From the NCBI GenBank assembly GCA_038844785.1, contig JAWBRA010000001.1, forward strand, positions 1-64,000: a DNA stretch of 64,000 bases. The letters are read 5' to 3'. A program made the translations under genes and the position numbers. Position 1 is the first letter of the stretch. Each line of letters begins with the position of its first letter. This document shows positions 1-64,000 of the stretch, piece after piece. Under the pieces are notes generated by a model. It had not been told where the DNA came from and ran no database searches. It was given only the letters and a program-made list of their open reading frames with translations. The DNA is from Candidatus Caldarchaeum sp. (GTDB lineage: Archaea > Thermoproteota > Nitrososphaeria_A > Caldarchaeales > Caldarchaeaceae).

Positions 1-475
1 TCACTATTTGATACGCCAGCTTGTCTTTGTTCTTCCGCGCAAGTCTTATGAGTTCTGGGGATGCATCGAGTTGTTTCATCAGCGTGAGAAGGCTAAGCTG
101 TTTATAGTATTCATGGACGAGCTTCATAAGCTCAATGTATTCTACGGTAACGTTCTTGAAACAACCCGCATCCATCGTCGATAATACGATGGCATCGTTC
201 TCGTGGCTCTTAGCTAGCGACAGTCTTTCCCTGTAGGCGGCTATAAGGTCTGTCCTCTTCAGCCTGAAAACCCTGACACCACGGCTCAGCAGCGCAGAAA
301 CATCGTCATACATGGTCGACGGTATGACGTCCACGTAAACCTCATCACCTTCACCTGCGGGAACATCCACAAGACGAGATGTCCTAACACACTGATGCCC
401 GTCGAAGACAACGTGTGGCCTCGCTCTACGTCCACCGTTTGCAGACGTGTGAACATCTACGTAAAATCTTCTTAC
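1..475 (-). mobile_element. Partial IS110-family-like (DEDD/RuvC-like N-terminal domain) recombinase/transposase, runs off the window start; start codon unclear
   Basis: Manual translation: VRRFYVDVHTS...EVYVDVIPST...LLSRGVRVFRLK...LAKSHENDAIVLS...; motif order resembles IS110 GxDxH / E / VxxVNP / KTDxxDA. The frame is open to position 2. The nearest in-frame ATG upstream of the motifs is at 610-608. Not in the ORF track because there is no stop in the window. Confidence 0.6.
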
Positions 476-479
476 TTCT

Positions 480-750
480 CTCCCGAGAGGTTTATAAGCC
501 TCTTTTCGGGGACGATTCTCCGTCAGTCGTGTCCACCCCTCCCCTCCGCACGCTAGGCCTTGTCGGCTCGGGGTGGCGTGCAGACCCCGAGCCGCTCCCC
601 GCCGCGTCATATGGCTGAGGCCCGGGAGCAGGCCCCTCCTCAACCCCGGAGGCGGGGCCTTCAACCATGTCCCCCGTGGACATGGCTGTCCCGGGAGGCC
701 TAGGCCGCCGGAGAACCATTCTCCAGCGGAAGGCCCTCCCATCGGGGAAA
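480..750 (-). ncRNA. Candidate structured non-coding RNA upstream of the IS110-like recombinase
   Basis: GC-rich series of stems: 564-574/584-594, 630-636/654-660, 662-672/678-688, 705-715/719-729. Plus-strand A-C mismatches become G-U pairs on the minus strand. Loop 575-583 can pair with 546-553 (pseudoknot). Confidence 0.5.
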
Positions 751-761
751 ATGTTGTAAGA

Positions 762-778
762 AGTGTTCGTCGAACACT
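762..778. repeat. Perfect palindrome AGTGTTCG-T-CGAACACT
   Basis: 8-bp arms with a 1-nt spacer, at the boundary between the GC-rich structured region and AT-rich DNA. Confidence 0.7.
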
Positions 779-807
779 ACTTTGCCCAAAGCAGCAGAAC
801 CCATAAT

Positions 808-950
808 AACACAGTAGGCTGTTAAAACACGTAGGAAACACCGTAGGTTGTTTCGGTGTTGATGACAATTTTTTGCCTCGACAGCTATCTAAAAATATGG
901 AGCAGATTACAGCAGTTGTCTAAAATTATATAAATGTCAAATGATTGACA
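808..950. repeat. Cluster of short repeats: three AACAC(N0-1)GTAGG copies, a 17-bp imperfect direct repeat, and a TGTCAA-N4-TTGACA palindrome
   Basis: Copies at 808-818, 826-835 and 837-847; 882-898 vs 913-929 are 14/17 identical; palindrome at 935-950. Confidence 0.55.
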
Positions 951-1110
951 CCATCATGTTTGTCAGCATTTCAGGGCCGCTTTAACTAGCCTCCACAACA
1001 CCTGATACCCCCGGGCCACTAATGAATACAACCCTGTTCACCATAAGTTTAGTACAGCCTCCCATCTATGTTGCTGCAGTGCGTGCACCAATCTATCAAC
1101 AGGCCTGCCC

Positions 1111-1296
1111 ATCAGGCTTGAAAGACCTGATGTCCGGAGTTCTACGTCAGTGTTCTTGACAAGATTGGAAGGCTGGAGAAAGATGAGGCCGCTCCCCACC
1201 GCAGTATTCACGTGCAAGATAGTTGAAATCCGTATCCACACAGGTATCACAGCCACTAAAGACGGGAAACAGGGTTATAAGCTGCATCTATCCTAG
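1111..1296 (+). pseudogene. Degraded DDE transposase remnant (IS5/IS4-superfamily-like)
   Basis: Frame reads IRLERPDVRSSTSVFLTRL...IHTGITATKDGKQGYKLHLS*. PD-x-ST-x-x-F-x-x-RL and GYKLHL resemble DDE_Tnp_1-type motifs. Short and prematurely terminated. Confidence 0.35.
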
Positions 1297-1363
1297 CCTA
1301 ACACTACCAAGATAGTTTACGAGAATAAAGACTTTATGAGGCTTAGAATATCCAAACTTATAA

Positions 1364-1654
1364 AACCTGTTCCATGATGAGGCCAACGACAGAAGAGAGA
1401 TTAGAATAGACCTGTGGGTTGAGGATGGGATACCACGGTTCACTTATAAAGACTATGAAGAGCCTCTATGTATTCCTTCAGGTGTTCAGCCACAGTATGA
1501 CAGGGGACAATCATTCTCTAGCGTATGTCATAAAACATTCGAGAACAGAGATAGATGTCCCAATTGTAACAGAGTATTAAGAAAAAACCCAAGAAAAAAG
1601 AAACACAAACATCCTTTTATAGACAGGCTGGGTAAACATTCTATGCCTTGGTGA
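1364..1654 (+). pseudogene. Small Zn-ribbon-like protein lacking a clear start (possible pseudogene)
   Basis: Open frame ...QYDRGQSFSSVCHKTFENRDRCPNCNRVLRKNPRKKKH...; first expected Cys reads as Ser; no in-frame ATG near the 5' end. Confidence 0.3.
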
Positions 1655-2703
1655 AGCTTGTAGGAGACCCTGTCTACGCAGTGGCTAAAACCTATGCTTT
1701 AAAGTCACAGCTTCTGCCGTTCTCAGTACTTGAAGAGCTGGCTGATTCCAAAAGCCTTGCAGAGCTTGTCGACAGGCTCAGAGCATCACCCCATGGACCA
1801 TTTTTAGCCCAGCTCCAAAAACCATACACGGCCATAGAGCTGGAAAAAGCTTTCTGGAAACACTTAATCTCGCAGCATTACAGGCTTGCTGAGACAGCTC
1901 TCAACCCAGAGCTGCTCAGACAGTATTTCATGCGCTACGTTTATTTCAACATCAAAACCATTCTTAAGGGAAAGGCGCTAGGAAAGCCCGTCGACGAAAT
2001 CATGAAAACTATAGACTTGTATCCTGAATCTTTGCTCGGCGTCAGAGACCAGGCTCTGCGAGCGCTTGCGGCTAAGGACCTATCGGAAGCAGTTAAAGAG
2101 TTTACGAAGACAGAGCTGGCCTCAGCTGTTTCGACAGCTATAGCAGTATGGGAGTCAAAAAGGGATCACTCGGCGGTTGACGCGGTGATCGACAAAATGT
2201 ATGTGGAGGGCCTTCTCCAGGCTTATAGGAGAACGCCGCGTTCCCTTAGAAAATACGTGACGACGTATGTTTCTATGGACGTCGATGCATACGCTTTAAC
2301 GACGGTTCTGAGGTCAAGGGTTTGGGAGCTGATTCCGAGCCAGGTAAAAGAGTTCTTACCGTCGCAAACCATCGAAATAAGTAAAGATGCTTTAGAAAGC
2401 CTGTTGACCGCTGAAGACTTTAGGAAAGCTCTTGAAACAATACCCAAGCCCCAGTTCTTAGGCAAAATCTACCCAGAGGATTCTCCTTCGAGGATGGCTT
2501 CACAGATTGAGGAAAACGTCAGAAGGTTTAAACTGCGGTACGCCAGCAAAAGCTTCTACAAAATACCGTTTAACCAGACAGTCCTCATTTCATACCTTGT
2601 TCTCAAGGAGGCTGAAGTGAGAAACTTGGCCACAATAGCTAAAAACATCGAGGAAGGCGTTACAGACCCAAACGTGATACAAAGGCTGCTGATAAACTAC
2701 TAG
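1648..2703 (+). CDS. atpC: A/V-type ATP synthase subunit C
   Basis: 351 aa; YAxAK...LL N-terminus, NIKTILKGK, and C-terminal YLxLKExEVRNL typical of vATP-synt_AC39. Confidence 0.85.
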   Translation: MVKLVGDPVYAVAKTYALKSQLLPFSVLEELADSKSLAELVDRLRASPHGPFLAQLQKPYTAIELEKAFWKHLISQHYRLAETALNPELLRQYFMRYVYFNIKTILKGKALGKPVDEIMKTIDLYPESLLGVRDQALRALAAKDLSEAVKEFTKTELASAVSTAIAVWESKRDHSAVDAVIDKMYVEGLLQAYRRTPRSLRKYVTTYVSMDVDAYALTTVLRSRVWELIPSQVKEFLPSQTIEISKDALESLLTAEDFRKALETIPKPQFLGKIYPEDSPSRMASQIEENVRRFKLRYASKSFYKIPFNQTVLISYLVLKEAEVRNLATIAKNIEEGVTDPNVIQRLLINY

Positions 2704-2966
2704 TCTTTAATCTTCTTTGCGGTTATCTTCCAAACTCCAGGCGCCACATTCTCTGTCCCCAAGTATTCCTGACGGTTGTTCTTGATTGAACGGGGTAAAG
2801 TGTCCAGAGATGGGGGGTTGTCCGTCAACACCTCCAAAACCGCCCCCCTTTCTATTTGCTTCAAAGCTTTTGCCAGAAGAAGCTGCGGATACGGGCATGT
2901 GTACCCACGTACGTCGAGAACGTATCTTTTTTCGGAGGTTTTTTCCAGCTTCAACTCTGGGGCCAT
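2700..2966 (-). CDS. tusA: TusA/SirA-family sulfur carrier (YeeD-like)
   Basis: LDVRGYTCPYP (CPxP motif), LEVLTDNP; divergent from a YeeE gene. Confidence 0.85.
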   Translation of the reverse strand: MAPELKLEKTSEKRYVLDVRGYTCPYPQLLLAKALKQIERGAVLEVLTDNPPSLDTLPRSIKNNRQEYLGTENVAPGVWKITAKKIKD

Positions 2967-3075
2967 GTCTATGCCTTTTCTCGGACCTATTTAAACATGT
3001 ATTAGCATAATATAATGGTAAAATAAGGTTAAACTTATATCCCGACATGACAGCCAAAAAATAACGTGATGAAAC

Positions 3076-4266
3076 ATGGCCAAGAGAGTCTACGTTTCGG
3101 CTTTCTTGATAGGGGTTGTGTCCGTTGCGTTGGGTTATGGTGCCTACTTGACGGCTGGAAAAGGAACTCTGTGGGGGATAACGACCGGTGAATCCAAAAT
3201 AGGCGGCCATCTCTACAGTCTTCTCGGCCTTCCCGTGGCTGAAACAAAATACTACCAGCAGTTCAAGCTCGCCCCGGTGTTCAGCGATCCGGCTCAAACA
3301 ATAGTCATCGGGATACTTTTGGGCGGAGCTCTTCCGGCACTGCTCACCGGCCGTTTTTTGATCCGTCATGTTCCCAGCAAGTGGATGGCTTTGCAAGCGG
3401 TTTTGGGGGGTCTGCTTCTCGGATATGGGTCGAGGCTAGCCCTCGGATGCAACATAGGAAACTTTCTGTCTGCTTGGACCGCTGCCGGAACAAACGCAAT
3501 CACCTTCACAGCTGCTTTGCTTGTGGGAACATTCGCAGGACTAAAAGTTACTGAAAGGTTCTTCCTTTTACGGGCTGTTCCGATAAGGTTTTCCTACCTC
3601 CCTCCGAGGAAGCTGCAGATATTGGTTGGAACGCTTTTAATTTTTGCGTCAGTTGCGGCTCTGTTTACGCTACAGCCGTTGGTTGGGTTGTTTTGGGCGG
3701 CGGGAATAGCTTTCGGCGCTCTCGGGTCAATCTCAGGGATATGCTTCGCAACCTGCTACAGAGACCTTGTCGCAAGAAGTTATGCTAGCGGCATAATGGT
3801 GCGTGCCATCGGCCTCGCAGTCTTAACATTCTCGACCGGCGTCTACCTACTGCATCTGCTTGGAGTACCTTTCAGTTTTGCTACTCCGCAGATCAGCCAG
3901 ATACAGATTGCTCTCGGAGGGTTTATCTTCGGCGTGGGGATATCTTTAGCAGGCTCATGCATATTCAGCTCTGAGTGGAGGGCTGGGACGGGAAGCGTCT
4001 ACTCGGCCATCGTTCTCCTGTCAACAGTATTCTTGGGGATGCCTCTTCTAGCGGTTCACTACGGGTGGTGGCTTACGGTGATTCCACCGGTCTTGCTGCC
4101 GTCTTTCAGCCTGTACTCGCTAAACCCCCACGCAGCATACGCCCTTCCGCTGGCTTTCTCGACAGCTCTAATAGTTTACGGCGTCCTAGTCGACTCGACA
4201 GCGAAACAAGCCTTTTCACAGTTTATATCGACGAAATTTACATCCCCTCTAAGGCTCAAACATTAA
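3076..4266 (+). CDS. YeeE/YedE-family sulfur-compound (thiosulfate) transporter
   Basis: Multi-TM; motifs GSRLALGCNIG, GICFAT, LAGSC. Confidence 0.85.
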   Translation: MAKRVYVSAFLIGVVSVALGYGAYLTAGKGTLWGITTGESKIGGHLYSLLGLPVAETKYYQQFKLAPVFSDPAQTIVIGILLGGALPALLTGRFLIRHVPSKWMALQAVLGGLLLGYGSRLALGCNIGNFLSAWTAAGTNAITFTAALLVGTFAGLKVTERFFLLRAVPIRFSYLPPRKLQILVGTLLIFASVAALFTLQPLVGLFWAAGIAFGALGSISGICFATCYRDLVARSYASGIMVRAIGLAVLTFSTGVYLLHLLGVPFSFATPQISQIQIALGGFIFGVGISLAGSCIFSSEWRAGTGSVYSAIVLLSTVFLGMPLLAVHYGWWLTVIPPVLLPSFSLYSLNPHAAYALPLAFSTALIVYGVLVDSTAKQAFSQFISTKFTSPLRLKH

Positions 4267-4291
4267 AAACAACAACCATCTTTTTACATGC

Positions 4292-5398
4292 ATGCGGGCT
4301 CTTGGAATAGACCCTGGTACAGGAAACTTTGACTTCTGCTGCATCGAAGACGACGTTGACAAAGTTGTGCTAGACGAGACCATACCATCAAGATTGGTGG
4401 CGCACGAAACAGACCGTGTAATGGACCTGATAAAAAGCATCTCTCCCGATGTTGTCGTAGGCCCATCAGGCTATGGTCTTGAGTTCAAGAAAATTTCAGA
4501 CCTAACAGAAGACGACCTCGCCCTCACGACCCTCGAGAAAAAGGCTGAGACAGAAATACCAGTTCTCTCAGGCGTGAGAAGGTTGTTGCGTATGATGCAA
4601 GCGGAGGGTTTAAACGCTTTTGCTGTGCCAGGAGTGATACAGCTTCCAACCGTACCACACCACAGGAAGGTTAACAAGATTGACATGGGGACGGCGGATA
4701 AAACATGCGTAACCGCCTACGCGGTCTGGGATCAGGCGAGAAAACTTGCCGTAAACTACGACGAGACAAGGTTTGTTTGCTTGGAGATGGGGCTCGGCTA
4801 CAACGCGGCCATGGCTGTTGAGAACGGCAAGATAGTTGACGGCATAGGCGGGACAATATTTCCAGGCCCAGGGTTCCTAGCTTTGGGGATGATGGACGGC
4901 GAGCTGGCCTACCTACTTGGGGATTTCAGCAAGAAAAGACTGTTCGAAGGCGGGGTCGCTTACCTGCCGACAGGCTCTCAAGCATCTCTCGAGGAGTTTA
5001 CGTCTCAAAGACACAGCCTTTACAGGGAAGGCTGGACACTTTTCCTCGAGGGGGTTGTCAAAGCCGTGGCCACACTGATGGTTGCGATGGATGCAAAACC
5101 TTATGAAGTAATAATAACTGGCAGGATTTCAAGGGTGGCCGGTTTAAGGGATGAGATAGCATCCATCATACAAAAGAAACTTGGAATAAGATGCAGGAGG
5201 CCTGAGAACGTATTCGCCAACAAGGCGAAGGACGTGGCGATGGGCGCGGCCTTGATAGCAAACGGGGTCGGCGGGGGAAAATACAGCAAGCTTGTTGAAA
5301 CGCTAGAGCTGACGAAATCCAGCGGCACGGTCTTAGACTATGTAAGGCTTCCAGGCTTCAACCCTAGAACCATCCTAAAAAATTTAAGGAGCGACTGA
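4292..5398 (+). CDS. DUF1464-family ASKHA (butyrate-kinase-like) protein
   Basis: GIDPGT N-terminus, GPSGYG, NKIDMGTADK, GKIVDGIGG. Confidence 0.8.
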   Translation: MRALGIDPGTGNFDFCCIEDDVDKVVLDETIPSRLVAHETDRVMDLIKSISPDVVVGPSGYGLEFKKISDLTEDDLALTTLEKKAETEIPVLSGVRRLLRMMQAEGLNAFAVPGVIQLPTVPHHRKVNKIDMGTADKTCVTAYAVWDQARKLAVNYDETRFVCLEMGLGYNAAMAVENGKIVDGIGGTIFPGPGFLALGMMDGELAYLLGDFSKKRLFEGGVAYLPTGSQASLEEFTSQRHSLYREGWTLFLEGVVKAVATLMVAMDAKPYEVIITGRISRVAGLRDEIASIIQKKLGIRCRRPENVFANKAKDVAMGAALIANGVGGGKYSKLVETLELTKSSGTVLDYVRLPGFNPRTILKNLRSD

Positions 5399-6319
5399 GA
5401 GCTTCGCTCCTTCGTTGACGGCTTCTGTGACGAATATCTCCCATCCGGCGCCGAGCTCCTGGCTAACTTTCTCCGCCGCCTTGCTGGCCTCTTTGAACGA
5501 GCTGTAGAAGCCGTAAACCGCGGGACCCCAGGAGCTCTGCCCGGCTCCTAACGCGCCATATTTTACCACTACCTCAACAGCTTCTTCGCTTACGAACCTT
5601 CCACCTTGGAGGGCTGCGAAATGTTCGCCGACGAGCGTCTGCAGGCCGGTTAAAGCCCTTCCAAAGCTCTCCGCATCTCTTTCCATCAACGAAGGAAGTA
5701 AATCAAACAAAACTATATGGGATATCTTTGAGCACTTATGTTCGTCCATCACTGGCAAACGCTTAAACAGCTGCTGCTCCGCTTCGTCATCTGGACCGGA
5801 TCTTTCAATAGGATAGGCTACTAGAAAAGCCCACTCCTCGGGGAACTCAAACCTCAGATAGCGTGAACACAAGCCTGCGGGATTTTTTCTCGGGAAATCA
5901 AGTATGAAACCACCTTCTTTGAACACGGCTGTTCCAACGCATGATATCCGGCCGCGTCCAAGCAAGGCAGCCAACTTCTCTGGCTCTATGGCGAGTCCAT
6001 GAATCTTGACTAGAGCTGTGCCTACAGCGAGGGATAGCTGCGTCATCGATCCGAGGCCTTTGTGTACAGGGATATGGTTGAGAACCTGAATTCTTCCTGA
6101 AAAATCTATCCCTAGGTTTTTAGCAAGCCTAGCCACTATATCTGAAACGTGTTTAGAACACGGCCCCTGTATCTTAAGCTCATCTGATTTCTCAACTTTT
6201 ATGTGGAGAGATGGCTTCTTTATTGCCACCCCTATTCCTCCGTAGATGCGTCCATGATGTCCGCCGAGCTCTATCAAGCCGAGGTGAAGTCTTGAGGGTG
6301 TCTTGACCTCTACGATCAT
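5384..6319 (-). CDS. Beta-ribofuranosylaminobenzene 5'-phosphate synthase family (GHMP kinase fold)
   Basis: TPSRLHLGL, GGIGVAI, PxHxGLGSxTQ, GQSSWGP. Confidence 0.85.
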   Translation of the reverse strand: MIVEVKTPSRLHLGLIELGGHHGRIYGGIGVAIKKPSLHIKVEKSDELKIQGPCSKHVSDIVARLAKNLGIDFSGRIQVLNHIPVHKGLGSMTQLSLAVGTALVKIHGLAIEPEKLAALLGRGRISCVGTAVFKEGGFILDFPRKNPAGLCSRYLRFEFPEEWAFLVAYPIERSGPDDEAEQQLFKRLPVMDEHKCSKISHIVLFDLLPSLMERDAESFGRALTGLQTLVGEHFAALQGGRFVSEEAVEVVVKYGALGAGQSSWGPAVYGFYSSFKEASKAAEKVSQELGAGWEIFVTEAVNEGAKLSVAP

Positions 6320-6936
6320 AGTCCAGCTACCAGCTTATCTACCTCGGCGACAATCCTGTCGATCACAGCTAGGTGCAACGGGTTTGAGGAAACCCGTTTG
6401 ACAAGTTTTTCATAGTCCCTTATCTTGTCTACGAGCTTTGAAACCTCCTCATACCTGCCTGTTTGTTTGAAAACCTTAACGCGGGTGTAGTGGATTAGAG
6501 ATTCTATCAACGCGTGCTCTGCTCTCGAGTAGGGTGTAGGGTTGACTGGTTTGGCTTCAACGTTCTTTACTTTACATGAAACCTCCACACGCTCCATAGA
6601 TATCGGCTTGAAACCCACGGCTAAAGCCTCTATCCATGCGGTGGCCTCCTTAACAACGGGCGCGTCGACAAACCTAGCCGCTCCAAACTCGATTTTCTCA
6701 CCGAAGACGACCTTGTAGAACAGAACGGGGTCGTGGGTTATGTTGACCACCAGACTTTTTGTCTTCAATAGGTTTTTGAAAGTTTGGGTGTCGGTGAAAG
6801 GCTTGAGGACCAAGGATGTCCCATCTGGAGTGAGGCAGCCCATAGCCGCTGCGTGAGGTGTTTTTTCAAAGTATGTTGACACGACGGCTTCAACCCAAAC
6901 TCCAGTCTGCAAACCTACTTCAGAAAGATCGGTCAA
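6316..6936 (-). CDS. DUF447-family protein (FMN-binding split-barrel-like)
   Basis: EAVVST..PHAAAMG, TxTFKNL, RAxHALIESLIHYTR; co-oriented with the RFAP synthase gene. Confidence 0.75.
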   Translation of the reverse strand: MTDLSEVGLQTGVWVEAVVSTYFEKTPHAAAMGCLTPDGTSLVLKPFTDTQTFKNLLKTKSLVVNITHDPVLFYKVVFGEKIEFGAARFVDAPVVKEATAWIEALAVGFKPISMERVEVSCKVKNVEAKPVNPTPYSRAEHALIESLIHYTRVKVFKQTGRYEEVSKLVDKIRDYEKLVKRVSSNPLHLAVIDRIVAEVDKLVAGL

Positions 6937-8087
6937 GACAGGCCGATTACCTGCCTAATGTTCTCCAGGTTTTTCTTCAAAGCCAGAACAAAGCCGCTCA
7001 TGGTTCCGCCGTCTACAGCTCTGTGGTCCATTGTCACAGCCAGCTGAATGACCTCGCCCACAACGACTTGCCCATCCTTGACAACAGGCCGTCTCTCCAG
7101 ACGGCCAACGCCTACTATAGCTATTTCAGGATAGTTAACTATAGGCGTTCCAGACAACGAGCCTAAAGACCCGTAGTTAGATATGCTGATTGTCCCTCCT
7201 CTAACATCGTCTAGGGATAGCTTGCCTAGACGAGCTTTCTCCGCAAGTTCCTCAACCTCTTTCGCCAGAGTCCATATATCCTTGGACTCGACGTTTTTCA
7301 CTATGGGGACAAGGAGCCCATTAGGTGTGTCAACAGCAAAGCCTATGTTTACGACCTTTGACAGGACGATCTCATTTTTTTCCTCGTCAATCCAGCCGTT
7401 GATGGCGGGGTATTGTTTGACAGCCTCAGTTAACGCTTTCATGATGAACGGCATGAACGTGAGCTTAACACCTTTCTCATGCTGCAGCTGCCGCATCTCA
7501 TCCCTAAGTTTCACAAGCTCCTCGGCGTTTACCTCTTCAAAAACTGTCACCAAAGCCGTTTTCGACTTGGCTGTGACTAGCTTCTCGGCAACCATGCGTC
7601 TTAGCCCTTTTATGGGGATTCGAGTCTCGTAGCCGCTGGCGGCACGTCTAACATCTTCTTCCGTAATCCTTCCACCGGGGCCAGTGCCTTGAACCCTGCT
7701 GAGGTCAACGCCCAGCTCTTTTGCAAGCTTCTTAACGGCAGGCGTTGCAATGACTGAAGCCGTTTTTCTCAGCTGCGGTGATGTCTCTGCCGCGGACGTT
7801 GTAGCTGGAGCCCTTGCCTGCACCTCTTCAACGGCCTCCTCTGACTCTATTTCGATAAATGGTTCGCCCACCTTCAGCACCTGGCCTGGTTGGGCGATAA
7901 TTTTGACAACCCTCCCTTTAACCGGTGAAGGGATTTCGACGTTTACTTTGACTGTCATTATCTCAACTAAAGGCTGGTATTTGTCAACATAGTCTCCCTC
8001 GTTGACGAGATACCTTATAACCTCACCCTCGGCTATACCCTCACCTATGTCAGGCAGTTTTATGACAACCATTTTACCACATCCCAC
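6933..8087 (-). CDS. Dihydrolipoamide acyltransferase (E2) of a 2-oxoacid dehydrogenase complex
   Basis: Lipoyl domain LPDIGEG...EIMTVKV, binding domain ATPAVKKLA...GTGPGGRI, catalytic DHRAVDG. Confidence 0.92.
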   Translation of the reverse strand: MGCGKMVVIKLPDIGEGIAEGEVIRYLVNEGDYVDKYQPLVEIMTVKVNVEIPSPVKGRVVKIIAQPGQVLKVGEPFIEIESEEAVEEVQARAPATTSAAETSPQLRKTASVIATPAVKKLAKELGVDLSRVQGTGPGGRITEEDVRRAASGYETRIPIKGLRRMVAEKLVTAKSKTALVTVFEEVNAEELVKLRDEMRQLQHEKGVKLTFMPFIMKALTEAVKQYPAINGWIDEEKNEIVLSKVVNIGFAVDTPNGLLVPIVKNVESKDIWTLAKEVEELAEKARLGKLSLDDVRGGTISISNYGSLGSLSGTPIVNYPEIAIVGVGRLERRPVVKDGQVVVGEVIQLAVTMDHRAVDGGTMSGFVLALKKNLENIRQVIGLS

Positions 8088-8101
8088 ATCGGTGAACGGC
8101 C

Positions 8102-9264
8102 CTATAAAAATAGATTCCTATCTCCCCTTTCCCTGGACAGATAAAGGAGAGACAAGGTTCCTGCGAGGGCTAGTAACGCGGGATATGCTAGGGCTACTGT
8201 GTAGCTGAACTTTTGAGCCAGAAACCCAGCTAGGATAGGTGCCGTAGTCGGTCCCGCTAACCCCGCTATGGAAAAAACTTTCCCCAAAACCTGCGAGGCA
8301 GACGGCCCGAGGTTCCTTACAAGATAACTGTAGACAACTGGGAAATACATTGCGGTAGCTGCTGCCTGAACCGCCATCATAAACGGGTAAACAAAGCTGT
8401 AGGGAGCCAGCATCAGGTACATGTTAGACAGTAGGTTAAGAATGGTAACCGTTGAAGCAACCCTGAAGAAACCATGCTTGTCGAACAGATAACCTCCCAG
8501 AGGCTGTCCAACAACACCCAGCAGCCTGCTACCCCCCACGATAATCGCCACGTATGCCTTGTCGAGGTTGAACGTGTCGACGAGATGGAGCGGTACGATT
8601 GCCACAACGCCGAGGTTCCCCACAAGGTTTGCGATGGTTAAAACCGTTAAAGGTGCTAGCCTTATCCTTACGCTCTCCTCCAAAAGCGTTTTAGAGGAAA
8701 GTCTATGATCTCCGCTTTCAGGCTTTGTTAACGACAGTAAAGCTAACCCCGCTAAGATGGGGATCGAAGCCCATGCCCAGAAAGAAAACATGTATGCGAA
8801 GGCCGTGAACAGGAACGCGAGAATGATAGGGCCTAACGTCTGTCCTGCAGGGGCTGCTGATTCATGGACGCCGATGAAGAACCCTTGCCTAACGCCTTTA
8901 AAAAGCTGGCCCAGCCACGGTACAGCGGAGGGTAGGTGCAACGACAAGAAAATACCGACTAGAAATATCGCGCAATAAAAAATGTAAACGTTGTCGAGGA
9001 GTCCAGCCGCTACGGTGGCCACGCCGGCCCCTAAAGCTGAGAGCATGACCGCGTTTCTAAACCCCGTTTTCGCCGGTATCTTTCCTGAAACAAAAGTGAA
9101 AGAGTAGAACCCAAGGTTTAGAACCCCCGGTATTGCTGCGGCTTCGGCAGTAGATATAGAAAATCTTTGACGTAGGAAGGGTGTGATTGCCGATATTCCT
9201 ACGCGTGTTCCATGGCTCCAAAACCATGAAAGCCATGTCAACAGCAGAACTGCTAACGCTTTTC

Positions 9265-9268
<4 letters not shown>
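8102..9268 (-). CDS. MFS transporter
   Basis: About 12 TM segments; GGYLFDKHG motif-A-like loop. Confidence 0.8.
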
Positions 9269-11322
<2,054 letters not shown>

Positions 11323-11401
11323 AAGAAACTCTCGGTTAAAAGTTCTTAATGAGCATATTTTAACAGCATCGTTTAATACTCGACGACTCTCTCGAGTGGT
11401 G

Positions 11402-12493
11402 ATGGATTTAGAGAGGCGGATGGAGCTCATAACGCGGCCGCCCACCGAGGAGGTCATCACAGAGGAGGAGCTCAGGCTGCTGCTGGAGACGGAGCAGCAT
11501 CCAATAGCTTACGACGGGTTTGAACCAAGTGGGCTGGCCCACATACCGTTCGCTCTTTTGAGAGCCATAAAGCTGAGAGACATGCTTGAAGCCCAGTGCA
11601 GGTTCAAGCTGCTGCTGGCCGACTGGCATGCGGCCATAAACAGGAAGATGGGCGGGGATTTGGAGAAAATAAAACGGGTTGGAGAATATTTCATAGAGGT
11701 TTGGAAAGCTTCTGGAATCGACGTCAACAGGGTTGACATAGTTTGGGCAAGCGACATGGCCTCCGACAGGGATTATTGGAAGCTTGTGGTAGAGGTTTTA
11801 AGAAACACCACTCTAAGACGCGTTCTTAGATGTTTGCCTATCATGGGTAGGAGGGAGGGAGAGCTTCAGGAAGCGGCTCAGCTTCTATATCCCGGTATGC
11901 AGGTTGCTGACATCTTCACCCTAGGAGCTAGGATATGTCAGCTAGGCTTGGACCAGCGAAGAGCAAACATTTTGGCCAGGGAGCTTGGCCCGAAGCTCGG
12001 TTTCTGGAAGCCCGTAGCAGTCCATCACCACATGTTAATGGGTTTGTCCGGTCCAATTGGTCCAACGGGGCTTGAAGAGGAAGAAGCCTTAGACGTCCAA
12101 ATAAGCTCAAAGATGAGTAAAAGCATCCCCGAGTCAAGCATATACGTCCACGATGATTACGAGACGATTAAACGGAAAATTCACAACGCTTACTGCCCGC
12201 CGCGGCAAGTGGCCGGAAACCCAGTTCTCGAATACTGCAAGTTCATCATATTTCCGTTAAAGAATGTTTTGCACGTTGAACGACCTTCAAAGTATGGCGG
12301 TAGCGTCGACTACACAAGCTACCAGCAAGTTGAGAAAGATTTTGTGGACGGCAGCCTCCACCCGTTAGACCTTAAGAACGCTGTAGCAGAGGCGTTGAAT
12401 GAGCTTCTGGCCCCCGTGAGAAAATGGTTTGAAACAAATTCAAGGGCAAGAGAGCTTTACGAATTTGTGAGCAAGCAGGAAATCACACGATGA
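11402..12493 (+). CDS. tyrS: Tyrosyl-tRNA synthetase (archaeal type)
   Basis: [34 protein letters not shown]; start trimmed to MDLERR. Confidence 0.93.
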
Positions 12494-12582
12494 AAATTTT
12501 TTGCAGCCGAATGCTTGTTTTTATCAGATGTGTTTTGGCCGAAAGTAAAATCTTATAAGGTGTTCGGAGCAGTAGTTAGGCC

Positions 12583-15500
12583 ATGGCTGTCGCGGAACAA
12601 TCAACACCTCATCTGCCAGAGCGCAAGGGGCTTGTAGTTAAGAGGTTTTACACAGACGGAAGAGATGTTTTCTCCTACTTTAAGTGGGAGAGGAGAACCT
12701 CGCAGATAAAAGACCTCGCCGGCAACATCATCTTTGAGATGAAGGATGTTGAGGTCCCTAATTTCTGGTCTCAAGTAGCCACAGACATCCTTGCACAGAA
12801 ATATTTTCGCAAAACAGGTGTACCCCAACACGATGAGCATGGAAACCTTTTGACAGACGAAAACGGGAGACCTGTTCTCGGACCGGAGAGGTCGCTCAAA
12901 CAGGTTGTAAGGAGGCTTGCCGGCTGCTGGAGGTTCTGGGGAGAGAAACTAGGTTATTTTTATTCACAAGAAGATGCGCAAGCTTTTCAAGACGAGATAG
13001 AGTACATGTTGATCGCTCAGATAGCCTCGCCAAACTCGCCGCAGTGGTTCAACACTGGAATCCACTGGGCCTACGGAATAGAGGGGCCGCCGCAGGGACA
13101 TTATTACTATGATGAAGAGCTCCAGGCGGTGGTTCCCTCCAAAGACGCATACTCCCGTCCACAGGCACACGCCTGCTTTATACTCTCCATCAAAGATGAT
13201 TTGGTGAACCCCGGCGGCATAATGGACACATGGGTTAAGCAGGCGCGTATATACAAGTACGGTAGCGGCGAAGGCTGTAACTACTCTACGCTCAGGGCTA
13301 AAGGTGAGCCTTTGTCGGGGGGAGGTGTTTCCAGCGGAGTCATGTCTTTCCTGAAGGTCGGCGACGCTGTCGCAGGCTCGATAAAATCCGGCGGAACTAC
13401 CCGCAGAGCAGCGAAAATGGTTGTGCTGAACATCGACCACCCCGAAATTGAGGATTTTATCGACTGGAAGGTAAAGGAGGAGAGGAAGGTTGCAGCGTTA
13501 GTAGCTGCCGGATATCCCGCCGACTTTGAGGGAGAGGCTTACCAAACCGTCTCAGGCCAGAACTCCAACAACTCGGTCAGGGTTACTAACGAGTTTATGA
13601 GAGCTGTTTTGGACGACGGCGAATGGGCTCTAAGATGGAGGACTGACGTAAGAGTTGTGAAGAAAGTTAAAGCAAGGTATCTGTGGGAGAAGATTGCGAG
13701 AGCTGCATGGTCTTGCGCAGATCCGGGTCTCCAGTTCGACACAACCATCAACGATTGGAACACCTGCCCCGAGACAGGCAGGATAAACGCTACAAACCCA
13801 TGCTCCGAGTTCAACTTCCTAGACAACACCGCATGCAACCTAGCCTCGCTAAACCTCGTCAAATTCTACGACGAGGAAAAGGGTGTGTTTATGGTTGACG
13901 CCTTCAAACACGCCGTCAGGCTCTGGACGATTGTTTTAGAAATAACCGTGGCCATGGCCCAGTATCCAAGCGCGGAAATAGCCGAGATGAGCTACAGAAC
14001 CAGGAGCCTAGGCCTCGGCTACGCCAACTTAGGCGGATTATTGATGAGAATGGGGCTGCCGTACGACAGTGACGCAGCCAGGGCTGTGGCTGCAGCGGTC
14101 ACGGCTTTGATGACTGCTGAGGTTTACGCAACATCTGCGGAGATAGCGAGCGTTAAAGGGCCTTTCGCCGAGTATGAGAGAAACCGGAGACACATGCTGC
14201 GTGTTTTGAGAAACCACAGACGCGCAATATATGGCGCTAAGCCGGAAGAGTATGAAGGTTTGGAGATAAGACCATATCTTCCGCCGTTAGAGCTTTGTGA
14301 AAAATACATCCTCGACGCAGCAAGGTCTGCCTGGGATAGGGCGTTGGAGATGTGCGAAAAATACGGGGCTAGAAACGCTCAAGCAACTCTGATAGCGCCA
14401 ACCGGAACCATAGGTCTTCTAATGGACTGCGACACCCTGGGGATAGAGCCTGACTTTTCGATCGTTAAAATGAAGAAACTTGTGGGAGGTGGCTATTTCA
14501 AACTTGTCAACAGGTCTTTGGAGCCTGCTCTCAGAAAACTGGGGTACAGCCCACGGCAGATTCAGGACATCATTCAGTACGTGATAGGGACAAACACGTT
14601 GTACGGAAGCCAGCCCGTCAATGCAACCGCTCTAAAAGCACGTGGTCTTACGGAAGCCGAGATTCAGAAAATTGAACAGCTTCTCCCCTCGGTAACGAGT
14701 TTTAAGGACGTCTTCAACATCAACGTGCTAGGGCCTGAGTTTTTCAAGAGGCTGGGCATGCAAGAGAACGTGTACAAAGACCCGTCCTTCAACTTGCTGA
14801 AATACTTGGGCTTCAGCGACCACGAGATTGAGGTTTCTGAGGAGATAGTCTGCGGGGCTTTGACGGTAGAGGGTGCTCCCCACTTAAAGCCGGAGCATTA
14901 CGCTGTTTTTGACTGCGCCGTCCCATCGGGGCGGAAGGGTAGAAGGTTCATACACTACCGTGCTCACCTGCTCATGATGGCTGCCGTCCAGCCCTTCCTC
15001 AGCGGCGGAATAAGCAAGACAGTGAACATGCCCAACTCGGCCACAGTCGAAGATGTGGCGTCCGTGTTCATGGATGCATGGAGAATGGGGCTTAAATGCA
15101 TAGCAATTTACAGGGATGGGAGCAAGCTCTCGCAACCACTTTCAACAAAGATACCCAAGGAGGAAGCTACGCCAAAACCTGTGAGAAGAAGGCTGCCAGC
15201 CGAAAGAACCGCTGTCACCCACAAATTCAGGGTCGGGGAGCAGGAGGGATACATAACCGTCGGTCTCTACGAAGACGGCACGCCCGGAGAGATATTCATC
15301 AAGATGGCGAAAGAAGGCAGTACTCTAGCTGGCTTGATGGATTCTTTCTCGATCGTGACCTCTATAGCCCTTCAGTATGGTGTGCCGTTAAAAGTGCTTG
15401 TCGACAAATTCATTCACACGAGGTTCGAGCCCTCGGGATACACAGACAATCCAAAGATAAGGTTCGCCAAGTCCGTAGTTGACTATGTCTTCAGATGGCT

Positions 15501-15711
15501 TGCGTTGAAATTCCTCTCAGAGGAAGATCGTGCGGAGCTGGGGCTGGACGACGGAGAAGACCGTGAAGCAGTTTCCCTCGCTGAAAAGGTTGTGACAGTG
15601 AAGGCGCCTGCACCCGATGCACCCGCCTGCCCCGAGTGCGGAAGCATAATGGCTAGAAGCGGAACCTGTTACGTCTGCGTTAACTGCGGTGCCACAACCG
15701 GCTGCTCCTAA
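12583..15711 (+). CDS. nrdJ: Adenosylcobalamin-dependent (class II) ribonucleotide reductase with C-terminal TSCPD/Zn-ribbon
   Basis: PNSPQWFNTG, HACFI, TNPCSE, IAPTGTI, ISKTVN; ends CPECG...CVNCGATTGCS. Confidence 0.95.
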   Translation: MAVAEQSTPHLPERKGLVVKRFYTDGRDVFSYFKWERRTSQIKDLAGNIIFEMKDVEVPNFWSQVATDILAQKYFRKTGVPQHDEHGNLLTDENGRPVLGPERSLKQVVRRLAGCWRFWGEKLGYFYSQEDAQAFQDEIEYMLIAQIASPNSPQWFNTGIHWAYGIEGPPQGHYYYDEELQAVVPSKDAYSRPQAHACFILSIKDDLVNPGGIMDTWVKQARIYKYGSGEGCNYSTLRAKGEPLSGGGVSSGVMSFLKVGDAVAGSIKSGGTTRRAAKMVVLNIDHPEIEDFIDWKVKEERKVAALVAAGYPADFEGEAYQTVSGQNSNNSVRVTNEFMRAVLDDGEWALRWRTDVRVVKKVKARYLWEKIARAAWSCADPGLQFDTTINDWNTCPETGRINATNPCSEFNFLDNTACNLASLNLVKFYDEEKGVFMVDAFKHAVRLWTIVLEITVAMAQYPSAEIAEMSYRTRSLGLGYANLGGLLMRMGLPYDSDAARAVAAAVTALMTAEVYATSAEIASVKGPFAEYERNRRHMLRVLRNHRRAIYGAKPEEYEGLEIRPYLPPLELCEKYILDAARSAWDRALEMCEKYGARNAQATLIAPTGTIGLLMDCDTLGIEPDFSIVKMKKLVGGGYFKLVNRSLEPALRKLGYSPRQIQDIIQYVIGTNTLYGSQPVNATALKARGLTEAEIQKIEQLLPSVTSFKDVFNINVLGPEFFKRLGMQENVYKDPSFNLLKYLGFSDHEIEVSEEIVCGALTVEGAPHLKPEHYAVFDCAVPSGRKGRRFIHYRAHLLMMAAVQPFLSGGISKTVNMPNSATVEDVASVFMDAWRMGLKCIAIYRDGSKLSQPLSTKIPKEEATPKPVRRRLPAERTAVTHKFRVGEQEGYITVGLYEDGTPGEIFIKMAKEGSTLAGLMDSFSIVTSIALQYGVPLKVLVDKFIHTRFEPSGYTDNPKIRFAKSVVDYVFRWLALKFLSEEDRAELGLDDGEDREAVSLAEKVVTVKAPAPDAPACPECGSIMARSGTCYVCVNCGATTGCS

Positions 15712-15750
15712 AACTAAAAAGCTGCTTCGGAGCCCGCTAACCGAGGAGTT

Positions 15751-17217
15751 ATGGTTGACTTTACCCCTACGCTTAACGCTCTAATAATCTTCACCGTCGT
15801 CGCCCCAATAATCTCCCTCGTTGCAAGAAGATATAGGACGCCGAAGTTGATGGATGTTTACGGGTCGCTGGCTTTAGGGGTTTCGTTTGCTATAGCTCTC
15901 CAACAGGCCCAGACAGTTTTCGCCGGAACGGTTTATACAGTGTCCTTTGGACCAGCTTCATCCATAATCTATGTTGACACTTTGTCGGCCTTCCTCTCAC
16001 TCATCTTCATATGGGTAGGGCTTATGGCCAGCATTTTCTCAGTCGGGTACATAGGGGAGAGAAAGCCTGAGTTTTACCCGCTGCTGATAGCGTTGGTTAC
16101 CGCGATGGTGGGAGTTGTCTTCTCCGGCGACCTCTTCACGTTTTTCGTCTTCTGGGAGATGATGTCGATATCGTCGTATCTATTGGTTGCGTTCAGATAC
16201 CGTTCGTGGGAGGCTGTCGAAGCATCCTTCAAATATCTGGTTATGAGTGCGGCCGGCGCCTCAGCCATACTCTTTGGAATGTCTCTTCTTTACGGGATGG
16301 CTGGAACCCTTGAGATAAGCAAGCTCGCCTCAGTTATAGGAACGGCTGCCGCAGCGGGAGAGCCGTGGAGCTATCTGACGATAGCTTTCCTCGTGACAGG
16401 TTTCGGCGTAAACGCTGCGATGGCTCCCTTCCATTCATGGCTTCCCGACGCCCACCCCGCCGCACCAAGCCCGATAAGCGCGATGCTTTCAGGAGTAGTA
16501 ATAAAGACCGGCGTCTACGCCATGTTCCGGATAATGCTCGGCGTCTTTCCGCCAGTTTTCTTCGACTGGAGGCTGGGCTTAGCTCTTTTCGCCGTCCTCA
16601 CGATGACTGTTGGAAACTTGCTGGCTTTGATGCAGGAAGATATCAAAAGACTGCTGGCTTTCAGCTCGATAGCCCACATCGGTTACATTGTGTTCGGGCT
16701 CAGCGTAGCCAACGTTACAGGCGTGGCTGGAGGCCTCTTCCACGTCTTGAACCATGCTCTGATGAAAGCCCTCCTCTTCTTAGGCGCCGGAGTCTTCATC
16801 CATGCAGCTGCCACCAGAAACATAGACCATCTAGCGGGGATAGGCAAGAAACTACCTTTTGCGTCTACCTGTTTTGCGATTGGGGCTTTATCCCTCGCCG
16901 GCATACCTGGGTTGAACGTTTTCTGGAGCGAGTTCACGATCGTCACCGCAGCATTGTCGGCTGGACAGGTATACACGGTTCTCGCAGCTGTGATGATAGT
17001 AAATATCTTGATTGGCGTGGCTTACTACATTCGGCTTGTGCAGTCGATATTCCTTAAGGAGCCTTCAGACGCGCTCAAAAACCTCAAACCCGTTGGAGCT
17101 AGCATGAGAACACCTCTCCTCCTTTTAGCCATGCTAGCATTTCTGATAGGCGTCTACCCAACGCCTTTTCTAAACGCCACCCTACAAATCTCATCCATCA
17201 TAACCGCCAGCCCCTAA
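15751..17217 (+). CDS. Proton-conducting membrane subunit (NuoN/MrpD-like)
   Basis: FVFWEMM, EASFKY, PFHSWLPDAHPAAP, KRLLAFSS. Confidence 0.85.
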   Translation: MVDFTPTLNALIIFTVVAPIISLVARRYRTPKLMDVYGSLALGVSFAIALQQAQTVFAGTVYTVSFGPASSIIYVDTLSAFLSLIFIWVGLMASIFSVGYIGERKPEFYPLLIALVTAMVGVVFSGDLFTFFVFWEMMSISSYLLVAFRYRSWEAVEASFKYLVMSAAGASAILFGMSLLYGMAGTLEISKLASVIGTAAAAGEPWSYLTIAFLVTGFGVNAAMAPFHSWLPDAHPAAPSPISAMLSGVVIKTGVYAMFRIMLGVFPPVFFDWRLGLALFAVLTMTVGNLLALMQEDIKRLLAFSSIAHIGYIVFGLSVANVTGVAGGLFHVLNHALMKALLFLGAGVFIHAAATRNIDHLAGIGKKLPFASTCFAIGALSLAGIPGLNVFWSEFTIVTAALSAGQVYTVLAAVMIVNILIGVAYYIRLVQSIFLKEPSDALKNLKPVGASMRTPLLLLAMLAFLIGVYPTPFLNATLQISSIITASP

Positions 17218-17248
17218 CCTTAAGAACAGCCTCGTAAAACATTTCTTA

Positions 17249-18355
17249 GTGAGCCCGAAAAAGCCGAGCGAACACAGGCAGAAGCCTGTCGAAGCGCAGA
17301 AGATCGTGCTAGAGAGAATAAGACAGCTAGCCAGGTCGATCGTCAAGTCAATAGAAAACCAGGAGTTTCCACAGCTAGAGATACCTGCTAGGACGACTGC
17401 AAACATCGAGTATGATGCAAAGCTACGTCAGTACGTACTCGGCTCCCGTAAGATCATAAGAACTGCAAAGAACATCAAGCACTTGAGGCCGTTGGCCCAG
17501 CTCTGCTGGATGACAATGTTCTCAGCCCAGCTCATTACGTCTAAGAAAACCAGCACTTTGAGAGACGCTTTCTACAACGCCCTAGGGTACGGCGTAGATT
17601 TTGAAGACCAGCAGGAAAGCGATGAAGCGGTTACAGAGCTTGAGACATTGGTCGGAACCGTCAGAGAAGACTTTAACATATATCCCGAGGAGAGGTCAAG
17701 CATTTTCGGTCCAATGGTAATCGAATACACGGTCCCAGGATACGAGGGGAGACGGCTTGACCTCACCACAATTCCAGACGGAGCTATGATCGGCCCTGCG
17801 ATGACCACGGCGGAGTTTATCAGATGCCAGGCTGAACAAGTCTTCGTAGTTGAAAAGGGTGCAATCTACCAACGTTTTCTCGAAGAGAATGTTCCTCAGA
17901 AATACAGGGCGATAGTTGTGCATACGGCTGGTCAAGCGCCTCGGGCGACTCGGAAGTTTATCCGCCGTCTCAACCAAGAGCTTGGGCTGCCGGTCTACAT
18001 ATTCAGCGATGCAGACCCTTGGGGGATGCATATAGCTAGCGTGATAATTTTTGGGTCGGCTTTGTCGGCGCATGTGAGGGAGCTGAATGTTCCGGATGGG
18101 GTTTGGGCTGGGCTGTGGGCAAGCGACATAACCAAGTATAAACTGCCGTCAATGAAATTTAACGAAGAAGACATCCGGAGGGTGGCTGAGCTTGAAAAAG
18201 ACCCACGCTACGTACATGACCCGTGGAAACGTGAAATAAACAATTTCAAGAAGATGCAGAGGAAGGCTGAGCTGGAGGCCCTTAGCCGCTACGGCCTCGA
18301 ATACATAGTCACAGACTACCTTCCTGAGAAGCTGGCTGAAGTTACAAAGCGCTAG
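17249..18355 (+). CDS. top6A: DNA topoisomerase VI subunit A
   Basis: TLRDAFY catalytic Tyr region; TOPRIM VVEK and DADPWG; KAELEAL. Confidence 0.93.
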   Translation: MSPKKPSEHRQKPVEAQKIVLERIRQLARSIVKSIENQEFPQLEIPARTTANIEYDAKLRQYVLGSRKIIRTAKNIKHLRPLAQLCWMTMFSAQLITSKKTSTLRDAFYNALGYGVDFEDQQESDEAVTELETLVGTVREDFNIYPEERSSIFGPMVIEYTVPGYEGRRLDLTTIPDGAMIGPAMTTAEFIRCQAEQVFVVEKGAIYQRFLEENVPQKYRAIVVHTAGQAPRATRKFIRRLNQELGLPVYIFSDADPWGMHIASVIIFGSALSAHVRELNVPDGVWAGLWASDITKYKLPSMKFNEEDIRRVAELEKDPRYVHDPWKREINNFKKMQRKAELEALSRYGLEYIVTDYLPEKLAEVTKR

Positions 18356-18359
18356 AGAT

Positions 18360-19154
18360 GTGGCTGGATTGAGGCTTCTTGAAGGACATCCAGCCCTGAT
18401 TGTTGAAAAACCGTACAGAGCGGTCGCCGTAGCAGACCTTCACATAGGTTTTGAGGAAGAGCTTAGAATGCGGGGAGTTAGGGTGCCGTTGCAAAGCCGT
18501 AAGATAGTCAACGAGCTGGTGCAGCTGGTTGAAAACACAGATGCGGATAAGCTGATAGTTGTGGGTGATTTGAAACACAACGTAACCGGCCCTTCAAGCC
18601 TCGAATCGGAGATTCTTCCAAAATTTTTGAGGGAACTCAGAAAACATGTTGACGAAATAATCGTGTTGCCCGGAAATCACGACGGCCGGATTGAAAGAGT
18701 TCTTGGAGAGTTTGCAACCTTCTATCCGTCTCGGGGCATGTTTGTTGAGGAGGAGAAGCTTGCTTTCACACATGGTCATGTCAAGCCTTACAAAAATCTC
18801 GTGAAAGCCTCCGTCATCGTCACAGGCCATCTGCATCCTGTTTTAAGAATAGGCGTGGGAGAGGCTGGCGCGCGGCTTAGGGTTTGGCTTAAGCTCAAGG
18901 GCTCGAGAAAACAGCTTTACGAAGCCTTGTACGGCGAAACATGTCCCGGTTTGAAAGGCGATGTAACCCTTCTGATAATGCCCAGCTTCAACAGCATGCT
19001 GCAAGGCAGGTCTATAGTGGATTTAAGCCTCTCAAAACTGGTCAGAGGCCCCTTGCTTAACACCGGTGTTTTCGACATCGATAAGGCTGAGGTCATCGCC
19101 CTAGACGGCTCGGTGCTGGGCAGTTTAGGAAGGCTTAGGGAGATTATCGCATGA
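18360..19154 (+). CDS. Calcineurin-like metallophosphoesterase
   Basis: DLHIG, GDLKH, GNHD, HGH, GHLHP. Confidence 0.88.
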   Translation: MAGLRLLEGHPALIVEKPYRAVAVADLHIGFEEELRMRGVRVPLQSRKIVNELVQLVENTDADKLIVVGDLKHNVTGPSSLESEILPKFLRELRKHVDEIIVLPGNHDGRIERVLGEFATFYPSRGMFVEEEKLAFTHGHVKPYKNLVKASVIVTGHLHPVLRIGVGEAGARLRVWLKLKGSRKQLYEALYGETCPGLKGDVTLLIMPSFNSMLQGRSIVDLSLSKLVRGPLLNTGVFDIDKAEVIALDGSVLGSLGRLREIIA

Positions 19155-19501
19155 ACGAAGAGCTCAGCAAAATTGAGAGAGATTATCCTACACTTTTCGA
19201 AGAAGCCTACGAATGCGTACGCGCTAGAAGGGTGAAGAAGTATGTCTTCAAGCCTAGCAACAGGGTTAGATGGGTTGTTGTCGGAAAAACACGCGATTAC
19301 GTGGTCATGACAGCCGTGGGATACTGTTCATGCGAGGACTTCTTCTTCCGTGTCATGAGCCATGAGAAACCCATGTGCTACCACATCTTAGCCGTCAAGA
19401 TAGCCGAGCAGACTGAGCAGTACGAGGTCATCGAAGAATCCGATGAATGGCATTGGCGGCTGATGCATGAATGGGTTATGGAATATAGGCAGCGTGGCTA
19501 G
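19151..19501 (+). CDS. SWIM zinc-finger protein
   Basis: CSCEDF...CYH (CxC-xn-CxH). Confidence 0.8.
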   Translation: MNEELSKIERDYPTLFEEAYECVRARRVKKYVFKPSNRVRWVVVGKTRDYVVMTAVGYCSCEDFFFRVMSHEKPMCYHILAVKIAEQTEQYEVIEESDEWHWRLMHEWVMEYRQRG

Positions 19502-19857
19502 GTTTTTCTCAGATAAGCGTCCTCCCCCCTAAGCCAATCCTCCCGCGGCGGTGAGAACACATCCACCACGAAGCTGTCCTCAACCGCCTCAGCCGCGTGA
19601 CCAACGTTGGAAGGTATGACGAACACGCATCCTTCCCGCACCAAATGCTCTGTGCCGTCTTCTAAGGTAAACTTCATCGCGCCAGTCAGAACATATGAAA
19701 CTTGTTCGTTGTGATGTTTGTGCATGGGCACTCTAGCTCCCTTGCTAATCCGAAACTGTGCCAGCATAACCCGCTCTCCCACAACTATCCTCCTCCAAAC
19801 ATCCTCACGAAGCTTTTCCCAAGGGATGTCATCCCACTTTAGGTTTTTTGCGGCCAT
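19498..19857 (-). CDS. Cupin-domain protein
   Basis: PMHKHHNEQ...G, IPSNVGH, DVFSPPREDW. Confidence 0.88.
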   Translation of the reverse strand: MAAKNLKWDDIPWEKLREDVWRRIVVGERVMLAQFRISKGARVPMHKHHNEQVSYVLTGAMKFTLEDGTEHLVREGCVFVIPSNVGHAAEAVEDSFVVDVFSPPREDWLRGEDAYLRKT

Positions 19858-19940
19858 GGTTGCCAGCAGGCCGCCAGATATAAAAGCTTTGGCGGAAAAC
19901 CCTCATCTTTAAAACATCAAAAAACATTGTTGGAAATGAG

Positions 19941-21086
19941 TTGGACAGCAAGATAAGAGAATACCTTGAGCTGAAGACGGGTGCCGGAGTCTCATACGTA
20001 AAATACTCGTTGATGGACAGGCTTCCATCAGTACGGTCGATTATATTCGACTGCGACGGAGTACTCATCGACGAAAAAACATCTTACGACCAGGTCATCA
20101 GAGATGTAGCTGCCCGGCTTGTCACTCTTTTGACAGGTTTCAAGATGACCGAGTCTATGATCCCCCCAGACGTGATATACAGAATAAGGTCTGTGGGAAG
20201 CTTCAACAACGACTGCGACACAATAACGCTTCTTGTTGAATGGGTTGTTAAGAGGTTTTCAGAGGACAACGATGTAAACCTTCAAAACAGGTTGGAGAAG
20301 TTTGAAGGAAAAACTGTAAGTGAGCTCGGTGAAATACTAAAGAGTCAGGAGGGGCTGAACAAGTTATCTGAAAAGCATGCTCTGGAGTGGTTTAAACAGC
20401 TTGAGAAAAGGCTTTCGCCTTTAGAGGGGACGGCTGCAGCCTTGAGAGAGGTTGAGTCCGAGCTGGGGATAAGCTCTGAGGATGTAGCCATGGTTAGGAA
20501 AATTCTGAACTATCCAGGAAAGTACGGCGACAGTCTGCTGACAACCGTGTTCGAAGAAGCTTTCTTCGGCTCCGACGAAGCGTCAAGGCTGAGGGGTTTA
20601 GGGCCTTTCTTTTCTTTTGAGGGAAGATTGAAGAACGAGAGGCTTTTGGTTAATGCGGAGACGTTGGAGAAACTATACGGCCGGGGCATTAGCATGGGCA
20701 TAAGCACCGGACGCGGGTCTTGGGAGACGTGGAAAACGCTTGGGCCGCTGTCGGAGTTCTTCGAGAAAAAAGCCTGCGTTTTCGTCGGCGACTTGGTGAC
20801 AGCCGAGCCTGACAAGAGAGAGAAATACGAGAAGCCCAGCCCATGGTCCTTGCTGGAAGCCGTCCAAAACCTACCTAGCCAGGGCGATGTGCTTTTTCTT
20901 GGTAACAGCGTGGAGGACTACGTGATGTTTACTAGGGCGAAGCCTGAAGTTGACCGTCTGCTTTTCGGCGGAGTATATGGAGTGGAGCAAGAGCTTGCCT
21001 ACTTCTTCATAGAGGGCGGTGCGGATGCTGTAATACCGAACGTCAACATACTTCCGAAAATTATTGAGCTGCTGGAGGAAGGTTAG
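19941..21086 (+). CDS. HAD-superfamily hydrolase with large cap
   Basis: IIFDCDGVL, STGR, KPSP, GNSVED. Confidence 0.75.
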   Translation: MDSKIREYLELKTGAGVSYVKYSLMDRLPSVRSIIFDCDGVLIDEKTSYDQVIRDVAARLVTLLTGFKMTESMIPPDVIYRIRSVGSFNNDCDTITLLVEWVVKRFSEDNDVNLQNRLEKFEGKTVSELGEILKSQEGLNKLSEKHALEWFKQLEKRLSPLEGTAAALREVESELGISSEDVAMVRKILNYPGKYGDSLLTTVFEEAFFGSDEASRLRGLGPFFSFEGRLKNERLLVNAETLEKLYGRGISMGISTGRGSWETWKTLGPLSEFFEKKACVFVGDLVTAEPDKREKYEKPSPWSLLEAVQNLPSQGDVLFLGNSVEDYVMFTRAKPEVDRLLFGGVYGVEQELAYFFIEGGADAVIPNVNILPKIIELLEEG

Positions 21087-21970
21087 GCCGGCAGTATCGT
21101 GCCTATTCCGTAAAGCTGTTCCAAGGCCTTTCCCAGCATGAAAGTGCCTAAAGCCACGGTAAACAGTATGGCGATGCTGAGGGCAAACTCTTTTTTAAAG
21201 TTCTTGTCCTGGATCACCGATGAGAAGTAGGTGAAGAAGGCTGTGAGCAAGGTAGCTGATGTTATTGAGGTGGCGAAGGCCGTTGTCATTTCTTTTATCA
21301 AGTAGTATGGGAGTGACAGCGCCGCAACAGTCAGCATGTAAAGGCCTCCTGTAACCAGGCCGGACACAGCGGGCCTTTCAGAAACGCCTTGTCGAGCCTG
21401 CAGATAGGATGCGGCGCCCATCGAGATGGCGGCCGCAATACCAACCATCAAACCGGCTATGCCGGCTGCGAGCGTTGAGCTGGTAACCCCGAGGAAACCC
21501 GCTTGAACCCCTGTCAACTCTATGATTGCATCGGCTACGCCAAGCATCATAAAACCAAGATATCTTGCAACAGCTTCGTCTATCTCGCTCACCAATCTTT
21601 TCTCTACTTCAGCTTCTTCGCTGATGATTTTCTCAATGGCCTGTCTTTCGCTGTTTGAAGGATCGAGGGATGAAGCCAGCTTCCTGTATGTTTCAAGAGT
21701 GTTTTTCTCATGGTTCTCCAGTGATTTGACCACAAACGTAACGCCTAACAATAAACGTGCGATCACCATTATGCGGAGATAGGCCGTTGAGACGCTTGGT
21801 TTGTAGCCTGGGATGTAAAGCAGCCAGAAGTTATAATGTCTTTTCTCCACCTCAGCCAACTTTTCCAAAGTTTTCCTGCGTAAGCCGTTCTTCTCCACGT
21901 TCGCCAAAATCTGGTAAACGTTAAAGTCTTTGAACTCGTTGTCTACGAATTTCTTGTAGTCGGTTTCCAC
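21083..21970 (-). CDS. Rubrerythrin/ferritin-like domain fused to VIT1/CCC1 membrane domain
   Basis: EKRH ferritin-like motif, then LGVADAIIELTG...AAISMGAASYL. Confidence 0.85.
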   Translation of the reverse strand: METDYKKFVDNEFKDFNVYQILANVEKNGLRRKTLEKLAEVEKRHYNFWLLYIPGYKPSVSTAYLRIMVIARLLLGVTFVVKSLENHEKNTLETYRKLASSLDPSNSERQAIEKIISEEAEVEKRLVSEIDEAVARYLGFMMLGVADAIIELTGVQAGFLGVTSSTLAAGIAGLMVGIAAAISMGAASYLQARQGVSERPAVSGLVTGGLYMLTVAALSLPYYLIKEMTTAFATSITSATLLTAFFTYFSSVIQDKNFKKEFALSIAILFTVALGTFMLGKALEQLYGIGTILPA

Positions 21971-21995
21971 GAGGTCTCCGAAGGGATGGCGTTAT

Positions 21996-22979
21996 TTAGG
22001 CTGTTTGAATGCATCCTGTGAGACTTGGCCGTGTCTCAAAAATTTCTGAGACGCTGTAGCCCGCTGCCTTAAACCCTTCAACAACCTCTTCCACAGCAGC
22101 GTCTACCGGCCTCGTACCTCTCTGCTGGCTGTTCTCGGAAATCTTGAAGAACAAAACCCTGGACGGTCCTGCTCCGCTGACAACCTCCGCCACGTTATAC
22201 TTCTTGAGAAGACGTTCTTTCTCCGTCAACAGTTTCCTGCCGTCAACGCCTTCGCCGTACACGCCAGCCTCCGCCCTAAAGTATTCTACGAAGGGGTCTC
22301 GGGAGACCGCTCTTAGAAACATGTCGATGTCTCCTCTGCATAAAGCCAGCGCCGCCACACCGACCCTCGAAACAACCTCCACATGCGTTTCCAGGCTAAG
22401 TTTTTCGGGGACCGCTTTCCTAGCCATAGCTGTAGACTCTTTCGAGACATCAGGGACTATCACGACGATGCCTAGGTCTTCAGGCGGGTTTATCTTCAAC
22501 ACAGAGAGTCCCTCACCTTCGCGGAGGCATGCTACAAAACCGCCTAGTAGTGATGCGGCAACGTTGTCGGGATGTCCCCCGGGCTCGGCTGCTGCAGCTG
22601 CTTCAACAAGCTCGTGGGGCTTCATACCGATGCTGAGAAGTTTGTTCAACCCGAAGACCGCTGCAGCGGCTTCGGCCCCGCTGGCCCCCAAGCCTTTTCG
22701 GGGTGGAATGTCTGCATAAAAAACCAGCTCAACTTTTTTCCTCAAACCCTTTTTCTGAAGGAGCTTTGTAGCGGCAATGGCTCCAGCATTTTTCTCTGGA
22801 ACTGTTGACATCAACCCCCCGTATCTACCCTTGTTTACGACAACTATCTCATCGCCTTCGTCTACGCTTATCTCAACCGTGAGGAAGGGTTTTTCCAAAG
22901 CCATGGAGAAGACGTCGTAGCCAGGGCCTACGTTGGCTGAGCTGGAAGGAGCTTTGAAAACTCCCCGCAACATCAACAA
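21996..22979 (-). CDS. thrB: Homoserine kinase
   Basis: APSSSANVGPGYD, PRKGLGASGA, HPDNVAASLLGG, SGAGPS. Confidence 0.88.
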   Translation of the reverse strand: MLMLRGVFKAPSSSANVGPGYDVFSMALEKPFLTVEISVDEGDEIVVVNKGRYGGLMSTVPEKNAGAIAATKLLQKKGLRKKVELVFYADIPPRKGLGASGAEAAAAVFGLNKLLSIGMKPHELVEAAAAAEPGGHPDNVAASLLGGFVACLREGEGLSVLKINPPEDLGIVVIVPDVSKESTAMARKAVPEKLSLETHVEVVSRVGVAALALCRGDIDMFLRAVSRDPFVEYFRAEAGVYGEGVDGRKLLTEKERLLKKYNVAEVVSGAGPSRVLFFKISENSQQRGTRPVDAAVEEVVEGFKAAGYSVSEIFETRPSLTGCIQTA

Positions 22980-22982
22980 CCA

Positions 22983-24014
22983 TTAGGCCAGACTCGATAT
23001 CTTCTTTTTAACCTCGTTAACGTATTCGCTGCACGTTGCTTTGCCGCCGAGGTCGGGGGTAAGACTCCGTCCTTCCCTCAGAACGTTTTCGACACCTTTT
23101 TCAACCAACGCAGCCGCCTCCGACAGTCTTCTGTCGTTCTTTGCTTTCCCCAACCATTCAAGCATCATCCTAGCCGCCAGCATCATGGCAGTCGGGTTTG
23201 CATATTCTGGGTTTAAGGTGGGCGCTGAGCCGTGGACAGGCTCGAACAATCCGAACGAGTCTCCTATGTTTGCAGAGCCGGCTACCCCAATTGTACCCAC
23301 TATCCCCGCCGCTTCATCGCTGAGGATGTCGCCAAACATGTTTGGAGTGAGTATAACGTCAAAATACTCTGGGTTTATAATAAGCTGGTAAGCAGCGTTG
23401 TCCACATACATTTCATCAGTTGCTACTGAAGGATATCTAGCCGCTACCTGCATGCAAACGTTTCTGAAAAGCTGGTATGCTTTGACGACGTTTGCTTTAT
23501 GCACGATGGTCAACTTTTTACGCCTCGTGGCAGCCATGTCGAAACCCACCCTAGCTATCCTCTCAGCACCCTTCCTTGTTATGACCAGCAAGGCGACAGC
23601 ATGGTCTTCGCCAACGTCTTCAACGGACCTGTACAGGTCTTCGGTGTTTTCCCTGACTATGATAAAGTCGACGCCAGACCATTTCGACTTTACTCCCGGA
23701 TAGTTCTTGAAGGGCCTGATGTTAGCGTAGAGGTCTAGCTTTTGACGGAGATAAACTATTACATCGCGTGCAGTTTCCCCTACAGGCCCCTTTAAACATG
23801 CATCGCTCGCAGAGATTTTACGCAGGGAGTCTTCTGGCAGAGCTGTTCCAACCTCCTTGAGCACAGAGTCTCCGGCCGGTGTTTCAACAAACTCTAGGCT
23901 GAAACCTTTTACGTCTCCTAGCCACTGTAAAAGCTCTACCGTCTTGTCAACTATGTGGGGGCCTATTCCATCTCCTTTTATGACGCTAATTTTCAACACG
24001 GCTTCTGACGTCAA
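22983..24014 (-). CDS. Isocitrate/isopropylmalate/homoisocitrate dehydrogenase family
   Basis: GDGIGP, RENTED, HKANV, NMFGDILSD, EPVHGSAP. Confidence 0.9.
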   Translation of the reverse strand: MTSEAVLKISVIKGDGIGPHIVDKTVELLQWLGDVKGFSLEFVETPAGDSVLKEVGTALPEDSLRKISASDACLKGPVGETARDVIVYLRQKLDLYANIRPFKNYPGVKSKWSGVDFIIVRENTEDLYRSVEDVGEDHAVALLVITRKGAERIARVGFDMAATRRKKLTIVHKANVVKAYQLFRNVCMQVAARYPSVATDEMYVDNAAYQLIINPEYFDVILTPNMFGDILSDEAAGIVGTIGVAGSANIGDSFGLFEPVHGSAPTLNPEYANPTAMMLAARMMLEWLGKAKNDRRLSEAAALVEKGVENVLREGRSLTPDLGGKATCSEYVNEVKKKISSLA

Positions 24015-24100
24015 CCCACTTTCTTAAAAGTCTAAACATGCTTCTGCCACAGTACTTGGTAAATGCTTTTACCATCCCGCTACAGCGAATACCTTAGGGG

Positions 24101-25351
24101 TTGAACTCCTTCGCAAGGCTGGATGTCTGGTCCTCTGCCGAGATAAAGGGTAGGCTGGACTGGTACTATGCCGTGTCCAACAACCTAAAGCCAGCCAAAT
24201 ATCTTATCTGTAGAAGAGTTCCGGTTGAAGCGGATTTAACCACTCTCACCGAGGATGAGTTGTGGAGGCTTCATGAGAAAAAAGCGCAAGAGTTTAACAC
24301 TCTGTTCGAAAGCATTAAAGAAGATAGAATAAAGCTAGAGGAGCTTCCCCCGGCTAAACCTAACTTTCTCGACCTCAAGGTGGCGTTAGTTAAGAAAATG
24401 CTGCGCCACTGTAATTTCTGCAGGTGGAACTGCAGGGTTGACAGGTCTCTGGGGGCTAAGCTTGGAACATGTCAGCTGGACTACCGGTCGAGGGTCTCGA
24501 GCTATTTCCACCACCGTGGCGAGGAGCTTCCCATACGTGGGACAAAGGGCTCGGGAACAATATTCTTCACTTCCTGCAACCAGCGCTGTGTGTTCTGCCA
24601 GAACTCAGACATATCACACGACAAAGACAACGGTATTGTTTTCACCCCTCAGATGCTCGCGTGGACGATGTGGCAGTTGAGGATGGAGGGCTGTCACAAC
24701 ATAAACTTGGTTGGCGGCGAGCCTACGATACATCTCCACACAATTGTCGAGGCCATAAGCATGCTAAGGTTTTTCAAAGATGTTGACGCAAAGGCGATGG
24801 AAGCCAAGGCCGACTTGTACATCCCCTACGGAATGGACGTGAGGTATGCCTCGTACAAAGGCGAGTTCAACACGCCTATCCTCTGGAACTCCAACATGTA
24901 CATGAGCGGGGAGACTATGAAGATTCTCCGCGAGCTGGTTGATATATGGCTTCCCGACTTCAAGTTTGGAAACAACCGCTGCGCAGTTTGGCTGGCTAGG
25001 ACTCCATGGTATTTCGAGACCGTTGCGGCAAACCATAAGCTTATCTATGAATGGAGGGAGGATATCGTGATTAGGCATTTAATAATGCCCGGGCACGTGG
25101 AATGCTGTACGAAGCCTGTGTTGAAATGGATTGCTGAAAACATGCCTTTGACACCTGTAAATATCATGGACCAGTACCACCCCGATTGCTACTGCAACCC
25201 ATCAGACCCTAGGTTCGACAAACGCTACGCCGACATGGCTCGTTACCCTACAAGGGAAGAGATCCTGGAATCATACAGGTATGCGAAGAGTCTGGGGCTG
25301 AGGTTTGAAGAGATAACCTTTGAAAAGTCGCTGAGGGGGTTTAGGCTTTGA
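24101..25351 (+). CDS. PflX-like radical SAM protein
   Basis: CNFCRWNCRVDR, GTIFFTSCNQRCVFCQN (CX3CX2C), RHLIMPGHVECC. Confidence 0.88.
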   Translation: MNSFARLDVWSSAEIKGRLDWYYAVSNNLKPAKYLICRRVPVEADLTTLTEDELWRLHEKKAQEFNTLFESIKEDRIKLEELPPAKPNFLDLKVALVKKMLRHCNFCRWNCRVDRSLGAKLGTCQLDYRSRVSSYFHHRGEELPIRGTKGSGTIFFTSCNQRCVFCQNSDISHDKDNGIVFTPQMLAWTMWQLRMEGCHNINLVGGEPTIHLHTIVEAISMLRFFKDVDAKAMEAKADLYIPYGMDVRYASYKGEFNTPILWNSNMYMSGETMKILRELVDIWLPDFKFGNNRCAVWLARTPWYFETVAANHKLIYEWREDIVIRHLIMPGHVECCTKPVLKWIAENMPLTPVNIMDQYHPDCYCNPSDPRFDKRYADMARYPTREEILESYRYAKSLGLRFEEITFEKSLRGFRL

Positions 25352-25367
25352 CTCCAAGCGGCACGCA

Positions 25368-25496
25368 TTCCAGAACCATCACATACTGGCTTTCCTGATA
25401 TCTCTCTATACTGACGTCGGGAGCAGTGCTGAAAAAGCTGTGGCTGAAGCAGTTCGTGTCTTAGAAACCGTTGGAGTGCTGCTGAAAGAGGTTTAG
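25368..25496 (+). pseudogene. Possible frameshifted remnant of a HEPN-like C-terminus
   Basis: Combining frames gives NHHILAF(P)DISLY...SAEKAVAEAVRVLETVGVLLKEV*; several frameshifts are required. Confidence 0.2.
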
Positions 25497-25585
25497 CGGG
25501 TTTGGGGCTTTAAACTGTTTCTCCCAAAAACCTGCGATGGTTCTGGGATAGGTAGGTTTATAAAAGGTGGTTTACCTGTGTTGTC

Positions 25586-26155
25586 ATGGTCAGGGCGTCG
25601 CTCGCCGTGGACGCCGAGGTGGCGGAAGCTCTCTCCAAGCTGGCTGAGGAGAAGCACATGACCCTCTACTCCCTCACGAACCAGATCCTCAAAACCTCGA
25701 TAGAGCTCATCAGGGAAAACCTTGAGATACAGGATTTGAAGAACCTTCTCACGGCTTACTGGGTTTTGAGAGACTTGGATGCCGTCGTTCTGCCTTCAGA
25801 CTTCATGGATTCTTTGATCGCCGAGCTCTACGCCAAAGACCGCGACTCTGTTCTCAGAAAGTTTAGGCAGCTCGGCAAGGATGTTGGGAAATATTTGAAG
25901 GTTCACGCAGAATCTTTCGAAGACCTTCTCCAGCTAGCCCGTTCCGTCGGCAGGTTTTTCCCGCTCAAAAAACTAGAGGTTAAATACGTTTCCCACAACA
26001 CTTACGAGATAGCTGTAATAGGCGTGGGGGGCAGGCTGGAGTCAACGCAGTGCGTGTTCGAGGCCATGAAGGGAATTTTGGATGAATACGGCTTGACAAC
26101 CTCCGAGGAAACGGTTACAAAAGGGTTGATTAGGGTGAAGGTGGCCGTCGGCTAA
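25586..26155 (+). CDS. Hypothetical protein, N-terminal ribbon-helix-helix-like region plus V4R-like C-terminal domain
   Basis: RASLAVDAEVAEALSKLAEEKHMTLYSL; TATA-like TTTATAAA at about 25557-25564 upstream. Confidence 0.7.
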   Translation: MVRASLAVDAEVAEALSKLAEEKHMTLYSLTNQILKTSIELIRENLEIQDLKNLLTAYWVLRDLDAVVLPSDFMDSLIAELYAKDRDSVLRKFRQLGKDVGKYLKVHAESFEDLLQLARSVGRFFPLKKLEVKYVSHNTYEIAVIGVGGRLESTQCVFEAMKGILDEYGLTTSEETVTKGLIRVKVAVG

Positions 26156-26159
26156 AGAG

Positions 26160-26233
26160 CGCCCAGGCCGGGATTTGAACCCGGGTCCGCCGGGCGACAG
26201 CCGGCGATGCTAACCTAGCTATACCACCTGGGC
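26160..26233 (-). tRNA. tRNA-Asp(GTC), intronless, CCA not encoded
   Basis: Acceptor GCCCAGG/CCTGGGC, anticodon arm GCCGG-CTGTCGC-CCGGC, T arm CCGGG-TTCAAAT-CCCGG, G discriminator. Confidence 0.95.
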
Positions 26234-26325
26234 TCCAGCTAGTATCCATGAAAGCCTTATTTAGTTTTTAAACGCGCGTTGGATTAATTTGGTATAATCT
26301 TATAAAGGAGCGGGGAGTTTTATTT

Positions 26326-29016
26326 GTGAAAAACATGTTGGGTTGGAGCCGTTCTGTTTGTGTTTTTCTGACGGCCTTTCTGCTGCTGCCTGCATTGGCG
26401 TTGAACGTTGCCGCGCAAGACCAGCTAAAAGGTCCTTGGGTTGACGAGGTTGTGTTTTTTGTCGAGCAAGACCAGGCTAAAGCTATCGACATGCTGTTGA
26501 AGAACGAGATGCAGGTTTACTTCAGAGACCTTAGGGACCCGGAGCTCTTCAAACGTGTGCGCCAATCACCCGAGCTAACATACATAATGTCTTACGGGCT
26601 ATACTACGAGCTGACCTTCAACCCCGTTGGCCCTGAGTTCCCAGCCACAGGAAAGCTGAACCCGTTCTCAGTACCTCGGATTAGGGAGGCCATCAACTAT
26701 CTGGTAGACAGAAACTACATAGCCAGCGAGATTATGGGCGGTCTGGGCGTACCGAGGTACACCGCCTTAGCGCCTTCCTTTCCAGATTACGGCAGGTATG
26801 CAGACCTTCTGAGAGGCATAGAAAGAGAATATGCCTACAACTTTGACAAGGCGCGGGCCATTATCGGCGAGGAGATGACAAAGCTAGGAGCGCAGCTACG
26901 TGATGGAAAATGGTACTATAAAGGCGAGCCTGTTACCTTGATCTTCCTGATAAGGGTTGAAGACCAGAGACGTCAGATAGGCGACTATGTTGCGTCGCAG
27001 CTGGAGAAGCTCGGCTTCACGGTAGATCGGCAGTACAAGACAAGCAGGGAAGCATCACCTATATGGATTCGCGGTAACCCAGCAGACGGCAAATGGCACC
27101 TCTACACAGGCGGCTGGATAACAACATTGGTCTCTAGAGATGAAGGCGACAACTTTGGATTCTTTTACACCCCGAGAGGGCAGCCAGTGCCGTTATGGCA
27201 GGCTTACAAGCCAGACCCAGAGTTCGACAGGGTAGCTGCCAAGCTTTGGAACCGCGAGTACAAGAGCATAGAGGAGAGGAATGAGCTCATGAAGAGAGCG
27301 ATAACTCTCTCCATGAAAGACTCTGTCAGAGTATGGCTAATCCACCAGACCGCACCATGGCCAGCCAGGAAGGACATACAAATCACCTACGACCTTGCTG
27401 CAGGTTACTCAGGCGCTAGGCTATGGCCTTATACGTTAAAATATGTCGACAAGGTTGGCGGCTCGGTTAAAATAGCTTCATCAGACCTTTTAGTCGAACC
27501 GGTTAACCCCGTAGCTGGCAGCAACTGGGTCTATGATGCTATGATTTATAGAGCTACGTCCGACCCTGCAGTCATTCCAGACCCCTACACAGGTCTATAC
27601 CTGCCGCAACGTATCAAGAGAGCTGAGGTATACGCCTTAGTTGGGACGCCGATGACCGTAACTCTTGACTATGTCGACCTCCGTTTTGTTCCAGAGATAA
27701 AAGTTCCTGAGGATGCTTGGTATGGATGGGATGCTGAAAGACAGGAGATAACCTACGCACCGCCGGGAACAACCGCCAAGACAAAAACTGTTGTTTATTT
27801 TGAAGACGACCTCTTCAAGAGAAAATTCCACGACGGAAGCACGATGTCCCTAGCCGACATAGTGTTTAGCTACATCCTTACTTTCGACAGGGCCGACCCT
27901 AAGAGCCCGGTCTACGACGAGTCGTACGTGCCTACCTTCGAAGAATTCAGAGCCACTTTCAAGGGCTTCAAGATCGTCAGCAAAGACCCTTTGGTTATCG
28001 AATACTATTCTGACGTTGCCTTCCTTGACGCGGAATGGAACGTTAACTCAGCGGCCTCAGCCTTCTTCACAGACTACACCTATGGTCCAGGACCGTGGCA
28101 TACCGTAGCGGTTGCGTGGCTGGCTGAAGCAGACGGCGAGCTTGCGTTTTCAGCTGATAAAGCTGACCAGCTGAAAGTCGAGTGGACAAGCTTCATGGCG
28201 GGGCCATCAATAGACATCCTCAAGAAATACCTGAACACGGCTATCCAGCAAGGGTTCATACCGTATGAGAAAGTTCTTGGACAGTACTTGACGCGGCAGG
28301 AAGCAATACAGAGATATAACAACCTTAAGAATTGGGTTGATTCTAAGGGCCACTTCCTCGTAGGCAACGGGCCTTTCTACCTCGACAGAGTCGACCCGAC
28401 TGCCAAGATAGTGGTCTTGAAGGCTTTCAGAGAGTTCCCTGACCCGCCGACAAAATGGGCTGGCTTCGCAGAGCCAATGATACCCGAGGTAAAGGTTGTA
28501 GCGACGCCGACGGTTGAGACAGGCTTCCCAGCGGAGGTTCCTCTCACAGTAACATTTAAGGGAAAGCCGTACCCTGACGAGGACATCGCATACGTCAAAT
28601 ACATTCTAACAAGCGCTGTAGGAACTTCTGTAGGCTTTGCAGAACCTGTTGGTGGAGGCAACTGGAGGGTAGTGCTCAAGCCTGAGGAGACCTATAAGCT
28701 GCCTACAGGCGCTGTAAACCTAGAAGTCATAGTGGTGTCAAAAAGAGTTGGAGTACCCGCCGCCACTACAGCTACGCTGAACGTTCTAAGCTTCAAAGAG
28801 GGTATTCTAAGCGAAGTTGCCAAAGCTAGGGCCGACTTGGAGGCAAAGATTTCAGGCCTTGACTCCCGGCTTCGCTCCCTATCCGGCAGCGTCGACAAAG
28901 TTACGTCTGGCGTAGAGGGGCTGCAGGGAACAGTCAACCTCATGCTGGGGCTAGCAGTTCTAGCGATAGTCCTGTCCCTCGCCGGCATAGCGTTAAGCCT
29001 GACGAGAAAAAAGTAG
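26326..29016 (+). CDS. ABC transporter substrate-binding protein, family 5 (Opp/Dpp-like), with C-terminal membrane anchor
   Basis: Signal peptide, NPFSVPRIREAINYLVDR, KFHDG; C-terminal coiled coil, TM and RKK. Confidence 0.88.
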   Translation: MKNMLGWSRSVCVFLTAFLLLPALALNVAAQDQLKGPWVDEVVFFVEQDQAKAIDMLLKNEMQVYFRDLRDPELFKRVRQSPELTYIMSYGLYYELTFNPVGPEFPATGKLNPFSVPRIREAINYLVDRNYIASEIMGGLGVPRYTALAPSFPDYGRYADLLRGIEREYAYNFDKARAIIGEEMTKLGAQLRDGKWYYKGEPVTLIFLIRVEDQRRQIGDYVASQLEKLGFTVDRQYKTSREASPIWIRGNPADGKWHLYTGGWITTLVSRDEGDNFGFFYTPRGQPVPLWQAYKPDPEFDRVAAKLWNREYKSIEERNELMKRAITLSMKDSVRVWLIHQTAPWPARKDIQITYDLAAGYSGARLWPYTLKYVDKVGGSVKIASSDLLVEPVNPVAGSNWVYDAMIYRATSDPAVIPDPYTGLYLPQRIKRAEVYALVGTPMTVTLDYVDLRFVPEIKVPEDAWYGWDAERQEITYAPPGTTAKTKTVVYFEDDLFKRKFHDGSTMSLADIVFSYILTFDRADPKSPVYDESYVPTFEEFRATFKGFKIVSKDPLVIEYYSDVAFLDAEWNVNSAASAFFTDYTYGPGPWHTVAVAWLAEADGELAFSADKADQLKVEWTSFMAGPSIDILKKYLNTAIQQGFIPYEKVLGQYLTRQEAIQRYNNLKNWVDSKGHFLVGNGPFYLDRVDPTAKIVVLKAFREFPDPPTKWAGFAEPMIPEVKVVATPTVETGFPAEVPLTVTFKGKPYPDEDIAYVKYILTSAVGTSVGFAEPVGGGNWRVVLKPEETYKLPTGAVNLEVIVVSKRVGVPAATTATLNVLSFKEGILSEVAKARADLEAKISGLDSRLRSLSGSVDKVTSGVEGLQGTVNLMLGLAVLAIVLSLAGIALSLTRKK

Positions 29017-29059
29017 AAAACCACCCTTTATAACTACCTTTTTATTTTATTTTAACAGA

Positions 29060-30130
29060 ATGAGAAGCATCCGGCCAATAATCTTTCTAGGCAAACGAGC
29101 TTTAGTCTTAGCTCTAACCGTGGTAGTTGCAGTCTATGTCACGATATATGTGGCGAACATGGGAGGCTATGTGGACGAGATAGTTAAGGGCGAGGCCTTG
29201 CTCAGGGTATCCCAAGAGGTGAGAGCCAACCCTGCGAACAGAGCGTTGAACGAAACTCAGGTAAGAAACCTGATCGACCAGCTGTACCAGAATGAGCTGA
29301 AACGGCTGGGTTTCGACCAGCCTTTCATCGTGAGAAGCTTCAACTATCTACGCGATGCTCTCACCCTAGAACTGGGAAGGTCGCTGTTTATCAGCAGCGA
29401 CAGCGGCTCAAGAAGCGTTAGGGTAATAATCATGGAAAGACTGCCTAACACCGTCCTCCTCTTCACAACAACACAGCTCATACTCTTTTTCCTCGGTCTT
29501 TTCACAGGGCTTTTCCTCAGCAGAAGATACGGCAGCAAAATAGATAAAATAATGACCCTTTTAACACCTATGTCATCTCTGCCAGGATGGTTTTACGGTC
29601 TCTTTCTCATATTGATATTCGCCTCAGTTCTTAGGGTGTTACCCTATGGCGGGATGGTGGACGTCCCACCTCCGACAGACCGTTTCGAATATGCTTTGAG
29701 CGTGCTGCGTCACATGATACTGCCCATACTATCATGGCTGACCGCCTATTTCTTCATAAGCACATACACAAGGAGAACTTTCTTCCTCATATTTTCGAGC
29801 GAGGACTATGTAGAGGTGGCTAAAGCAAAAGGATTACCTGAGCCTTTAATTAGAAGACGCTACATTCTCAGGCCCACGCTGCCACCGATAATAACAGATT
29901 TGTCGTTAACCCTGCTGGCCTCGTGGACAGGCGCCATAATCACAGAAACCGTTTTCAACTGGCCTGGTGTCGGAAGCCTTTTCTACGTAGCCTCGGTAAC
30001 ATTCGACACACCCGTCCTCGTGGGGCTTGTTGTAATCTACGCCTACCTCCTCGCAATAACCGTGTTCGTCCTTGAGCTTGTCTACGCCATACTAGACCCG
30101 AGAGTAAGGACCGGCGTCATGGCTGGATGA
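29060..30130 (+). CDS. Peptide ABC transporter permease (OppB/DppB-like)
   Basis: RLPNTVLL, EDYVEVAKAKG, ITETVFNWPG, LDPRV. Confidence 0.9.
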   Translation: MRSIRPIIFLGKRALVLALTVVVAVYVTIYVANMGGYVDEIVKGEALLRVSQEVRANPANRALNETQVRNLIDQLYQNELKRLGFDQPFIVRSFNYLRDALTLELGRSLFISSDSGSRSVRVIIMERLPNTVLLFTTTQLILFFLGLFTGLFLSRRYGSKIDKIMTLLTPMSSLPGWFYGLFLILIFASVLRVLPYGGMVDVPPPTDRFEYALSVLRHMILPILSWLTAYFFISTYTRRTFFLIFSSEDYVEVAKAKGLPEPLIRRRYILRPTLPPIITDLSLTLLASWTGAIITETVFNWPGVGSLFYVASVTFDTPVLVGLVVIYAYLLAITVFVLELVYAILDPRVRTGVMAG

Positions 30131-31518
30131 TGAAAGTAAAACCTCTTCTCCGTTACAAATCGTCTCTCGTGGGAGTTGGAATACTGTGCATTTTGATAGC
30201 CGTTTCCATATACACTGTTCTCACTATTCCCTTCGAGGAGGCTGCGAGACTTTGGCGGGCGGGTGAGCAGACTTGGCTCGACAACCCGCGGAACGCTTTA
30301 CCTGCATGGGTTAACCTCTTCAGCTCCACAAAACTGCCCAGCACGCTGGTGTTTGATACGCAGAAACTCGGTCCTGAAGTCATAAAGGTGTCTGTAAGAG
30401 CCGGTGAAAACATAAAGATATCAAGGGTCGAGATGAGGTTTAGGTATGATTATGACGATTTCCCCAGCGAAATTAATCTCTTCCTCAAATGCTCTTACAA
30501 CACTTCACCACCCCAGCTAACGATAAGCTGGGTAAAGCCTGACGGAACACGCATTGACCTCAAAAAAACAGCAATCTCGGGAGACGACAGGTTCTACATA
30601 TCAGCTGACACAGCGTTATCAACTGAGCTGAATAAAATAATTGAAAGAAAGCTAAACAAGCAACCGTCCTATATCATACCCACTACAACAATCTTGTTTG
30701 GAGTAGAAGATGAAAGCATCCTAAACCCCACCACGGTCAAAGTTTTAAAAGGTGAGTACAGGCTATTGATCGAAGGGCTTATGTTCGAACCCAAAGCAGA
30801 CTTTGACGCGAAACTTGTCGTTTACGGCAAAGTCTATGGCTGGGCTGGAACAGACCATCTACGACGTGATATAGGAATAGCCCTTCTGTGGGGAACGCCT
30901 GTAGCGTTGCTTTTCGGCGTCTCAGCAGCGGTTTCTATAGCGTTGATCCAAATGAGCATCGGCGCCGTGAGCGCGTGGTTCCGAGGACCTGTTGACATGG
31001 CGATGCAAAGGGTTACAGAGATCTTCCTAGTCCTCCCCTTCCTACCAGTCCTCATAATGGTTTCAACCCTCTATAAGGTCAACATATGGGTGATCCTGTT
31101 GATAGTGATTCTGTTGAGCTCCTTCGGGCCAGGTGTCAAAAACTACAGGGCCCTGTTCCTGCAGCTACGTGAATCACCCTACATCGAGGCAGCGCGTTCG
31201 TATGGTGCAGGTGACTTTCGAATCCTAGTCCTGCATCTGATACCGCGTGTTCTGCCGACGATGATACCCTCGGTTGTTCTGTCGGCCGCAGACTTCGTGT
31301 TCTTAGAGGCGGCTTTAGCTATACTCGGGATAGGAGACCCTATAACGCCTACGTGGGGCAAGGTGATAGAAGACGCTTTTTACGCAGGAGCGTTATTCAA
31401 AGGCCAGTACTACTGGGTTCTTATACCCTCCGCCCTGCTGGCATCCACCTCCATAAGCTTCGCCCTCATAGGATTCGCGCTCGACAAAATATTCAACCCT
31501 AGGCTGAAAGAGATATGA
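30127..31518 (+). CDS. Peptide ABC transporter permease (OppC/DppC-like) with large extracytoplasmic insert
   Basis: GTDHLRRD, YIEAARSYGA, PTWG, FNPRL. Confidence 0.9.
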   Translation: MMKVKPLLRYKSSLVGVGILCILIAVSIYTVLTIPFEEAARLWRAGEQTWLDNPRNALPAWVNLFSSTKLPSTLVFDTQKLGPEVIKVSVRAGENIKISRVEMRFRYDYDDFPSEINLFLKCSYNTSPPQLTISWVKPDGTRIDLKKTAISGDDRFYISADTALSTELNKIIERKLNKQPSYIIPTTTILFGVEDESILNPTTVKVLKGEYRLLIEGLMFEPKADFDAKLVVYGKVYGWAGTDHLRRDIGIALLWGTPVALLFGVSAAVSIALIQMSIGAVSAWFRGPVDMAMQRVTEIFLVLPFLPVLIMVSTLYKVNIWVILLIVILLSSFGPGVKNYRALFLQLRESPYIEAARSYGAGDFRILVLHLIPRVLPTMIPSVVLSAADFVFLEAALAILGIGDPITPTWGKVIEDAFYAGALFKGQYYWVLIPSALLASTSISFALIGFALDKIFNPRLKEI

Positions 31519-31766
31519 ACCTTTTTCAACCACTTAAACCGCGTTTAAACAATATGTTCAAAAACAGTCGGGAGGTGTCCGAGATTTTGACGGGTTTCAT
31601 CCTTCTTTTCACCGCTTTTATAGCATCCCTGCTGATGGTTATTGGTGTCATAGAGAAAGACATCGTTCTCAGCCTGTTCATCTACTCGATGTCCCTCGCC
31701 GGAATAGTGCTCGGGCTTCATGGAATTCTCGGCTGGTACCAAGACCAGGAAAGCAAAAAACAGTGA
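31515..31766 (+). CDS. Small two-TM membrane protein within the ABC operon
   Basis: Fills the gap between permease and ATPase genes; two hydrophobic stretches. Confidence 0.6.
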   Translation: MNLFQPLKPRLNNMFKNSREVSEILTGFILLFTAFIASLLMVIGVIEKDIVLSLFIYSMSLAGIVLGLHGILGWYQDQESKKQ

Positions 31767-31772
31767 TGCAAA

Positions 31773-32747
31773 ATGTCCGCCAGCATGCTGAAGGTGGAAA
31801 ACCTGGTTCTTTATTATTCTACTTTAAGGGGTGTTGTCAAAGCCGTCGACCACGTAAGCTTTGAAATCAAACGTGGTGAAACGCTTGCGATAGTGGGCGA
31901 GAGCGGCTCAGGCAAGTCTTCAACAGCCATAGCGATAGTCAGAATACTTCCCCGTAACGTCGGCACCTACAAAGGGTCTGTAATATTCAACGGCACAGAT
32001 ATTATGAAGCTGAGCGAGGAAGAGTTCCGGAAAAAAGTAAGGGTTGGAGGCATAAGCATGGTTTTCCAAGGAGCCATGAACTCACTCAACCCCGTCATGA
32101 GGGTTGAAGACCAGATAGCCGAGCCTTTAATCATCAACATGGGTTTCAGCCGACAGGAAGCTGTTTCAGAAGCGTTAAATGCCTTAAAACTCGTAGGGCT
32201 TGACGCAGCCGTTGGAAGACGCTACCCCCACGAGCTGAGCGGCGGCATGAAACAACGGGTTTTAATAGCTATGTCACTAGCCACCAAACCCAAGCTGATA
32301 ATACTTGACGAACCAACTTCAGCGCTAGACGTCATAACTCAAGCAAACATAATGAACTTATTGAAAAAACTCAGGAATGAGATGGGGTTCACATACATGT
32401 TCATCACCCACGACCTTGGTCTAGCAAGCGAGCTTGCAGACAGTGTGGCTGTGATGTATGCTGGAAAGATTGTTGAAATTGGTCCAGCCGAATCCGTCTA
32501 TTTGCAACCGAAGCATCCATACACGAAGCTTCTGATGGATAGCGTCCCGACTCTCAGGGAGGATAGGCCGCCAAGCTTCATACCAGGTGCGCCGCCCGAC
32601 CTCATAAACCTTCCAAGTGGCTGCAGCTTTCATCCACGATGTCCTCATGTTATCAAAGGAAAATGCGACGTTGACGATCCGCCGATGATTAAAGCCGGCC
32701 ATGGAAATTACGCTGCTTGCTGGCTCTTGGAAAAGGAGAGGACATGA
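31773..32747 (+). CDS. Peptide ABC transporter ATP-binding protein (OppD-like)
   Basis: GESGSGKS, LSGGMKQR, DEPT, HPYT, CxFHPRC. Confidence 0.93.
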   Translation: MSASMLKVENLVLYYSTLRGVVKAVDHVSFEIKRGETLAIVGESGSGKSSTAIAIVRILPRNVGTYKGSVIFNGTDIMKLSEEEFRKKVRVGGISMVFQGAMNSLNPVMRVEDQIAEPLIINMGFSRQEAVSEALNALKLVGLDAAVGRRYPHELSGGMKQRVLIAMSLATKPKLIILDEPTSALDVITQANIMNLLKKLRNEMGFTYMFITHDLGLASELADSVAVMYAGKIVEIGPAESVYLQPKHPYTKLLMDSVPTLREDRPPSFIPGAPPDLINLPSGCSFHPRCPHVIKGKCDVDDPPMIKAGHGNYAACWLLEKERT

Positions 32748-33736
32748 CAACCAGGGAAGAAATCCTTACGTTAGAAGACGTAAAAGTCTATTTTCCCGTC
32801 AGGAGGCTTTTCTCCGTAACTTTTTACGTGAGGGCTGTTGACGGCGTAAGCTCGACGATACGGCGGGGCGAGACATTGGCATTGGTCGGCGAAAGCGGCT
32901 CGGGGAAGACTACCCTAGGAAAAGCAATCATAGGCTTAGTTAAACCCACCGGAGGAAAGATATTGTTTGACGGCGTCAACATCGCAGAGTTGAAAGAAGA
33001 TGAGCTTAAAAAAATCAGACGTAGGGTGGGCGTGATTTTTCAAGACCCTTACTCCAGCCTAAACCCTGGTTTCACGATCTACAAAGCAGTGGAGGAACCT
33101 CTCGTGGTAAACAAGATAGGAACAAGCGAGGAGAGAAGGGAGAAAGTTTTGAAAGCTTTAAGCGACGTAAAGCTCAACCCGCCAGAGTTTTTCGCCTCAA
33201 AATACCCGCATATGCTGAGTGGGGGCCAGAGGCAGAGGGCTGCGATAGCTCGTGCGATCATCTCGAACCCAGACTTCATAGTTGCTGACGAACCTGTCAC
33301 AATGCTTGACGCCTCTATAAGAGTTGAGATACTTCTGCTTCTGAGGGAAATACAGCAAAAATACGGTTTGACCATTCTGTATATTACCCATGATATGGCG
33401 ACGGCGAAGTATTTTTCAGACAGGATAGCGGTGATGTATGCTGGAAAATTCGTTGAAGTAGGTCCTACGAAGAAAGTTCTCTCAAGCCCTAAACATCCCT
33501 ATACCCAAGCGCTCATAGATGCGATACCTGACCCTGACCCACGTAACAGGATGGCGTTCAGAAAAATAGTCACGGGGGAGCCGCCTAGCCTCATCAACCC
33601 GCCGCAGGGTTGCAGGTTCCATCCAAGATGTCCCTACTTCATGAAAGGAAAATGCGATGTCAGCGAGCCTCCAATGTACAGGTTTGAGGAGGGCAGGGAG
33701 GTTGCGTGTTTTCTCTATGAAACAGGTAGCGCCTGA
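32744..33736 (+). CDS. Peptide ABC transporter ATP-binding protein (OppF-like)
   Basis: GESGSGKT, LSGGQRQR, DEP, CRFHPRC; start trimmed to the ATG overlapping the upstream stop. Confidence 0.93.
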   Translation: MTTREEILTLEDVKVYFPVRRLFSVTFYVRAVDGVSSTIRRGETLALVGESGSGKTTLGKAIIGLVKPTGGKILFDGVNIAELKEDELKKIRRRVGVIFQDPYSSLNPGFTIYKAVEEPLVVNKIGTSEERREKVLKALSDVKLNPPEFFASKYPHMLSGGQRQRAAIARAIISNPDFIVADEPVTMLDASIRVEILLLLREIQQKYGLTILYITHDMATAKYFSDRIAVMYAGKFVEVGPTKKVLSSPKHPYTQALIDAIPDPDPRNRMAFRKIVTGEPPSLINPPQGCRFHPRCPYFMKGKCDVSEPPMYRFEEGREVACFLYETGSA

Positions 33737-33774
33737 GCTCATGCATAAATAGTCGTAGGCAACGGTGGTTTAAG

Positions 33775-34455
33775 ATGTCGGAAGCCTTCGTCAAAGCCTA
33801 CAAGCATGTTAGAGAGCAGATGGAGAAGAACACACCCGAAACAGTTATCCAGGAGAAGATGCCCGAGTTCAGGGACGGCGTTTTCGTGGTCAACAGATAC
33901 ATTCCATCAGACCCACCCATGCTGGGAATGGTTTTGAAAAACCCTGGAGTTCAGATAACCCGTGAAACAATCGTCATGGTTGAAAGGTTTGCCAAGAGGA
34001 GAGGGCTTCTGACGCAGACGGAAGGCGAAAACATTTACCTAATATCCAAAGACGGCGTGAAAAGGGCCTGGCTAAGACCGGATTTCTTCGCCGCAACAAC
34101 ACCCCAGCTCTTCGAAGCAATAGGGAAAGTCTTCTACAACCTTTCACCCGACCTCATGTCACAGCTCGAGCTTTCAGACGGCTGGGCTTCGTCCATAGCC
34201 CGCCTGCTGGCAAACAAGCTTTTGTTGACAAAGGCTGTCGTGGCTTTGTTCTTCCTTTTTTCGCCAGCCCTATGGGTTGCGGTGTCATTGTTCCTCACCG
34301 AATCGCTTTTTTACCCACGGTGGGCCCTAGTAGCGTCGGGCGTTGTGGCTCTGGCAGCCGCCCTATACCTTATAAGGCTTTATCTTCGGGAGAACTTTCC
34401 AGAGCTCTCGGAAAAAATAGACACAGCACGTCTTAAAAGGAGGCCAGCCCTCTAA
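33775..34455 (+). CDS. Hypothetical membrane protein
   Basis: 226-aa ORF with two C-terminal TM segments. Confidence 0.7.
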   Translation: MSEAFVKAYKHVREQMEKNTPETVIQEKMPEFRDGVFVVNRYIPSDPPMLGMVLKNPGVQITRETIVMVERFAKRRGLLTQTEGENIYLISKDGVKRAWLRPDFFAATTPQLFEAIGKVFYNLSPDLMSQLELSDGWASSIARLLANKLLLTKAVVALFFLFSPALWVAVSLFLTESLFYPRWALVASGVVALAAALYLIRLYLRENFPELSEKIDTARLKRRPAL

Positions 34456-34495
34456 ACGCAACGGATAAATCAGCCCTAGGAAAAATAGCTTCAGA

Positions 34496-35869
34496 ATGCG
34501 TTTAGCCCTATGTTCGCAAACACCGCTCATACGGCTAACAAGAAACGTAAAGGTTTCAGACAACGTTCTCGACATCAGCTTACTGAAGGAGGGTGAGGAC
34601 TACGTTTTCTCGCCGGGCGGGGTGACGAGGATGGTTTACCCTCTCCTCCGCCACATGATTCAAAAAGGTGTTTTGGAAAATGCCTGCTGGGTTTCCCTCA
34701 ACCCTAGAGGACCCGACAGGGTTTGGATAAACGGAATAGAGCTTATAAACGTAAAGATCGACGAACCTTATCTTAAAAGCTATGGGGTCGTAAAAGAACA
34801 GATGTGGAAGATCTTCCACGGCATATCCGACGATTCCCCTTCCTCTATCACAGAGCTCGCATGGCTAGACGACTACGCATACTACAACCTCTACAACAGA
34901 GTTTGCAGCGAAACCTTGATGGAGCTTGACCGCCGAAAAGACTTCGACCTTTTCTACATACATGACTTCCAGCAGATACCCACAGGACACATGCTGGCGA
35001 CGTTGAAGCCTAAGGTTTTCCGGTGGCACATACCTTTCGACGAAAAGGTCGTTCCCGCCGACTGGGCTCATTTCCTGGAAAAATATTTCAACTCCTACGA
35101 CGCTGTAGTGGTAAGCTGCAGGTCCTACCTAGCCTCTTTGAGGAAAATAGGCTATGAAGGGAAAGCCTACCATGTTTATCCCTACATAGATTTCAGCGAA
35201 TATCCAGTCCCCAGCAGCCATAAAACACGTGAGCTCTGCGACAGGTTCGCCTTAGGAGATGACGATGTTGTAATAGCTTTAGTGGCTAGGCTTGACCCTA
35301 TGAAAGGACACGACTTGGCGATTAAAGCTATGGCGAAGGTTGTTAAACGTTTTCCGAAGGTAAAGCTCGTCATAGTTGGGGACGGAAGTTTTTCAAGCAG
35401 TCGTCAAGGGCTTGGCCTATCTAAAGCAGAATTGTGGAAACAGAAGCTGACGTCACTTGTGGAAAACCTTGGGCTGAGCGGCAACGTCGTTTTCACCGGC
35501 CATCTAAGCCAAGAGGAGCTGGGATGTGTCTATGCGAGATGCGACTTCACTTTGCTGCCCTCCAGAGCTGAAGGGTTTGGCCTAGTGGTAGCTGAAAGCT
35601 GGCTCTATGGAAAACCTGCGATTGTAAGCAGTTCAGCCGGCATAGCTGAGCTGGTTGAAAACGAATCAACGGGGCTGTTGGTGAACCCTGAGAACACCGA
35701 TGAGGTTGCGGAGGCTATGAAGAAATTGATAGCGGATGAGAAGCTGCGACTTGAGATGGGAGAGAACGCCCGTAAGGCTGTTGAGTTATGCAGCATAGAG
35801 CGAGGGTTAAACGACGAGCTGAAAGTGTTGAAGGCCGTAGCGGAAGGTGAGCAAGATGAACCCGGTTGA
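34496..35869 (+). CDS. GT4 glycosyltransferase (trehalose-metabolism-associated-like)
   Basis: SPGGV, HDFQ, WHIPF, ARLDPMKG, EGFGLVVAES. Confidence 0.88.
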   Translation: MRLALCSQTPLIRLTRNVKVSDNVLDISLLKEGEDYVFSPGGVTRMVYPLLRHMIQKGVLENACWVSLNPRGPDRVWINGIELINVKIDEPYLKSYGVVKEQMWKIFHGISDDSPSSITELAWLDDYAYYNLYNRVCSETLMELDRRKDFDLFYIHDFQQIPTGHMLATLKPKVFRWHIPFDEKVVPADWAHFLEKYFNSYDAVVVSCRSYLASLRKIGYEGKAYHVYPYIDFSEYPVPSSHKTRELCDRFALGDDDVVIALVARLDPMKGHDLAIKAMAKVVKRFPKVKLVIVGDGSFSSSRQGLGLSKAELWKQKLTSLVENLGLSGNVVFTGHLSQEELGCVYARCDFTLLPSRAEGFGLVVAESWLYGKPAIVSSSAGIAELVENESTGLLVNPENTDEVAEAMKKLIADEKLRLEMGENARKAVELCSIERGLNDELKVLKAVAEGEQDEPG

Positions 35870-36599
35870 GGTCATGGATGTAACAGTTGTGCTGGTCCGT
35901 GTCGCTGTAGTTGCTGGAATTTTGCTGGCTACCTTTGTCTTAGCACGGTTTGTCGGCACGATTCTCAGGAAAGGATTACGGCTTGTTCCACCGCTTGTGG
36001 CCGACCAGGTTGTAAGATGGGTCTCGGTCTTCATATGGTTGGTAGGGCTGCTTCTCGCAGTAAACCAGCTTGGGCTAAATCTAGACATTCTGCTTTTACT
36101 GATAGCGGTTGCAGGAGTAACGTTTGCGATTGCTTCAAAAGACATCCTGTCGAACATTGTGTCAAAATATTTTTTAGGGATATACATACCAATCAAATCG
36201 GGTGACAGCATTCAGATAGCTGGTTTCTCTGGGAAGGTTGTTGAGATAAACCAGATAGCTACGCTGCTTCTTGACGATGAAGGTTATGTCGTGGCTGTCC
36301 CCAACTCGGTTTTCGTCAAAGATGTATGCGTTAACAAGTCTTCTTTAGCCTCCCAGCGGGTAGCCATCCCTGTATCGATATCGTCTAAGATAAGCCTACC
36401 CAAGGCCGAGGCCGAGCTTCTGAAGCTGGCTTACAAATACAAGGTCCACTTAGACCAACGTTTTCCACCCATTTTCACTGTGAAGAGCAGAGGCTCTTCC
36501 CAAGTCGAGGCTGAGCTGGTCCTGCTTGTGGCAAGGCCTGAGATGAGAGAAACTTTAGCAGCTGAGCTGGCTTCAAAAATCAGGGAGAGGCTCGACGAC

Positions 36600-36623
<24 letters not shown>
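35856..36623 (+). CDS. mscS: Small-conductance mechanosensitive channel family protein
   Basis: Three TM segments, KDILSN, GDSIQI...GKVVEI...VPNS. Confidence 0.85.
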
Positions 36624-38090
<1,467 letters not shown>

Positions 38091-38220
38091 CGGCCTCAGT
38101 TTTTTAAACTACAATTTAATGGTTGACAGAACCTTGAAACGGCTAAACCGCCCGAAAAAGGCTGTGCCGACGGATCTGTTTTGACAAGACATAAATATTA
38201 TTAAATATGTTTTTTAATGT

Positions 38221-39240
38221 ATGAAACTGTCATCCCCACCAACCCGTTGGGCTTCAACATCCGTAGTGGCGGCTGCCATGAAATATGGCCCGACGCGTGT
38301 ATCCCGCATAGCCTACGAGCTGGACATGCCTGTCGAAACATGCCGGTACTATCTGAAGAGGTTTTACAGCGCGGGCTTCAGGTTTCTGCCGGTGGTGGAC
38401 TACAGGGCCCTCGGGCTTTCACCCCACGTTGCTTTCATAAGGTTCAGCAAACAAATCGACGGAAAGAAGAGGGAAAACTTCCTCCGCTGGCTCGACTCAG
38501 TCTACGTCGTCTACAGAGCCTCACTAAACCAAGAACATGAATACATGCTCGAGGTAGTACCGCCTAAAAGCGATGCAAAAACATACGCAGAAATGTTGAC
38601 AATCCTACAAGAGTCGAATGTCTTAGAATACTACTTGCTTAATGAGTTGATCGACGGCTATTACAAGCCAGAATGGGTCAAGGTTTACGACTTCATTAAA
38701 GAATGCTGGGTTATGGAGCCTACCGAAGTCGAAATACCAAGTATACCTCTTTGTTTTAACAAGGGCAGAACGAGGTTTGATAAGGTAGACTTGATAATTC
38801 TTCAAGAACTTGAGATGGAGACAACTACGAAAATGAAAAAGATATCGAAAGAGTACAAAATATCACCACAGCTCTTAAGCTATCACAGAGAAAGACACAT
38901 CGAAGGCTCCAAGTTAATAACAGGCTACGTACCTTTTAGAAGAACAGCTCAGGAAGATGTACAGTATGGACTTTTGAATATTCCAGGAAACTTTGCCTAT
39001 CAAAAAGTCGTAATGAACCCCTATCTACACACCGTATGGATGACTAAACACGGTTGCATCCTACGACTTCACATACCGAAATGGCTAGAGCCCACATACA
39101 CTTATCCCATTTACTACATCAATGCTTACGAAGTAGTGATGTTCACAATCCCGACCGAGCATTTTACAGATGAGCAGTGGACAGACATGAACGTATTCTT
39201 GGAAGAACTCGAACAACTGGTGAGAACTTTGACGACATAA
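38221..39240 (+). CDS. Putative transcriptional regulator with two Lrp/AsnC-like HTH modules
   Basis: N-terminal VSRIAYELDMPVETCRYYLKR...VDYRALGL and internal FDKVDLIILQELE...ISKEYKISPQLLSYH...LITGY. Confidence 0.7.
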   Translation: MKLSSPPTRWASTSVVAAAMKYGPTRVSRIAYELDMPVETCRYYLKRFYSAGFRFLPVVDYRALGLSPHVAFIRFSKQIDGKKRENFLRWLDSVYVVYRASLNQEHEYMLEVVPPKSDAKTYAEMLTILQESNVLEYYLLNELIDGYYKPEWVKVYDFIKECWVMEPTEVEIPSIPLCFNKGRTRFDKVDLIILQELEMETTTKMKKISKEYKISPQLLSYHRERHIEGSKLITGYVPFRRTAQEDVQYGLLNIPGNFAYQKVVMNPYLHTVWMTKHGCILRLHIPKWLEPTYTYPIYYINAYEVVMFTIPTEHFTDEQWTDMNVFLEELEQLVRTLTT

Positions 39241-39260
39241 AAATAAAAATTGGTGTGTTC

Positions 39261-39410
39261 CTATCCCGATGCGTCAATCAGTCGGCCTGCGTGAACCCCT
39301 ACAACAAGTTGGAGGGCGAGTACCACTCCCAGTATAGCTAGCCCAACAAGTGTGTATTTTGACGGCCGTATTGTCAGCAGGGTTTTTACCTCGTTTACTA
39401 TTCCGATCAT
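39261..39410 (-). CDS. 49-aa putative secreted peptide precursor
   Basis: MIGIVNEVKTLLTIRPSKYTLVGLAILGVVLALQLVVGVHAGRLIDASG; GAGGT SD just upstream of the ATG, TTTAAATA TATA box at about 39474-39481, T-rich tract after the stop. Confidence 0.65.
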   Translation of the reverse strand: MIGIVNEVKTLLTIRPSKYTLVGLAILGVVLALQLVVGVHAGRLIDASG

Positions 39411-39464
39411 TTTACCTCGGTGTGTTCCTTGTTTGGCTGAAGAAAAGTTTTTCGTTTTGATTTG

Positions 39465-39651
39465 CCACAATAGTATTTAAATTTTTATCTTGCTTAAAAA
39501 CCCAGCCACAAGAATGGCCATAGATACCGCAAAGAAGGCCACAGCCTCGTTTGAAGGGTGAAATGGCCAAAACATGGTTTTCCGAGGGGTTTTGAGTTTG
39601 TGTGTCCTTTTTTGTTGGCGTTTGACCGTTAATGCTAAAATACTATTGTGG
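39465..39651. promoter_or_regulatory. Divergent promoter region bounded by a perfect 14-bp inverted repeat AAATACTATTGTGG
   Basis: CCACAATAGTATTT at 39465-39478 and AAATACTATTGTGG at 39638-39651; each overlaps a TATA-like box. Confidence 0.7.
39477..39575 (-). CDS. Possible 32-aa single-TM peptide
   Basis: MFWPFHPSNEAVAFFAVSMAILVAGFLSKIKI; hydrophobic core with a basic tail. Confidence 0.3.
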   Translation of the reverse strand: MFWPFHPSNEAVAFFAVSMAILVAGFLSKIKI

Positions 39652-39665
39652 GGAATAAAAATTGG

Positions 39666-41039
39666 ATGGTGCAGGTTCATGAAGGTGCGTCCGGCCTGAA
39701 ACCCGGGGCGGAGTCACGCATCTTCACGGGAAACCCGCAGTTCGACGAAATAGTCACGCTCTATACGGGCATGGCTGTCATGATTTCCGACGAGAGTTTC
39801 AGCGAGGGAAGGGCCTTTCTGCACGCGTTGTTCAAGCATCATCCTGTCATTGAGCTGGTGTCGCCGAGGCAGAGTTGGTACGGTAAGGCGGGGAAAATGC
39901 CCGTGGATATCGAAAACCTTCAGGAGCTTTCTATAACCGTAAACAAGTTGAGAAGAAGTCTCCAACCCCAAATACTAATACACTCATACTTGCCTGAGCT
40001 ACTTGTCAAGCACGGCTCCGACCAGGTTTTGAGGCTTTTGGATTTCTGGCAGGCTGAAGTGAAGCAGGCCGGCCACTTGGAGTTTTACCTAATACCCAAG
40101 AAAACGTTTGTCGACTTTGAGAGAAAGCTGATGGCTGTGGTAGACGGAGCGATAGAACTCTCTGTGGAAAGAATGCGGAACGGTTTAGAACATTACTTCA
40201 CACCGATAAGGACAGCCAAAGACGAATACCACCTGAAGCCGATAAAATACGTTCTCGAGGATGGTGACATAATCATCAAACAGCTCGGCGAAATACACAG
40301 AGACTTGGGAAGGTTGAGGTTTATTGCTCAAAGGATAACACTCGACCAGGAAGTTGTTTTAAGTTTTTCTCAGGAGACCTTTCCCGTAGATTCGGCAGCC
40401 GACTACTTTTTGCTGAAAGAGTTAGACGGATGGAAGGTTTCCTGGATAAAGCAGGTCTTCCCCGATGATTTCGAGAGGGTTTTGATAAAGTTGGCGGCGT
40501 TAGTCAACGATGGGTTGGTTAGGCTGGATAAAAAGCATGAGGAGGTTGAGCCAACAATCAATTTCGTTGGCTTAGCGGACAGATACGTTAAACGGCTTAA
40601 GCTGTTATCTTCTCATGAAGCCGTCAACATTTTAAACAGCTTGGCTGAGCTTTGCATGCAAAGAGTTTCCCCGTTTGGTGATTTGAAGGGGTTTGTGGGA
40701 AGCCTTCAAGAGCTTTACGGTAGGCTGTATGGCTTCAGCCTTCAGACGGAGAAGGTTAAACGTGGGTGGGAGAGGACGCTGGAGCATGCTTTGAAAACTA
40801 TCGCCAACCTGAAGGCGAAGGTCAGGAAGCTCGGGCAGAACGCTTACGCAGTAGAGATAAGCGACTGCCATCTCTGCCGAGACCTTAGTGCAATAGGCTC
40901 CGTATGTGAAAACTTATTAGCAAACATTTTAAAAGGGTTGTCTACCGTTTTGCTTGGTTATGGTTTGGTGTGTTCAGAAGCGGAGTGCTGTGCCGCAGGC
41001 GGGAAAAAATGCATCTTCCAGCTTAGAGCCGTCAGCTGA
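39666..41039 (+). CDS. Degenerate KaiC/RAD55-like (RecA-fold) domain fused to C-terminal V4R domain
   Basis: IFTGNPQFDEI, degenerate Walker A (SDESFSEGR), VDGAIEL; V4R DCHLC...VC...SEAECCAAGGKKCIF. Confidence 0.7.
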   Translation: MVQVHEGASGLKPGAESRIFTGNPQFDEIVTLYTGMAVMISDESFSEGRAFLHALFKHHPVIELVSPRQSWYGKAGKMPVDIENLQELSITVNKLRRSLQPQILIHSYLPELLVKHGSDQVLRLLDFWQAEVKQAGHLEFYLIPKKTFVDFERKLMAVVDGAIELSVERMRNGLEHYFTPIRTAKDEYHLKPIKYVLEDGDIIIKQLGEIHRDLGRLRFIAQRITLDQEVVLSFSQETFPVDSAADYFLLKELDGWKVSWIKQVFPDDFERVLIKLAALVNDGLVRLDKKHEEVEPTINFVGLADRYVKRLKLLSSHEAVNILNSLAELCMQRVSPFGDLKGFVGSLQELYGRLYGFSLQTEKVKRGWERTLEHALKTIANLKAKVRKLGQNAYAVEISDCHLCRDLSAIGSVCENLLANILKGLSTVLLGYGLVCSEAECCAAGGKKCIFQLRAVS

Positions 41040-42945
41040 GACCGAACAAAAACCTGAGGAACAAAATTATGAGCAGCGCGAGCCCTATTATCAGGCCGCT
41101 GATGTTGATGTTGCTCTCACCCGTCTGGATGTTTCGGAAGAACTGGACGAAAGAGACAGTTGCCCGTGACAGAGCATAGTTAAACCCGTCGATCACTCTG
41201 AGCTCGACAAACTTCAGAAGCGCCGAACCAGCCCTGTCCAGCCCGTCGACAAAAACCCTGTAGTAGAAAGCGTCGATATAGTATCTGTTGACCAGCAGCT
41301 TATGCAGCGCGGCTCCTACTCCAGCCCTCCTAACCTCTTCAGGGCTTTTGACCCCCCCAAAGTAGAAGATGTACCAGAGCCCGGCCCCCGATGCTAGAAT
41401 CGCTGCTGAAGTAGCGTAGGTCAAGATGCTTGTCGAGACCTCGGCGTGCACGCCTAGGTAGCCGTGGAACATTTCTTCAAAGAACGGGCCAGTCACGCCT
41501 ACTGCGACTGACATGGCCGCAAGTATCATGAGCGGAACCGTCATAACGTAAGGTGCTTCGTGGGCGTGTTCAACGTGGTGTGTTGGTGGTGCGAGAAAGA
41601 CTTTGTAAAGCCATCTTAGACTGTATGTCACCGTCAGCACGGAGGCTCCGACCATAAACAGGAAAACTACTAGGTTTCCGGCGTCCAGCGCGGACTCGAT
41701 GACGATGTCCTTGCTCCAAAACCCGCTGAACAACGGGACTCCTGACAGCGAAAGCACGCCGACGGTCGAGGTCCAGAAAGTTATGGGCATTTTTGCCCGC
41801 AAGCCCCCCATTTCATCGAGGTTGTTCGTGTGGACGGCGTGTATCACAGCCCCCGCTGCAAGGAAAAGCAAGGCTTTGAAAATGCTGTGGCTTAAAACGT
41901 GGAAGACCCCTCCAAAGAAACCTATCTCAGACGCCATTCCCAGAGCCGCAAGCATCAACGCCAGCTGGCTTATGGTCGAGTAGGCGATAACCCTCTTGAT
42001 GTCAGGCGAGACAAGCCCCATAGTTGCGGCTAAGAAGCTTGTGAAACCAGCGACCAAGCCGATGACCATGTACCAGTCGGCCAGCAGTGCGGGTGGAAAG
42101 GCTTCAAAAGGAATGACCGTGAAGATCATCCTCGCAACGATGTACACCCCCGCTTTAACCATGGTGGCTGCGTGGATTAGGGCCGAGACGGGAGTGGGCC
42201 CTTCCATGGCGTCGGGGAGCCAGACATGTAGGGGAAACTGCGCGGACTTGCCTACAGCGCCGCCGAATATAAGAAGCAACAGGATTGTCAGAAAAGCCGT
42301 GGAGACTATTCCAGCACTTACAGCCTCGTGCATGGCCTTCTCAAGGCCTGTGAAGCTAAAGGTGCCGAAGGTGATGAAGAGAATAACTATGCCGACAAGC
42401 ATCGAGGCGTCTCCAATCCTCGTAGTCACGAATGCTTTGATGCCGGCGTGGTTCGCCTCAGGCCTTTTGTTGTAAAACCCGATCAACGCGTAGCTGCAGA
42501 GCCCTACTATCTCCCAACCTATGTAAAGCATTAGAAAGTTCTCCGACATGACAAGCAGCGTCATCCCGCCTATGAAGAAGAGCATGAAAAAGTAGTATCT
42601 CGGAAGCCCCTCTTCATGGGCCATGTAGCCTACGCTGTAGAGAATTATCAGTGCGCCTATGCCTGTGGCGATAGAGGCCATCAAAACGCTGAGAGGATCA
42701 ACCAGTAAGCTTGCTTCAACAAATCTATCTTCTCCCAGAGGAATCCAAGGCACTTTGATAACAATGCCATGCGGGCCGACGCCGTAAACGTCAGGTATCA
42801 TGGATAGGCTGAAAACGGCCGCCGTAAAGGTAACGACCACGGCGAAAACCTCTCCCACACGTTTCCCAGCTCTGAAGAAAACTGGCACGAGAATGCTGCC
42901 GACGAGCGGGATAACCCAAGCCAGCCAGGGAGCGTAAGGCAACAT
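41032..42945 (-). CDS. nuoL: NADH-quinone oxidoreductase subunit L
   Basis: GWEIVGLCSYALIGF, GKSAQFPLHVWLPDAMEGPTPVSALIHAATMV, HSIFKALLFL; start trimmed. Confidence 0.92.
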   Translation of the reverse strand: MLPYAPWLAWVIPLVGSILVPVFFRAGKRVGEVFAVVVTFTAAVFSLSMIPDVYGVGPHGIVIKVPWIPLGEDRFVEASLLVDPLSVLMASIATGIGALIILYSVGYMAHEEGLPRYYFFMLFFIGGMTLLVMSENFLMLYIGWEIVGLCSYALIGFYNKRPEANHAGIKAFVTTRIGDASMLVGIVILFITFGTFSFTGLEKAMHEAVSAGIVSTAFLTILLLLIFGGAVGKSAQFPLHVWLPDAMEGPTPVSALIHAATMVKAGVYIVARMIFTVIPFEAFPPALLADWYMVIGLVAGFTSFLAATMGLVSPDIKRVIAYSTISQLALMLAALGMASEIGFFGGVFHVLSHSIFKALLFLAAGAVIHAVHTNNLDEMGGLRAKMPITFWTSTVGVLSLSGVPLFSGFWSKDIVIESALDAGNLVVFLFMVGASVLTVTYSLRWLYKVFLAPPTHHVEHAHEAPYVMTVPLMILAAMSVAVGVTGPFFEEMFHGYLGVHAEVSTSILTYATSAAILASGAGLWYIFYFGGVKSPEEVRRAGVGAALHKLLVNRYYIDAFYYRVFVDGLDRAGSALLKFVELRVIDGFNYALSRATVSFVQFFRNIQTGESNINISGLIIGLALLIILFLRFLFGLS

Positions 42946-43098
42946 GCTGTCTCTCAAGTTTTTTCGCACAACAAGAATTTAAAGGCGACGAGCTCATTTG
43001 GATCACGGTCCGAAGCAACCCTCCCCACATTCCAAGCTGGTATGGATGCAGCCATTTCTTCAAAAATTTTAATCCGGCTACAGAATTTGTTTGACGTT

Positions 43099-43410
43099 AT
43101 GATGGCTGTTCTGCTTGTCACATACCCGCGTGACAAGGATTACGCTGGATGGTGTAGAAGCCTTGTCGAACGGCGGCTGGCCGCCTGCATAAACCTTGTT
43201 GGAGTTAACTCGGTTTACCGGTGGGACAACAGCGTCGTCGAGGACGGTGAGGTGTTGCTTTTGATTAAGACGAGCGAGGAAAAGGTTCAACAGCTGAAAG
43301 AGACAATAGCGCTTGAGCATCCCTACAAAATACCTGAGATCGTTGAGCTAAAGCCAGCGGACGTAAACAAGCCATACCTACGGTGGGTTTTGGACAGCAC
43401 ACGGAGTTGA
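43099..43410 (+). CDS. cutA: Divalent-cation tolerance protein CutA
   Basis: LVERRLAACIN, SVYRW, HPYKIPEI, YLRW. Confidence 0.9.
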   Translation: MMAVLLVTYPRDKDYAGWCRSLVERRLAACINLVGVNSVYRWDNSVVEDGEVLLLIKTSEEKVQQLKETIALEHPYKIPEIVELKPADVNKPYLRWVLDSTRS

Positions 43411-43946
43411 AGAGATACATAATCATCGTGGAAAACACTGGGCTTAAGCCTTTGGACAGACCATTGTTGATGGAGAAGCTGAGGCATGCTGGGTTCAACG
43501 TCGTAGACGTACGGGTTGCGACAAATCACATAGAGATAGACCTTCTCTCCGACAAAGCTCCAGTAATCGATGGGTTTAGGATAGTTGAGACGGTTGAGGT
43601 TGCTGGAACGACAGCCCTAGACCCCTACACGGTTTTCAGGGAAGCTGTTGAGCTTTTCGACTCTGAGCGTTTCTGGGAAGCGCATGAAAGGCTGGAACCC
43701 CTTTGGAGAGTTTCGGAGGGCCGGTTGAGAAAAACGCTCCACGGGCTGATACTCGCTGCCGCAGCGTTTGTCCACCTCCAGAAAGGTGACGAGAATGGGT
43801 TTGTGTCTATAGCAAGCAGGGCTGCGAAAGAGCTTGCAGAAGGCGAGCCTTCTCTATGGAGGCTGGACACGCGAAAAGTTTTGCAGCACTTGAACGAGGC
43901 GTCTAAGAAAAGACAGATTTTCAAGCTATCCCCTTTGTTTGAATGA
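43407..43946 (+). CDS. DUF309-family protein
   Basis: LFDSERFWEAHERLEPLW...GLILAAAAFVH. Confidence 0.8.
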   Translation: MKRYIIIVENTGLKPLDRPLLMEKLRHAGFNVVDVRVATNHIEIDLLSDKAPVIDGFRIVETVEVAGTTALDPYTVFREAVELFDSERFWEAHERLEPLWRVSEGRLRKTLHGLILAAAAFVHLQKGDENGFVSIASRAAKELAEGEPSLWRLDTRKVLQHLNEASKKRQIFKLSPLFE

Positions 43947-43981
43947 AAGGTTTATCAAAAAGACCACAAACCTAAGAAAAC

Positions 43982-44713
43982 GTGAAAACATCCACAACAG
44001 CCATGGTGGTTGTCTTCACAGCGTTGGTTACCGCTGCGACCATGGTACTGAGCGTTTACTTCCCCTTGACACGTGGATACTTTAACTTGGGGGAGACTAT
44101 GGTTTATCTTTCGGCGCTGTTGGGAGGACCTTTTGTAGGCGCCTTCGCCGGCGGTGTGGGCTCGGCTTTAGCGGACATACTTCTCGGATATACCGTCTTC
44201 GCCCCAGGCACTTTAGTCATCAAGGCCGCTGAAGGCGCTGCTGCAGCTCTTCTCTACCGAAGGCTAAGAAAGCTTACGGTGCCTAGGGCTGTTGCCCTGT
44301 CAGCAAGCGTCGTAGGACTCTATTTCATAATACTTGTGCTCGTCGGTGTTTACCTGATGAGCGGAGCCGTTGAAGTTTTTTTATACACTGGACAGAGCTT
44401 CCAGCTGCTTGTTTATCCAACTACATGGGTTTTCCTCGCGTTGCTAGGCTCGGCCGTCCCAGCCTACTATGTTTTCAAAAAGAAGGAGACAGAGGCTTGG
44501 CTTGTTCTATCCCTGCTTGCAGCAGGGTTGGTGATGGTTATGGGATACTTTCTCTATGAATCTCTGGCGGTTGTCCTCGGAGTTTTACCCGACATTATAC
44601 CTATTGCTGAGGTGCCGTTGAACATAGGGCAGGTCGTTGTTGGCTCGGCTGTCGCAATCCCGGTCTACAAGGCGGTAAGGGCTCGTTTAACCGTGCAGCC
44701 GCTCAGCCGTTGA
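43982..44713 (+). CDS. ECF transporter S component
   Basis: GYFNLGE, GGVGSALADILLGY, APGTLVIK, NIGQ. Confidence 0.85.
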   Translation: MKTSTTAMVVVFTALVTAATMVLSVYFPLTRGYFNLGETMVYLSALLGGPFVGAFAGGVGSALADILLGYTVFAPGTLVIKAAEGAAAALLYRRLRKLTVPRAVALSASVVGLYFIILVLVGVYLMSGAVEVFLYTGQSFQLLVYPTTWVFLALLGSAVPAYYVFKKKETEAWLVLSLLAAGLVMVMGYFLYESLAVVLGVLPDIIPIAEVPLNIGQVVVGSAVAIPVYKAVRARLTVQPLSR

Positions 44714-45482
44714 CAGGCCCGTATTTTTGCTCTATGACGCTGTAGCCCTTCTCCTCCAGTAGCTGTGCCAGCTCGTATCCCCCACTCTCTACCACACGTC
44801 CGCCATACATCACGTGAACTACATCTGGCTTAAGATAGTTGAGTATCCGCAGGTAATGCGTTATGATTAAAGCACCCATACCTGTTTCCTGAGAAATCTT
44901 TCTGACACCCTCGGCAACTATTTTCACACCATCGATGTCAAGTCCAGAGTCTGTCTCATCCAGAACAGCTATGCGTGGAGAGAGTATAGCCATCTGGAGT
45001 ATCTCGCATCTCTTCTTCTCCCCGCCTGAGAAACCCTCGTTCAGATAGCGTCGAGCTATGGAGGGGTCGAGCTTCAGCAACTCTATCTTCTCCGTCAAAA
45101 GCTTCTGGAACTCAGCCACGCCGATCTTCTCCTTCGACTTGTCGCCGTCGCCGCCGTACTTCAGGTTTATGTAGGCTCTTCGCAGGAAGTTTGCCAGCGT
45201 GACGCCGGAGATCTCGACGGGGTATTGGAAAGCTAGAAAAAGCCCTCGCCTAGCTCTTTGGTCGGGGGTTAAGTTGACAATGGATTCGCCGTCAAGCAGT
45301 ATGTCTCCGCTGTCGACGGTGTATTTCGGATGGCCCATTATCACGGAGGCAAGGGTGCTTTTGCCGGAGCCGTTGGGTCCCATGAGGCTGTGTATCTCCC
45401 CTTCCCTGACGGTCAGGTTGACGCCTTTGAGTATCTGCCTGCCCTCAACGCTTGCGTAGAGGTCGACTACTTTTAGCTCCAT
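44703..45482 (-). CDS. sufC: Fe-S cluster assembly ATPase SufC
   Basis: GPNGSGKST, FLAFQYP, NEGFSGGEKKR, LDETDSGLD. Confidence 0.95.
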   Translation of the reverse strand: MELKVVDLYASVEGRQILKGVNLTVREGEIHSLMGPNGSGKSTLASVIMGHPKYTVDSGDILLDGESIVNLTPDQRARRGLFLAFQYPVEISGVTLANFLRRAYINLKYGGDGDKSKEKIGVAEFQKLLTEKIELLKLDPSIARRYLNEGFSGGEKKRCEILQMAILSPRIAVLDETDSGLDIDGVKIVAEGVRKISQETGMGALIITHYLRILNYLKPDVVHVMYGGRVVESGGYELAQLLEEKGYSVIEQKYGPVNG

Positions 45483-45520
45483 TCCAAGCCTGTGGATATA
45501 ACGCCGTTATTTAAAGCCGA

Positions 45521-46282
45521 TCAAACAACCCCCGGAGGCGTACGCCTAAACTGTCTCATAACCCTTGAAACTTCCTCCGTAAACAGCATCTGAGCCTTTA
45601 TTTTCTCCGCAGCCTCCTCCAAGGCTGTCATGTCAAGGTTTTCAAGCCCTACCATCTTGGACAGCACTCTAAGTACGTTGCGTGAGGCGAGAGGCTGAGG
45701 TATCTCGGGGTTGTCGATCTCGCCCAGCAGGCAGACCCCCTCCAGCCCTGCATCATGGCCTATGCCGAGAACAAGGCCGTTAAAGCCGGTTATGTAACCC
45801 TCATCGGATAAAGGCTCCGCTCCAGCCTCCTCCGCAAGCTTTGAAAGCTCATGGGCCGTGGCGGCGTAAAAGACCCTGCCCTGAGACACAGACCCCCTGT
45901 GAGCGGCTCCTACAGAGATTATTCTCTCTACACCAAGCCTCTTCGCAAAAGAGACAACAGCTTCAGCTAGATCGTATAGAGAAGCAACCTCCTGCGGCTG
46001 GTATTCACCTGTCATGACGATGAAAACTCTTTGCTCAACAGTCCTGTAAAACCTGAAGCTTGAACGACGGAACACAACCTCACCTCTCCGGTGCATGACG
46101 TAGGGCGGCCAAAAACCATGAATCACTCCGAAAACCTTCATTCCAAGAGTTTTCACCAAATGCTCCATGGCTATACCGGCTACGTTGCCCATGTCGGGTA
46201 GACCAGTCACTAAGTAGATGGGTTTTACAGGAGGCTCGTCAACTATGACCGGGTTTAGCACGCTAGACTTTATGTCTCGCAT
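45521..46282 (-). CDS. PAC2-family proteasome assembly chaperone
   Basis: GLPDMGNVAGIA, GEYQP, GYITGFNGLVLG, CLLGE. Confidence 0.85.
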   Translation of the reverse strand: MRDIKSSVLNPVIVDEPPVKPIYLVTGLPDMGNVAGIAMEHLVKTLGMKVFGVIHGFWPPYVMHRRGEVVFRRSSFRFYRTVEQRVFIVMTGEYQPQEVASLYDLAEAVVSFAKRLGVERIISVGAAHRGSVSQGRVFYAATAHELSKLAEEAGAEPLSDEGYITGFNGLVLGIGHDAGLEGVCLLGEIDNPEIPQPLASRNVLRVLSKMVGLENLDMTALEEAAEKIKAQMLFTEEVSRVMRQFRRTPPGVV

Positions 46283-46344
46283 CTTTTAAGATTGTAGGAG
46301 GATGGGAATAAACGTTTTCAACACCCGTTTTATCATCTAAAGCG

Positions 46345-47736
46345 TTGAAGGTCACGGTTTACGGCGGCGCTGGGAAGATAGGTGGCAACAAAATCCTGCT
46401 TGAGGAAGAGGTGGGAAAAGTTTTCCTCGACTTTGGCTTAGACTTCAACGCAAAAAACATGTTCTTCAGCACTTTTCTCCAGCCAAGAAGGTTTGCGTTG
46501 ATATCCGACTACGTTTTAACAGGAGTTGTTCCACCGCTCAAAGGATTGTATAGGCGGGACTTAGCGCCCGAGAACCTAAACTCTGAAAAACCCTTCGTGG
46601 ACGCTGTTTTGGTCTCCCACGGACATTTAGACCATTACGGCCACGTCAGCCTAACCAGGCCGGACATACCCATCTACATGGGTGAGGGTACAAGGGTTCT
46701 CGTCAAAGCACGGGAGGAATCAAAGCCCAGGTCTGCTGAGAGCCTGTTCGTTGAAGATTTTGAACGCATCGTCCACGTTTTCAAGACTGGAGACTACATC
46801 CGGGTCGGAGGAATGGGCATACGTCCCGTTCATGTAGACCATTCGATCCCAGCGGCCTACGGTTTCATAGTCGAGGGCGACGGAGGAGTGCTTGCATACA
46901 CCGGAGATATTCGAGTTCATGGACCTCGCAAAGACATGACCATTGATTTTGTCAACGAATGCAGTAAGGCTGGCGTTGACACCCTAGTTATTGAAGGAAC
47001 TAGACTGCTTGAGGAAGTAAACAACTCTGAAGAGGATGTAAGGGTGATGATGGAGAAAACTGTTTCGGAGGCCGAAAAGCATTTGGTGGCGGTTGTTGTT
47101 GGGATGATGGATTTTGACAGGCTTAAGACGATTCTGCAGGTTTCAGAGTTGACGGACCGTCTCCCAGCCATATCGCTGCACCATGCCCATGTCCTAAACT
47201 CTCTGGCGGGAAAAGGCTTGAGGATGGATGTTCCACAGATGGCTGAGGACAGTCTTGTCGCGTACTTGGAGCGGCGGAGGTCTGGCACGTATGCAAAATC
47301 CGATTACCCGAAATGGATGGCTAACCTAATGGAGTCGGTTCCCACCCTCAAGGAAGACGAGATCAGACAAAACCCTGAAAAATTCATCCTGGTTTTGAGC
47401 AGGGCTGAAGAAGTTATAGAGCTGGCAAGCATGAAACCCCCAATTGGCTCGCCCTTCATCTTGTCTACCAGCGAGCCACATTCTGAGGAGCAGGTTCTTG
47501 AAATGGACAAGATAAACCACTGGATAGAATTGCTTGGACTAAAAATGTATCACATTCACGCTTCTGGGCACGCCTCAGGGCCGGACCTGTTAAACATCAT
47601 CCGGGAGATAGCCCCCGAAAAAGTAGTCCCAGTCCATACAACGGCTCCGGAGCTTTTCGCCAGCCTTCTCCAAAGGGAGAAAATAGAGGCCGAGGTTGTG
47701 GTGCCGCATAGCGGAAAATGTTTTGAAGTCTTCTAG
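46345..47736 (+). CDS. Metallo-beta-lactamase/beta-CASP nuclease (RNase J-like)
   Basis: IGGN, SHGHLDH, VDHSIP, YTGD, HASGH, PVH. Confidence 0.85.
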   Translation: MKVTVYGGAGKIGGNKILLEEEVGKVFLDFGLDFNAKNMFFSTFLQPRRFALISDYVLTGVVPPLKGLYRRDLAPENLNSEKPFVDAVLVSHGHLDHYGHVSLTRPDIPIYMGEGTRVLVKAREESKPRSAESLFVEDFERIVHVFKTGDYIRVGGMGIRPVHVDHSIPAAYGFIVEGDGGVLAYTGDIRVHGPRKDMTIDFVNECSKAGVDTLVIEGTRLLEEVNNSEEDVRVMMEKTVSEAEKHLVAVVVGMMDFDRLKTILQVSELTDRLPAISLHHAHVLNSLAGKGLRMDVPQMAEDSLVAYLERRRSGTYAKSDYPKWMANLMESVPTLKEDEIRQNPEKFILVLSRAEEVIELASMKPPIGSPFILSTSEPHSEEQVLEMDKINHWIELLGLKMYHIHASGHASGPDLLNIIREIAPEKVVPVHTTAPELFASLLQREKIEAEVVVPHSGKCFEVF

Positions 47737-47737
47737 G

Positions 47738-48433
47738 CTAACGTGCTCTTGACCTTACGTATGGTTCAAGAAGGCTCCAGAGCCACTCAGCAAACTCGGC
47801 TGGGTTTTTAGTCTGTACGTAAACCTCGCCAGGCCCTCTCACGGCGACGACAAGGCCTTCGCCGCCGAGTAGTGTTGACTTGAGGCCTCCAAACCTTCTA
47901 ACCTCGTAGCTGCAGCTATCCGAAAAAGCTGCCAAGTGGAAGTTATCCACTATTATTTCTTCGCCGGGTTGTAGGGAAATTTTTTCCAACGCCCCGAAAG
48001 TGTTTATGAAAAGATCGCCCTCACCCGTGACTTTAATCATGAATAGGCCCTGCCCAAACAACCCTTTTGTAAAACCCTGCCACTTGATGTCAAGGTCTAC
48101 GGATGGGCTTGATGCAACGTAGGAAGATTTCTGTATGATATAGCCCGAGTTTCTAGATACTTTCAGGTTAGCGATGTCGCCCAAGGGTGCTGAGACCAGC
48201 GCAACCTTCCCAACACCGTCAACCGCCCTGTATTCGTTGACGAAAAAGGATTGGCCGCCCAATATCTTCAGCCCAAGAGTTGAGAGAAAGCTTGCCTCCC
48301 TCATCCGAGTCGTGACCTGAATATTTGGGGTCATGTATGTCATGGCGCCTGCCTCAGCCTCAATGGCTTCGCCGGGCATTAGCTCAACCTCCAGCAAAGC
48401 GTATGCGGGCCTATTTCTTATCTCGAAACGCAT
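47738..48433 (-). CDS. TIGR00266/AIM24-family protein
   Basis: EAEAGAM, GGQSFFVN, GGEGLV...GPGEVYVQT. Confidence 0.88.
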   Translation of the reverse strand: MRFEIRNRPAYALLEVELMPGEAIEAEAGAMTYMTPNIQVTTRMREASFLSTLGLKILGGQSFFVNEYRAVDGVGKVALVSAPLGDIANLKVSRNSGYIIQKSSYVASSPSVDLDIKWQGFTKGLFGQGLFMIKVTGEGDLFINTFGALEKISLQPGEEIIVDNFHLAAFSDSCSYEVRRFGGLKSTLLGGEGLVVAVRGPGEVYVQTKNPAEFAEWLWSLLEPYVRSRAR

Positions 48434-48484
48434 AGCTATGAGCGTTTATGGTATCTATAAATAGTTTGACGCGGCGAAAAAATC

Positions 48485-48988
48485 ATGCTTTCAGCTTTAC
48501 TCCATGCCGCGCATGTTTTCGCTGTGGTGTTGTGGATAGGCGGCGTTGGCTACAGTTTACTAGTTTTGCTTCCAAGCCTTCCCACACTCTCCCTTCGCGA
48601 TAGGGCAAGGCTCGTTCCGAAAGTTCTCAAGCGGTTTTTGACCGTTGTCTGGATTAGCATAGGTGTCATCAGCTTTTCAGGCCTGTACAGAATGATTGCC
48701 GTCATGAAGATTACCACATTATCTCAGCTTTCGTCTAGCTTCTACGGTCAGGTTCTCTCGGCAAAGCTGGTGTTTGTCGCCATGCTTTTGGCGGTAGCTT
48801 TGTCGGTCACTTTGAAAGTTTATCCAAAGGTTACGGATCATGTTAAGCAGCATCTCAACGACCCACCCGACGCATACCGGTGTCCTATGTGCGGTGAAAT
48901 CTCAGGGCTTGTTAGGGTTCGTCTGGCAGCTGGTTTAGCCATAGGTGCTGTGGTGATTTTGCTAGCCGCTGTCTTAAGAGGCGCATAG
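48485..48988 (+). CDS. CopD/DUF4149-like four-TM protein
   Basis: HVFAVVLWIGG, SGLY, YGQVLSAKL. Confidence 0.7.
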   Translation: MLSALLHAAHVFAVVLWIGGVGYSLLVLLPSLPTLSLRDRARLVPKVLKRFLTVVWISIGVISFSGLYRMIAVMKITTLSQLSSSFYGQVLSAKLVFVAMLLAVALSVTLKVYPKVTDHVKQHLNDPPDAYRCPMCGEISGLVRVRLAAGLAIGAVVILLAAVLRGA

Positions 48989-50863
48989 CTACATCTCATC
49001 TAGTAGAGGCAGTCCAGCCACCCATGAGGCTGATGACAAAGCCGCCCTAAAGCCTTCGACAACGGCCAACCTAAACGCTTTCACATGCTCTTCCGCTGTC
49101 AGAACAGGGCAGCGTTCGTAAAACTCGTTGAATGCGACAGCAAGCTCCCTCAAGTATGTCACAACCCTTTTGACCGAAAGCAGTTTAACTGCCTCTTCAA
49201 AAACTAAAGGAAGAACTCCAATTGTTTTTAGAAGCTGTTTTTCCCCGTTCATAAGCTGGGAGCTGTAGGGCTTGGGAACAGGCTTGACATCGGCCTTTTC
49301 CATGATACGGGTTGCCCTTGCGTAAGCATACTGTATGTAAGGACCTGTGTCGCCTTCGATGTCGGAGGCCTCCTCGCTGTCAAAGACTATCATCTTCTCA
49401 GGGTCGGACTTTAACATGAAGTATCTGAAGGCTGCAATGGCGATTTTTTCACCGACCTCATCAAGCTTGTCACGGTTCCACTCGGGATGCCGTTTTGAAG
49501 CACCTGCAACCGCTTTCTCTTTTATGTAGTCGAGCAGCGGGTCTACGTTAATGTATATGCCTGCCCGCCCGCTCATGTGGACGAATGACTGCCCTTCTAA
49601 AGCTATGTTTAGCTTTTCAGCGTCAGAGCGGCTCAACGACACAACTTCATAGGCATAGTGTATGTAGCGTGCGGGGTCTGAGCCCAGCTTTCTCAGAGCA
49701 TGTCTTACTATTTCCTGCGGCCTCTTTTGACGGACGTCAACTACGTTGACTGTCAGCGTGGCATTGCCAAATTTTGGGTTTTCGACGCCGTCGAAGTCGG
49801 TTATATACAATGGTGTGCCGTCAGGGTTGTCACACCATCTACGGTAGGTGAAGTCGCGTGAAAGCAAGCCCAGCTTCCACGCTGCATAGGCTATGTCTCT
49901 TGCGACGTAGGTGGTCACCCCGTCGCTTTTCACCAACACTTCATCTCCTTCCTTGCTGAGCGTTGGATGGTCATCCAGCTTTATCATCCAGCAGCCTTTC
50001 TTAGCCCCTTCATCCGAAAGATAAACTGAATCACTTTTGCGGAGCTTTTCGAAAACCTCTTTCCAAAGGTCGAAAAGTATTATATCGCTCTCTCTGTTGA
50101 GTATGTCATAGCGTGCTCCAAGCCTCCAGCATGTTCGAAGCTGTTCCTTCAACACCTTCTCAACTATAACCCTGTTTAGAGCGTAAACTTCTGGGGAACG
50201 ATCCTCCAGAGCAGCTGATATTTTCCTTCTCTCAGCATTGAGCAAGGGGTCTGATTCGATTTTTCTGCTAACCTCCGAGTATATTCTACCGCAGTAGTCG
50301 TCAAACCTGACCCCCGGCGGCGGAGTCATGCTGTAGCCGAGCTTTTGAAATGCGAGAAGAACCTCAGCCATCTGGGCTCCGCTGTCGTCGATGTAGTTTG
50401 CTACCGCGACCCTGTAGCCTGTTTTGACAAGTAACCTTGCAATACTGTCTCCTAAACACGTGTTTCTCGCATGCCCTATGTGCAGCGCTTTATTGGGGTT
50501 AACGCTTGTATGCTCAACCAGAACATACCGACCCTTTCCGATGTCCACTTCTCCAAAACGGCCGCCCATCGAAATCGCTTCGCCTAGAATGTCTTTAGCC
50601 AGTTCATCCCATTTTGCGTAGAAGTTCAGATAACCCGGGGGCACCGCCTCAACAGCGGCCACAAGCCTAGAATTTGAAAGGTCTATTCTGCTGGCAACGT
50701 CCTTGGCAGTCTGATAAGGGTTCTGACCCATTTTTTTGCCAAGCTCGAAGGCCGCGGATGTTGAGACATCGCCGTAAGCAGGCTGCTTGGGTATTTCCAG
50801 CCTCGCCTCCTCTATACCAGCGTTCTTCAAAAGCTCCCTGACTTCGTTGACTAAGTTTTTCAA
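48989..50863 (-). CDS. argS: Arginyl-tRNA synthetase
   Basis: EHTSVNPNKALHIGHARN, MSGRAG, GDTGPYIQYAYAR, C-terminal DEM. Confidence 0.95.
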   Translation of the reverse strand: MKNLVNEVRELLKNAGIEEARLEIPKQPAYGDVSTSAAFELGKKMGQNPYQTAKDVASRIDLSNSRLVAAVEAVPPGYLNFYAKWDELAKDILGEAISMGGRFGEVDIGKGRYVLVEHTSVNPNKALHIGHARNTCLGDSIARLLVKTGYRVAVANYIDDSGAQMAEVLLAFQKLGYSMTPPPGVRFDDYCGRIYSEVSRKIESDPLLNAERRKISAALEDRSPEVYALNRVIVEKVLKEQLRTCWRLGARYDILNRESDIILFDLWKEVFEKLRKSDSVYLSDEGAKKGCWMIKLDDHPTLSKEGDEVLVKSDGVTTYVARDIAYAAWKLGLLSRDFTYRRWCDNPDGTPLYITDFDGVENPKFGNATLTVNVVDVRQKRPQEIVRHALRKLGSDPARYIHYAYEVVSLSRSDAEKLNIALEGQSFVHMSGRAGIYINVDPLLDYIKEKAVAGASKRHPEWNRDKLDEVGEKIAIAAFRYFMLKSDPEKMIVFDSEEASDIEGDTGPYIQYAYARATRIMEKADVKPVPKPYSSQLMNGEKQLLKTIGVLPLVFEEAVKLLSVKRVVTYLRELAVAFNEFYERCPVLTAEEHVKAFRLAVVEGFRAALSSASWVAGLPLLDEM

Positions 50864-50896
50864 CCCATGATAAGATTATATGGCGAGAATTAAATT

Positions 50897-51454
50897 GTGA
50901 GCATGCGTAGCCCGTGTATGCGTGAAGGGTGGCTTACTCTGCTAACCCTGGTAATAACGGCTGCGGCCTACATGGCGTTAGGCTATTTACTTCTTGCGCC
51001 AAGACAGCCTGCCTCGAACCCAGTTTTGGTGGCTACGCTGCCCCACGCGATAGCCGCCGTCAACACGCTGACGATATTCGTGCTGCTAGGCGGTTATGCT
51101 GCTGTAAAGAGGAAAAAGGTGAAAAGCCACAAGTATTTGATGCTCACAGCCTTTGGGCTGATAACCGCTTTCCTGATAATGTACCTAGCCCGGCTTTATC
51201 TAGGGGGTGTTAAACAATTCACGGGGCCTGCTTTTCTAAGAGACTTTGTATACCTACCTGCGTTAACAGTCCATCTCGGGTTATCCATTTTGTCGATCCC
51301 GCTTGTCCTCTACAACATTCTGACAGGTGGTTTTCTACCCGTGGCGGAAGTAGGTTCAACGAAACATAGAAAAGTCGGTCGATGGGCTGTGAGGCTTTGG
51401 ACTTTGAGCCTAGCCCTAGGCGTCCTTGTCTACTTTCTTCTCAACTATGTTTAA
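50897..51454 (+). CDS. DUF420-family membrane protein
   Basis: LPHAIAAVN, HKYLM, FLIMY, HRKVGRW. Confidence 0.8.
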   Translation: MSMRSPCMREGWLTLLTLVITAAAYMALGYLLLAPRQPASNPVLVATLPHAIAAVNTLTIFVLLGGYAAVKRKKVKSHKYLMLTAFGLITAFLIMYLARLYLGGVKQFTGPAFLRDFVYLPALTVHLGLSILSIPLVLYNILTGGFLPVAEVGSTKHRKVGRWAVRLWTLSLALGVLVYFLLNYV

Positions 51455-51490
51455 AAATTTATCCCTTCGCCGGAAGTTATTAATGCGGGC

Positions 51491-52648
51491 ATGCCCACCA
51501 ACCTGCCGGCCGAAGCGCAGGCGAAGCTGGCCAAATACCAGGAGGCTAGGACGATAAAGGAGAAGATAAAAGCCCTCGAGGAAGCCCTGCCCCTCATACC
51601 AGACCATAAGGGCACTGAGAAAATGAGGGCCCAGCTGAAAACGACGCTGGCGAGGCTGCGAAGAGAGTTGGAGAGAAAAAAAGCTGTCAAAACATCCCGT
51701 CAAGATGCTTTTGCTGTAAAGAAAGAAGGAGCCGCAACAATAGTTTTGCTTGGTGTCGCTAACTCAGGCAAGTCGACCATGTTACGTAGTTTGACTAACG
51801 CGAGGCCTGAGGTAAGCAGCTACGAGCTTACAACAACCAAGCCCATCCCTGCCATGATGTATGTGGAGGAGGTTGGTATTCAATTGGTTGAGCTGCCTGC
51901 AGTGCTTACGTCAAGTCTCGAGGAAACCCCGTTTGCCTCCCGCAGCATAGCTTTGGCGAGAAACGCCGACCTACTCGCCCTGGCTCTGGACTGTTTCGGA
52001 GACCCTGTCGAGCAGTTTGACAAACTCGTCGCAATGCTCGACGACGCAGGAATTGTGTTGGGCAGCAAAAACTTCGACGTTGTCGTGGAGAAAAAAGACA
52101 GCGGCGGTATAAGGCTCGTCGTTTTCGGACGGTTTAGAGGAACATCCGAAGAGCTTCGGCAGGCTCTACAGCAGATAGGTGTGAAAAACGCCGTGGTAAA
52201 GATATACGGCGAGGCAGGTGTGGAGGAAGTGGTTGACCATGTTCTGCGTCAATCCGTTTTCAAGAAAGCCATCGTTGTAGCCGGGAGATGCGACCTCTGC
52301 CCCAAACCCGAGCTGGAAAAGCTGCGGGATAAAGCCAGAAAACTTGGCATAGGGTTTGTAAGCGTCACCTACAAAAACCCCTCAACATACATGGATTTCA
52401 AAAGGACGGCCTATAGCCTTCTAGACCTGGTCAGAGTTTATACGCAGAAGGACGGTGTCGTTGACAGAAAGCCTATCGTGGTCAGCCGGGGCACTAAAAT
52501 CGCTGAGCTTGCGTTCATAATCCATAAAGAAATAGCTAAAAACCTAAAGTACGCCAGGGTCTGGGGGCCTTCGGTCAAGATACAGGGTCAGCAGGTTGGG
52601 CCAGAGCATGTCCTACAGGACGGCGACGTCGTAGAGCTTTTCGTATAA
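51491..52648 (+). CDS. DRG/OBG-like GTP-binding protein with TGS domain
   Basis: MPTNLP, HKGTEK, GVANSGKST, YARVWG...QQVG..HVLQDGDVVE. Confidence 0.88.
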   Translation: MPTNLPAEAQAKLAKYQEARTIKEKIKALEEALPLIPDHKGTEKMRAQLKTTLARLRRELERKKAVKTSRQDAFAVKKEGAATIVLLGVANSGKSTMLRSLTNARPEVSSYELTTTKPIPAMMYVEEVGIQLVELPAVLTSSLEETPFASRSIALARNADLLALALDCFGDPVEQFDKLVAMLDDAGIVLGSKNFDVVVEKKDSGGIRLVVFGRFRGTSEELRQALQQIGVKNAVVKIYGEAGVEEVVDHVLRQSVFKKAIVVAGRCDLCPKPELEKLRDKARKLGIGFVSVTYKNPSTYMDFKRTAYSLLDLVRVYTQKDGVVDRKPIVVSRGTKIAELAFIIHKEIAKNLKYARVWGPSVKIQGQQVGPEHVLQDGDVVELFV

Positions 52649-52687
52649 CGTTAAAACATGGGATGAAAGTCTTGTGGAGGGTCGGGT

Positions 52688-52984
52688 TTGAGGGTTGTGG
52701 CTGTAGGCGGCCCAATGTTCGTCAACGGTTTCAAGCTTGCAGGGGCTGAGGGAATGGTCGTTAAGTCGGCTGAGGAAGCATTTCAACTTATAAAAGACCT
52801 GATGCAGAGACAGGATGTTGGGCTGATAATAGTGTCTGAGGATTTCTCCGAGAAGTTTAGAGCAGAGTTAAACGAACTCCGTTCCAGAAAGCCGACACCC
52901 CTGGTTTACGAGTTACCGCCTCCCGTAGGGCAGCCGAAAAAGATAGACTACCGCGCCATTTTGCGGAGCGTTCTAGGGGTCTAG
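52688..52984 (+). CDS. atpF: A/V-type ATP synthase subunit F
   Basis: VAVGG..VNGFKLAG, DVGLIIV, ILRSVLGV. Confidence 0.88.
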   Translation: MRVVAVGGPMFVNGFKLAGAEGMVVKSAEEAFQLIKDLMQRQDVGLIIVSEDFSEKFRAELNELRSRKPTPLVYELPPPVGQPKKIDYRAILRSVLGV

Positions 52985-53025
52985 CACATTTTTTAGGCGG
53001 TCTTTCAAACATGTGGTGAGCCTGG

Positions 53026-53628
53026 TTGTCGACGGCAACGGTGGATAAAGTGGTTAGCGAGGTTGTGCAAGAGGCCTTGGACAACATGAGAAAAAGCTTA
53101 GACGAATCTGAGGCTGAAGCTTACAGGATAATAGAACGCGTTGAGGAAGAGCTGAGGCGAGAGTTGGCTGCAATACGTGAAGCCGGCAAGGCTGAACGGG
53201 AAGCCGCTAGACAACGCATTCTAAGCACGGCTGAGATACAGGCGAAAAACATGGCTATAGCGGCTGTCGAGGAGGAGATTTCAAAAATCTTCGAGGCTGT
53301 TGAGAGAAAGCTGAGCCAGATAGCTTCAGAGGATTCTTTCGAGATGGATTTGAAAAGGCTTCTCGACGAGGCGGTTCAGCTGATAGGCAGAGATGTCGTA
53401 GTGGAGTCAAACGAGAAGGGAATACAGCTTCTCAAAAGAATCGTGGAGAAAAACAGCTACAGTGTAAGGGTGAGCATATCGGAAAAGCCAATAAACACTG
53501 TAGGGGGGTTGAGAGCGCGGTCCGCAGACGGCAGCGTGAGGTTTGACAACACTTTCGAAGCACGTCTCGAAAGACTTAAACCAACGCTCCGGAATGAGAT
53601 TGCTAAAATGTTACTTAGAAAGGACTAG
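53026..53628 (+). CDS. atpE: A/V-type ATP synthase subunit E
   Basis: N-terminal coiled coil; GGL...DGSVRFDNTFEARL. Confidence 0.88.
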   Translation: MSTATVDKVVSEVVQEALDNMRKSLDESEAEAYRIIERVEEELRRELAAIREAGKAEREAARQRILSTAEIQAKNMAIAAVEEEISKIFEAVERKLSQIASEDSFEMDLKRLLDEAVQLIGRDVVVESNEKGIQLLKRIVEKNSYSVRVSISEKPINTVGGLRARSADGSVRFDNTFEARLERLKPTLRNEIAKMLLRKD

Positions 53629-53631
53629 CTT

Positions 53632-54438
53632 TTGAAGCAAATACTTCTAACAAACGATGACGGTGCTAGGAGGCCAGGTCTATGGAGGCTGTACGAGGTG
53701 CTGAAGGAGTTAGGAAACATATGCGTGGTTGCTCCCGAGTCGGCCCGAAGCTCTACGGGAATGAGCATTACCTTACACAAGCCTCTCAGGCTCAGGAGAA
53801 CTATAATCCACGGGGCGAAGGCCTTCACATGCTCTGGAACACCGTCGGACTGTGTCATCATAGCCCTGAAAAAAGTTCTTGGAGGAAAAGCCCCTGACCT
53901 GGTGGTTTCAGGTATAAACGAGGGTAACAACGTGTCGCTTCAAGCAATATATGGAAGCGGCACGGTAGCGGCCGCCGTCAGGGCTGCGTTGATGGGCATC
54001 CCTGCAGCGGCTTTCTCACTCGCCTTTACGGAGGAAACAAACGTCAGCCCAGCTTGGGTCAAAAGAAAAATGCGTCAGGCAGCTGAGCGGGCAAGACCAA
54101 TAGTTGAATGGTTGCTGGCTAACGGACTTCCTGCTGGAGTAGATTATCTGAACGTAAACTTCCCACCCAACATAGATGCCCACACCCCTGTGAAGATAAC
54201 TCGCACAGCTGTTGCAAGGTATTTGGAGATGGTTGAAGAAAGACGCGACCCACGCGGCCAGCCATACTACTGGCTGCACGGAAAACTTCTCGAAGAAAGC
54301 TTGATGGAGCCAGATACAGATGTACACGCCGTCTTCGTTGAAGGCGTCATATCGATAACTCCTATGAGGGTTGACGCCTCCGTGGTTGACGGGAGGGTGT
54401 TGGACGGGCTCCTGAGATACTTGGGCGGCGACGTATGA
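53632..54438 (+). CDS. surE: 5'/3'-nucleotidase SurE
   Basis: ILLTNDDG, GTPSDCV, SGINEG, SGTVAAA. Confidence 0.93.
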   Translation: MKQILLTNDDGARRPGLWRLYEVLKELGNICVVAPESARSSTGMSITLHKPLRLRRTIIHGAKAFTCSGTPSDCVIIALKKVLGGKAPDLVVSGINEGNNVSLQAIYGSGTVAAAVRAALMGIPAAAFSLAFTEETNVSPAWVKRKMRQAAERARPIVEWLLANGLPAGVDYLNVNFPPNIDAHTPVKITRTAVARYLEMVEERRDPRGQPYYWLHGKLLEESLMEPDTDVHAVFVEGVISITPMRVDASVVDGRVLDGLLRYLGGDV

Positions 54439-54466
54439 GGATTTAAACAGGCTTTAACCGGTTTAA

Positions 54467-54985
54467 GTGGCTGACGTTGGTTGGAAAACCTCTCAGCCCG
54501 GGGGTTGCAAGCAGGTGTTAACGCTTAAGGAAAAAATCGAGCTCATGCGCCAGGGGATAATACACCGGTACGTAATTCCAATGCTCGAGTCACGCGGGTT
54601 TATGGTTTCAGCCTGGAAAAGGCCTGTATCGCTGGAGGATAAAACGCTGCGTGACGAGGGTTGGATGCCCCTGTACACCTCTTTCACGACATGGGAAACG
54701 TATTCCCGCAATGCACCGCTTCACGTATACTTCAACACTTTTTACGGAGACATTCACGAGAAAGCCTACAGAGTCTGCTTCGTGGAGTTCATACTCAACA
54801 AGCACAATTACAGGCTTCCTCCAGCAATTACAGGGGTCTTTACCAGACTCAACACCGAGAACGGCTATTACTGGAAGCACAGAATTCCAGTCAACCTTGA
54901 CATCCCCGACTCCGCGGTCAACGACGTCGACAGCAAGTATGACGAGCTTTTGCTTCTCCTCATACGGTCTAAAGTGATAGATTAG
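54467..54985 (+). CDS. Hypothetical protein
   Basis: 172-aa ORF filling the gap, preceded by TTTAAA. Confidence 0.6.
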   Translation: MADVGWKTSQPGGCKQVLTLKEKIELMRQGIIHRYVIPMLESRGFMVSAWKRPVSLEDKTLRDEGWMPLYTSFTTWETYSRNAPLHVYFNTFYGDIHEKAYRVCFVEFILNKHNYRLPPAITGVFTRLNTENGYYWKHRIPVNLDIPDSAVNDVDSKYDELLLLLIRSKVID

Positions 54986-55415
54986 GTTTTTTTATTACAC
55001 GGAGGACGATGGAGGTGTTTGTTTCGTTAACTCCTTGAATGTTCCTTATCTCCTCTATCACCTTATTCAAATGAGTCATTGATGGAACCGATATCACCGC
55101 CATAACATCGTTGGCTCCTGTTATCTCATAAACCTCGTCCACTCCGTTTATTTTCACAAGTTTGTCAGCCACTTCGGGTGTTGGAACTGAGGGGGTGACG
55201 GAGATGAAAGTCAATGCTTTTACAGCGTAGTCTTTAGCCAACTCTATCGTGAAGGATTTTATCACCCCCTTATCCACTAGGTTTTTCACCCTCCGCCTCA
55301 CAGCGCCCTCGGAGAGTTTGAGCTGTTTAGCTATCTCGGTAAAGCTCTTCCTAGCATCCTTCTTCAGAATCTCGATTATGGCTCTGTCGGCTTCATCAAC
55401 CTCTGCCGGGGTCAA
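54969..55415 (-). CDS. lysM: Lrp/AsnC regulator LysM
   Basis: DEADRAIIEILKKDAR...SEGAVRRRVKNL, YEITG; divergent from lysY. Confidence 0.85.
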   Translation of the reverse strand: MTPAEVDEADRAIIEILKKDARKSFTEIAKQLKLSEGAVRRRVKNLVDKGVIKSFTIELAKDYAVKALTFISVTPSVPTPEVADKLVKINGVDEVYEITGANDVMAVISVPSMTHLNKVIEEIRNIQGVNETNTSIVLRVIKKPNLSL

Positions 55416-55482
55416 CGTCTTTACTAAAACATATGGTTTGTAATAGGCTTTACATAATGGTTAAAAAACAGGCTTCAAAACC

Positions 55483-56550
55483 ATGGAACAAATGACGGTT
55501 CGGGTAGGGGTTGTAGGAGGCTCCGGATACACCGGCGGCGAGATTCTGAGAATTCTGGCTTCTCACCCGCGTGTGGAACTAACTTACGTAACCTCCCGTG
55601 AATACGCTGGTAAACCCTTGACGGTAATACATCCGCATTTGAGAGGGTTTTTCCCAACTTTAAAGTTCTCAGAGGTTTCCGTCGAAGCGCTTGCGGAAAA
55701 ATGCGATACCGTGTTTGTTAACACACCCCACGGCGTATCTTCAACACTCACACCGAAGCTCCTTGAAAGAGGTTTGAAAGTAATAGACCTAAGCGCAGAC
55801 TTCAGGCTAAAAGATTTGGAGGAATATAAAAGATGGTATCATACGGAGCATTCTCACCCCGACCTTGTCGAGTTAGCTGTTTACGGGCTGCCGGAAATAA
55901 ACCGAGATAGGCTGCGGGGGTCAAGGCTTGTAGCCTGTCCTGGATGCAATGCGACAGCCGCGCTAATCTCCCTGATACCGGCGGTCGAGTCGCGTCTGAT
56001 TGACTTAGAACACATAGTGGTTGATGTAAAAGTCGGAAGCAGTGAGGCTGGGATAAAGCCTTCGCTGGGAACTCACCATCCTGAAAGGGCTAATGTCATA
56101 CGGCCTTACGAAGCCGACGGACATCGACATGTGGCGGAGGTAGAGCAGGAGCTGTCGAGAATAGCCGGTAGACGCATAAGGGTTGCGTTGGTCCCTCATG
56201 CTGTGGGTAGCATACGAGGGGCCATGGCCACATCCCATGTATGGCTCTCCAACGTTGATGTCGACGAGTCAAAGATTTGGAGAACATACGCCCATAGATA
56301 CGGGAAGGAGCCTTTCATCAGGATTGTGAGAGGCGCGCCATTCCGATACCCAGACCCAAAATACGTCATCGGAAGCAATTTCGCCGACGTAGGGTTTGCT
56401 GTCGAGACCAGAATACACAGAGCAGCCCTGTTCACGGCAATAGACAATCTGATGAAGGGCGCGGCTGGACAGGCCGTCCAATGCATGAACATAATGCACG
56501 GGTTTGACGAGGTTGAGGGGCTTAGGTATCTACCTCTAAGGCCTGCTTAA
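55483..56550 (+). CDS. lysY: [LysW]-aminoadipate/glutamate-phosphate reductase (LysY/ArgC)
   Basis: GGSGYTGGE, DLSADFR, ACPGC, DNLMKGAAGQA. Confidence 0.92.
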   Translation: MEQMTVRVGVVGGSGYTGGEILRILASHPRVELTYVTSREYAGKPLTVIHPHLRGFFPTLKFSEVSVEALAEKCDTVFVNTPHGVSSTLTPKLLERGLKVIDLSADFRLKDLEEYKRWYHTEHSHPDLVELAVYGLPEINRDRLRGSRLVACPGCNATAALISLIPAVESRLIDLEHIVVDVKVGSSEAGIKPSLGTHHPERANVIRPYEADGHRHVAEVEQELSRIAGRRIRVALVPHAVGSIRGAMATSHVWLSNVDVDESKIWRTYAHRYGKEPFIRIVRGAPFRYPDPKYVIGSNFADVGFAVETRIHRAALFTAIDNLMKGAAGQAVQCMNIMHGFDEVEGLRYLPLRPA

Positions 56551-56582
56551 GCTTTTTAGGCGATTGGCTGAAAAACCTCGAC

Positions 56583-57377
56583 GTGATAGTGGTTAAGGCT
56601 GGGGGGAGAGCGCTGGCGTCGAACATGGTCAACATTCTAAACTCCATCTCAGCCCGAGCCAGGGCAGGCGTAGTTTTTGTACACGGAGGAGGGGACATAG
56701 TCTCCGAGTATGAGAAAAGATTAGGCATGCAGCCGAGGATTGTGACCTCGCCGTCGGGAATACGGAGCAGGCTGACCGACGAAGCCGAGCTTGAAGTCTA
56801 CGCCATGGTGATGGCCGGAAAGCTGGGTAAAAAAATGTCAGCATTCTTAAACAGCAAAGGAGTTAAAGCGATCAACATGGCCGGCGTCGACTCCGGGTTG
56901 ATAAGGGCACAGCGGAAGAAAAAAATCATAATACTCGACGAGCGAGGAAGAAAAAGAATTGTTGACGGCGGATATACTGGAACAATAACCACGGTTGACG
57001 CCGACGCTATCAAAAAGTTCATTGAAATGGGTTACCTGCTGGTGATAACCCCGCTGGCGTTGGGAGAGGAGGGTGAGATGCTTAACATCGACGGCGACTC
57101 CGCAGCCTCGGCTATCGCATCAGCTGTGAAAGCTGACGCACTGTACATTCTTACAGACGTTGAAGGTTTGATGCTTGACGGAAAATTAGTCCCACGCCTG
57201 ACGTTGGCCGAGGCTAGAGCAATCCTCGACAGAATAGGGCCGGGCATGAACAGAAAGGTCTTGATGGCGGCTAACGCTGTAGAAGCCGGGGTGAAAAAAG
57301 CCATCATATCCTCAGGCCTTAAAGCTGACCCGTTGCTCGAGGCGGACAGTGGCTGCGGGACGGTTATTGAGGCTTGA
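56583..57377 (+). CDS. lysZ: [LysW]-aminoadipate/glutamate kinase (LysZ/ArgB)
   Basis: VVKAGG, VHGGG, SPSGIRSR, GGYTG, NIDGD. Confidence 0.92.
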   Translation: MIVVKAGGRALASNMVNILNSISARARAGVVFVHGGGDIVSEYEKRLGMQPRIVTSPSGIRSRLTDEAELEVYAMVMAGKLGKKMSAFLNSKGVKAINMAGVDSGLIRAQRKKKIIILDERGRKRIVDGGYTGTITTVDADAIKKFIEMGYLLVITPLALGEEGEMLNIDGDSAASAIASAVKADALYILTDVEGLMLDGKLVPRLTLAEARAILDRIGPGMNRKVLMAANAVEAGVKKAIISSGLKADPLLEADSGCGTVIEA

Positions 57378-57408
57378 GGAAGGGTTTTTCGACAAAACAT
57401 TAAAAATT

Positions 57409-57423
57409 GTTCGTCAATCGTAC
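57409..57423. promoter_or_regulatory. Candidate LysM operator upstream of lysW
   Basis: Imperfect palindrome GTTCG-TCAAT-CGTAC in the AT-rich lysZ-lysW gap, upstream of TATA-like tracts; resembles the Sulfolobus LysM box as I recall it. Confidence 0.5.
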
Positions 57424-57507
57424 TTTAATTAACTTAAACGTAAACAACCATGCCCAAAAGCAACGATTTATATTGAACTAATACGAAAAAAGCGCAGGTG
57501 CATTGGA

Positions 57508-57684
57508 GTGGTCAGCATACCCTGCCCTGTGTGCGGAGGGGCTCTGGAGGTTCCGGCGGACTCTCTGCCCGGCGAGCTGTTCGAGTGCGGCGAGTGCGGA
57601 GCACAGCTTGAGTTTTTCACAGACGATAAGGGAACGCAGTCGTTGAGGGTTGCCGAGGAAGTGGCCGAGGATTGGGGACAGTAG
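57508..57684 (+). CDS. lysW: Amino-group carrier protein LysW/ArgW (58 aa; not in ORF track)
   Basis: GTG start after AGGTG SD; MVSIPCPVCGG...ECGECGAQLE...EEVAEDWGQ*; two CxxC motifs; directly upstream of lysX. Confidence 0.92.
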   Translation: MVSIPCPVCGGALEVPADSLPGELFECGECGAQLEFFTDDKGTQSLRVAEEVAEDWGQ

Positions 57685-57687
57685 CCG

Positions 57688-58533
57688 ATGAGGATAGGGT
57701 TAGCTTATGACGTGGTAAGGTTCGAGGAAAAGTCTCTGATACAAGCGGCAAACAACCTAGGATATACAGTAAAACCGATTCACGTAGTGGACCGTGAGTT
57801 CTGGCTTAACGAACCCAACGGATACGACACGGACTTTATTGTCCAGAGATGCGTCAGCCTCAGCAGAGCCCTTGCCACAACCTCAATATTCGAAAGAGCC
57901 GGCTGCTTTGTAGTAAATAACTTGGACGTTTTACGTAACTCGGCCGATAAACTGGTAACCTCATGTCTTCTGGCCAAAAACGGAATACCCACGCCGGTTA
58001 CAGCTGTTGCGTTCAAAAAGGAGACAGCCCTGTCTATAGCTAGGAAGATCGGCTTCCCCGTCGTTGTCAAACCCATTTCAGGCAGCTGGGGTAGGATGAT
58101 CGCCAGAGCTTTCGACGAGCAATCGCTAGCCGACATTTTAGAGCTGCGTGAGAATATGCCCAACCCTCAGATGAAAATCCACTATCTGCAGGAGCATGTA
58201 GACAAGCCTGAGAGGGACATAAGGGCTTTCTACGTCTGGGGTGACGTGCCTGTAGCCATCTACAGGGTCAGCAAAAACTGGAAGACTAACACTGCGTTGG
58301 GCGGGAAGGCGCAGCCATGCACGGTTACCGACGGGCTAAGGGAGCTAGTGGTGAAAGCTGGTGATGCTTTAGGGGGCGGGGTCCTCGGCATAGACATACT
58401 AGAATCGCCTGAGAAAGGTATGCTTGTAAACGAGGTAAACGGCGTTGTGGAGTTCAGGAACACTGTTCTCGTCACAGGATATGATTTAGCGTCAAAGATA
58501 ATAGCTGATACGGTAAAGGTAGTTCGTAGATGA
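57688..58533 (+). CDS. lysX: LysW ligase LysX/ArgX (RimK-like ATP-grasp)
   Basis: RFEEK, QRCVS, KPISGSWGR, RDIR, WKTNTALG, NEVN..VEF. Confidence 0.92.
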   Translation: MRIGLAYDVVRFEEKSLIQAANNLGYTVKPIHVVDREFWLNEPNGYDTDFIVQRCVSLSRALATTSIFERAGCFVVNNLDVLRNSADKLVTSCLLAKNGIPTPVTAVAFKKETALSIARKIGFPVVVKPISGSWGRMIARAFDEQSLADILELRENMPNPQMKIHYLQEHVDKPERDIRAFYVWGDVPVAIYRVSKNWKTNTALGGKAQPCTVTDGLRELVVKAGDALGGGVLGIDILESPEKGMLVNEVNGVVEFRNTVLVTGYDLASKIIADTVKVVRR

Positions 58534-59726
58534 CTGTTAAGCTTTTACGGTTCTCTTCACCGCGGGGAATCAGGGTTGTAAAAGCCGAAGGGCAATACGT
58601 TTGGGATGAAACGGGCAGAAGATATCTTGACTTCTACATGGGCTACGGCGCCGCCTTCCTAGGCTACAGGCATCCAAAGATAGTGGAGGCGTTAAAGGAG
58701 CAGATGACCAGATACATGACGATAACTCCGGCGTTCGACACAGACATTATGGACAGTTGCTTGGACAGGCTTGGGCGAATACTCCCCGCTCATCTCGAAA
58801 GAGTTTTCTTCCTCAACAGCGGGTCGGAAGCATGCGAGCTTGCTTTGAAGATAGCTAGAAAGGTTACTGGCAGGAAGAAGGTCCTAGCCTTCGTGAACAG
58901 TTTTCACGGGAGAACGATGGGCTCGCTTTCAGCCACGTGGAACCCGAAGTATCGTGAAGGGTTTGAACCATTTCCGTTTGAAACTATTTTCACACCATAC
59001 AATAACGCTGAAGCCGTTGAGGAGAAACTTGGCGAAGATTTTGCTGCAGTCATATTCGAGCCTGTTCAGGGTGAAGGTGGAATAGTGCCGGCAACGGATG
59101 ATTTCCTCAAAAGAGTTGAGAGAAAGTGTAGAGATGTCGGGGCTTTACTGATAGCCGACGAGGTTCAGTCAGGCTTCGGAAGGACCGGCCTTGTCTGGGC
59201 CCATCAAAAGGCGGGAATAAAGCCTGACATGCTGACTGCCGCCAAGGCCATAGCAGGAGGTTTTCCAGCGAGCATAATCGCGGTTACTGAGGAAATCGCC
59301 TCTAAGCTTAAAGAAACAGACCATGGTTCAACCTATGGAGGCAGCCCGCTGGCTTTGGCGGCTATAAAAGCGGCTGTCGAAGTGCTAATAGAAGAGGACG
59401 TTCCTTCCCAAGCCCATGAGAAGGGTGCAGCGATTGGAGAAATGATGTCCAAAGTCGTCGAAGAAAACCGAGAGCTCTTCAGAGGTCTCCGAAGGAGTGG
59501 CCTGATGATAGGTGTTGACATGCGGTCTCAACCAGGTGATTTTATAAGGATGCTTCAGAAGAACGGGCTGATAGGCTTTAAAGCAGGTTTGACCGTCCTG
59601 AGGTTTCTTCCACCCTACCTCATAACGGAAGGGGATATGAAAACCGCGGTCGAAGCCATGGTTAAAACAATAGAAGACTATAGGGCTTTACACGGGAAAG
59701 CTGAACATTCTCAGAGCCTCGCGTAA
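58530..59726 (+). CDS. lysJ: [LysW]-semialdehyde transaminase (LysJ/ArgD)
   Basis: NSGSEA, FHGRTMG, EPVQGEGG, DEVQSG, AKAIAGG, HGSTYGG. Confidence 0.92.
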   Translation: MTVKLLRFSSPRGIRVVKAEGQYVWDETGRRYLDFYMGYGAAFLGYRHPKIVEALKEQMTRYMTITPAFDTDIMDSCLDRLGRILPAHLERVFFLNSGSEACELALKIARKVTGRKKVLAFVNSFHGRTMGSLSATWNPKYREGFEPFPFETIFTPYNNAEAVEEKLGEDFAAVIFEPVQGEGGIVPATDDFLKRVERKCRDVGALLIADEVQSGFGRTGLVWAHQKAGIKPDMLTAAKAIAGGFPASIIAVTEEIASKLKETDHGSTYGGSPLALAAIKAAVEVLIEEDVPSQAHEKGAAIGEMMSKVVEENRELFRGLRRSGLMIGVDMRSQPGDFIRMLQKNGLIGFKAGLTVLRFLPPYLITEGDMKTAVEAMVKTIEDYRALHGKAEHSQSLA

Positions 59727-61037
59727 CAAGGGTCTCCCAGCCTCACATGCTTCAAACCAAACCCTGTAAAACGGTTTACCTACTTTGATGAGCTTTGAAA
59801 GGTCTGTCGGGCTTGAGCTCAGGATTGCGTCGCAATCGACATAGGCCAAGGTTTTCTCCAAATCTTTAAGCTGTTCAGAAGTATATCCCATCGCCGGCAC
59901 TACAGGACCTATGTGAGGATACTGGACATAGATGTCTCTTATTATTCCAGTTGAGTATGGTTTTGGGTCTACGACCACGGCTCCAGCTGAGACGGCCGCT
60001 TCATAGGCTGCTCCGTAAGCCATTCCTCCGTGAGTCAGCGAAGGCGCGTCCTCCACAACGCAGACCCTCAAACCTTTAAGCTCTTGCATTTTTTCAACAT
60101 GTATCCTAGACGCGATTTTAGCGATGATAGCCTTCGGGTTTATGGTGGATAGCTTGGATACGAGCTTGTCCACGTTTTCAGGCGCTGCTCTGTCGGTCTT
60201 GTTAACAACCATCACGTCTGCCAAAAGAAGGTTTATCTCACCCGGATAAGTGCTTGTCTCAAGCCCAGGACGCGTAGCGTCTACAACGGTAATGTGTAGG
60301 TCTGGTTTGAAGAAGGGCAGATCGTTGTTTCCACCGTCCCATAGAATTACGTCCGCTTCCTGTTCCGCCGCCTTTAAAACAGCTTCATAGTCAACCCCTG
60401 CGTATACCACAGTCCCCTCACGAAGATGCGGCTCAAACTCCTCCCTCTCCTCAACGGTGCAGTCGTACCTGTCCATGTCCTCAAGCCTCTCAAACCTTTG
60501 AACAACCTGTCTTTCCAAAACGCCGTAAGGCATGGGATGGCGTACTACAACCGTGTTGACACCTGCTTGACGCAAGAGCCTCACAACATATCTTGATACT
60601 GTGCTTTTTCCCGCGCCCGTTTTTGTGGCCGTAACCGCGACAACTTTCTTGGAGCTGGTCAGCATAGTTGACTGCGGCCCCAGCAGCATGAAGTCAGCGC
60701 CCAAGGACATGGCCAGCGAGGCTTTGTGCATCACTTCCTCATGGGTTACGTCGCTATAGGCGAAAACCACAAGCTGTATCTTCTTCTCCTTAATCAGCCT
60801 AGGCAGCTCCGCCTCGTCGTAAATGGGTATGCCTTCTGGATAGAGGGGGCCGGCCAAGCTGGGAGGGTAAACCCTCCCCGCAATCCCGGGTATTTGGGCG
60901 GCTGTGAAAGCCACCACCTCATACTCGCTCCTTCCCCTGAAAAAGACGTTAAAGTTGTGGAACTCGTGGAGCTCCTTTTACTCCGGAGCCCAGTCACGTC
61001 CCGCCGCTCCCATGATAAGCGTCCTAACCCTCTTCAT
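59688..61037 (-). CDS. Intron-split P-loop protein of the cDPG-synthetase-like / arginine synthetase (ArcE-like) family; join(61037-60993, 60962-59688), 439 aa
   Basis: Spliced N-terminus MKRVRTLIMGAAGRD|FHNFNVFFRGRSEYEVVAFTAAQIP; TKTGAGKST, RHPMPYG, WDGGNND, PAMGY. The ORF track starts it late (60917) because of the TAA in the insertion. Confidence 0.88.
60963..60992 (-). other. 30-nt bulge-helix-bulge (BHB) type mRNA intron
   Basis: GGA-CGUG-[AC^U]-GGGCUCC-loop-GGAGCUC-CACG-[AG^U]-UCC: 4-bp central helix, two 3-nt bulges, 7-bp intron stem; in-frame TAA at 60980-60978. Confidence 0.88.
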
Positions 61038-61117
61038 GCTTGTAGAGGGTTAGCGGATGGGTAAAAACCTTGTCCAAAGACTTATAATCCAACAAAGTGG
61101 ACGGATGACGAAAGCAG

Positions 61118-62200
61118 TTGGGCGAGCTAAAGGCCATTGAGGTTTACAGGGAGCCAGCCGTCTCGACATTGGTCCAGCTCCTCGAAGTCTACACACCGCC
61201 CGGAGAGGAAAGAAGGCTTGAAAGAACGTGGTTTAGAATCTGCGCAGACCTTCGGTATCATAGGGTTTGGCGCGACGAGCTTGGAAACTACTTTGCCTCC
61301 GTTGGGGATGGAGATAAAACGGTGATGCTCGTGAGCCACGTGGACACGGTTCCCGGCGAGCTGAGGGTTAGAGTTTCCGGCGGTAGAGTGTATGGCAGAG
61401 GAGCGGTTGACGCAAAAGGACCTTTATCGGCCATGCTTTTAGCAGGCAGTATTGTCGCAGATAGGCTGAAGAACTCGAGGCTTGTCGTGGCAGGGCTGGT
61501 GGACGAGGAGGGGATGGGCAGGGGCGCGAAAAAACTTGTCGAGGATGGAATATACGCTGACTCGATAGTGATAGGCGAGCCCACGGGCACGTATGGAATA
61601 GCTGTATCATACAGAGGAAGCATAAGCGTGAAAGTTATGGCGACCGCTAAGGGCGGCCACGCTTCAGCCCCATACATTGCCGAATCAGCTGTTGAGAAGC
61701 TGCTAAACCTCTGGAGGATGGTGAGCCAAGAGTTTGGCGGAACTAGGTATGAAGATATAACATCGGCTTTGACGACCATTCACGCAGGAGACTGGATAAG
61801 CCGGATACCTGACAGAGCCGAGGGAAGCATTAACATAAGGTTTCCACACCCTTACACTTCCAAGCATATACTAGCAAAACTTGAGACGTTTGTAAAAAAC
61901 AGCGGATGTTCAATGGAGATAGTTGACATAACCGAACCTGTTGTCACAAGCGTCAACAACAGAACTGCGCGTGCAATGCAACGGGCTATGCTGAAGCTGA
62001 ACTACAAACCACGAATAGTTAAGAAAACCGGAACAAGCGACATGAACACCTTAGCGTCTGTGACGAGAGACATAATTGCGTGCGGGCCCGGTGACTCTAC
62101 TCTTGCACACACAGACTCCGAATACATAGATATAAACGACATAATAACGGCTACAAGAATATACTCCGAGTTCGTCAAGGAGATTGACCTATTGCAGTAG
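61118..62200 (+). CDS. lysK: [LysW]-lysine/ornithine hydrolase (LysK/ArgE, M20 peptidase)
   Basis: SHVDTVPG, GRGAVDAKG, DEE, GEP, KTGTSDMN, GPGDS..AHT. Confidence 0.92.
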   Translation: MGELKAIEVYREPAVSTLVQLLEVYTPPGEERRLERTWFRICADLRYHRVWRDELGNYFASVGDGDKTVMLVSHVDTVPGELRVRVSGGRVYGRGAVDAKGPLSAMLLAGSIVADRLKNSRLVVAGLVDEEGMGRGAKKLVEDGIYADSIVIGEPTGTYGIAVSYRGSISVKVMATAKGGHASAPYIAESAVEKLLNLWRMVSQEFGGTRYEDITSALTTIHAGDWISRIPDRAEGSINIRFPHPYTSKHILAKLETFVKNSGCSMEIVDITEPVVTSVNNRTARAMQRAMLKLNYKPRIVKKTGTSDMNTLASVTRDIIACGPGDSTLAHTDSEYIDINDIITATRIYSEFVKEIDLLQ

Positions 62201-63628
62201 CCTGCTCAAGCCTTTTTGAAAGTTTTCTCGCTCGCTGACAATAATCTCCCTTAATGTCTTTATATCTTCCAGCATTTTGCTGGATAACCTTGCAACATGA
62301 CTGGGGTTGGCTGAGCCTTCAACGGCGTATCTCTCCACCGTTTGGCCTGCATCCATGAGAGATAAAACATCCTCGACCCCGACACGGGCTTGAATGGATT
62401 CTTCTTCGAATATTCTTTGAAGAGAGAGCTCGTTAAGCTGATGAGATGCAACAAGTCTGCTAATCCTGCCAGCCACAGCATGGGCTTTTCTGAAACTTAC
62501 ACCGTGCCTTAAACTCAGATAGTTTGCCACCTCTACGGCTGCCGTTGGCGGAGCGCATGAATACAGAGCCTTTTCACGGTTCACCTCTAATAGCTTCACC
62601 ATTTTGTTGAGAAGGTTAAGGCTTGACTCAACCTGATCTAATGCAGACCAAAGCTTAGGTGTTGTTTGCTGTAGGTCGAGGTTGTATCCGCTAGGCTGCC
62701 TTGAAAGGATTCCAGCCAATGAAGTAACTAATCCAAGGACTTCCGCAGCCTTGGTCCTCATTATCTCGGCTACAACAGGGTTGCGTTTTTGAGGCATTAT
62801 GCTGCTCGTAGCAGAGTATTCCTCCGGCATCTTCAACAAGCCGAACTCCTCAGACGAATAGAGCACCATTTCTTCGGCGAATGAGGACAGGATGACCGCT
62901 ATGATGAGAAGCTGCATCAAACAGTGGAGGAGAAAGTCACGTGAAGCCGTAGCTTCTAAAGCATTTCTGCTAATATCGCGAAAGCCTAGGAGCCGAGCCA
63001 AATAAACTCTGTCAAGAGGGACTGAAGTGCCTGCAACAGCCGCAGAACCTAGGGGACATTCTTCACAAGCCTCGATAACGTCTTTCAGCCTTGGAACAGT
63101 CTTGTAAAGCCTTATCGCATATGCTTGAAGTATGAATCCGAAGGTTGCCGGCGCAGCTCTCTGCAGATGCGTGTAGACGGGGAACAGGGTTGCCGACTCC
63201 TCAACGCTTCTCTTGAAGAGGGATTCGACGGTGTCCAGAAGCAGGATTATAAGGTTGTAGAGCCTCTGCTTAAGCTTAAGCTTAACCGCCGCCACAACAG
63301 CGTCGTTTCTGCTTTTACCCAACGCCAGCATCTCGCCCACCTCCGGAACCTTCTGCGACAGCATGGACTCTATGTATATGTGGATGTCCTCAACATCTTC
63401 AGGGATTGTGACACCCGATTTTATGATTGACGAGAGGAAGGCAACGGCCTTTTCGGCTGACTCCTTGTCCACCACACCCAGTTTCTCAAGAGCTCTGACA
63501 TGGGCTATGTTCACGTAAACCGTTTCGTCTAGTATGGCGTGGTCGAAGGATGAGGAGGAAGTGTAGGCAGCCGCATCAACGTCCATCTTCTTTTTAAGAA
63601 TCCCCTTACGATGTGGAGCTGTCTCCAT
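62189..63628 (-). CDS. argH: Argininosuccinate lyase
   Basis: EDIH, GKSRND, YTHLQRA, SSIMPQKRNP, GYNLDLQ. Confidence 0.93.
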   Translation of the reverse strand: METAPHRKGILKKKMDVDAAAYTSSSSFDHAILDETVYVNIAHVRALEKLGVVDKESAEKAVAFLSSIIKSGVTIPEDVEDIHIYIESMLSQKVPEVGEMLALGKSRNDAVVAAVKLKLKQRLYNLIILLLDTVESLFKRSVEESATLFPVYTHLQRAAPATFGFILQAYAIRLYKTVPRLKDVIEACEECPLGSAAVAGTSVPLDRVYLARLLGFRDISRNALEATASRDFLLHCLMQLLIIAVILSSFAEEMVLYSSEEFGLLKMPEEYSATSSIMPQKRNPVVAEIMRTKAAEVLGLVTSLAGILSRQPSGYNLDLQQTTPKLWSALDQVESSLNLLNKMVKLLEVNREKALYSCAPPTAAVEVANYLSLRHGVSFRKAHAVAGRISRLVASHQLNELSLQRIFEEESIQARVGVEDVLSLMDAGQTVERYAVEGSANPSHVARLSSKMLEDIKTLREIIVSERENFQKGLSRLLQ

Positions 63629-63629
63629 G

Positions 63630-64000
63630 TTATTCCTGCTCTCTTAAAGCGCTGAGCCTTGTCTCCAAGCTCCAAAGCTTCGAAAACCCTTCGCCGGCCT
63701 TCTGGTCGAACACGCTTTCACGTGCGTAGGTTATATACTTAATTGAATAGAGAGGCTTTTCACCTCTTCTGCCCACAATCCTGGCCGAGCCTTTAAACAA
63801 TCTCACCCGTACCTCGCCAGTAACACCTTGCTGCGAAACATCTATGAAAGCGTCAAGCGCCTTTCTCAACGGGTCCGCCCACAAACCGCTGTAAACCATT
63901 TCAGCCCATGCCGCGTCCACGTACTGCTTGAAAGCTTGCATACGCCTCCCTAGAAACATTTTTTCAAGGTCAGCGTGGGCGTTTATCAGCAGAAGCGCGG
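63630..64000 (-). CDS. argG: Argininosuccinate synthase, C-terminal part (extends beyond window)
   Basis: LLINAHADLE...VYSGLWADP...VTGEVRVRLFKG...FDQ..GEGF. Confidence 0.9.
   Translation of the reverse strand, partial: ALLLINAHADLEKMFLGRRMQAFKQYVDAAWAEMVYSGLWADPLRKALDAFIDVSQQGVTGEVRVRLFKGSARIVGRRGEKPLYSIKYITYARESVFDQKAGEGFSKLWSLETRLSALREQE

Follow-up and report, generated by a model that had tools for sequence, protein, structure and literature searches.

A probable bulge-helix-bulge intron within the reading frame of a gene for a COG2403-type P-loop NTPase in a Caldarchaeum-like archaeon

The window analysed here comprises 64,000 nucleotides of contig JAWBRA010000001.1 (positions 1 to 64,000, assembly GCA_038844785.1) of Candidatus Caldarchaeum sp., a hot-spring archaeon whose lineage is Caldarchaeum-like (Aigarchaeota/Caldarchaeales) and not crenarchaeal. 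On the minus strand, a gene coding for a COG2403-type P-loop NTPase is split between the motifs GAAGRD and FHNFN by 30 nt, TGGGCTCCGGAGTAAAAGGAGCTCCACGAG (Table 1). The sequence reads ATG (61013-61011) GGA GCG GCG GGA CGT GAC before this insert and TTC CAC AAC TTT AAC after it, and the frame 3' of the insert continues open to position 59688. An initial annotation made from the sequence had placed the start codon at ATG 61013. The start is likely the ATG at 61037-61035, 24 nt farther upstream, since the upstream frame is open and conserved; the 19-aa peptide that had been predicted for unspliced transcripts is retained, because it is this upstream start that yields it. The hexamer TTATAA is found 44 nt upstream of ATG 61037, within an 80-nt divergent spacer to a lysK-like gene.

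Table 1. Features of the split NTPase gene and of the motif at its junctions (positions in the window).
Feature	Position	Strand	Description
Exon 1	60993..61037	-	15 codons, MKRVRTLIMGAAGRD, begins ATG 61037-61035; frame read from sequence
Candidate BHB intron	60963..60992	-	30 nt, in-frame TAA 60980-60978
Exon 2	59688..60962	-	424 codons + stop, FHNFNVFF...; translation
TATA-box-like hexamer TTATAA	61082..61087	-	sequence reading; weak
Whole hBHBh' motif	60959..61001	-	pairs checked; also the unconstrained RNAalifold structure on 15 sequences
Outer helix	61001-60999 / 60961-60959	-	GGA with UCC, 3 bp
Central helix	60998-60995 / 60968-60965	-	CGUG with CACG, 4 bp
5' bulge	60994-60992	-	ACU
3' bulge	60964-60962	-	AGU
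Inner helix	60991-60985 / 60975-60969	-	GGGCUCC/GGAGCUC, 7 bp, one G-U among them
Loop	60984-60976	-	part of the hBHBh' motif

The N-terminus encoded by exon 1 (14-17 residues, M..R/K...I/V-I/L-M/L-GAAGRD) is open and conserved in 15 of 15 insert-bearing relatives, where its variation is mainly synonymous, and in orthologues without intron the same N-terminus runs directly into FHNFN. A search against Rfam gave no match at the insert site, the sole match in the window being one tRNA. No copies of the intron were found elsewhere in the genome; the best other match (17/18 nt), inside an intact ORF, is due to chance.

Joining of both exons would lead to a predicted protein of 439 residues (15 + 424 codons) with the invariant start GAAGRDFHNFN, of which GAAGRDFH shows no variation among 24 full-length orthologues. 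The protein needs exon 1: in a confident AlphaFold model of an intron-less orthologue (pLDDT 92.2), this part supplies strand beta-1 (residues 3-9) and the Gly-rich loop, and the exon junction corresponds to the start of helix 1. The protein matches the nucleotide-binding domain profile of G3E/SIMIBI-type P-loop NTPases (CobW/HypB/UreG-like domain). The match to Pfam cobW (PF02492; E 4.9e-06, 26.7 bits versus a cut-off of 20.7) covers residues 218-280 only, and Foldseek matches of the orthologue's model to HypB and UreG had E-values of about 1e-3 to 6e-5. No NCBIfam family matches the exon 2 protein. The best Foldseek match of the same model was 8oru (E 6e-19, 15% identity, TM 0.46), and a sequence match in the PDB to cyclic 2,3-diphosphoglycerate synthetase (E 2.1e-10) extends over only about 110 residues. 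By these matches the COG2403-type NTPase is a distant fold relative of that synthetase. Some sources name this protein cyclic 2,3-diphosphoglycerate synthetase, the comparison enzyme being the characterised one of Methanothermus fervidus. A metabolic role, as named in the initial annotation, is suggested by the neighbours of the gene only. As had been anticipated there, public gene calls lack the beginning of the protein: 17 of the 17 closest clusters are without GAAGRD, being either truncated or started inside the insert, and 6 further calls from a second family are also without the invariant N-terminal motif. Therefore, annotation pipelines mis-call this gene throughout these lineages.

As shown in Table 1, the insert and the adjoining exon ends form a canonical bulge-helix-bulge (BHB), with two 3-nt bulges, a 4-bp helix between them, and outer and inner helices (3 + 4 + 7 pairs); the strict BHB proposed in the initial annotation was thus confirmed in its geometry, bulges and pairs. 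When the rule of the splicing endonuclease EndA was applied in silico and each bulge was cut after its nucleotide 2, exactly 60992-60963 was removed and GAC|TTC was joined in frame, which restores the family's invariant GAAGRD|FHNFN, again as claimed, and predicts the spliced junction GGACGTGAC|TTCCACAAC. The motif alone is not significant, as a genome-wide scan of comparable stringency returned 7255 matches versus 7077 in reversed-sequence controls. BHB motifs as such are common by chance, and it is the comparative evidence which decides. The register of the motif with respect to the exon ends is significant: among 2,000,000 random 30-mers set between the real exon ends, a fraction of 3.1e-4 formed the central helix and 4 or more inner pairs, and 7 or more inner pairs were formed by 1.6e-5. 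The same register is found in every relative with an insert. The single-sequence minimum free energy (MFE) structure at 37 C is not the BHB (z = -1.72, with 15 of 200 shuffles folding at least equally well). For the sequence of this genome, the BHB fold has -17.6 kcal/mol versus -20.9 for the MFE at 37 C, and the MFE structure contained all BHB pairs in only 9 of the 19 sequences folded at 37 C, and in 8 of the 19 when the temperature was set to 75 C. As the MFE is not the BHB, single-sequence folding is uninformative either way.

The distribution of the insert was followed by an unbiased, protein-based search of 41 related genomes, in which 28 loci were read. The insert was located exactly between GRD and FHNFN in 15 of them, and the other 13, from the same order, were contiguous. 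It is carried by 13 of 13 genomes of the organism's own genus and 2 of 2 genomes of genus g3; all 18 genomes of the family were examined. Insert lengths in the 15 genomes were 30, 30, 30, 23, 23, 24, 23, 23, 27, 27, 27, 23, 24, 26 and 25 nt; 7 of these inserts break the frame, the remaining 8 contain an in-frame stop, and since many of the lengths cannot be divided by three, a tolerated in-frame insertion is ruled out. The outer and central helices are complete (7 of 7 pairs) in 15 of 15 genomes. The alignment of orthologues, suggested beforehand as a check, gave a clean split between insert-bearing genes with an intact, covarying BHB and contiguous genes, and the degraded pairing that the initial annotation had named as evidence against an intron was not found (pairing intact in 15 of 15).

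Of 80 orthologues from diverse bacteria and archaea, 79 were contiguous at the site, the exception (L079) carrying a 14-nt insert with the central helix CGCG/CGCG at the same site. When 401 genomes from the phylum were searched for the pattern, 17 had the arrangement (reversed control, 0), 3 of which belong to a second family (f17), and a metagenome scan returned 43 stretches, 42 of them with a homologous exon 1; the search pattern dictates the exon strands of the f17 and metagenome sets, which leaves the intron strand and the inner helix as the only free evidence there. The pooled set consists of 45 distinct insert-bearing sequences with inserts of 14-37 nt. Lengths were not multiples of three in 31 of the 45, and the 14 that were multiples all had an in-frame stop, whereby read-through is blocked in 45 of 45. 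The cleavage rule restores both the frame and the invariant protein motif in all 45.

Pairing was maintained while the sequences changed. Among 13 distinct sequences, 98.2% of cells were paired, versus 31-59% when the partner was slid, and in the pooled 45 sequences these values were 98.7% and 32-53%. In the 13 sequences, 5 of 13 pairs had changed on both sides and 0 of 500 shuffles reached the covariation score, a count which overstates independence because the sequences are related to one another. One central pair changes from U-A to C-G through a synonymous change of the Arg codon in the exon and a matching change in the intron. RNAalifold, run on 15 sequences without any structure constraint, returned the hBHBh' motif with compensatory changes. 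The outer helix of 3 bp never varies because it is built of constrained codons, and gives no covariation support. A stop in the frame of exon 1 was present in 43 of 44 distinct introns, versus 11 and 11 in the other two frames and 13.9 +/- 2.9 (maximum 25 in 2000 rounds) in shuffled introns. The exon sequence GGACGYGAY+TTCC was found at 16 of 16 insert-bearing loci from the protein search, compared to 8 of 90 intron-less loci.

Judging from these comparisons, 60992-60963 is very probably an archaeal BHB intron by which the reading frame of a conserved COG2403-type NTPase gene is interrupted. In the pre-mRNA, the last exon-1 codons GGA CGU GAC would pair with the intron's 3' terminus and with the first exon-2 bases UUCC, a two-subunit EndA would cut each 3-nt bulge after its nucleotide 2, and RtcB would ligate the exons, the 30-nt intron probably being freed as a circle. 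Ribosomes on unspliced RNA would halt at the intron TAA after 19 residues. The genome encodes two proteins with PF01974 (EndA) matches above the cut-off, from ORFs of 179 and 189 aa, one of which we take to be the catalytic and the other the structural subunit, judging by the known catalytic residues. RtcB had one match (569.5 bits), and introns were present in 19 of 45 tRNA predictions made by ARAGORN. For Ca. Caldiarchaeum subterraneum, tRNA introns and a heterotetrameric EndA are reported in the pertinent passages of PMC3082918.

The organism was present in metatranscriptome X3, where, with about 5% of the run read, 17 reads of at least 99% identity covered portions of the gene body and of the adjacent gene; 0 of the 17 fell over 60964-61079. 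The metatranscriptome runs X1, X2 and X4 gave 0 reads. Because no RNA read crosses the junction, we infer splicing, that is, cleavage and ligation, as well as any regulatory use, from the sequences. The 0 reads across the junction would also agree with a retained insert and an N-terminally truncated protein of 409 aa from GTG 60917, the 15 upstream codons being either a dead remnant or a small ORF of their own, and indeed this ORF exists and public gene calls use such starts. This is nevertheless unlikely, since exon 1 is still an open, conserved coding frame in 15 of 15 genomes with mainly synonymous variation, and a dead remnant would neither retain a covarying BHB in exact register across 45 distinct sequences nor restrict the exon codons to GGACGY/TTC. 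Moreover, the truncated product would be devoid of strand beta-1, the invariant Gly-rich loop and helix 1.

Even less probable is that EndA cuts the BHB and the exons stay unjoined, the motif being a processing or decay site which lowers expression or frees a 5' fragment. A precedent exists in the BHB of the Haloferax HVO_1309 5' UTR, which according to parts of PMC7714728 is processed by EndA and affects expression, and from which it follows that an mRNA may carry an EndA site that restores no frame. However, frame and invariant motif are restored here in 45 of 45 sequences and exon 1 is conserved as coding, neither of which a cleavage site needs, and RtcB is encoded in the genome. Ribosomes might instead bypass the insert by programmed hopping, of which gene 60 of phage T4 is an example, or translate past the stop. 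The hairpin and the stop codon that follow soon after the take-off point would fit such an event, but we consider it very improbable, given that the take-off and landing codons mismatch (GAC and GAG/TTC), that the gap differs in length (14-37 nt) and lacks conserved sequence, the conserved geometry being precisely that of a 3-4-3 BHB, and that read-through cannot mend 31 of 45 frame-breaking lengths. Finally, the genome is in draft state (57 contigs), yet an artefact of assembly, which the initial annotation had listed among the possible refutations, or of sequencing, or else a recent inactivating insertion (pseudogene) confined to this genome, is refuted by same-site inserts in 15 genomes of the family that were assembled separately, one of them a single-contig genome, in 3 genomes of another family (f17), in one more MAG and in 42 metagenome contigs.

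The intron proposed here is accompanied in the same genome by a 14-nt insert in cbf5, at the classical cbf5 intron position, which is present across the order. This insert upholds in part the expectation that the lineage hides more such introns, of which no other case was found. An ORF-restoring filter on the BHB scan was not enriched over shifted controls (358 versus 327-360, and 189 versus 184-198). When neighbouring frames on the same strand were scanned for fusion by a BHB, 2885 loose and 43 stricter candidates resulted, the latter with cbf5 among them as a positive control; 20 of the 22 best stricter candidates (cbf5 aside) were, by Pfam, all pairs of separate, complete genes and were rejected. 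Apart from cbf5, no other mRNA intron was found in this genome by these scans, which are blind to short first exons such as that of the COG2403-type gene, where homology data are needed.

With respect to the origin of the insert, a quick ML tree needed 4 changes of the insert label, and its well-supported branches force at least 2. A single grouping of all 16 insert-bearing genes was not rejected by the AU test (p = 0.357), and repeated gain is therefore not demonstrated. We speculate, granting it somewhat less than even chances, that a widespread intron family occupies one NTPase codon junction in several archaeal lineages and acts as an obligatory, possibly regulated EndA/RtcB gate on enzyme synthesis. 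The lineages concerned would be Caldarchaeum with its sister genus, another family within the phylum, an Aenigmatarchaeota-labelled MAG and many environmental contigs. Such a family could have arisen by repeated gain at a 'proto-splice site' (the exon sequence GGACGYGAY/UUCC, which is half a BHB) or have been carried between lineages with the gene, and the near-universal in-intron stop might reflect selection on the behaviour of ribosomes on unspliced RNA. If this were true, archaeal mRNA splicing would be broader, evolutionarily active and systematically hidden by gene callers.

More narrowly, the sequences make a strong case for a second archaeal protein-gene intron besides that of cbf5. The presence of the cbf5 insert across the order would extend the classical case beyond Desulfurococcales and Sulfolobales, the orders given in the passages of PMC2738675 on its distribution. 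A second host gene would offer a strict motif with dozens of natural variants, that is, a ready compensatory-mutation experiment, and a clean substrate for the action of EndA and RtcB on messengers. It would also allow the competition between splicing and coupled translation to be addressed, a question on which the conserved in-intron stop bears, and it bears on the gain and loss of BHB introns in protein genes.

Crenarchaeal cbf5 pre-mRNA reportedly contains an intron, described by Watanabe in 2002 and Yoshinari in 2006. For this BHB intron in a protein gene, spliced cDNA and dependence on EndA are reported in sections of Yokobori 2009 (PMC2738675), where the sizes named include 22-39 nt and the intron is placed in Desulfurococcales and Sulfolobales. 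The relevant passages of PMC2738675 (2009) and PMC7714728 (Schwarz et al. 2020) present cbf5 as the sole confirmed or reported archaeal coding region with a BHB intron, the latter adding one 5'-UTR case, HVO_1309, and the passages on mRNA and protein-coding genes in PMC12397907 (2025), which deals with these endonucleases, cite cbf5 papers only. In the open-access literature, supplements aside, there was no report of an intron in the COG2403-type gene family or of a cbf5 intron in Aigarchaeota. The intron proposed here resembles that of cbf5, as portrayed in parts of PMC2738675, in being a short BHB-type insert in a protein gene which disrupts an essential conserved motif, is present or lost by lineage and confuses gene prediction. 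The cbf5 intron is cut by a hetero-oligomeric EndA between the second and third bulge nucleotides (PMC2738675, same sections), a rule applied here in silico. In contrast, the host is a COG2403 NTPase and not an RNA pseudouridine synthase; the insertion falls between two codons, after codon 15, instead of inside the catalytic Asp codon; and the motif is a strict hBHBh', whereas most cbf5 motifs are described in that source as unconventional BHBs. The carriers also differ, being Caldarchaeales/Aigarchaeota and others rather than Desulfurococcales/Sulfolobales, and the support is comparative, while cbf5 has cDNA and enzymatic support.

In Haloferax volcanii HVO_1309, as presumably in the NTPase transcript, the tRNA splicing endonuclease acts on an mRNA and not on a tRNA or rRNA; its processing was demonstrated by knock-down and in vitro cleavage, according to excerpts of PMC7714728, whereas comparison is what supports the intron proposed here. 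Its element is situated in an untranslated leader and leaves the frame uninterrupted, unlike the present one in the coding region. The unconventional splicing of the eukaryotic HAC1/XBP1 mRNA is a comparable non-spliceosomal removal of a short intron, in which an endonuclease acts at stem-loops together with the tRNA ligase RtcB and the frame of the product is changed; its nuclease is IRE1, and it is regulated and stress-induced. The nuclease proposed for the NTPase messenger is EndA, and regulation of its splicing would be hypothetical. The role of RtcB in XBP-1 splicing is mentioned in PMC8718801.

The BHB introns of archaeal tRNAs and rRNAs share with the candidate intron the 3-4-3 motif, the cleavage rule and the enzymes, and they are likewise short, variable inside, and gained or lost between relatives. 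The in-frame stop that is strongly enriched inside the intron here is without counterpart in these stable RNAs. In the NTPase gene, however, the host is a messenger, the exon halves of the helices double as codons, and splicing would decide whether the protein is synthesized.

The minus-strand gene, which codes for a COG2403-type P-loop NTPase, reads ATG GGA GCG GCG GGA CGT GAC up to a 30-nt insert with an in-frame TAA and resumes behind it with TTC CAC AAC TTT AAC, in a frame that continues open to 59688. The initial annotation read the gene from this ATG GGA; the conserved open frame begins further upstream, at the ATG 61037-61035, and yields the N-terminus MKRVRTLIMGAAGRD. Since this longer N-terminus agrees with intron-less orthologues, e.g. 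MSRRVVIMGAAGRD|FHNFN, ATG 61037 was taken as the start. The junction sequence and the strict bulge-helix-bulge (BHB) pairing are exactly as first described, and the arrangement of bulges and helices is what we take to be the canonical archaeal helix-bulge-helix-bulge-helix motif (hBHBh'), as in tRNA introns. When the rule of cleavage after the second base of each bulge was applied in silico, precisely the 30 nt claimed (60992-60963) were taken out.

Features of the intron-bearing gene, its neighbourhood and the cbf5 insert (C3, contig of the same genome; L136, cbf5 locus)
Feature	Position	Strand	Description
Exon 1	61037-60993	-	15 codons
Insert	60992-60963	-	30 nt, in-frame TAA
Exon 2	60962-59688	-	424 codons + stop
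BHB outer helix			GGA/UCC
BHB central helix			CGUG/CACG
BHB bulges			ACU and AGU; 3' bulge adjoins outer helix, 5' bulge adjoins inner helix
BHB inner helix			7 pairs
lysX-like (lysX/lysJ-like)	57688-58533	+	
Class-III aminotransferase	58530-59726	+	
lysK-like deacetylase	61118-62200	+	
argH-like lyase (lysK/argH-like side)	62189-63628	-	
cbf5 insert	C3:29381-29368 (L136:2280-2293), outside window	-	14 nt between GHGGTL and DPAVSG

Taken alone, the BHB motif is not significant: a scan of similar stringency found 7255 in the 1.74-Mb genome versus 7077 in reversed sequences. Nor is the BHB the minimum free energy fold of the single junction sequence (-17.6 versus -20.9 kcal/mol; z = -1.72). When 2 million random 30-mers were set between the true exon ends, a fraction of 3.1e-4 gave the central helix together with four inner pairs, and 1.6e-5 gave seven inner pairs. 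The improbable feature is the register of the motif, not the motif itself, and the decisive evidence for a putative intron is comparative.

An exon-2 protein search of 41 related genomes, which covered all 18 genomes of the family of the window's genus, found the gene in 27, and the junction could be read at 28 loci. An insert lies exactly at GRD|FHNFN in 13/13 genomes of the window's genus and 2/2 of genus g3, while the remaining 13 loci (genera g2, g8, g10, g6 and g9) are contiguous. Inserts measure 23 nt in five genomes, 24 in two, 25 and 26 in one each, 27 in three and 30 in three; in seven of the 15 the frame is broken and in the remaining eight there is an in-frame stop, and therefore the insert can never be translated through. 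All seven pairs of the outer and central helices form in every one of the 15, and the inner region is always a hairpin, with differing sequence. In a MAFFT alignment of 13 distinct rows, 98.2% of cells were paired, dropping to 31-59% when the partner was slid; both-sided changes occurred at five pairs, the observed covariation was reached by 0 of 500 shuffles, and RNAalifold without a supplied structure returned exactly the hBHBh'. The comparison of orthologues for insert presence and compensatory change, as proposed in the initial annotation, thus gave a clean split with pairing intact and covarying, including a central-helix pair in which the synonymous third position of an exon-1 Arg codon (CGU/CGC) varies with an intron base (A/G).

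Beyond these relatives, the junction was contiguous at 79 of the 80 diverse orthologues sampled from named assemblies of bacteria and archaea. The exception, locus L079 of a MAG labelled Aenigmatarchaeota, carries the 14-nt insert UAGCAUCUCGCGAA at GRD|FHNFN (L079:1483-1496), with a CGCG/CGCG central helix and an inner stem of only 2 bp; its size is close to that of the cbf5 mini-insert. A degenerate search pattern, which allowed 11-40 nt between the end of exon 1 and the start of exon 2, matched 17 of the 401 genomes sampled from the phylum, against none for the reversed control; 14 of the 17 belong to the window's family and three, with 29-nt inserts, to a second family, f17. With a similar pattern, 43 metagenomic stretches were obtained, 42 of them preceded by a homologous exon 1 and carrying inserts of 18-37 nt. 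In the 45 pooled distinct sequences, 98.7% of cells were paired versus 32-53% when slid. In the pattern-derived part of this pool the query had fixed the exon strands, leaving the intron strand and inner helix as the free evidence. Lengths were not a multiple of three in 31/45, and all 14 multiples held an in-frame stop. At inserts with a CGCG central helix (L119-L121 and L166-L208), the palindromic helix makes the exon 1 end (CGCGAY) and intron end (CGCGAR) near-direct repeats; these may be a plain consequence of BHB symmetry or a hint at origin by target-site duplication.

Counted over sequences that are kin, so that the numbers overstate independence, the GGACGYGAY and TTCC required by the helices were present at 8/90 intron-less loci versus 16/16 insert-bearing loci found by protein similarity, and a stop in the exon-1 frame occurred in 43 of 44 distinct introns versus 13.9 +/- 2.9 (maximum 25) in 2000 rounds of shuffling, with stops in 11 and 11 in the other two frames and the stop as first intron codon in 15/45 distinct sequences. 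This excess points to selection that would act on ribosomes running from exon 1 into unspliced RNA. GAAGRDFH is invariant across 24 full-length orthologues. AlphaFold2 modelling of one such orthologue (pLDDT 92.2, pTM 0.91) put residues 3-9 in the first beta-strand, followed by the GAAG loop, with the exon junction at the start of helix 1; the internal starts chosen by gene callers fall at the second strand. Truncated calls by annotation pipelines had been predicted, and indeed GAAGRD is missing from all 17 closest public protein clusters, whose N-termini lie at an internal V/M or within the insert (e.g. MKKLREFHNFN), and likewise from 6/6 closest clusters of f17.

In a quickly built maximum-likelihood tree (105 exon-2 proteins), insert-bearing genes occupied four positions (g1, the window's own genus, as a clade; g3; f17; L079), with g3 sister to the intron-less g2 (SH-aLRT 87). 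Four changes are required to explain the insert's distribution on this tree, at least two of them forced by well-supported branches; the AU test did not reject a topology that groups all 16 insert-bearing genes (p = 0.357). The insert may have been gained repeatedly at a predisposed site, transferred along with an intron-bearing gene, or gained anciently and then lost in places. No second copy of the intron was found in the organism's own genome.

The protein family is very widespread in bacteria and archaea, with at least 597 relatives among the 600 pattern-matched stretches listed. Source names are 'predicted GTPase' or 'cyclic 2,3-diphosphoglycerate synthase', the CobW/HypB/UreG domain match is weak, and a profile search found no curated NCBIfam model; the M. 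fervidus cDPG synthetase is a distant fold relative (15% identity, TM 0.46). The gene sits within a lysine/arginine biosynthesis cluster (57688-63628), and its 3' end shares 39 nt with the convergent aminotransferase ORF (59688-59726). Among the loci examined, this neighbourhood is kept only in insert-bearing g1 and g3; it was absent within 1.5 kb at two intron-less g2 loci and at loci of other families. In X3, the one metatranscriptome run out of four that contains the organism, 17 reads were found in about 5% of the run, none over the junction. First mates lay on the plus strand over 59920-60963 and on the minus strand over 59688-60035 and 61080-61400 (depth 1-5), which fits stranded reads from a minus-strand gene and plus-strand neighbours.

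Two genes for EndA-family splicing endonucleases (179-aa and 189-aa ORFs) pass the Pfam cut-off in this genome, which also encodes one RtcB ligase. ARAGORN placed introns in 19/45 predicted tRNA genes, several very long ones being doubtful; seven of 646-1575 nt are either mispredictions or large inserts. The BHB observation is confirmed, its interpretation being supported mainly by comparison of relatives, and we consider it highly probable that this is a genuine EndA/RtcB-type intron whose splicing would be required for the protein to be made.

The suggestion that the lineage hides more such introns held in part: genome-wide BHB screens, whose reach does not extend to short first exons, recovered cbf5 alone. 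Its insert pairs as an outer GGGA/UCCC and a central CCCU/GGGG helix, with the inner helix almost absent, and lies where passages of PMC2738675 locate the cbf5 intron of crenarchaea; EndA-dependent cleavage and spliced cDNAs are described there for that intron. Inserts of 13-23 nt occupy this site in 27 of the 30 cbf5 loci of the order (L136-L165), five being counted by eye where the search pattern failed; cbf5 is contiguous in three genomes, all of genus g10. The classical cbf5 intron thus seems to be general across this Aigarchaeota-like order, a group beyond the sampling of the 2009 survey, and our literature search returned no report of it there. Caldarchaeales are equated with Aigarchaeota in the abstract of PMC9246946, and the closest public proteins bear the source name 'Candidatus Caldarchaeum sp.'; the organism does not belong to the crenarchaeal orders in which the cbf5 intron is known. 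Among its intron passages, the Ca. Caldiarchaeum subterraneum genome paper (PMC3082918) describes introns in tRNA and rRNA as well as a heterotetrameric EndA and makes no mention of an mRNA intron. A full-text literature search, supplements and subscription journals aside, revealed no published intron in the present gene family. Passages of a 2009 (PMC2738675) and a 2020 paper (PMC7714728) state that no case within a coding region other than cbf5 has been confirmed or reported; the case described here is notable for its breadth, its strict motif, the signature of stops within the intron and the systematic mis-annotation that results.
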